32,738 nucleotides of DNA from positions 1 to 32,738 of the forward strand of contig JAZUAB010000067.1 of the NCBI GenBank assembly GCA_045637745.1, given 5' to 3'. Both the position numbers and the translations under genes were made by a program. The first letter of the stretch is position 1. Every line of letters begins with the position of its first letter. The stretch is from Candidatus Onthoplasma sp. Lineage in GTDB: Bacteria > Bacillota > Clostridia > Christensenellales > UBA1242. This document shows positions 1-32,738 of the stretch, piece after piece. Below the pieces are notes generated by a model. It searched no databases. It was not told the DNA's origin and saw only the letters and a list, made by a program, of their open reading frames with translations.

Positions 1-1
1 T

Positions 2-3000
2 GGTACATATAACTTTAGTGCATTTGTAATGTCTAATAAGGATGTTGAAGGATATGTATTGATACAAAATGGTGGCGATTATTCTACAATTGCTGAAATA
101 AGCACAACTCAAGAAGCTAATATTTGGCACTATATCAACACAACGTTTACATTAAATGCAACTACAACTGTGAGATTTGCATTCTACGGAACAGACAATG
201 TAACACATTATGTGGATGATATTGTATTAACAAGAGATGGAACACAAACACTTGTGACTATTAGTTATACAATTGCAACAGCAACAATAACATTGCCATA
301 TCTAGCAAAAGAAGGATATACATTCTTAGGCTGGAGCGCAACTGAAGCTGGTTCAAGCGGAGCATTTAAAACAATCTCTGGTAGTGACCTATTTAATCTA
401 AATGTAACTAAGCTATACGCTCAATTTGAGATAAGCAATCCAGCAACAGTGATTACACCTAAACAAACAACTATTGTCTATGGTGGAAATGATGCTACAT
501 TGACAGCAAATATTCACACAACAATACTTGATGCAAATGCAAGCTATAAATGGTATCGTTCAAACAGCGAAGACTTTGTATGTGATAGTTCTACATTGAT
601 TGCAAATGCAACAGGTAAAACCTATACACATAGTGCAAGTTTATCTGCTGGAACATACTATTATCGTTGTATGGTCACTACCAACACCACTGCATACGCA
701 TCTACTATTGCTATAATAATAGTAGGTAAGGCTGATCCAATACCAGTACCTACAGATATTATGAAAGATTATCAATATGGTAATGACACGTCATTTAACA
801 CTGCTGGACCAACCTATACAATAGCTAGTGATGGCGATATAACATTCTACTACTATGCATCTGGTGAAACAAGAGCAAATGCAAAAGAATGGAAGAATAT
901 GACCAGCACAACCTTAAATGTTGGAAAATATTATATCTATGCGGTAGTAGATGCTACCAGCAATTACAATGAATATACATCTGCTGACGACACGTTTAAT
1001 GTAACTGAAGGAACAATTACAGTTACAATATCTTCAAACGGCGGAACAAGAGCCGAAAAGGGTATGGATATAAGCTATACAAAGGTATACGATGGAACGG
1101 CATTAGATGGATATATTCAAGCAAATATTGCACATACATTAAGGTATGGTTCGACAACAAGCTATACTAACACAGAATCTAGAACTGCCAACTCTATATT
1201 CAATATTGCTACTATCACGAATGTTGGTTCAGTTAAATACTATTTTGAAGTATCGGCACCTAACTATATAAGTGTGACTGGCAGTATTACATTGATAATA
1301 GAGCAACAGTCTCAACAAGTTATCTGGCCAAGTAGTACACCTATCATCTACAATGGTACAGATCAATCTAGTCTAATTAAACCATATATTGAAGTAGGCA
1401 ACAAAACGATATATTGTGATGTTACATTTACAATTGGCGGGGTTGTTACACCATTTGTAAATGCTGGAACATATACAGCAACAGCAAGTTTAACCAACGG
1501 CAACTATAAGTTGACTGGCATCACAAATAATGTTACAATCAACAAATTGGCTGTTGAGATTACTGCTGAAGACAAACCAATAGTTTATGGCTACAGCGCA
1601 GTAGACTATACACACATTGTAAGCAAAGTGATTCCATCAGTGGATGTTCCTTATACTGTAGAATACAAAGTATTTGACGGAGGGACTGATGTGACTGCAT
1701 CAATCTCAACATTGGATGTGGGAACTTACATAATCCGACCTGTAAGTTCAACACTATCGGCAAATAACTTTGATGTAACATTTGTTGACGGAACATTAAC
1801 AATAAGTGCGCAAGAAATTATTAAACCAACACTTGATGATAATTACACATATACCTATGATGGAGCTGAACAAAGCGTTAAATTGATTGGATTTGATTCA
1901 AGCACAATGAATATTAGTGGTGAAACAGCGACAAATGCAGGCACCTATACCGTTGTTATTGCATTAAAGGATAAAACCAATTATATTTGGGCAGATAAAA
2001 CTAAGGATGACGTTAAGCTAAGCTGGACTATCGCACAGGCTGACATAAGTATGGCAACAATTGAAACAATTGCTGACCAAACATATACATCTGAAGAAAT
2101 AAAACCAACACCAACAGTAAATCTTGGTTCTAAAACATTGGTGGCGGATATAGACTTTACATTTAGTTATGCTGACAACATAAATGTAGGTACTGCAACA
2201 ATCACTATTACAGCAAAAGAAGGTGGTAATTACACTGGAAGCAAGTCAACAACATTCAAAATTACCAAAGCAAATGTTACAATCACTGTTGGAGATATCA
2301 CAATGCTTCGCGGTGAAACAAAAGAGCACAATGTAACGCTAGACTATGTTGGCACATTGGCTAATGCTTTAAGTATTAGCGGAGCTGGAGAAAATGCAAC
2401 AATCACAGCAAGCGCACTAACTGATCAGTCGGCAACATTAACAATTGTTGCAAATAAGAGTGTAAATGCATTAGAAATTACAGTAACATATCCTGGAGAT
2501 AATAACCATAATAGCGCAAATGCAACATTTAACTTGACAATCGAATCAGTTAAAGTTGCGGTTGATGCTAAAGATACTGAAGGTGGAAGTGTTGATTTTA
2601 GTGTAACAATTGATGGTGAGCGTACTGATGAGCTTATTGTTGGCGATACAGTTACCATTGAGATAACACCAGATGACGAATCTAAGGGCTGGTTGAGCTA
2701 TCAATTTGCTGGTGGTAAAACTATATACAATACTGGAGATAATAAAATATTTGATAACTATAAGCATACGGAAAAAATAACTTCAGATATGGTTAAAAAC
2801 AACCAAGTTCAAATAAATGTTGTGTATGACACAATTTCAACAATTGGCGTTAAGTTTGAAGGTGATGAAGGTTCTATCACTTATGCAGATGTGCAAGTAT
2901 CTAGTGAAAAGAATGGAAACGTAGTTTCTCACGCTTATGACAACTCAACCGGAACAATTTCTGTATTTAGCACGGCTGATACATCGGTGATTGCATCAGT

Positions 3001-3712
3001 TGACAATGATGGCAAAGATCAATATTACGCTATCAAACAAGTGAAGGTAAATGATGAAGTATTAGCATCTGGTGCAACATTAAGTACATTAATTCATCCA
3101 GAAGTAAATAAGAAATTGGTTGATGGCGATACAATTAAATTTGTATCTGCAAAGGTATATAATGCTGAACAAAAAGCATCTGGTATTGCTACAGTAACAG
3201 TAGAAGACCCAAGCAACAATTGGACAGTTGAAATTAATGAAAAGCCATACATAATGGAAGACGCTAAAGTAAATATCGTTGTATCTGGTGTTAATGCAGA
3301 TACACATAGTGTATTAGCGGTTACAGTGAATGGTGTTACTACATCAGTCGACCAATTGGGTGCTAAGTGGGATGCTAACACTAACGTTTGGAGCGACCAA
3401 GGATTTACTAAGGGATTATCTGAGATGCAAGTAGACGTTCGCAAGAAGTTGACTGAAACTACATTTAATATTGACTGTAACGCTTATAACTCTACAGTAT
3501 TCTTACAACACGAAACAGGCTTTAAGTATAGTTTGACAGATGGTTCATTAGAAGAAACTGGGGCTTATTCATTATATGAAGGCGAGTGGCAAATAGTTAT
3601 TGAACAATCATCTGGAATTAATATTATTGTCATAGTCGATGGCATTGAACAAGGTGATGAATTTACTATTAATGGAGATACACAGACGGTAGATATTATA
3701 TTAGAAGAGTAA
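2..3712 (+). CDS. Giant repetitive surface/adhesin-like protein, 5'-truncated by the window edge (CBM-like, InlB-B/Flg_new-like, Ig-like and MBG-like repeats)
   Basis: The frame is open from base 2 (GTYNFSAFVM...), so the ATG at 29 is probably internal. Thr/Ser/Asn-rich. Motifs: KEGYTFLGWS...LYAQF (Flg_new/InlB-B-like), YKWYRS...TYYYRCMVT (Ig-like), and repeated Y(D/N)G...NAGTYT and TIADQTYT...DFTFSYADNINVGTATITIT (MBG-like). Confidence 0.8.
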   Translation, partial: GTYNFSAFVMSNKDVEGYVLIQNGGDYSTIAEISTTQEANIWHYINTTFTLNATTTVRFAFYGTDNVTHYVDDIVLTRDGTQTLVTISYTIATATITLPYLAKEGYTFLGWSATEAGSSGAFKTISGSDLFNLNVTKLYAQFEISNPATVITPKQTTIVYGGNDATLTANIHTTILDANASYKWYRSNSEDFVCDSSTLIANATGKTYTHSASLSAGTYYYRCMVTTNTTAYASTIAIIIVGKADPIPVPTDIMKDYQYGNDTSFNTAGPTYTIASDGDITFYYYASGETRANAKEWKNMTSTTLNVGKYYIYAVVDATSNYNEYTSADDTFNVTEGTITVTISSNGGTRAEKGMDISYTKVYDGTALDGYIQANIAHTLRYGSTTSYTNTESRTANSIFNIATITNVGSVKYYFEVSAPNYISVTGSITLIIEQQSQQVIWPSSTPIIYNGTDQSSLIKPYIEVGNKTIYCDVTFTIGGVVTPFVNAGTYTATASLTNGNYKLTGITNNVTINKLAVEITAEDKPIVYGYSAVDYTHIVSKVIPSVDVPYTVEYKVFDGGTDVTASISTLDVGTYIIRPVSSTLSANNFDVTFVDGTLTISAQEIIKPTLDDNYTYTYDGAEQSVKLIGFDSSTMNISGETATNAGTYTVVIALKDKTNYIWADKTKDDVKLSWTIAQADISMATIETIADQTYTSEEIKPTPTVNLGSKTLVADIDFTFSYADNINVGTATITITAKEGGNYTGSKSTTFKITKANVTITVGDITMLRGETKEHNVTLDYVGTLANALSISGAGENATITASALTDQSATLTIVANKSVNALEITVTYPGDNNHNSANATFNLTIESVKVAVDAKDTEGGSVDFSVTIDGERTDELIVGDTVTIEITPDDESKGWLSYQFAGGKTIYNTGDNKIFDNYKHTEKITSDMVKNNQVQINVVYDTISTIGVKFEGDEGSITYADVQVSSEKNGNVVSHAYDNSTGTISVFSTADTSVIASVDNDGKDQYYAIKQVKVNDEVLASGATLSTLIHPEVNKKLVDGDTIKFVSAKVYNAEQKASGIATVTVEDPSNNWTVEINEKPYIMEDAKVNIVVSGVNADTHSVLAVTVNGVTTSVDQLGAKWDANTNVWSDQGFTKGLSEMQVDVRKKLTETTFNIDCNAYNSTVFLQHETGFKYSLTDGSLEETGAYSLYEGEWQIVIEQSSGINIIVIVDGIEQGDEFTINGDTQTVDIILEE

Positions 3713-3736
3713 AAATTATGACAGCGCGATTAAGGC

Positions 3737-3881
3737 TAAAGGTTAAGGGGAACCTTTAAATAGCTTAGAATCCAACCTCTAAGCATTGCGTTATGCCTTA
3801 CGCAAGGGACTTATTGCTTGACCCTGACAAAGCGATAGCGCCGAATCTGGTGCTGGGCGGACTATGGCCTGTAACTATAGT
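3737..3881 (+). ncRNA. Putative structured RNA or palindromic element (train of hairpins), family unknown
   Basis: Five clear consecutive inverted repeats plus one weak one, in an intergenic stretch that is GC-richer than its flanks. Two stems need G-U pairs that work on the + strand. Confidence 0.35.
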
Positions 3882-3885
3882 AATG

Positions 3886-3917
3886 AAAAAAGGAAGAAGC
3901 GCAATCTTCCTTTTTTT
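3886..3917. terminator. Bidirectional intrinsic terminator
   Basis: aaaaaaggaaga-agcgcaa-tcttccttttttt, lying between convergent genes. Confidence 0.85.
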
Positions 3918-3934
3918 ATGCACATTTTAATATT

Positions 3935-4195
3935 TTATTGGTTGCCAACCTTTTTATCATATAAGTATTTTAATCTTGAATATTGAAGTTTAAGTTTTAA
4001 GTATTTCTCAGTTTGCTCTTGTTGAACTTTTTCTTGCATTAGTTTAAGAAGCCCTTTAAACATAGCAAAAATATCATTATCTTGAATACGAGAAGGCAGG
4101 GCAAAAATATCTACAGTTTTAAGCTCGTTTAAAGGTCTAAGTGCAAACTTTATGTTTTGCTTAAGTATTGGTTTTGCTATAATATCATTTTTCAT
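3935..4195 (-). CDS. Small hypothetical protein (86 aa) with a C-terminal coiled-coil-like helix
   Basis: ORF ends just before the terminator at 3886-3917 and has a promoter-like motif directly upstream. No recognisable family. Confidence 0.65.
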   Translation of the reverse strand: MKNDIIAKPILKQNIKFALRPLNELKTVDIFALPSRIQDNDIFAMFKGLLKLMQEKVQQEQTEKYLKLKLQYSRLKYLYDKKVGNQ

Positions 4196-4200
4196 AATAC

Positions 4201-4229
4201 AATTATTGACAGCGCTTTTACTTTTATAC
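4201..4229 (-). promoter_or_regulatory. Possible sigmaG-type promoter for 3935..4195
   Basis: Minus strand reads GTATA-17 nt-AATAATT, then 5 nt to the ATG. Resembles the sigmaG consensus GHATA-N17/18-MATAMTA. Confidence 0.4.
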
Positions 4230-4268
4230 TACGAAAACAAAAAAATATATATTATCATATATAATAAT

Positions 4269-5135
4269 GTGCAATTGTATCTATATTCATCACAAGATTT
4301 AATAATTATGTCTGGGACTGAAGTGCATAATATCAGTGCGGGAATTTTTAATTTAAAATTGCATCAAGATGAAAATGTGATTATATATCCTAGCAACGAC
4401 TGCGGTAGCATAATTTTAAACAAGCAAATTCTATTAGACCAACAACACTCTCAATTAGAATACCACGTTTTAAATGACAATGCGATACTATGCGAAATTA
4501 AACCTTTTATAGCTAATACTATACCCGCCAAGTATAATATTAATAACAGCGAAATATCAATTTATTCTAGTGGAAAACAATTACATATATTTTATAACCA
4601 TAAATACATTGGCGCTATTAATGGCAATATCACAGATATAGTTTTTAAAAATGTAAATGAAAATAAATTAGGATTAATCGTATGTGAAAAAAACATCATT
4701 TTATTTAATGATGATATTATACATTGCTCAAGTTATATTGACTACGAAATAAACAAAAAATTTATTCAAATATATGCGCATATACCAAATGTGTTTAATG
4801 TGGGTCAATTAATCAAGTATGAATTTGTTAGTCAAGAGATAACCATTAACAATGTGTGTGATAGAGGCGATGAGCAAAAGCATACTGGAGCAGAGTTTGC
4901 TGTTATATATTTTTTGGATGCAATTAAGTGTGGAAGATTTAAATATGCGCAAAACAAGTTAAGCAGGGAATTAAAGGCGACAATAGATGAGGGCACACTA
5001 GAACAATATTTTAAAGCCTTTGATGAATTTGTATATTTGCAGGAAGAGGATTGTTATATTACATTAAAAAACAACAAAGTGACGGGAATATATCACTTTG
5101 TTGTTAAAAATAATTTGATTGATAATATTTATTAG
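4269..5135 (+). CDS. Hypothetical protein (start uncertain: GTG 4269 or ATG 4308)
   Basis: Long ORF. The track start at 4152 overlaps the divergent gene and its promoter, so a later in-frame start is more plausible. Confidence 0.65.
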   Translation: MQLYLYSSQDLIIMSGTEVHNISAGIFNLKLHQDENVIIYPSNDCGSIILNKQILLDQQHSQLEYHVLNDNAILCEIKPFIANTIPAKYNINNSEISIYSSGKQLHIFYNHKYIGAINGNITDIVFKNVNENKLGLIVCEKNIILFNDDIIHCSSYIDYEINKKFIQIYAHIPNVFNVGQLIKYEFVSQEITINNVCDRGDEQKHTGAEFAVIYFLDAIKCGRFKYAQNKLSRELKATIDEGTLEQYFKAFDEFVYLQEEDCYITLKNNKVTGIYHFVVKNNLIDNIY

Positions 5136-5137
5136 TA

Positions 5138-7546
5138 CTATTCTTCTTCAGGTGTAATACGCTTTATGCTATCAAAAGCCTTGGTTAACATACAGTATAC
5201 AGGATAAGAAGTTTCAACTACAATAATTGTAAACAATAACTCGGTTGTTGTTAATGAAACGTAAGTTAACATGTTTGGCAAGAATATAATAATACTTAAT
5301 GCCAAAGCGGCCATTGAGAACATTAATATTCCACGTAAGACATTGTATGGTCTACACAAATTAAACAACACTATTAATCCGGTGCAGGTTATGACAATGG
5401 ATGCCATTGTCGCAAGTGTAAGATTTGATATTCCAAATGCATATTGATAAATGTAAATAGCAACCGCGTTTAACACCAACGTTAATCCTGCGGGCAAAGC
5501 GTTTTTAAGTAAGTTAGATATAAATTTTCCTTTAATAATATTGTGATTAGGTTGTAATGCTAGGAAGAACGATGGCAACCCGATTACAAAATATTCTAAC
5601 ACCATAAATTGTACAGGACTAAATGGATAGCTTTTACCTAATATTAAAACTATTACAGACATTATAATTGTAAACAATGTTTTCATTAAGAATAATGATG
5701 ACGATTTTTGAATATTATTTACAACTCTTCGACCTTCTGCCACAACGCTAGGCATTGAGCTAAAGTTACTATCAAGCAATACAAGATGTGATACGCTTCT
5801 GGCAGCATCACTACCCGCGGCGATTGCAACAGAACAATCTGCTTCTTTAAGGGCTAAAATATCGTTTACACCATCACCAGTCATTGCAACGGTTTTACCT
5901 TTAGCCTTAAGGGCTTTTACGAGAGTGGCTTTTTGTTCTGGTGTAACACGACCAAATATGGTATATTTATCGGCAATTTCTACAACTTCTTGCTTGGACA
6001 TGCCTTGCAAACTTATATAATTATCATAATTGTCAATTCCTACGCGTCTTGCGACTTCACTAACAGTTACAGGATTGTCACCTGAAATAACCCTAATATC
6101 AACAGAATTTTCTTTAAACCATTGGATTGTGTTTTGAGCATCTTTACGAATATTGTCTTCTAATAAAATAAATGCAATAGGAGTGGTATTCTCGTTAGAG
6201 AATGATTTATCGCTTTCAACCAACATCAAAACTCTAAATCCTTTAGATGCATATTCTTCAGCCTGACGTTTAAGCGATGCTGATGGGTTTTTGGTGACAT
6301 ATTCGTATGCTCCAATTTTAAAACTTCCAACTCTATTAAATGTACAGCCCATAAATTTACGCTCGGATGAGAACGGTATTGACTTGTCGGCATTCATTGA
6401 GCCTTTTCCAAAAAACGATTTTAATGCGATAGCCGTGTGATTTGCTTCATGGAAAGCGCCTACAATTGAGGCTATAATTTTAGTAATATTTTTATCATCA
6501 TATTTGTTGTTAGAAATGTTAACCATCTCGCGCACTTTCATAGAACCGTCAGTTAATGTGCCGGTTTTGTCAAGGCATAGGACGTTTACGCGGGCAAGCA
6601 TTTCAATGCAATATAATTCTTGAACCAAAGTACGCTTTTTGGCAAGTCGCACAACACTAACTGCAAGAGCCACCGAGGTTAATAAGAACATTCCTGCAGG
6701 AATCATTCCAATAATACTACCAGTTGTTTTGGTAATGGTGTGATATAAGTCACCGTCATATACCTTATGATTGTTAAAGAACATTAACGTGCCTAAAGGA
6801 ATAATAATTATACCAATCAGCCTAATTATAAATGTTAAGGATGACAATAATTCGCTTTTAGGTTTGGAATATTTTTTTGCCTTACTAGATAGTTTTTCAA
6901 TATAATTAGCGCTACCAACCTTTTCAACTTGGGCTTTACAAGTGCCACTAGATATAAAACTTCCAGCCATAAGCGAGTCGCCAACATTTTTGCGAATTGG
7001 TTGAGCCTCACCTGTAAGCAAACTCTCATTCACCTCAACACTTCCTTCTACAACAATACTGTCAGATGCAATTTGCATCCCGGAAGCCAATATTAATATG
7101 TCGTCAACAACAACTTCTTTTTTGTATATTTCAATTTCTTCACTCTCGCGCAATACTTTAGTGAAGTTTGAATTTGTTAATGTTAACTTATCGATGGTTT
7201 TCTTTGCCTTAATTTCTTGAATTATACTAATCGCGGTATTTGCAACTACAATTATCATAAATATTGTATCTGAAAATGACCCAACACACCATAATGCAAT
7301 GGCGCAAGCTAGACATATTAGATTAAAGAATGTGAAAATATTGCCAAGAAAAATCTTTAAATAACTTTTAGAAGTTTTGGTTTCAGTGGAATTAGTAAGC
7401 CCGGCAAGAGTTCTTTCCTCAACTTGAGATTCTGTCAAACCGACATTTAGATCTGGCGCGATATGAGCATACTTGGGAGCTCCGCGTTTAGATTTAGAAG
7501 GACTAGTCGACTTTGATTTATTAAGCTGTTTAACTGTTGGCTTCAT
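5138..7546 (-). CDS. Cation-transporting P-type ATPase (HAD-IC family, CtpE-like)
   Basis: DKTGTLT phosphorylation motif, ESLLTGE actuator motif, SGDNP, TGDGVND and about 10 hydrophobic segments. Confidence 0.93.
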   Translation of the reverse strand: MKPTVKQLNKSKSTSPSKSKRGAPKYAHIAPDLNVGLTESQVEERTLAGLTNSTETKTSKSYLKIFLGNIFTFFNLICLACAIALWCVGSFSDTIFMIIVVANTAISIIQEIKAKKTIDKLTLTNSNFTKVLRESEEIEIYKKEVVVDDILILASGMQIASDSIVVEGSVEVNESLLTGEAQPIRKNVGDSLMAGSFISSGTCKAQVEKVGSANYIEKLSSKAKKYSKPKSELLSSLTFIIRLIGIIIIPLGTLMFFNNHKVYDGDLYHTITKTTGSIIGMIPAGMFLLTSVALAVSVVRLAKKRTLVQELYCIEMLARVNVLCLDKTGTLTDGSMKVREMVNISNNKYDDKNITKIIASIVGAFHEANHTAIALKSFFGKGSMNADKSIPFSSERKFMGCTFNRVGSFKIGAYEYVTKNPSASLKRQAEEYASKGFRVLMLVESDKSFSNENTTPIAFILLEDNIRKDAQNTIQWFKENSVDIRVISGDNPVTVSEVARRVGIDNYDNYISLQGMSKQEVVEIADKYTIFGRVTPEQKATLVKALKAKGKTVAMTGDGVNDILALKEADCSVAIAAGSDAARSVSHLVLLDSNFSSMPSVVAEGRRVVNNIQKSSSLFLMKTLFTIIMSVIVLILGKSYPFSPVQFMVLEYFVIGLPSFFLALQPNHNIIKGKFISNLLKNALPAGLTLVLNAVAIYIYQYAFGISNLTLATMASIVITCTGLIVLFNLCRPYNVLRGILMFSMAALALSIIIFLPNMLTYVSLTTTELLFTIIVVETSYPVYCMLTKAFDSIKRITPEEE

Positions 7547-7669
7547 ACAAACCCCTTTTAAATAATGTATTATATATTATATGATAACATATTAAGATTA
7601 ATAAAACAAATAACTAAATAAAAAAGTACAAAATTTTAAACATTTTCATATATACTAAAAGGAGTGTGC

Positions 7670-8185
7670 ATGGAAATAAACAATATACAAATACGGTTAA
7701 ACAGTCTTTATCCTGAAATTGTGGAGGCTGATAACAACCCTCAAACAGTAGGAATTTTAAAAGACTTATTGTCATCGCGAGATGGAGAGATGTCTGGAAT
7801 AATGCAGTATATTTACCAGTCTAGGTTAGCGTTCAAGGTTGAACCTGAAGTTTCACAACTTCTAGAAGAAATCGCTGTAGTAGAAATGGAGCATATGGAG
7901 CTATTGATGGATGCAATTATTGCATTTGGCGGAACACCCAAATATGACAATGGCAGGGGTCAAATGTTTAATGCGGGGTATGTTAATTATACAACCAAAT
8001 TAAAAGATATGCTAGAAGCAAATATGGCCGGAGAAGATCGGTCGATATCGGATTATACCAGAGCGCAAAAGATGGTAAAAAATCAATCGTTAAAAGAATT
8101 ATTAAATAGAATTATTGAAGATGAAAAATTGCATTTAAATGCATTTAAAACAATATATAAAACGGTAAAATTTCTATCAGTATAA
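7670..8185 (+). CDS. Ferritin-like diiron/Mn-catalase-like protein (CotJC-related fold)
   Basis: GEMSGIMQYIYQ, EEIAVVEMEH and IIEDEKLH give two ExxH motifs. An AAGGAG Shine-Dalgarno (SD) precedes ATG 7670. Confidence 0.8.
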   Translation: MEINNIQIRLNSLYPEIVEADNNPQTVGILKDLLSSRDGEMSGIMQYIYQSRLAFKVEPEVSQLLEEIAVVEMEHMELLMDAIIAFGGTPKYDNGRGQMFNAGYVNYTTKLKDMLEANMAGEDRSISDYTRAQKMVKNQSLKELLNRIIEDEKLHLNAFKTIYKTVKFLSV

Positions 8186-8290
8186 AAACAAAAAAAATAA
8201 ATAATTATTTAATATAATAATACCATAAAACAGTATAAAAATTAATTTAATTATTTATTTTTTTATTTTAATTAATATTTTATAATTAAT

Positions 8291-9007
8291 TTATTTAATT
8301 TTGCTATATTTCATTAAATCTTGTAATTTGTTTTTACTGCTTGCTAAGGCCAATATTTGATTGGTTATGGTGGAGTTCTGCTTAATAATAATATTATGTT
8401 CATTATCAAATATATCTTTAGTGCATATGCGTCCAATTATAAAATTTTCTTTTTTGTTTAAGGGGCTTATTGAAATTTTATTAAAAGATGAAAATAGTTT
8501 AGGTAACACTTTTACTTTTGTTTGGTTGTCCTTTTTGCTTTGTATGCGGTATCTAAAATTTTTTATATTAATTCGGTCGTTAGTATAATATACGACAATT
8601 GAGTTGTTGCTACACGATGCAACATCATTAATATCAATCAATTTTTGATTGTCTAAAATTAAATTTTCTATATTATATTTGTCGCTAATAGAATAGTCTG
8701 TGACTATTCCTAAATATTCACCTTGTAACGAGTAAACTTTCACATTAATTGGTAACAATAAATTAGAACCAATAGGTTCATTTAAAGATATTGTTAAAGT
8801 CTGCTTATTTTTAATGGTAATGGCATGCTTGCCGATAGTATAAATGTTTTTTGGTGTTAAGCAATAACAGATATCTTCCTCGTTTAGAATTTCGAAATGT
8901 TTAATTTTCTTCTTTGCCTTATCAAAGTAAGCTTTGTTAATGTTACCAAGCAGTTCTCCATCATATAGACTTAAAATTGGTTTTTGTAATAATTCACTTA
9001 AATACAT
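8291..9007 (-). CDS. PRC-barrel domain protein with two barrels (YlmC/YmxH-like)
   Basis: LSELLQKPILSLYDGELLGNI and INVKVYSLQGEYLGIVTD are PRC-barrel-type starts. AAGGAG SD present. Confidence 0.75.
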   Translation of the reverse strand: MYLSELLQKPILSLYDGELLGNINKAYFDKAKKKIKHFEILNEEDICYCLTPKNIYTIGKHAITIKNKQTLTISLNEPIGSNLLLPINVKVYSLQGEYLGIVTDYSISDKYNIENLILDNQKLIDINDVASCSNNSIVVYYTNDRINIKNFRYRIQSKKDNQTKVKVLPKLFSSFNKISISPLNKKENFIIGRICTKDIFDNEHNIIIKQNSTITNQILALASSKNKLQDLMKYSKIK

Positions 9008-9179
9008 AACGTTCTCCTTACAACATTTATATTAAATAATGATGGTGATAATGTTGTCTAATGCTGTCAAATTAAATATTTAAATGTAAAAATAAATAAT
9101 TTTGTTTGCTTTTACGGTGACAATTATTATATAATTATACTAATAAAGAGTTATAATATTATAAGGGGAATAGGGGTAT

Positions 9180-12100
9180 ATGAAAAAAAGAGTGTTATTG
9201 ACGCTTGGCTTGCTAAGTGTATTGATGCTTGGTGGATGTAAGGAAACTGAAAAGAAATTAGGAACATTGTCGGCACCACAGCAAGTATCTGTTCAATCAA
9301 ACGATGGTAAGAGTTTGATTATTTTTGATGAGGTTGAAAATGCTCAATATTATAATATTTATATCAATGATATGTCGATTACTGTAAAGGGAGATGGTAG
9401 TGGAACGGTAGAGTTTGATGCATCTAAGATAATTAATTTACCACAACAATATACTATTAAGGTAAAGGCTGGAAATAAGAAATATTTTGACAGCCAGTTT
9501 TCAGAAGAGTGTAAATATAACCATACCGGAACTTTAGCTTCCCCTGTGATTACTATTGACGGAACGATTTTAAATTGGAACAAGGTTGAAAATGCCGACT
9601 TTTATGATATATCTGTAACATCATTTAATCCTAATATGGAAAACGTTTATACATTCCCTATAAATACATTTGATTTTTCCAACTTGTTGACAGCCAAAGG
9701 CGAATATTTGTTTAAAGTTCGCGCAGTAAGTGAAAATAACAAATATTTAACTAGCAGTTATTCTAATCAAATTAGATATAATAATAGTATTACATTGACA
9801 ACTCCATATAATTTACAAACTCATTATGATTTGTCTTCGAACGAATTGTTATTAAAATTTTTATCTAGCAAAGATGTTGACAACTTTTTGTTAAACATTG
9901 AGGGGGTTAATTATAATTTAAGTACGACATCAACATTTTTTATAAAAAATGATTTTAAAAATAAATACACAATAAAATTAAGTTCATTTATGTCGAGTAA
10001 GGGAATTGAATTTAATAGTTCAAAGAAAGTAAATATTAGCGTTAAAGCAGTTTCCACTCAGCAATACTTGTATAGTTCAGAGTTTTCTGAAACTATTAGT
10101 TGCGGAAAGTTTGAGATGCTTCCAAAGCCACAACTTAGTGTAAGCAACAACTCAAATATTGCAACACTAAAAATACAATACGGCAATAAGGCATACAATG
10201 TTGCAAATAATTCACAATTTTTAAGCGGATATGCCATATACTTAAATGATGTAAAATATAAAACTCTATTTAAAGATATGACAGAGGTGGAATTGCCTAT
10301 TGATGTAATCGGTTCTAAAGGAATTAGAGTTCAAGCGATAAGCAATAACAATAATTGTTATTCCTCTAATTTGAGCGATGTTAAATATATTGAAGCTGGT
10401 TTGCCAGCATTGTCTGGATTAACAATAACATACGATGCTGGAGTTGTAACTTGGAACAAGATTGATGATGTAACGGCATATTATGTAGAAATATCTAATG
10501 ATATATTTAGATATCAATCATATTTTGATTCAAGTGATGAGGCTAGAATTGAAATTTCAGATATTTGCGAACCAAATAATTATAGTGTAAAAGTAATTGC
10601 ATTTAAAGATGGATTTAAACAATCTGAAGCAAGTAAAAGTATAACTTATACATTACAACTTGATGATATTACTGGTGTTGAAATCCGTGAAATAGGTGAT
10701 GTGAAGTATTTGTATTTTAACGAAGTGGATAATGCTTATGGGTATGTTGTGTATGTCAACGATTTGGTTGAAGATGAAGTGTTTAAATCATCACCAATTA
10801 ATATAAATAAATATATTAGCGATGCATCTAGTTATAACATTCAAGTTCAAGCTATTTCAATTGCAGAAGATATTATGTTTAGCAGTGAATTATCTGAAGG
10901 GGTTTTGCTACAAAACATTAGAACGTTATCAACACCAACTTTAACAATAACTAATGAAGACAATAAATATTATCTAAACATTAATGTCAATGAGTCTGAG
11001 ACTGCTCTTGCATCAGGCTGTGAAATTTGGATTAACTATGTATCAATAGGAATTCAAGAGTTTAAAGATGGTCGTATTGACATAACCTCATATTTTGCTA
11101 ATGCAGGCGAATATAATTTTAAGGCAAAAGCAATAGCAAATAATGGAAACTCTTATGTTAAAGATTCTAATATGGCAAGTATTAGCAAAACGATCAAAAA
11201 GCAACTAGATATTGTACAAAATGTGGTTGTAAAGGAGATAAAAGAAGAGAGTCGATATATTCTAGAATTTGACGAACAAACTCTTGCGGCTAAATATTTA
11301 GTAAACATTGTAAAAGCAGAAAATGATTCATATAATGTTGAATTCGAGATTGAAAGCGGATATGCTGATATTACTCAATATGTAAAAGAAAATGGTGCAT
11401 ATAAAGTATATGTTAAAGCAATTGCTATGGATTCGGGTGTATATGAAGATTCGGCAACCAGCGGTAATCCTTGTAGGTTTGAAAAAGGATTGACATTGCC
11501 TTCAGTTCAAAATATAACTGTGACAAAATCTGGTCGAAGCATTAAGGCAACATGGGATGTGGTTAACTATGCTATAAAGTATCAAGTAAGTATTGAATAT
11601 ACATCTCCAAATGGACAAAAAAATGTAATAAAATCAGAATCTACTACCACAACAAATTTAGAACTTGGAAATGGCATTATTGGCAAGGAAGGGGTGTACA
11701 TAATGCACATAAAAGCCATTGGTGATGGTGAAGCATATGAAAATAGTCAAGAATCTTCATATTCATACACATATACAATGGAAACGCAAGTTGACTATGA
11801 ACGCAACAAAGCATTTATATATGGAAACACTTATAATTATCACGTGACCACTATTGATGAGTTGAAACATTTGTTATGGTATCATTATTTATATAATGAT
11901 GAGGTGTGGACATATAATGGCTCGTTAAATTATAATTTAAAAATATATTGTGTTCAAGATATTGACACAATGGCAAGCAAGTATAGCGACACACTTGCGG
12001 ATGAGATACGAGATGTGCCTACAAAAGTTGAAAAGATGCAACATATAGCAACAAGATTAATGGCAGAATATCCAGAAATGGCTTACTATACTTTGGGTGA

Positions 12101-13337
12101 CAATGGACAGCCTTTCTGCGCAAATGAAAAAACAAATGTTTATTTGTTTAGATATAAAGATGAATTACAAGCGAATAAATTAGATAAAGTTGCTATTAAT
12201 GAAAAAATATTTAATAACAAAGTGGAAGAGATTGATGGTTTTGAAAAGCGCTCTAGCAATTACGTGTTTACAATAGACAAACTTGCAAGTGTAAATGTAA
12301 CTACAAGCGAACAATTGTTTATGGCAGTGCAATATAATCGTCGTCCAAACTTTGTCGGCGATAGCGAGGTGGCGGAAGTTGTGTATGAAAATGCAAGATT
12401 CTTGTTAAGGCAAATATGTAGTGATGATATGACTGAGTATGAAAAAGCAACTGCAATATATGATTTATTGACTAGCCGTGTGCTTTACAACAATAATGTT
12501 AGCGTTGGCGACCCCGATGAATTAATTTCAGGCGTTATGAGAGGAAATATTAAGGATTTCTATCTAGAAGGAATATTGTACAATCCTAAGGAATTAAGCA
12601 ACGGGCTATTTACAAGCATAGAAGACCTTAATGGGTTAACAGCCGTGTCAAGTGGATTCGCAAAAGCATATTCGTTGTTATGTGCTATTGAAGGCATTGA
12701 TTGTATTAAGGTTGACGGCACTACTAAAAACGGGAATAGTTCTTGGAATAAGGTATATTTAGATATAAATGAGTCTGGAACAAAACAATGGTATGCGATT
12801 GATTTTGTAAATGCTCGCACCAATATTACTTATAAAGGACAGGAATATCAAGTTGCATCTCACAGTTATTATTTGGTAACAGATGCATATCTAAACAATC
12901 AATTAAACTCACAAATCAAGACTTTGCACACGCGACTTGGTGCCGAAACGATTGATTTTAAATATTCGGCAACCACAACATTTGATTATTATGCGAATGA
13001 TATCGTGTCTTGTAGTTATAAGGCAACGATTGGTGGGACTATTGTTACAGAAACAATTGTTGAGGACCATAAGGCAACCACAGAAGATGAATTTAGACCA
13101 TTGATTATATCTGCGCGCATCAATTCGGGTAAAAAGCATAATATTGTAATGGAAATAGATACTACTGGCGCCCTTATAGGGATTGAAACATTAAAGAATA
13201 ATATGACAAGTAGTTATATTGGCAGTGCGAATACAGTTATGCAAAATAAGGGGCTAGGTGGAACATATCAAGGAGATTTCACGGTGACATATATTGGACA
13301 AATAATCTTGTTATGCTTTGTTCCTAATGGAGTATAA
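9180..13337 (+). CDS. Large lipoprotein with FN3-like repeats and a C-terminal, apparently inactive transglutaminase-like domain
   Basis: Signal peptide with lipobox LGGC (Cys20). Repeated LxxP...W/F..V.NA..Y...YxxxVKA...Y.dS..S units. C-terminal MTEYEKATAIYD...VSSGFAKAYSLLC...GIDC..V.G...SWNKV...WYAID. Confidence 0.8.
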   Translation: MKKRVLLTLGLLSVLMLGGCKETEKKLGTLSAPQQVSVQSNDGKSLIIFDEVENAQYYNIYINDMSITVKGDGSGTVEFDASKIINLPQQYTIKVKAGNKKYFDSQFSEECKYNHTGTLASPVITIDGTILNWNKVENADFYDISVTSFNPNMENVYTFPINTFDFSNLLTAKGEYLFKVRAVSENNKYLTSSYSNQIRYNNSITLTTPYNLQTHYDLSSNELLLKFLSSKDVDNFLLNIEGVNYNLSTTSTFFIKNDFKNKYTIKLSSFMSSKGIEFNSSKKVNISVKAVSTQQYLYSSEFSETISCGKFEMLPKPQLSVSNNSNIATLKIQYGNKAYNVANNSQFLSGYAIYLNDVKYKTLFKDMTEVELPIDVIGSKGIRVQAISNNNNCYSSNLSDVKYIEAGLPALSGLTITYDAGVVTWNKIDDVTAYYVEISNDIFRYQSYFDSSDEARIEISDICEPNNYSVKVIAFKDGFKQSEASKSITYTLQLDDITGVEIREIGDVKYLYFNEVDNAYGYVVYVNDLVEDEVFKSSPININKYISDASSYNIQVQAISIAEDIMFSSELSEGVLLQNIRTLSTPTLTITNEDNKYYLNINVNESETALASGCEIWINYVSIGIQEFKDGRIDITSYFANAGEYNFKAKAIANNGNSYVKDSNMASISKTIKKQLDIVQNVVVKEIKEESRYILEFDEQTLAAKYLVNIVKAENDSYNVEFEIESGYADITQYVKENGAYKVYVKAIAMDSGVYEDSATSGNPCRFEKGLTLPSVQNITVTKSGRSIKATWDVVNYAIKYQVSIEYTSPNGQKNVIKSESTTTTNLELGNGIIGKEGVYIMHIKAIGDGEAYENSQESSYSYTYTMETQVDYERNKAFIYGNTYNYHVTTIDELKHLLWYHYLYNDEVWTYNGSLNYNLKIYCVQDIDTMASKYSDTLADEIRDVPTKVEKMQHIATRLMAEYPEMAYYTLGDNGQPFCANEKTNVYLFRYKDELQANKLDKVAINEKIFNNKVEEIDGFEKRSSNYVFTIDKLASVNVTTSEQLFMAVQYNRRPNFVGDSEVAEVVYENARFLLRQICSDDMTEYEKATAIYDLLTSRVLYNNNVSVGDPDELISGVMRGNIKDFYLEGILYNPKELSNGLFTSIEDLNGLTAVSSGFAKAYSLLCAIEGIDCIKVDGTTKNGNSSWNKVYLDINESGTKQWYAIDFVNARTNITYKGQEYQVASHSYYLVTDAYLNNQLNSQIKTLHTRLGAETIDFKYSATTTFDYYANDIVSCSYKATIGGTIVTETIVEDHKATTEDEFRPLIISARINSGKKHNIVMEIDTTGALIGIETLKNNMTSSYIGSANTVMQNKGLGGTYQGDFTVTYIGQIILLCFVPNGV

Positions 13338-13346
13338 AATATAGAT

Positions 13347-13376
13347 GCATAATTAAATGATAATAGCGTAATACTA
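13347..13376 (+). promoter_or_regulatory. sigmaG-type (forespore) promoter of the ger operon
   Basis: GCATA (13347-13351), 18 nt, AATACTA (13370-13376). gerA-type operons are known sigmaG targets in Bacillus. Confidence 0.7.
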
Positions 13377-13382
13377 ACACTA

Positions 13383-14822
13383 ATGAAAAGTGCTAGTAAA
13401 ATATTAAACGAAATAAAACAAACACTGCACTTCAGCGCCGATTTTAAGGTGAGAGAAGTGCAGTTTTTTGACACGCAATTATTTATTGTGTATTTAGCAC
13501 CACTTACAGACAATAATTTATTAAATGAAAGTGTGATTAAGCCACTTATTGAATTTAATGAGAATTTGGATGGTGATGTTTGCAGTTTTATTCGGGAGCA
13601 AGTATTAGCCAATAACGAGGTGCAAGAGCAAAGTGATCAAAATCAGTTTGTTACCGAAATTTTAAAGGGGCGCGCAGGGATTATTATTGATAAAAGTGGC
13701 AAAATGCTCACTTGCGATGTTGAAAAAATTGTTGTACGCCCTATTCAAGAGCCACCAAACTCGGCTGTAATCAAGGGTCCACGCGAGGGGTTTAACGAAA
13801 GTATTAAATATAACTTATCGTTAATAAGGCACAAGCTTCCAACACCCAATTTAGTTATAGATTCGTTTTCTATAGGCAAATATACCAAGACTCAAGTTGC
13901 AGTAATATATCTTCAAGATATCGCTGACAAAAATGTGGTGAAAGAAATTGAACGCCGAATATCAAAAATTAATATCGACGGAGTGGTTGATAGTTATTAC
14001 ATTTCAGCATACCTGCAAAGTAAACCGAATTCGATATTTAAGCAGGTTGGCGACACTGAAAAACCAGATATACTGGTGAGCAAAATGCTAGAAGGGCGCA
14101 TAGGGATTGTGGTTGATGGCTCTCCAATAGTTCTTACATTGCCATTTATATTGGTTGAGGATTTGCAAAGTAGTGACGACTATTATTCACAACCCTTAAA
14201 AGTAGCGTTTTTACGAATTTTACGACTTATAGGTGTAGTGTTGGCGGTATTGTTGCCGGGAACATATGTGGCAATACAACTATATCATTACAAAATATTG
14301 CCAACCGAGTTTTTGATAACCATTATGGACACCACTCAGGGCATTCCGTTTACGCCGTTTACAGAGGTGTTGTTTATAGTATTATTATTTGAAATTTTAT
14401 ACGAAGCGAATTTGCATATGCCACAATATATGGGTATGGCGCTTAGCATTGTGGGGGCGTTGATATTGGGTGAAACGGCTGTAAATGCAGGGCTGGTTAG
14501 TCCACCTGCGGTTATGATTGTAGCGCTTAGTGGATTGACTTTTTATGTGGTGCCTAATCAAGCATCGCAATTTTCAATGTTGCGAATTTTGTATATATTT
14601 ATAGGTGCAACCCTTGGTCTGTTTGGAATATTGGCATTTAGTGTGTGGGTGGTATCATATTTAAGTAGTTTTGACACGTATGAGTCGGCTTACTTGGGGC
14701 CGGCAACACCATATATTAAAGGCGATATGAAGGACTTTTTGATAAAAGCACCATTGAATAAAATGAAAACTCGCCCAAGGAGTATTGCCAATAATAAAAG
14801 GAATAGGACAAGACAAAAATGA
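13383..14822 (+). CDS. gerKA: Spore germination receptor subunit A (GerA/GerKA family)
   Basis: EPPNSAVIKGPREGFNE, TEKPD, LEGRIGIVVDGSP, SIVGALILGETAVNAGLVSP. Confidence 0.93.
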   Translation: MKSASKILNEIKQTLHFSADFKVREVQFFDTQLFIVYLAPLTDNNLLNESVIKPLIEFNENLDGDVCSFIREQVLANNEVQEQSDQNQFVTEILKGRAGIIIDKSGKMLTCDVEKIVVRPIQEPPNSAVIKGPREGFNESIKYNLSLIRHKLPTPNLVIDSFSIGKYTKTQVAVIYLQDIADKNVVKEIERRISKINIDGVVDSYYISAYLQSKPNSIFKQVGDTEKPDILVSKMLEGRIGIVVDGSPIVLTLPFILVEDLQSSDDYYSQPLKVAFLRILRLIGVVLAVLLPGTYVAIQLYHYKILPTEFLITIMDTTQGIPFTPFTEVLFIVLLFEILYEANLHMPQYMGMALSIVGALILGETAVNAGLVSPPAVMIVALSGLTFYVVPNQASQFSMLRILYIFIGATLGLFGILAFSVWVVSYLSSFDTYESAYLGPATPYIKGDMKDFLIKAPLNKMKTRPRSIANNKRNRTRQK

Positions 14823-16015
14823 AAATGACATATAGACAAGCATCAATAATAATATTTTATATGCTGGTAGCGTTCAAGGTTTTATCGCTACCTAGTCTTG
14901 TGTATCAAACGTGCAAAAACGATGGTTATCTTGCGGTGTTTATAATGATGGTTGTGGATGCGATATTGTTATGGGCGTCATTAAAGATTTTAAAACAGGC
15001 TAAAGACAAGAATATATATGATTTTATAAAAGAACGTACTGGCAGTGTGGTGGCAAAAATATTTGTTATAGCAGTTACACTGATTCCATTAATTCATTTG
15101 GGAATAAAAACTAAAGGACTTGAATGGTTTTTGGTCAAAAACTTATATACCAAATTCGAATGGTTCCAATTTGCAATCCCTATTGCCCTTATTACCTGCT
15201 ATATGATATATAAGGGTGCAAGAAATATAGGTAGGGTTAGCGAATTCTTTGTTTGGATAATAATATTCGGCGTGATTGTAATTATCATTAAGGGTTTTGC
15301 ATCGGTAGATTTAACATTCTTTTTGCCGGTTTTAAGTAAAGGCATCAAACCGATATTTAAGGCAATATATGACTATTTAGCGTGGTTTGGTATAGGTGGT
15401 GAACTTTTATTATTTGCTGGATGTATTGACTTTAAAAAAGAGAAAAGATCAAGAGTGTTTTTGTATTCCGCCGTTGCTATAATTTTAGTGCAATTAGTGC
15501 TTTGGAGTTTTTATGGTGCTTATGGTATAATGGCTTCCACTCATAACTTTGCAATATCAGACATTAGTCAGATTTCAAATGCAAATATGGCGTTAGATGA
15601 GTTGTCTTGGCTGATTGTTACCGTATGGGCTATTGCTCAAATATTGCACGTGGGTATATATGGCTATTTGTTTTGCAGAGGCTTGCAACTGATATTTAAT
15701 ATTAAAAAGGATGCAGTTGCGACAATCATATTGTTTGTTTTAATTATTGTGTGGATTTTTTGGGGAGAACACACAATTGCACTTGAAAAATTATTCTTAC
15801 ACAAATCAATAGTATGGATAATGATTGTTGGTCAATATCTAGTGCCATTAATTATATTTGGATTAAGTTATATAAAAAATAAAAAAGAAAATGTTAAGTT
15901 TGTTGACAAGCCAAATAGTGCAAGTGGTGATGAAAAAGATGAAAATCTTAACTTAAAGCAAACAAATATAACGACAACCCAAAAAGGCAAAAGGGGGAAA
16001 TATGCAAAAGTTTAA
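14819..16015 (+). CDS. gerKB: Spore germination receptor subunit B (GerAB/KB, APC-fold membrane protein)
   Basis: About 10 hydrophobic segments and KGARNIGRVSE. ATGA overlap with the A subunit; lies between the A and C subunits. Confidence 0.85.
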   Translation: MKMTYRQASIIIFYMLVAFKVLSLPSLVYQTCKNDGYLAVFIMMVVDAILLWASLKILKQAKDKNIYDFIKERTGSVVAKIFVIAVTLIPLIHLGIKTKGLEWFLVKNLYTKFEWFQFAIPIALITCYMIYKGARNIGRVSEFFVWIIIFGVIVIIIKGFASVDLTFFLPVLSKGIKPIFKAIYDYLAWFGIGGELLLFAGCIDFKKEKRSRVFLYSAVAIILVQLVLWSFYGAYGIMASTHNFAISDISQISNANMALDELSWLIVTVWAIAQILHVGIYGYLFCRGLQLIFNIKKDAVATIILFVLIIVWIFWGEHTIALEKLFLHKSIVWIMIVGQYLVPLIIFGLSYIKNKKENVKFVDKPNSASGDEKDENLNLKQTNITTTQKGKRGKYAKV

Positions 16016-17261
16016 ACAAATATTTTCTCCGCGCAAAATGATTATTTGGGTAAGCATTTTTGTGCTAATAATATCTTTTCAATATACTAATCAGCCGGCA
16101 CAAAGCCAAACTCAAGCAATTGCCACCGCTTTAGCAGTGGAGCAAACCGAAGATAATATGATTGAAGTTAGTGCGGTAATTTTAACTCCAAGACCAGCAT
16201 CAACCAGCAAGCGAAAGGCATATACTGCAAATGGTTATGATATAACCAATGCAATTAACAATATATCTTTGCAGGTGGGCAAGCAAATTGGTTTTGGTCA
16301 ATGCGATATTATGGCTATTGGTGACAAATTATGTGAAACAAATGCCCTAAAGGCGCTGGATTATTTAACTAGAACTAAACGTGTTGGACGAAATGCTGTT
16401 TTACTTAACTTTTCGGGCAAAACTGAAGATTTTGCAAACTGTGTGGTGCAAATCAATGACAACCTTAGTTTAAAAGTATCCGAAATTATTAATTTTAACA
16501 AGGAATATATTGTGGCAACAGAAACCAATATTGAAAGTTTTTTCAAAGGTTACTACGGCGACCTAGGTGTATCGACTATGCCCAAAATTAAAGTAAGTGA
16601 AATAGAGTCTAGCAATGCAATACCAATTAAAGTAGATGATAGTTCTTCCGAAGGAGCAAGTGGTGGCGGTATTGACGAGGGTGCTAGTTCTAGTAGTGGG
16701 AAAAGTAAAGAATTGTATTTTACCAATGATGGAACAACATCAATATTTAGAGATGGTAAAAAGTTTACAGAAATTCAGCCAGAAGAAGTTAAATACATCA
16801 ACCTTTTGCAACCTGAAAATGTGTTGGGAACATTTATATTGGAAAATGTAAATAGCGATTTATTTGAAAATGCACGAGTTGTACTTGATTTAACAAATAA
16901 AGAAATGAAATATAAACTTAATTTTGATAACGGGAAACCCAGGATTAAATATGATATTCAATTATATATTATGATCGATGAAATCATTGAGGCAGAAAAA
17001 ACTGAAAATCTTCTTCACACCGAAAACTGGTTTGTAGATGACAGTGTGGTAAGTGGATTAAAAAACAAAGTTCAAGAAAACCTTGATATTGTGGTGCAAA
17101 AGTTAAAAGATGACAATATGGATATAATTGAAATTTATGACAAGTTCTATAAGTTTAAAAATAAAAAGTTTGAAAAATTCCTCAATTCACTTGAAAACAA
17201 AAAAGACTTTCTAAAAGATGTAATCTTTGACTATAAAATTACAATCCATAGTTCGTATTAA
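16002..17261 (+). CDS. gerKC: Spore germination receptor subunit C (Ger(x)C family)
   Basis: Third gene of the operon, overlapping the B subunit. AIATALAVE, ITNAINNI...KQIGFGQC...IG and a Gly/Ser-rich linker. Confidence 0.75.
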   Translation: MQKFKQIFSPRKMIIWVSIFVLIISFQYTNQPAQSQTQAIATALAVEQTEDNMIEVSAVILTPRPASTSKRKAYTANGYDITNAINNISLQVGKQIGFGQCDIMAIGDKLCETNALKALDYLTRTKRVGRNAVLLNFSGKTEDFANCVVQINDNLSLKVSEIINFNKEYIVATETNIESFFKGYYGDLGVSTMPKIKVSEIESSNAIPIKVDDSSSEGASGGGIDEGASSSSGKSKELYFTNDGTTSIFRDGKKFTEIQPEEVKYINLLQPENVLGTFILENVNSDLFENARVVLDLTNKEMKYKLNFDNGKPRIKYDIQLYIMIDEIIEAEKTENLLHTENWFVDDSVVSGLKNKVQENLDIVVQKLKDDNMDIIEIYDKFYKFKNKKFEKFLNSLENKKDFLKDVIFDYKITIHSSY

Positions 17262-17301
17262 AATGACTTATTTCACAATCTTTAATTCAACCCTCAATCT
17301 A

Positions 17302-17330
17302 TTGACATATTAGGCGCATTGTGTTATACT
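17302..17330 (+). promoter_or_regulatory. sigmaA promoter with extended -10
   Basis: TTGACA-17 nt-TATACT, with TG at 17322-17323. Confidence 0.75.
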
Positions 17331-17361
17331 GAATTGTATAACAAAAGAGGGAGGAAATAGG

Positions 17362-18033
17362 ATGAAAAGGGTTTTTGGGGTTCGCGAAAAGGTATTTGCC
17401 TTGATATCTCTATTTATAATGGCTGTGCTATGTATTGTTAGATTTGCAATTGCATTTGCAAGAGAAAGCAATCTTATGAGCGAAATAACAAAGAACGAAT
17501 ATGTGGACGAAGCCATAAATTTTGGCGGTCTTAACTATATGAAAGTTATATTAATCGCAATGTTTTGTTTTGCTATATTATTATTGTTGTGTTCGTTCAT
17601 ATATTTATTTGTTAAGAGCGTAAATGCTAAAAGAGGAATTATATTGGTGGCAATGGCAGTATTGTTATTGGCTACGACATTCTTCTTTATAGGAAGGTTT
17701 ATTTGTGAGGATCATTATTCTAAAGCTATATGGCTTACAGATAATTATGAGAGAGAAGCCTTATGTGAGCTTGGCGAGGAATTTCTTCGAAATTCTATAT
17801 ATTTAATTTTCGGCTTAATTGCATCAATTGTAATGCATTTTGTGTCATTTAGTTTGTCAAATGACTATCTAGAAGACAAAGAAGACTCCGAAGAGAAGAA
17901 TGGGAATGATCAAACTACTATTTCAGAAGAAGAAAAAGTGTTGAGTGAAGAAATTAGCAAGCTAAAAGCAAAAATTAAAATTAAAGATTTGGAAAGCGAA
18001 TATTTAAAATTGAAATCACAGTTAGATGAATAA
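17362..18033 (+). CDS. Hypothetical membrane protein (4 TM segments, acidic coiled-coil tail)
   Basis: GGAGG SD, its own promoter and terminator, four hydrophobic segments. Confidence 0.75.
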   Translation: MKRVFGVREKVFALISLFIMAVLCIVRFAIAFARESNLMSEITKNEYVDEAINFGGLNYMKVILIAMFCFAILLLLCSFIYLFVKSVNAKRGIILVAMAVLLLATTFFFIGRFICEDHYSKAIWLTDNYEREALCELGEEFLRNSIYLIFGLIASIVMHFVSFSLSNDYLEDKEDSEEKNGNDQTTISEEEKVLSEEISKLKAKIKIKDLESEYLKLKSQLDE

Positions 18034-18040
18034 TAAATTT

Positions 18041-18070
18041 AAAAATAGTGGTTAATTGCCACTATTTTTT
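18041..18070 (+). terminator. Intrinsic terminator
   Basis: aaaaatagtgg...ccactatttttt. Confidence 0.8.
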
Positions 18071-18078
18071 AAAACTTG

Positions 18079-18107
18079 TTGACAAAAAGATTTGTTAGTG
18101 GTAATAT
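18079..18107 (+). promoter_or_regulatory. sigmaA promoter of the pheST leader
   Basis: TTGACA (18079-18084), 17 nt, TAATAT (18102-18107), with TG extension. Confidence 0.7.
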
Positions 18108-18118
18108 GTTATTAATGC

Positions 18119-18265
18119 GGAAGCAGAAATTTAATAAATTATAAGAAGTAATTTTAAAAAATTACGATTGATTAACATCAATCCTTGCTAATGCAAGTTT
18201 CTTATAATTTTGAATTACGTCAGATTATGTTAAATGTGCGTAAACGCCCGCTTACATAATCTTCC
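18119..18265 (+). ncRNA. Unassigned structured RNA module (four-way junction plus a second stem-loop) 5' of the T-box
   Basis: A 12-bp stem (18136-18147 with 18199-18210) encloses three perfect hairpins. Second stem agattatgt/acataatct (18222-18230 with 18254-18262). Confidence 0.55.
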
Positions 18266-18280
18266 TAGTATTATAAAGAC

Positions 18281-18591
18281 TATGAAGATGTATCAGTAGT
18301 TTGTTGTTTTCATAAAGGGAGAGTGGTCGCCGATTGAGAGCCACTTATGTTCAAACAATAAATGAATTTCAACATTGGAGTTGCTTTGCGGTAAAGCCAA
18401 TAGGTGTTAAGCAAAGACGGACAAAACCGTAAAAATGTAATGAGGTTTTAATAAATATGAAAATATGAAAGTGTGAAGACGCTACGCTTATGAAGTGTGC
18501 TGACGCACGTTGAGGAGTGTTTTATTAAAATAAATTTAGGTGGTACCACGAGTGATTTCGTCCTATTAGATTAATCTAGTAGGATTTTTTT
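18281..18591 (+). promoter_or_regulatory. T-box riboswitch with Phe (UUC) specifier
   Basis: Stem I with AGTA, AGGGAG and TGAGA motifs; GAATTTCA with TTC at 18368-18370; stem II ctttgc/gcaaag; IIA/B acgg/ccgt; T-box AATTTAGGTGGTACCACG (18533-18550); terminator tcctattaga-ttaa-tctagtagga followed by 7 T. Lies upstream of pheS. Confidence 0.93.
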
Positions 18592-18610
18592 GTTTTTAAA
18601 AGGAGTAATT

Positions 18611-19648
18611 ATGAAACAAGAAATTGAAAAAGTAAGTCTTGAATTTGATAGTGAGATTAAGGAAGTGTCAAGTCAAGCACAATTAGAAGAATTAAGAGTT
18701 AAATATCTAGGCAAAAGTGGTAAAATTACCGCTATTATGCCTATGATGAAAACTGTACCGAACGAGCAAAAGCGTGAAATTGGTATGCTTATCAACGAAT
18801 TAAAGAGTAAGATTGAAAATACGGTTGTTACTATGCAAGAGGAATTTAAAAACCGTGCAATTTTGGAAGAAATCAATAATGCAGAACGCATTGATATTAC
18901 ACTGCCTGTTGACACAAAGGTTGGTTCACTTCACCCACGAACAATAGTTCAAAAGCAAATCGAAGATGTTTTCGTATCTATGGGTTTTGTTGTAGAAGAA
19001 GGTTATGAAATAGAAACCGAATATAACAACTTTGACGCAGTAAACGTGCCAAGCAATCACCCAGCAAGAGATATGCAAGATACATTCTGGCTAAATAATG
19101 GCCAAGTGCTAAAAACTCACACATCAGCGGCTCAAAATCGCATTTTAAAGAAGTACAAAAACAATATGCCAATACGTGCCATATTCCCTGGACGTTGCTT
19201 TAGAAATGAAGAACTTGATGCTGGCCACGAAAACACATTCTTCCAACTTGAAGGCATTATCGTTGACGAAAACGTATCGGTTGCAAATTTGATTTATTTT
19301 ATGAAAGAAATGCTTTCACGCATATTCAAAAAGGAAGTTGATGTGCGTCTTCGTCCCGGTTTCTTCCCATTTGTGGAACCTGGCTTCGAAATGGATGTTA
19401 AATGCCCATATTGTGATGGTAAGGGTTGCAACGTATGCAAGCAAGGTGGCTGGATAGAACTTTGCCCATGCGGAATGATACACCCTAATGTATTAAAGGA
19501 AGCGGGCATTGATAGCGACAAGTTTAGCGGTTGTGCGTTTGGTCTTGGTCTTGACCGTATGGTTATGATGACAATGGGCTTTAAAGATATTCGTGACTTA
19601 AATAGTGGAAATCTTAAAATCTTCAAACAATTTAAGGTAGAGAGGTAA
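18611..19648 (+). CDS. pheS: Phenylalanine--tRNA ligase alpha subunit
   Basis: HPARDMQDTF, THTS, FPFVEP, AFGLGLDR. The AAAGGAG SD points to ATG 18611 rather than TTG 18590. Confidence 0.97.
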   Translation: MKQEIEKVSLEFDSEIKEVSSQAQLEELRVKYLGKSGKITAIMPMMKTVPNEQKREIGMLINELKSKIENTVVTMQEEFKNRAILEEINNAERIDITLPVDTKVGSLHPRTIVQKQIEDVFVSMGFVVEEGYEIETEYNNFDAVNVPSNHPARDMQDTFWLNNGQVLKTHTSAAQNRILKKYKNNMPIRAIFPGRCFRNEELDAGHENTFFQLEGIIVDENVSVANLIYFMKEMLSRIFKKEVDVRLRPGFFPFVEPGFEMDVKCPYCDGKGCNVCKQGGWIELCPCGMIHPNVLKEAGIDSDKFSGCAFGLGLDRMVMMTMGFKDIRDLNSGNLKIFKQFKVER

Positions 19649-19651
19649 TAT

Positions 19652-22036
19652 ATGTATATTTCATTAAATTGGATAAAGGAATTTGTTAATCTTGATGGAA
19701 TTGAGGTTGATGAAATTGTTAAACGTTTTGGTCTTGCTACTGCCGAAGTGGAAGGCGTGGAATATAAGGGGCAAAACATTTCAAATATTGTGGTGGCGGA
19801 AATTAAAAGTGTAGAAAACCACCCAGATAGTAAAAAATTGCACATTTTGCAAGTTGATGATGGGCTTGAAAACTTAACACAAGTGGTTTGTGGCGCGCCT
19901 AATGTGCGTGTTGGTATGAAAACCGCTTTTGCACGTGTTGGTGCGCAAGTGCAAGATATTAAAATTGGCAAAGCAAAGCTTGCAGGAATTGAAAGCTTTG
20001 GTATGTGCTGTGGCGAAGATGAAATTGGTATTGGTAGTGACGATTCTGGAATTGTTGACCTTGATCCAAGTTACAAAAACGGTACTGATATTAAAGAAAT
20101 CTTCCCTATTGATGACGTGATTATTGAAGTGGATAACAAGTCACTTACTAACCGCCCAGATCTTTGGGGACATTATGGCATTGCACGTGAATTTGCCACA
20201 ATTTTTAAACGTGATTTAAAACTAAATATTCCAAGAATAGATTTAAGCCAATACAACAATCTACCTAAATTAGATGTTAAGGTTGAAACACCTGATTGTT
20301 ATCGTTATAGTGCGTTGAGTGTGGATAATGTAACAGTAAAAAAATCACCACAAGTTATGAAGATTCGTTTAAATTATTGCGGAATGCGTGATATTAACTT
20401 GCTTGCCGATATGACTAACTATTTGATGTTGGAACTTGGTCAACCAATGCACGCTTTTGACAATAATATTGTTAAAGGGGTTCGTGTAATTACTACTAAG
20501 GAAAAAACTCCAATGCTTACACTAGAAGGCGAAGAACATATTGTAGACGAGAATTCTACACTTATTTGTGATGAAAGCTATACCCCAGTGGCAATTGCTG
20601 GTGTTAAAGGTGGGTTAAAGTCGGGCATTAGTAATGAAACCAATTCGTTATTGCTAGAAAGTGCCACATTTAGTCCTGTGGCAATTCGTAAAACTAGCCG
20701 TAAAATAGGCCTTATTACAGATGCAAGTTTAAGATACGAAAAATCACTTGATCCAGAAATGACCACTTTAGCAATTGAAAGGCTGGTATATCTATTAAAG
20801 AATATTGATAACGGAATTAAAGTAACTTCAAGTTTGACTGATTGTTATAATTATAAATATCCAACTAATACAATTAAATTAAGTGCCAACTTTATTAACA
20901 AGCGTGGCGGTGTAAATATTGCGGTTGAAGATATGGTTGATATTCTTGGTCGTCTTGGATTTAAGGTGCGTGGATTTAATGATGAACTTGAAATAACTGT
21001 TCCATCATGGCGTGCAACTAAAGACGTGTCAATTAAGGAAGATTTGGTAGAAGAAATTTTGCGTATGTATGGTTATGATAATATTAAGCCTGCCACTATG
21101 AATATGCCACTAAACCCAGTGGAGCAACTACCTATTCATACACTTGAATATAAAACCAAAAGATTGTTGGCTGAAAAGTACAATTTAAACGAACTTCATT
21201 CATATATCTGGAATTATAAAGAATTTAACGAAGATATGGGGATTAAACAAGATAGTTTTGTTGAGCTACTAGATAGTTCTAATAGTGGGCAAAGCGGACT
21301 TCGTAGTAAGTTGATGCCTACAATGTTAAAATTCTTCTATGAAAACAAAAATAATTTTGATGATATTAGTATTTTTGAAATTGCTCGTACCGCTGAAGGA
21401 TTGAACGAAGACAAATTAGCGGTTGAAAAGCGCAAACTTTCAATCGTACTTGCGTCAATGACAAAGAGTGAAAAGGAATTATATTTCACATTAAAACAAA
21501 TCGTTGAAGATTTAAGCGAACTTACACAAACCAAAGTTGAATATAAAGTTGATGGAAATGTAAGCGAATATTTACATCCGGTAAATTCTTGTAATCTACT
21601 AGCGAAAGGTGTTGTGCTTGGCGAAATGGGGGGGATTCACCCAAGTGTTGCTAAAAATCTTGACAAACGCTTTAATATTGTTGGGCTTGAAATTGACCTT
21701 GATGAAATGTTAAACCATGCATTAGGAATTGTTAATGCAAAACGCAATATGATTTCTAAATATCAAGCCAGTGACCTTGACTTTAACTTTGTTATGAGTA
21801 AAGATAGAGTTTATGGTGAGCTTGAATCTGCTTTAAGTGAATTCAGATGTAACTATCTTCTTGAAATTAAATTAAAAGATATCTATATCAATCAAGAAGT
21901 ATTGCCAGATAAAATTAGTTACACAATGGCAATAAAGGTCACTCCTAAGGATAGAACTTTGGAAGCAAGTGATATCGAAAAATTTAGCAAACGTCTAATA
22001 GATCATATGGCAAGTTTTGACATTGCTTTGAGATAA
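19652..22036 (+). CDS. pheT: Phenylalanine--tRNA ligase beta subunit
   Basis: ISLNWIKEF, VVCGAPN, TNRPDL, LGQPMHAFD, DLVEEILRMYGYDNI. Confidence 0.97.
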   Translation: MYISLNWIKEFVNLDGIEVDEIVKRFGLATAEVEGVEYKGQNISNIVVAEIKSVENHPDSKKLHILQVDDGLENLTQVVCGAPNVRVGMKTAFARVGAQVQDIKIGKAKLAGIESFGMCCGEDEIGIGSDDSGIVDLDPSYKNGTDIKEIFPIDDVIIEVDNKSLTNRPDLWGHYGIAREFATIFKRDLKLNIPRIDLSQYNNLPKLDVKVETPDCYRYSALSVDNVTVKKSPQVMKIRLNYCGMRDINLLADMTNYLMLELGQPMHAFDNNIVKGVRVITTKEKTPMLTLEGEEHIVDENSTLICDESYTPVAIAGVKGGLKSGISNETNSLLLESATFSPVAIRKTSRKIGLITDASLRYEKSLDPEMTTLAIERLVYLLKNIDNGIKVTSSLTDCYNYKYPTNTIKLSANFINKRGGVNIAVEDMVDILGRLGFKVRGFNDELEITVPSWRATKDVSIKEDLVEEILRMYGYDNIKPATMNMPLNPVEQLPIHTLEYKTKRLLAEKYNLNELHSYIWNYKEFNEDMGIKQDSFVELLDSSNSGQSGLRSKLMPTMLKFFYENKNNFDDISIFEIARTAEGLNEDKLAVEKRKLSIVLASMTKSEKELYFTLKQIVEDLSELTQTKVEYKVDGNVSEYLHPVNSCNLLAKGVVLGEMGGIHPSVAKNLDKRFNIVGLEIDLDEMLNHALGIVNAKRNMISKYQASDLDFNFVMSKDRVYGELESALSEFRCNYLLEIKLKDIYINQEVLPDKISYTMAIKVTPKDRTLEASDIEKFSKRLIDHMASFDIALR

Positions 22037-22044
22037 TTTAAATG

Positions 22045-22084
22045 AAAAAATCACACCATCTCATATAATTTAGTGTGATTTTTT
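22045..22084 (+). terminator. Intrinsic terminator after pheT
   Basis: aaaaaatcacac...gtgtgatttttt. Confidence 0.75.
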
Positions 22085-22107
22085 AATATCTATTTTTACA
22101 ATGGATA

Positions 22108-22136
22108 TTGACAGGCTTGGTATTGTGTGATATCAT
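22108..22136 (+). promoter_or_regulatory. sigmaA promoter with extended -10
   Basis: TTGACA-17 nt-TATCAT, with TG at 22128-22129. Confidence 0.75.
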
Positions 22137-22160
22137 AAAAACGATGTTTAAGGAGAAGGT

Positions 22161-22604
22161 ATGATTAGAAGACCTATTGTATATACAATAAGAGAGTTAT
22201 CAACTTTTGACGATGAAAATCAACGTTGCTTAATTGCTTATTTTGTTTCTAGGGCATATGTTACACATTCTGATATTACATATCACAAAACTGGTGCGGT
22301 AGTTAAAAAGCATGATATTGACTTTTGTGATACTATTTACACCGATTTTAAAATAAGTCCTATATGGTTTGTTGAGGGTGGAGGTAAAACAGGGGTTTAC
22401 CAATCAAAAATATTTAACGACTACGCGTCTTGCAAAAAATATGTGGACGAACAAAATAATATATATTTTAAAACCAATTATTCAACTATGCCTAGACGTG
22501 TAGAATTGCATAAACAAGCGCTTGAATTTTGTACGAGGTTAGAAGAAAAGTATATTCCATTAGAAGAACGTCAACAAGTAAGCGAAAGTGTAAAAAATAT
22601 ATAA
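22161..22604 (+). CDS. Hypothetical protein, paralog of 22615..23037
   Basis: AAGGAG SD; shares AYFVS(R/K)AY and other motifs with the next ORF. Confidence 0.8.
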   Translation: MIRRPIVYTIRELSTFDDENQRCLIAYFVSRAYVTHSDITYHKTGAVVKKHDIDFCDTIYTDFKISPIWFVEGGGKTGVYQSKIFNDYASCKKYVDEQNNIYFKTNYSTMPRRVELHKQALEFCTRLEEKYIPLEERQQVSESVKNI

Positions 22605-22614
22605 GGAGAAAATT

Positions 22615-23037
22615 ATGGCAAAGAAATTCCCAATTAGATTTGTTGCTAGAGCAGTTATAGTGGATGGTAAAACTGTGGCATATTTTGTATCAAAGGCGTA
22701 TTTGTTTGAAGAAATTAAAACCTATAATTCAGATGGTAGTATGGATGAGAGGTTTGAGGTAGATTTTGTAACACCGATATATAATGAAAAATGCGGGGTG
22801 GAAAATTCGCCAGCGTATAACAAGTATTATAAGAAAAAGGTTTTTGAGAGATATGGCCAGTGTAAAAATTATATTGACAGATTGCATAACGATATTTTAA
22901 TTAAAGTCGTAAGGACATCAAAGCCAGCCAATGTGCAAGATGATATTAGACAATGTAATAAATATTTTAGATATGCAACAAAGTTGAGTCATAAGTATTG
23001 TGAAAAAGAAGATGAGAATATAATCAATAATTTATAA
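22615..23037 (+). CDS. Hypothetical protein, paralog of 22161..22604
   Basis: AAGGAG SD overlapping the upstream stop codon; shared motifs. Confidence 0.8.
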   Translation: MAKKFPIRFVARAVIVDGKTVAYFVSKAYLFEEIKTYNSDGSMDERFEVDFVTPIYNEKCGVENSPAYNKYYKKKVFERYGQCKNYIDRLHNDILIKVVRTSKPANVQDDIRQCNKYFRYATKLSHKYCEKEDENIINNL

Positions 23038-23045
23038 AAATACTT

Positions 23046-23081
23046 AAAAATAGCACAATTTCGATATTTTGCGCTATTTTT
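23046..23081 (+). terminator. Probable intrinsic terminator
   Basis: aaaaatagcacaa...ttgcgctattttt (one mismatch), followed by a T-rich run. Confidence 0.55.
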
Positions 23082-23121
23082 CTTTTATTTATTTTTAATT
23101 AATTTACTTTAATATTTAATT

Positions 23122-25404
23122 ATGAAAAAATTTAAAATAAATAAAATTAATTTAATTAAATATTTTTTAATATTTATTATGTTTTTAGTGTTGACAAATG
23201 CCAAAGGTTATTCGGTTTCGCCATTTAGTGTCGGGGCGTTATTTGCGCTTATGTGGTGCGGACTATATTTGCCTGTGATTGCAAGCGAATATTTGTTTGC
23301 AAATATAATATTGATGAACAAAGTAGCAGATATTTATTCGGCGATTACAACTGTGTTTATTTTACTGGTTGTTTACTTTATTCATAAGCGAATTAAAAAG
23401 CCTATGAATGTAATTCTGGTTGGTGTGTACACATTGCTTAGCCAAGTGGTGAGTTTGTATTACATATTTAATACGGGCGATTGGTTAGATTTAATAATTT
23501 TTGCCGTTGTGACAGTTATGTTTTTATATATCTCGGTCAGTATATTTCAATTATTTATTTTACGCGGAGGGATTTATAAACTGACATTAGATGAGAGTGT
23601 ATGTATGGTTGTGTTTATATGTGTGCTGTCATTTGGCTTTGCGGATATATACATTTGGGGTTGCCCAATATATAAATTTATAGCGACGCTAGCAATATTG
23701 TTGTTTGCGGGCAACAACAAAAGAGTGGAGTCTGTAATTGTTGGTATATCAATTGGGCTTGGGGCTAGTATTGTTGCTGGCGAATTGAGTTGTGTTGGTG
23801 AAATGGCGATAATCTCGGTTGTTGCTAATATGTTTGGGTGTCTACACAAACACAAGACAGCAATAACGATGTTGTTGGTTGGAACAATTATTCAATTGTA
23901 TTTTGTTGGTCTAGAATATAGTGTTGTGTCTTCGGTTTTACCTATAGCATTTGCAGCAACTTGTTATTTAATTTTTGCTAATGTTTGGTTAAAAAAAATA
24001 TATACAAGCAATTCGAATAATTCGGAATTAAGCACACGAAATGTTGTGGGGTGCGCGAGGCGGAAGATTAAGCGTCGTATGACTGAGTTGAGCGACGTGT
24101 TTGCGCAAATGAAACAAATACATCTAAAAATGATGCAACAGGGATTAACAAGAGAGCAATTGTCATCTTTAATTTTAAAAGAAGTTTCAAACAGCGTGTG
24201 TAGCGAATGTAAAAACTTAAATAATTGTTATAGAAACAATATTAATAATAAATCTAGTGTTGATACGTTGGTGGACATAGCGGTAAAAAAAGGTAAAATT
24301 ACAATATTAGATTTGCCATCCGCAATAGCGCAAAAATGTGGAATGGTTAATATTTTAATTGGCAAAATAAATATATTGATTGAAGAATATAATGATAGAT
24401 TAACTTTGCTTAAAGATATAAATGAAGTAAAATTTTTATTGGCGGAACACACTGGTGCGGTTTCCCAACTATTATTAGATTTATCTCAAGATTTAGACAA
24501 GGATATAATGTTTGACACTGAACTTCAATGTAAAATTATAAATGGGTTATTAAACAAAAATATTATATGTGACGAAGTGCTTATATTTAGTCAAAAGGGC
24601 AATGATATTTCGGTTGTTGCCATAGTAAAAGGTGATGGGGCTTATAACCCTGCGCTTGAAAGGATTATAAGCAAGGAGATTAATTTGCCAATGGTGGTTA
24701 CTGGCGTGGAACCTACCGAAATAAATGGTTATTATTCGGTAACGTTGTCACGCGCATGTAGGCGGGATGTTGTCTTTGGAATAACGAGTAGGACAAAAAC
24801 CGGCTCAACGAATTCTGGTGATAGCCACAGTTTAATTAGGCTGGGGAGCAATAAGTATCTTTTGGCGCTATGTGATGGTATGGGAAGCGGGGAGCGAGCA
24901 AGAGAAATGAGTGCTTTGACAATGGCGTTGGTGGAAAGTTTTTATAAAGCCGGGTTTGATGACGGTTTTGTTTTAAATAATATAAATAAACTGTTATCTG
25001 TTAATAGCCAAGAGAGTTTTTCAACCCTTGATTTATGTGTGCTAGACCTTGATAAAGGTGTAATTGATTTTATTAAATTGGGTGCAACCTACGGAATTGT
25101 TAAACGTGAGTATAATGTAGAGCGCGTTGAGGCGGGGACCTTGCCTTTAGGTGTTTTGGGTGAAGTTAAACCCAGTATTAGCCATTTTGCAATAAATAAT
25201 AAAGATATGATAATTATGGTGACGGATGGTATCACGGATGCGTTTAATGATTATCAAGAATTTGCAGATTTCGTAAATGCAATTGCAAGCACAAATCCGC
25301 AAGTTGTGGCTCAAACCATTTTAGATGAGGCTGTTGCGCAATATGGCGGAATTGCAAAGGATGATATGACCGTATTGGTGGCTAGAACATTTTTAAAAGG
25401 GTAA
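23122..25404 (+). CDS. spoIIE: Stage II sporulation protein E (membrane PP2C phosphatase)
   Basis: About 10 N-terminal TM segments, a central CSECKNLNNC...C segment, and PP2C motifs SGDS, LCDGMGSG, MVTDG, DDMT. Confidence 0.88.
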   Translation: MKKFKINKINLIKYFLIFIMFLVLTNAKGYSVSPFSVGALFALMWCGLYLPVIASEYLFANIILMNKVADIYSAITTVFILLVVYFIHKRIKKPMNVILVGVYTLLSQVVSLYYIFNTGDWLDLIIFAVVTVMFLYISVSIFQLFILRGGIYKLTLDESVCMVVFICVLSFGFADIYIWGCPIYKFIATLAILLFAGNNKRVESVIVGISIGLGASIVAGELSCVGEMAIISVVANMFGCLHKHKTAITMLLVGTIIQLYFVGLEYSVVSSVLPIAFAATCYLIFANVWLKKIYTSNSNNSELSTRNVVGCARRKIKRRMTELSDVFAQMKQIHLKMMQQGLTREQLSSLILKEVSNSVCSECKNLNNCYRNNINNKSSVDTLVDIAVKKGKITILDLPSAIAQKCGMVNILIGKINILIEEYNDRLTLLKDINEVKFLLAEHTGAVSQLLLDLSQDLDKDIMFDTELQCKIINGLLNKNIICDEVLIFSQKGNDISVVAIVKGDGAYNPALERIISKEINLPMVVTGVEPTEINGYYSVTLSRACRRDVVFGITSRTKTGSTNSGDSHSLIRLGSNKYLLALCDGMGSGERAREMSALTMALVESFYKAGFDDGFVLNNINKLLSVNSQESFSTLDLCVLDLDKGVIDFIKLGATYGIVKREYNVERVEAGTLPLGVLGEVKPSISHFAINNKDMIIMVTDGITDAFNDYQEFADFVNAIASTNPQVVAQTILDEAVAQYGGIAKDDMTVLVARTFLKG

Positions 25405-26268
25405 ATACTCAATTTCTAGTTCAAGATTAATATTGTATTTTTCATATACTCTAGATTTTATAATATCAATTAATTGCAAAACGTCTTTGCAGGTTGCTCC
25501 ATCAAGATTTACGATAAATCCTGCATGTTTTGTTGATATTTGGGCAGCACCTACCCTTGTTCCCTTTAGTTGTAATTCGTCAATGAGTTTTGCCGGGATT
25601 ATTTTATCGGTGCGTCTAAAAATGCTGCCGGCATTTGCATATTGCAATGGCTGAGTGGATGTGCGCTGTATCAAATATTCTTGAATTTTTGATTTGATAG
25701 AAGGAGTATTTGATGGTGATAGAGTTAAAATTGCGGCCAATATTATGTCGGAATTATTTTGAAAAATGCTTGTGTGATAATTAAAATTGCAATCGGATTT
25801 ATTGAGATACACAATACATTTGTCGCGAAGGACTGTGACATATTGTATAAGTGAGCCGATATCGTGATTATATGCCCCTAAATTATTTACAAGAGCCCCT
25901 CCCAATTGTGCTGGCACTCCAACTGCGAATTCCAGTCCACTCAAACAATTGTCGGATGTGTACTGAACCAATTCGCTTAGATAAGCGCCCGAACTGGCAT
26001 ATAAGGCATTGTCCCTAATTTTTTTGTGACTATCCACATATTTAATAATTGTGCCATTATATCCCAAATCGTCAAATAGTATATTTGAACCATTGCCGAT
26101 TACTTTATATTTTATATTGTGTTGTATGCAAACATTAATCGTATCTAGCAGTGCGTCAATATTATGTGCCAAGACAATATATTTGGCATTACCGCCAATT
26201 TGAAATGTACATAAATTACGTAAAGGCTCATCTTTTAAATATGTGATATTATTAATTCTTTTAAACAT
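25393..26268 (-). CDS. murB: UDP-N-acetylenolpyruvoylglucosamine reductase
   Basis: TFQIGG, IGNGSNIL, GLEFAVGVP, AGSIFR, ISTKHAGFIVN, LELEI. Confidence 0.95.
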   Translation of the reverse strand: MFKRINNITYLKDEPLRNLCTFQIGGNAKYIVLAHNIDALLDTINVCIQHNIKYKVIGNGSNILFDDLGYNGTIIKYVDSHKKIRDNALYASSGAYLSELVQYTSDNCLSGLEFAVGVPAQLGGALVNNLGAYNHDIGSLIQYVTVLRDKCIVYLNKSDCNFNYHTSIFQNNSDIILAAILTLSPSNTPSIKSKIQEYLIQRTSTQPLQYANAGSIFRRTDKIIPAKLIDELQLKGTRVGAAQISTKHAGFIVNLDGATCKDVLQLIDIIKSRVYEKYNINLELEIEYLPF

Positions 26269-26362
26269 AAAACCTCAAAATTAATTAATAATTAAAATTA
26301 ATTAAAAATATTAAAAAATCAAACAAAATGCTTAAAATAAGCAAGATGTGTGTGCAAAATAT

Positions 26363-27265
26363 TTAATTGTTAAAAATATTTGGGACAAAACATTTTTTTA
26401 AAGCATTCTCCATTAGTGAATAATTTTCCTTATTATATAGCGATAGATGTTTGGTGCTAAAAAGTGAAAGATTTGCAAGTTTTTGCTGATTTGAATCGCT
26501 AAGCAAATATTCAACAAATTTAAGAATTTCTTCATCACTATTGGTTATTCCAATATATTGAATTAAATCTGTAAAGGCGTCAACTGGCTGGTATTCAACG
26601 CTAAATCTACCAAGGCTTTCTAAATTTGAAATTCTAAATAGGTCACGTGCGGTTCCCAACAATTTTATATCTGAGCTATTTACAAATTTGGTATAACATT
26701 CGTAAGAAGACAACGTTGAGCCATTATTTATCTCTATATCATTTACAATAGATGTTGCGCTGTGCATATTGTTGTTGGCTGTATATAATTGTGTGGGGGT
26801 GCAGTTTGTTTTTGTAAAATAACAATACCCACTGGCAATATATGGGATTGCCATTAATTTGCCATTGTATTTTGCGCTGTCTAGAAAATTGTCGCAGACA
26901 TCATATTCGCTATTAAATTCAACCAAGTATGGTAATATGATTGACGCAACCTGCTCGCTAAATGATATAAGCTGTGGTGTGTTTTTTAACAACAAGTCTT
27001 TTAGTTGGGTGGCGTCAACTAATTTGACCATAAAGAGTCTGGTTGGATTTTGTTTTTGGTATTCAATTGCTAGTTGGTTTAGATGGTTTTGTCTGTTGGT
27101 TCCACCGCCCTCAAAGCATTCCACGTGCCACCACTCATAGATTTGTAGGGTATCGGTGTTTCCATCAATCAGAGGGACGGAATTAAATTTTCCCAAACAA
27201 AACAATGCGCTAAAAGCAATAAAAAATACGATAATAAAAATATTTAATATTTTTTTAAATTTCAT
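26363..27265 (-). CDS. Exported solute-binding-protein-like protein (orphan)
   Basis: N-terminal hydrophobic anchor. YNGKLMAIPY and KFVEYLLSDSNQQKL resemble family 1 extracellular solute-binding proteins. Confidence 0.6.
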   Translation of the reverse strand: MKFKKILNIFIIVFFIAFSALFCLGKFNSVPLIDGNTDTLQIYEWWHVECFEGGGTNRQNHLNQLAIEYQKQNPTRLFMVKLVDATQLKDLLLKNTPQLISFSEQVASIILPYLVEFNSEYDVCDNFLDSAKYNGKLMAIPYIASGYCYFTKTNCTPTQLYTANNNMHSATSIVNDIEINNGSTLSSYECYTKFVNSSDIKLLGTARDLFRISNLESLGRFSVEYQPVDAFTDLIQYIGITNSDEEILKFVEYLLSDSNQQKLANLSLFSTKHLSLYNKENYSLMENALKKCFVPNIFNN

Positions 27266-27422
27266 AGATATAAATATGATGAAAATATTACAAAAATTCC
27301 AAAATAAAATTAATTTAAATTAAAAAATAACCAAATAAATATTTATCAAAAAAATACAACAGATATTGTTAAAATATATGCGAAAAGCCCTTAAAACAAC
27401 TGCTTTGTACTAATTTGACAAT

Positions 27423-27455
27423 AAAAAATATTAAGTGTAATTTACTTAATATTTT
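27423..27455 (-). terminator. AT-rich hairpin, probable terminator
   Basis: 12-bp perfect inverted repeat aaaatattaagt (27425-27436) / acttaatatttt (27444-27455) at the stop of the minus-strand ORF. Confidence 0.5.
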
Positions 27456-27735
27456 ATTTAATATTGTTTTCATAGTCATTATTGTTTTGATAATCCAATA
27501 GTTGTTGCATTGTAAATGGCTTGTTTTTAATATTCGCATTATAATACTTAATTAAATCTTGTTCTATCTCATCTGGGCTAATAAATTTGGCGTCTATTAA
27601 AACAGAAAAGCAGTCATCCAAGTCTTTATATAATTCAATTGTTTGAGGGCTGGCAAAATGTTTGTTGTAATAAATTGCAACATCTTCATCGGCAAACCCT
27701 ATTTCTATCAAATTTTTAAAAACCATACTTTTCAT
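27454..27735 (-). CDS. Small hypothetical protein (about 93 aa)
   Basis: A minus-strand TTGCAT-17 nt-TAATAT promoter overlaps the track GTG at 27756, which favours ATG 27735 as the start. Confidence 0.55.
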   Translation of the reverse strand: MKSMVFKNLIEIGFADEDVAIYYNKHFASPQTIELYKDLDDCFSVLIDAKFISPDEIEQDLIKYYNANIKNKPFTMQQLLDYQNNNDYENNIK

Positions 27736-27857
27736 AATATATTTATATATTAACACATAATGGTGTTTAATGCAACAGCATTAAAAAGGTTTAAGTGATG
27801 TATAATTATTAAAATGTCATTAAATAATTAAAAAGCATTTTCAAAACGTGTTTTATG

Positions 27858-27866
27858 TGATATAAT
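27858..27866 (+). promoter_or_regulatory. Extended -10 promoter 6 nt before the uvrC ATG
   Basis: TGATATAAT, then ATTGTT, then ATG; no SD. Confidence 0.6.
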
Positions 27867-27872
27867 ATTGTT

Positions 27873-29690
27873 ATGGAATTATTGCAAGAAAAAATCAAAA
27901 ATTTGCCAACCAACCCAGGCGTGTATTTAATGAAAGACAAATACAATAATGTAATCTATGTTGGTAAGGCTAAAAATTTAAAAAAACGTGTAAGTCAATA
28001 TTTTTTGCGTAAGCAAGATATACCCAAGGTACAGGCAATGGTTAGCAATGTGGTTGACTTTGATTTTTTCGTAGTGGCAACTGAGTATGATGCGCTTGCA
28101 CTTGAAAGTAACTTAATCAAGAAATATCAGCCATACTATAACATACTTTTAAAGGACGGCAAGGCGTTTGCATATATAAAGGTTAATTTACGTGAAGATT
28201 TTCCCAAATTTGAAGTTACACGTAAGATTAATAGTAAGGATAAATTTTTTGGTCCGTATTTTGCAGGTATAAGTGCTAATGAAATACTTGATATAATTAA
28301 TTATGCATATCCTGTGCGAAAATGTGGACAATTATTAACTGAAAATGGCAAAGAAAAAAAATCCTGCCTATATCATGATATGCATTTATGTAGTGCGCCA
28401 TGTGCTAAAAAGATAGGCAAAGACGAGTATCATGAAATTGTAAATTCTGCAATCAAGTTTTTAAAGGGTGACACTAAAGAAATTAAAGAGATTTTGACCA
28501 ACAAAATGGAAACCAGTGCCAAGGCGGAGAATTTTGAAACGGCATTAATCTTACGTGATAAAATCAAGATGGTGAATAGATTAAAAGACCGCGTGGTTAT
28601 GCAATTACGTAATAATATTGACCTAGATGTATTTAGTTTGTGTACTAATGGCGAACTTAGTGCCATGTGTGCGGTTGTTATCCGTGGCGGAAAAGTGCAA
28701 GGCGTGCAATCGTTTGATATACTTAATTTTATTGATAAAAATGAAGCATATCAACAATTTTTGGTGCAATATTATACTAATCACGTATATAATGTCGATG
28801 AAATTATTTTGCCTAGTGATGTTGGTGATTTGGATATTGTAAGACAATATATTGAAAATAAACATAACAAAAAGGTAACAATCACTCAGCCGTCAACCAA
28901 TACTGACAAAATGAAACTGCTTAAAATGGCAGAGCAAAATGCATGTTTGCATCTTGAAAAGAATGTGGAAATTAGTAAAAAGAAGATCAATACTTCAATT
29001 GGTGCTGTTAAACAGTTGCAAAAGGAATTGGGTTTAACTCGTGAACCAAAACGTATTGAATGTTTTGATATATCACACACTTATGGTGAATATACGGTAG
29101 CGTCAATGGCTGTACTAATTAATGGCGAAAAGGCAACCAAGCATTATCGTAAGTTTAAAATTAAAAATGTTGATTTTATTGATGATTTTGCTAGTATGAA
29201 CGAAGTGCTAACTAGACGTATGAGTGAGTTGAATGGCGATGATATTAGTTTTTCATCAATGCCAGATTTGATTATTATTGACGGTGGCAAAGGTCAACTT
29301 GGTGTGGCGCTTGATGTTATACAAAAATTTGGTTATAGTAATGACATTATAAGTTTGGCAGAAAGGCTAGAAGAAGTGTTTGTGCCCTATGAAAGTAAAT
29401 CAATATTTTTGCCTAGGGGTAGTTATGGTTTGAGATTATTACAATTGGCACGTGATGAAGCACATCGCTTTGCAATCACATATAATCGTCAACTTCGTAG
29501 TAAAGGTATGTACAAGGGCGGACTCCAAGCCATTAAAGGCGTGGGGCCAACAACGCGTAAAATACTACTTAGCAAATTCCGCACTCTTGAAAACATTAAA
29601 AATGCAACTTTGGAAGACCTACAAAACACAAAAGGAATTTCAATGGCTGTTGCAGAAAATATATACAATGCTTATCATAAGGATATCTGA
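27873..29690 (+). CDS. uvrC: Excinuclease ABC subunit C
   Basis: GIY-YIG motif PGVYLM...IYVGKAKNLKKRV, RIECFDISH, DGGKGQL, RDEAHRFA and a C-terminal HhH region. Confidence 0.97.
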   Translation: MELLQEKIKNLPTNPGVYLMKDKYNNVIYVGKAKNLKKRVSQYFLRKQDIPKVQAMVSNVVDFDFFVVATEYDALALESNLIKKYQPYYNILLKDGKAFAYIKVNLREDFPKFEVTRKINSKDKFFGPYFAGISANEILDIINYAYPVRKCGQLLTENGKEKKSCLYHDMHLCSAPCAKKIGKDEYHEIVNSAIKFLKGDTKEIKEILTNKMETSAKAENFETALILRDKIKMVNRLKDRVVMQLRNNIDLDVFSLCTNGELSAMCAVVIRGGKVQGVQSFDILNFIDKNEAYQQFLVQYYTNHVYNVDEIILPSDVGDLDIVRQYIENKHNKKVTITQPSTNTDKMKLLKMAEQNACLHLEKNVEISKKKINTSIGAVKQLQKELGLTREPKRIECFDISHTYGEYTVASMAVLINGEKATKHYRKFKIKNVDFIDDFASMNEVLTRRMSELNGDDISFSSMPDLIIIDGGKGQLGVALDVIQKFGYSNDIISLAERLEEVFVPYESKSIFLPRGSYGLRLLQLARDEAHRFAITYNRQLRSKGMYKGGLQAIKGVGPTTRKILLSKFRTLENIKNATLEDLQNTKGISMAVAENIYNAYHKDI

Positions 29691-29703
29691 CTTAAAAATT
29701 TAT

Positions 29704-29739
29704 AAAAAACAAGAGGCTTAATATAGCTCTTGTTTTTTT
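29704..29739. terminator. Bidirectional intrinsic terminator
   Basis: aaaaaacaagag...ctcttgttttttt, between convergent genes. Confidence 0.85.
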
Positions 29740-29745
29740 GTAAAT

Positions 29746-30159
29746 CTATAAAGAATATTTTGTTTGAGTTGCTTGATATAATGCTTTAATTTCATCTAAT
29801 GAAACTGCTTGTTTGCCAGTTTGGTCACAGGTTGTATTGTGGAAGTTTACCAACCACTTAAGCATTTCATCATTAGAATTAACAACTCTTCCAATATCCT
29901 CTTTTACAATATTACGACCTTCTTTTGGAGTGCAAACGCAATACTTTTTAATTCCGATGTCATCGTTGATATATTTTGCATTTTTAGTATGGTACTCATA
30001 AACCTTTATTTTAGTGGCGCTATGTAGTTGAGACAAATAGTAATCGTCTCCATTCCTAGCATTGTATACTGCTTGCTCCATATCAAAAGCCTCTAACTGC
30101 TCACTAATAAATTCCTTGTTATTTAATTCTTGCACGATTAATATATAATTATTTATCAT
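29746..30159 (-). CDS. Hypothetical protein (about 137 aa)
   Basis: AAAGGAG SD before ATG 30159; its own promoter and terminator. Confidence 0.75.
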   Translation of the reverse strand: MINNYILIVQELNNKEFISEQLEAFDMEQAVYNARNGDDYYLSQLHSATKIKVYEYHTKNAKYINDDIGIKKYCVCTPKEGRNIVKEDIGRVVNSNDEMLKWLVNFHNTTCDQTGKQAVSLDEIKALYQATQTKYSL

Positions 30160-30183
30160 ATGCAACTCCTTTAATGTATTATA

Positions 30184-30212
30184 ATTATATCATACCATTA
30201 TATAGCTGTCAA
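30184..30212 (-). promoter_or_regulatory. Perfect-consensus sigmaA promoter
   Basis: Minus strand TTGACA-17 nt-TATAAT, with TG extension. Confidence 0.85.
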
Positions 30213-30222
30213 TACCAAATTT

Positions 30223-30251
30223 AAAAACAAACCCCTTAAGGATAGGGGCTT
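30223..30251 (-). terminator. Probable intrinsic terminator
   Basis: Short cccct/agggg stem with a T-rich run on the minus strand, downstream of 30263..30811. Confidence 0.5.
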
Positions 30252-30262
30252 GATTTATATAA

Positions 30263-30811
30263 TTATTTTTTTGTGCAATATTGTTGAATTAGGGTGATTA
30301 GTTCGGTTACATCTTCGCTAATACAACTTAGTTTTAGATATGGCAAGTATTTATCGTTGTAATATAGTATTAATGTTTGAGTTTTTGGGTTAAACATTTT
30401 GTCTACTAGGCTGGTTTTTATTTTGTAGCCTGTAAACTTCGAGTTGTTGGCATAAGTGCAGGCATCTTCATACGCTTTTAACATATAATGTTCGTACAAA
30501 GTATATTCAACTTTGATAAGCGATTTTTTAACTGCAAATATTGTCCATACAATACAACAAAGTATTGTAACAAATGAAATTGTGATTACCCACCAATGGT
30601 TAAATATAAGTATGAAACGTATAAATATCATAATCAGCGCAAACGAAAGCACACTCATAATAATCGCATTGGTTTTGCGATACTTTTCCACATCAACTTT
30701 AACTTCGTGCACCTTTTTGCCTAGCACTGGTGGACATTCGTTGATATGCTTGTGTGGAGTGTGTGTTTTTTGTTGAGTTATATCTTGCTTAATTAAATTA
30801 TTCTTTTTCAT
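30263..30811 (-). CDS. Hypothetical membrane protein (2 TM segments plus a small beta domain, possibly bacterial PH-like)
   Basis: Two hydrophobic helices followed by EYTLYE...IKTSLVDKMF...TLILY; AAGGA SD. Confidence 0.65.
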   Translation of the reverse strand: MKKNNLIKQDITQQKTHTPHKHINECPPVLGKKVHEVKVDVEKYRKTNAIIMSVLSFALIMIFIRFILIFNHWWVITISFVTILCCIVWTIFAVKKSLIKVEYTLYEHYMLKAYEDACTYANNSKFTGYKIKTSLVDKMFNPKTQTLILYYNDKYLPYLKLSCISEDVTELITLIQQYCTKK

Positions 30812-30861
30812 AACTTTTCCTTATGATTAAATTATATCACAAAGTTTGGATTTGTAAATAC

Positions 30862-31950
30862 CTAAACATTAAACTTAAATACGACTATATCACCGTCTTG
30901 CATTACGTAGTCTTTACCGGCGCTTATAATTTTACCCTTTGCACGTGCATTGGCGTAATCGCCCGCTTCGATTAGGTCGTCATATTTGACAACATCAGCA
31001 CGGATAAAGCCACGTTCAAAGTCAGTGTGGATTTTACCTGCCGCTTGTGGGGCTAAGGTGCCCTTTGTGATTGTCCAAGCACGGACTTCCTTTTCGCCAG
31101 CGGTCAGGTAACTGATAAGACCTAGTAGTGAGTAACTTGCTACAATTAGTTTGTCAAGGCCGGAGTGAGATATTCCAAGTTCAGCCATAAATAGTTCGCG
31201 TTCTTCATTACTTAGACTAACAAGTTCTTCTTCAAGGCGAGCACATAGTGATATCATTTCAGCGCCTTCGTTTTTGGCAAGGGCTTCGATTTTTGATAGA
31301 TTATCACGCTGGAAGTCATCAAGGGTGTCGCTAGTGTTGGCTACATATATAATAGGTTTGGTTGTGATTAGGAAAAAGCCGTTGACGATTTTTTGTTCTT
31401 CTTCATCAAAACTAAGTACTCTGGCTGGTTTTTGGTCGGCAAGAGTTTTATAGATTCTATCCAACAACTCTTTTTCCTTAATAGCGGTTGCATCGCCACC
31501 ATGAACAGACTTTTCCACTTTTCCAAGGCGTTTTTGCACAGTTTCGATATCAGCAAGGATTAGTTCCATATTAATGGTTTCAATATCACGGGCAGGGTCC
31601 ACGCTTCCATCAACGTGGATAATGTTATCGTTTTTAAAACATCTAACCACGTGAAGTATTGCGTCCACTTCCTTGATATGACTTAAGAATTTGTTACCAA
31701 GGCCAGCGCCTTCACTAGCACCTTTAACAAGACCAGCAATGTCCACAAACTCGATTTGAGCTGGGGTAACCTTTTGCGTATTGTACATTTTTGCCAACAC
31801 GTCAAGGCGTGGGTCATACACGTCCACAACGCCTACATTTGGTTCGATTGTACAAAAAGGATAATTGGCACTCATTGCGCCAGCTTTTGTAATTGCATTA
31901 AATAATGTGCTTTTGCCTACATTTGGCAATCCTACTACACCTAATTTCAT
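30862..31950 (-). CDS. ychF: Redox-regulated ATPase YchF (Obg family)
   Basis: GVVGLPNVGKSTLFN, ANYPFCTIEPN, DIAGLVKGAS, AGKIHTDFERGFI. The AGGAG SD indicates ATG 31950. Confidence 0.97.
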   Translation of the reverse strand: MKLGVVGLPNVGKSTLFNAITKAGAMSANYPFCTIEPNVGVVDVYDPRLDVLAKMYNTQKVTPAQIEFVDIAGLVKGASEGAGLGNKFLSHIKEVDAILHVVRCFKNDNIIHVDGSVDPARDIETINMELILADIETVQKRLGKVEKSVHGGDATAIKEKELLDRIYKTLADQKPARVLSFDEEEQKIVNGFFLITTKPIIYVANTSDTLDDFQRDNLSKIEALAKNEGAEMISLCARLEEELVSLSNEERELFMAELGISHSGLDKLIVASYSLLGLISYLTAGEKEVRAWTITKGTLAPQAAGKIHTDFERGFIRADVVKYDDLIEAGDYANARAKGKIISAGKDYVMQDGDIVVFKFNV

Positions 31951-32021
31951 AATTCTCCTACATAATATAATATTTTCTAACATATCATACAATAAATTTA
32001 AAAATTAATCAAGGTATTTTT

Positions 32022-32738
32022 ATGTTTTTTATTTATATTCTAATAGGGATTATGCAGGGTTTGACCGAATTTTTGCCTGTTTCTAGTAGTGGGCACATAT
32101 TGTTACTAAGTGAAATCTTTAATGTTGACCTAGATATTATCTTTTTAAGCGTGGTGGCACATTTAGGAACTTTGCTATCGGTTATTATTTGTATGCGAAA
32201 GAGATTAGCATACTCAATCAAGCACCCTTTTTGTAAAACCAACTGGCAATTATTGGTGGCAACGTTGCCTTGTGTGATTGGCGTGTTGCTATTTAATGAT
32301 TGGGTGGACAGATTATATTCAATATATTTTTTGGTGGCGGGATTTTTAATAACGGGTATATTATTGATTGTTGCAGATTTGATAAGAGCAAAAAATCAAA
32401 AATTCGGCTACAAGCACGCCGTGAGTATGGGACTTATGCAGGCGGTGGCAATACTTCCTGGCATTAGTAGGTCGGGTAGCACAATGGCTGTAGGAATGAT
32501 GAGTGGTGCGGACAAAAATGATGCTTGCGAATTTACATTCCTAATGAGTATACCTATAATAATTGCATCGGCAGTGTTTGAAAGTGTTGAAATGTTTACC
32601 ACAGGTGTAAACATTCAAATTTTACCATCAATAATAGTGTTTATAACCTCATTTATATTTGGAATATTATCAATCAAATTAATGTTAAAAGTGCTTAAAA
32701 ATAACAAACTTTATGTATTTAGTATTTATCTATTAGTA
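32022..32738 (+). CDS. uppP: Undecaprenyl-diphosphate phosphatase (BacA/UppP), 3'-truncated; absent from the ORF track
   Basis: Manual translation gives MFFIYILIGIMQGLTEFLPVSSSGH...HLGT...AILPGISRSGST...FTFLMSIP, with no stop before the window end. Confidence 0.95.
   Translation, partial: MFFIYILIGIMQGLTEFLPVSSSGHILLLSEIFNVDLDIIFLSVVAHLGTLLSVIICMRKRLAYSIKHPFCKTNWQLLVATLPCVIGVLLFNDWVDRLYSIYFLVAGFLITGILLIVADLIRAKNQKFGYKHAVSMGLMQAVAILPGISRSGSTMAVGMMSGADKNDACEFTFLMSIPIIIASAVFESVEMFTTGVNIQILPSIIVFITSFIFGILSIKLMLKVLKNNKLYVFSIYLLV

Follow-up and report, generated by a model that had tools for sequence, protein, structure and literature searches.

The pheST leader of this Candidatus Onthoplasma sp. 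contig raises the question of why a large fold should stand between a promoter and stem I of a T-box. An earlier note on this DNA had counted about 165 extra nt at this place and had read them as a selected RNA fold for which four roles were offered: a second sensor working alongside the T-box, mimicry of a tRNA to which PheRS would bind, stabilisation of the 5' end, or a small inserted repeat element. Our analysis of the window (the whole stretch of DNA, 32,738 nt), of related genomes and of metagenomes bears out the last of these options, through empty sites in sister genomes and through dispersed copies. The segment 18134-18277 is very probably one copy of a non-coding, non-autonomous mobile repeat of about 140-160 nt, carried as a passenger in the pheST leader, and whatever it does to pheST is probably incidental.

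The promoter and the downstream T-box described in the earlier note were both found (Table 1), and the promoter sequence is kept in the sister genomes G003 and G022. The T-box is accepted as such on its full-length match to RF00230, its terminator and the pheS and pheT genes downstream; the gathering score of RF00230 is 93, and the shortfall of the match goes with the insert of about 68 nt in the variable region. Its specifier loop, read from the alignment, is GAA-U-UUC-A (Phe). The RF00230 match starts where the repeat unit ends, the unit abutting the Phe T-box, with which it would be co-transcribed, yet lying outside it, and sister T-box leaders do without the unit. Among the sequencing runs, the share of sampled words found was at most 0.16 in every run, and in one RNA library a contig covered the T-box part of a relative only, not the unit.

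Table 1. Coordinates of the features at the pheST locus (positions in the window).
Feature	Position	Strand	Remark
Terminator-like hairpin of upstream gene (ORF 17362-18033)	18041-18069	both strands readable	11-pair stem, then T run
pheST promoter	18079-18107	+	TTGACA-17-TAATAT, TG upstream of -10 box; score 10/12
Repeat unit, 144 nt	18134-18277	+	end-to-end match by covariance models
5' ATAAA	18134-18138	+	target or left copy of duplication
5' domain, four-way junction	18136-18210	+	minimum-free-energy fold
P1, 12 bp	18136-18147 with 18199-18210	+	
Hairpin 1	18148-18165	+	
Hairpin 2	18166-18183	+	
Hairpin 3	18184-18197	+	
Sole unpaired junction base	18198	+	
Conserved unpaired linker TGAATTACGTC	18211-18221	+	
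3' hairpin	18222-18262	+	outer stem 18222-18230 with 18254-18262
Inner stem-loop of 3' hairpin	18237-18248	+	gcg-TAAA-cgc within
Conserved 3' tail TCCTAGTATTATAAA	18263-18277	+	last letters ATAAA; family consensus TCCTAAATTATAAA
T-box leader of pheST	18273-18568	+	RF00230 88.7 bits, E 7e-20, full model length
Second, unrelated insertion in T-box variable region	18452-18522	+	outside repeat unit; ~68-nt insert in Rfam alignment
T-box terminator hairpin	18560-18585	+	followed by T run
pheS	18611-19648	+	Pfam tRNA-synt_2d, 1.6e-86
pheT	19652-22036	+	Pfam B3_4, B5, tRNA_bind, FDX-ACB

The fold itself was described correctly. The 12-bp stem, the three hairpins, the single junction base and the second stem with gcg-TAAA-cgc are all present, and the ViennaRNA minimum-free-energy structure of 18114-18275 consists of exactly the stems that had been named. 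The comparison with dinucleotide shuffles proposed at the time gave -39.8 kcal/mol (z -5.1) for the native sequence against -22.5 +/- 3.4 kcal/mol for 200 shuffles, none of which was as good, and the unit forms an independent domain when a longer leader is folded. The limits of the element had to be redrawn, since the covariance models match 18134-18277 and not 18119-18265. Moreover, the helix ggaag/cttcc that was thought to close the whole domain is flanking leader sequence; it also occurs in genomes without the unit, and it appears only in the ViennaRNA centroid of 18114-18275. Folded with DNA parameters the unit takes the same shape (z -7.05), as does its opposite strand (z -7.48); since stability is equal on both strands and as DNA, energy cannot tell which strand folds. 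A match to a known Rfam family, another check of the earlier note, was not obtained: within the window all families stay below their gathering scores, and over the unit none is matched at E<=10.

In the leaders of G003 and G022 the promoter and T-box parts are contiguous. What is missing there amounts to 139 nt (roughly 18140-18278), which replaces the earlier count of extra nucleotides, and the empty site reads AATAAAT|ACTATG. Both forms were recovered from metagenomes: contigs of runs X1 and X4 join 18125 to 18273 and 18107 to 18275, respectively, and are thus empty, and a contig of run X2 covers 18059-18362 unbroken and is filled. The leader search returned 18 other leaders of the genus, none with a copy at E<=0.01; at least 17 of these 18 loci encode a PheS homologue with an identity of 36% or higher. 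These comparisons establish that the copy in the pheST leader arrived after the split from the sister species, entering between the promoter and T-box stem I. The closest copy (G003:C35, 88% identical) occupies a site that is empty in the genome studied here (contig C79), and the site of the G054:C149 copy is also empty in this genome. AATAAAT, CTAAA and TTAAA are the sequences at the three clean empty sites.

The pheST copy belongs to a dispersed family. Against two covariance models, R1 and R2, this copy scores 123.5 bits (E 1.5e-18) and 124.4 bits, respectively; among 64 genomes of the genus, R1 has 38 matches spread over 9 and R2 has 49 spread over 12. Among sampled genomes of the order, R2 found the family in 4 of 151, including the genome of the window; the three others hold 17 further matches, 14 of them in one genome of another family. 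In metagenome loci there were 26 matches in 20 of 28, and the depth of the X1 contig is 674-807 over 18187-18268 against 60-165 alongside. A pattern scan of genome contigs returned 27 loci, of which 13 match the model at E<=0.01, all from Candidatus Onthoplasma or from entries named Clostridia bacterium. Of the other 14, eleven lack any match to the model; the three left over are L114 (E 0.17), L121 (E 0.65) and L108, an Onthoplasma locus with a strong copy and a second, weak match that overlaps on the opposite strand. Across the family the length of the unit ranges over 129-163 nt, and copies per genome are few (1-11 in the genus). The genome of the window, which is 68% complete, holds two. 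The second, at C2:4768-4905, is diverged; it was detected by nhmmer and the covariance models and not by blastn, which besides the pheST copy gave low-complexity partial matches only, and it answers the earlier suggestion to look for further copies in this genome. In a plasmid collection, blastn returned nine records, each covering at most 22% of the query at E>=0.1, which is the level of chance, and among viral contigs there were no type-A motif loci and 30 type-B motif loci, none matching the model, so that no sign of phage carriage was seen. The hosts are a genus of reduced-genome gut Clostridia, with a patchy presence in other families of the same order. Our searches of the literature for Onthoplasma and for structured intergenic repeats or MITEs in Clostridia yielded no description of the family.

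Across the family the architecture is fixed (a stem closing three hairpins, a linker, a hairpin and a tail) and the stems are kept by compensatory change. In alignments that were fitted to the model, and so are biased towards structure, 90.6% of cells are paired against 34-45% with slid partners, double changes affect 38 of 46 pairs in the first set, and a second sequence set has 93.5% of cells paired and double changes in 40 of 46 pairs. Covariation, which the earlier note had asked to be examined among pheS leaders, is found among the copies of both sets, and the covariation score of 0.566, against 0.194 in shuffles, was reached by none of 500 shuffles. Helices 1-4, which make up the 5' domain, are paired in 71-96% of cells with both-side changes in 28 of 30 pairs, and in the 3' hairpin helix 5 is paired in 94.9% and helix 6 in 98% of cells. 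RNAalifold recovers the 3' hairpin from a plain MAFFT alignment, with double changes in 10 of 16 pairs. When copies were folded singly, 18 of 47 gave exactly [[][][]][] and 10 more gave [[][]][], with a median z of -3.7. The idea of a selected fold therefore holds for the family, in which compensatory change is strong, but not for its tie to the locus: selection on the fold acts on the repeat family and not on pheST.

Hairpin sequences and loops vary freely among copies, and it is the linker, the internal loop and the 3' tail that are conserved in sequence. The linker is identical to that of the pheST copy in 14 of 34 copies, other subtypes having their own conserved version, and the internal loop of the 3' hairpin (TAAATG / CGCTT) is near-invariant. 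All loops are indeed TAAN in the pheST copy, as had been noted, but this does not extend to the family, where the loop of the last hairpin alone keeps a preference (TAAA in 13/34, CAAG in 7/34). The 3' module exists as three exchangeable subtypes. In another species, a different subtype sits inside the -10 box of the pheST leader.

The ends of the copies are oriented. Copies start at (A/G)TAAA and never lie in the opposite orientation relative to this motif, and head-to-tail piles share one ATAAA. Of 34 copies, 29 open with NTAAA and none with TTTA. All nine tandem junctions found in genomes are head to tail and overlap by exactly 5 nt, the final ATAAA of one copy being common to the next, and five of five metagenome junctions inspected read TATAAACT. 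Given that the unit is mobile, we lean towards an insertion 3' of TAAA that is specific for both site and orientation. The enzyme, which could be a recombinase or an HUH-type nuclease, would act in trans and recognise the unit when folded, probably as a single strand, and the fold would be selected because only folded copies propagate.

A classical MITE, in which a DDE transposase acting in trans would bind terminal inverted repeats and duplicate a target of 4-5 bp, seems unlikely, and less likely than oriented insertion 3' of TAAA. It would account for the ends of the unit, which are imperfect inverted repeats at about 8 of 11 positions when read by eye (TATAAGAAG on the 5' side, CTTCCTAAAT on the 3' side), and for the (A/T)TAAA that flanks both sides in the three clean filled/empty comparisons, which are equally compatible with a 4-5 bp duplication and with insertion without one. 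Genes of the rve type also occur in two of five element-rich genomes, not adjoining the copies. However, a TAAA that is always 5' and tandems that all run head to tail are not expected of a DDE enzyme that works on two similar ends. Only 15 of 34 copies have an exact ATAAA at the 3' end, the 5' arm is not fixed but covaries with its internal P1 partner, and the structural constraint lies on interior stems and not on the ends alone. Moreover, G003, with 11 copies and 88% completeness, has no rve or DDE_Tnp_1 match, and, with the few transposase families covered, neither a long element nor a parent insertion sequence sharing these ends came to light.

The search for a mobilising enzyme gave no transposase gene beside the copies examined. 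In the five element-rich genomes (85-98% complete), Y1_Tnp (PF01797), TnpB (PF07282) and DDE_Tnp_1 were each found in none, Y1_Tnp being present in 6 of 14 control genomes; reverse transcriptase (RVT_1) was found in two of the five and resolvase in four. Tyrosine recombinases are present in all five and equally in five of five genomes without the element, so that their presence is uninformative, and the only one found in G003 is a single Xer-like enzyme. Taken together, two further readings appear quite unlikely to us: a structure-dependent, bcr1-like mobile element whose folded single strand would be inserted 3' of TAAA by a host enzyme, with this Xer-like tyrosine recombinase as a candidate and with no dedicated transposase, or else a portable RNA module whose conserved single-stranded motifs would bind a host protein and which in the pheST leader would tune synthetase expression. 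An 11-nt stretch of the 3' hairpin (18225-18235) presumably resembles the XerD arm of dif; this dif/Xer lead was dropped as chance, the degenerate motif occurring 39 times in the AT-rich genome and the positions covarying as a stem. In G170, and likewise at the orthologous metagenome locus, a resolvase gene lies 1.8 kb from a copy; this was treated as a coincidence, as was a large serine recombinase about 1.5 kb from the G003:C35 copy. Propagation that depends on structure is known from IS200/IS605-derived elements (PATEs) and from REPIN/RAYT, which need folded hairpins whose stems are kept by compensatory change and which insert in an orientation-specific manner next to a short specific sequence, without true duplication. 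The present family differs from these in that the five element-rich genomes tested have no Y1 transposase or TnpB, in that its left and right hairpins are unlike each other, and in a cloverleaf without counterpart there.

It might also be that the unit is an RNA module serving the host in untranslated regions (an exonuclease barrier, a site for processing or protein binding, or a small RNA) and that its spread is secondary, which we regard as improbable. Covarying stems combined with a conserved single-stranded linker, loop and tail are found in functional RNAs. The neighbours of the copies are unrelated housekeeping and metabolic genes (e.g. galK/galT, adenine deaminase, MatE, TrkH), and among 34 copies, with crude ORF calling, 14 were sense to the flanking genes, 6 antisense, 3 between convergent and 5 between divergent genes, and 6 undetermined. 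This modest sense excess and the count of 88 G:T against 43 A:C among the paired cells, a surplus that stems mostly from two fixed positions, are weak hints that the transcribed strand matters. In 9 of the 34 copies a stop codon of the upstream gene falls within the first 20 nt of the unit, which makes these copies 3' UTR sequence, and bcr1-3, the analogous repeats, frequently form part of UTRs (PMC3446304). In contrast, 6 of the 20 copies between co-directional genes are antisense, G170 has copies in both orientations, no conserved promoter was seen in the flanks and no terminator in the unit, and orthologous genes of sister species do without it. The low copy number, the patchy spread (12 of 64 genus genomes) and a fold as stable on the other strand and as DNA also argue against such a module.

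A cis-regulatory domain specific to pheST, acting either as a second ligand or tRNA sensor beside the T-box or as a tRNA mimic through which PheRS would regulate its own genes, would suit a very stable, tRNA-sized four-way junction placed between promoter and T-box stem I, but it is extremely improbable because the insertion polymorphism contradicts it (the unit is missing from the leaders of G003 and G022 and from the 18 other leaders of the genus), and it also has against it the copies of the same architecture that adjoin unrelated genes, the free variation of hairpins and loops, the lack of any Rfam match over the unit, the absence of tRNA-like genes in 17900-18700 (ARAGORN) and the differences from tRNA itself, with 4-nt loops that are not conserved in the family and a closing stem of 12 bp. 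The tandem sensor and the PheRS-bound mimic of the earlier note, which had itself named a multicopy repeat as a refuting result, both give way here to a dispersed family. Its 5' stabiliser is also unlikely, since about 20 unpaired nt would precede the fold if transcription starts just past the -10 box, as we infer. With two independent insertions in pheST leaders, the present copy and the one inside the -10 box in another species, regulatory DNA is among the places where the elements land. As a mobile passenger, the unit of the pheST leader would fold alone, leave the T-box intact and be transcribed within the leader, and any influence on expression would be a side effect.

We consider the repeats a new family of a known kind. 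By comparison of published descriptions only, the closest known analogue would be bcr1, of the group A Bacillus cereus repeats (bcr1-bcr3). bcr1 is described as a dispersed, non-coding repeat of about 155 bp whose distribution is not conserved between related strains, which is flanked by a 5-bp direct repeat TTTAT, keeps its fold by compensatory changes and is transcribed within UTRs (PMC3184786, PMC6542083, PMC6199540, PMC3446304). The likeness extends to length (about 155 bp against 142-157 nt), to the flank, TTTAT being the reverse complement of the ATAAA found here, and to compensatory change in both. The published fold of bcr1 is two independent stem-loops, whereas the present unit has a four-way junction and, after it, a separate hairpin. 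bcr1 has been reported only from the B. cereus group (class Bacilli), whereas the Onthoplasma family belongs to Christensenellales (class Clostridia), where its copy numbers are lower. Other structured repeats (Correia/NEMIS, RUP, BOX, ERIC, RPE) are reviewed in PMC3184786, and classical MITEs and such repeats are likewise small, non-coding and intergenic, vary in presence among relatives, form stable folds when transcribed, and can occupy leaders and alter neighbouring genes. Their fold consists mostly of the terminal inverted repeats of one long hairpin, in contrast to the branched, modular and covarying stems of the present family, which also differs by its three exchangeable 3' subtypes and by an insertion oriented relative to the asymmetric TAAA.

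For annotation, recognising the fold as a passenger repeat avoids the false call of a new riboswitch or PheRS operator. For uncultured gut Clostridia, whose genomes here measure about 1 Mb, the family is a well-defined addition to the biology of repeats. Its covariation is unusually clear, its 3' modules come in three exchangeable kinds, its arrays run head to tail, and its TAAA target is strict and oriented. None of the few transposase families tested is common to all element-rich genomes. The puzzle is the one already posed by bcr1, and a second, unrelated host lineage beside the Bacillus cereus group makes a comparison possible. As for the second insertion of this leader, at 18452-18522, metagenome contigs skip it, and pieces of it are seen again elsewhere in the same genome, on other contigs.

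The four-way junction in the pheST leader is an insertion. When the whole leader was used as a query against 40 related genomes, it was split in the two closest relatives, the sister genomes G003 and G022: on one contig of G003 the promoter part (query 27-109) directly adjoins the T-box part (query 234-581), the same direct joining is seen in G022, and the middle of the query finds its matches at other places in both genomes. G003 is a close relative (PheS 94.5% identical, leader 85%), and the three-way alignment of these leaders with that of the window showed a clean gap of 139 nt. At the empty site, AATAAAT is joined directly to ACTATGAAG; the filled site reads AATAAAT-TATAAGAAG...TATTATAAAG-ACTATGAAG. 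None of the 18 other genus loci from the leader search has a repeat copy at E<=0.01; at least 17 of these 18 encode a PheS homologue of at least 36% identity. Both states also occur in public gut metagenomes, the filled one on a contig of sequencing run X2 spanning 18059-18362, unit included, and the empty one on contigs of runs X1 (18125 joined to 18273) and X4 (18107 joined to 18275).

The fold itself, as observed in the earlier note, was confirmed, since every stem named there was found on direct reading; the promoter and T-box around it also match that description (see table). The minimum-free-energy structure of 18114-18275 consists of the named stems at -39.8 kcal/mol (ViennaRNA) versus -22.5 +/- 3.4 kcal/mol for 200 dinucleotide shuffles, which confirms the fold (native z -5.1). 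The identical unit fold was obtained inside the longer leader, where it forms independently, when folded as DNA (z -7.05) and from the complementary strand (z -7.48). Rfam has no family for the unit fold itself. The TAAN loops are present in the window copy but absent as a family-wide feature.

Features of the pheST leader and operon (window coordinates)
Feature	Position	Basis or detail
Terminator of upstream gene	18041-18069	
Promoter	18079-18107	TTGACA-17-TAATAT with upstream TG
Long stem, 12 bp	18136-18147 with 18199-18210	direct reading, ViennaRNA
Three perfect hairpins, back to back inside the long stem	18148-18165, 18166-18183, 18184-18197	direct reading, ViennaRNA
Single unpaired junction base	18198	direct reading
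Second hairpin, around gcg-TAAA-cgc	18222-18230 with 18254-18262	direct reading, ViennaRNA
T-box	18273-18568	RF00230, 88.7 bits (gathering score 93), E 7e-20
T-box terminator	18560-18585	
pheS	18611-19648	
pheT	19652-22036	

Among the roles proposed in the earlier note, that of an inserted repeat proved right, given the empty leader site in G003 and G022 and the dispersed family described below. Assuming that transcription begins directly downstream of the -10 box, the unit would be transcribed as approximately +22 to +165 of the leader, and the roughly 20 unpaired bases then preceding it argue against a 5'-terminal stabiliser. The pheST-specific readings, a second sensor or a tRNA mimic bound by PheRS, are rejected, the 139 nt being absent from the G003 and G022 leaders; ARAGORN found no tRNA-like gene at the unit. 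We conclude that the unit is a passenger in the pheST leader. A type-B copy (see below) lies in the same leader in another species of the genus (G051:C12:132080-132230; extracted locus L089, 1501-1651), inside the promoter -10 box and ~45 nt upstream of the window's insertion site, and its tail (..GGTAATAT..) rebuilds a -10-like hexamer. This copy is an insertion independent of the window's, and it shows that the repeat elements do land in regulatory DNA.

A BLAST-type search with the 3' half of the unit gave matches in 9 of 64 genus genomes. A covariance model (R1) made from 20 aligned full copies, with the structure set by hand, gave 38 matches in 9 of the 64 genomes, and a second model (R2), built from 34 aligned matches, gave 49 in 12; a multicopy repeat, listed in the earlier note among the findings that would refute it, was thus found. 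Of 151 genomes sampled from the order, 4 had R2 matches, the window's genome counted in; G170, a genome of another family, has 14 copies. A motif scan of metagenome contigs returned 28 loci, 20 of which hold 26 model matches. When one genome per species was scanned, model-confirmed copies came solely from records titled Candidatus Onthoplasma or Clostridia bacterium (Christensenellales is the order of the named genus in NCBI taxonomy), and the remaining pattern hits, in unrelated phyla, included none at E<=0.01 against the model. No copies were found in the viral contigs and plasmids searched. The window's genome (110 contigs totalling 910 kb, 68% complete) contains two copies, the unit and a diverged one at C2:4768-4905.

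All copies have one plan in common. From a start at (A/G)TAAA, each runs into a long stem, with GAAG at the end of its 5' arm, that encloses three hairpins; its 3' arm is followed by a linker that is conserved and unpaired. Next comes a hairpin whose internal loop is near-invariant (AAATG opposite CGCTT) and whose small inner hairpin varies, and then a conserved tail beginning CTTCC and ending ATTATAAA or ATAATAT. By sequence, the 3' module falls into at least three subtypes (A, B and C), attached to similar 5' domains. Part of the 3' hairpin resembles a dif arm, a likeness dismissed as chance. Stem sequences are almost wholly different among copies while pairing is retained, and the evidence for covariation is good. 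In the 34-copy alignment, standard pairs fill 90.6% of cells versus 34-45% with partners slid by 1-3 columns, both sides have changed at 38 of 46 pairs, and the covariation score is 0.566 versus 0.194 in shuffles (0/500 shuffles reach 0.566); 26 metagenome copies replicate this (93.5% paired, double changes at 40 of 46 pairs), both alignments being model-fitted and therefore leaning towards the model. Two analyses are free of this bias: RNAalifold on a plain MAFFT alignment recovered the 3' hairpin with 10 of 16 pairs doubly changed, and 47 copies folded singly (median z -3.7) gave the exact shape [[][][]][] in 18 and [[][]][] in 10. The excess of G:T pairs (88) over A:C mismatches (43) in paired cells is only a weak hint of one folding strand, because it comes mostly from two fixed positions.

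By crude ORF calling, all 34 genus copies examined are intergenic: 14 lie between co-directional genes in sense orientation, 6 are antisense, and convergent genes flank 3 and divergent genes 5, with orientation not assigned for 6. In nine copies the unit's first 20 nt include the stop codon of the upstream gene, which in five cases is the TAA within the initial TAAA. Neither a transposase nor a common theme was found among 18 proteins around the G170 copies or 53 ORFs at the 20 metagenome loci.

Of 34 copies, 29 begin with the five bases NTAAA and 15 end with ATAAA. Clean empty alleles at two further sites in the window's genome read CTAAA and TTAAA; other filled/empty comparisons were too diverged to be read. 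Adjacent copies are head to tail without exception; at all nine tandem junctions in the genomes the overlap is exactly five bases in model coordinates, and the five metagenome junctions inspected are all TATAAACT. At G170:C4:129748-130187 a direct tandem of three copies separates two divergent genes, with five bases shared at each junction. Since TAAA is asymmetric and its complement is at the 5' side in no copy, insertion is oriented relative to its target. A DDE transposase working on two similar ends does not predict such oriented insertion and head-to-tail arrays, which fit better with a site-specific recombinase or with an HUH-type, single-strand mechanism. The responsible enzyme was not found among the transposase and recombinase families searched in five element-rich genomes: Y1 transposase, TnpB and DDE_Tnp_1 occur in none, rve and reverse transcriptase in two each and resolvase in four, and tyrosine recombinases are present in genomes with and without the element.

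The closest described analogue is bcr1 of the Bacillus cereus group. As reported, bcr1 is ~155 bp long with a 5-bp flanking repeat TTTAT, is transcribed, is not conserved in distribution between strains, and has a fold maintained by compensatory change (PMC3184786, PMC6542083, PMC6199540, PMC3446304). TTTAT is the reverse complement of the ATAAA in the Onthoplasma repeat. The host lineages differ, and the bcr1 fold, compared by description only, consists of two independent stem-loops, unlike that of the Onthoplasma repeat. Our literature search found no description of this family, which is a new member of an established class, that of repeats that are small, structured and non-autonomous.

Two further sites deserve mention. 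The copy closest to the window's, on locus L083 (G003:C35:19272-22454), lies downstream of a gene for a large serine recombinase, at a distance of ~1.5 kb; of its left flank, the final 49 nt alone match the window's genome (G000 C79 ~21376-21430), and the copy may sit at the edge of an inserted island. The counterpart of a filled site on G045:C73 is not cleanly empty in the window's genome (C86 ~7927-7955) and carries a short sequence like the element's 3' tail. This sequence may be what a deletion left behind, or a target that resembles the tail.

The T-box is complete and, in the Rfam alignment, starts where the unit ends; we read its specifier loop there as UUC followed by A. A second insertion, unrelated to the unit, lies inside it at 18452-18522, between stem III and the antiterminator, as a ~68-nt insert in the Rfam alignment, and is probably why the T-box scores just below the gathering score. 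Two contigs skip this stretch, one of DNA from run X4 and one from the RNA library of run X20, and parts of it are found again in the window's genome, on contigs C102, C38, C7 and C12. Just upstream of the operon, at 14819-17261 in this ~1 Mb genome, are spore germination genes, one of GerAB permease type and one of GerAC type. Lastly, the genus PheS homologues (loci L010-L028) fall into two classes of identity to the window's PheS, ~62-94% and ~37-39%, as if two diverged pheS lineages existed within one genus.
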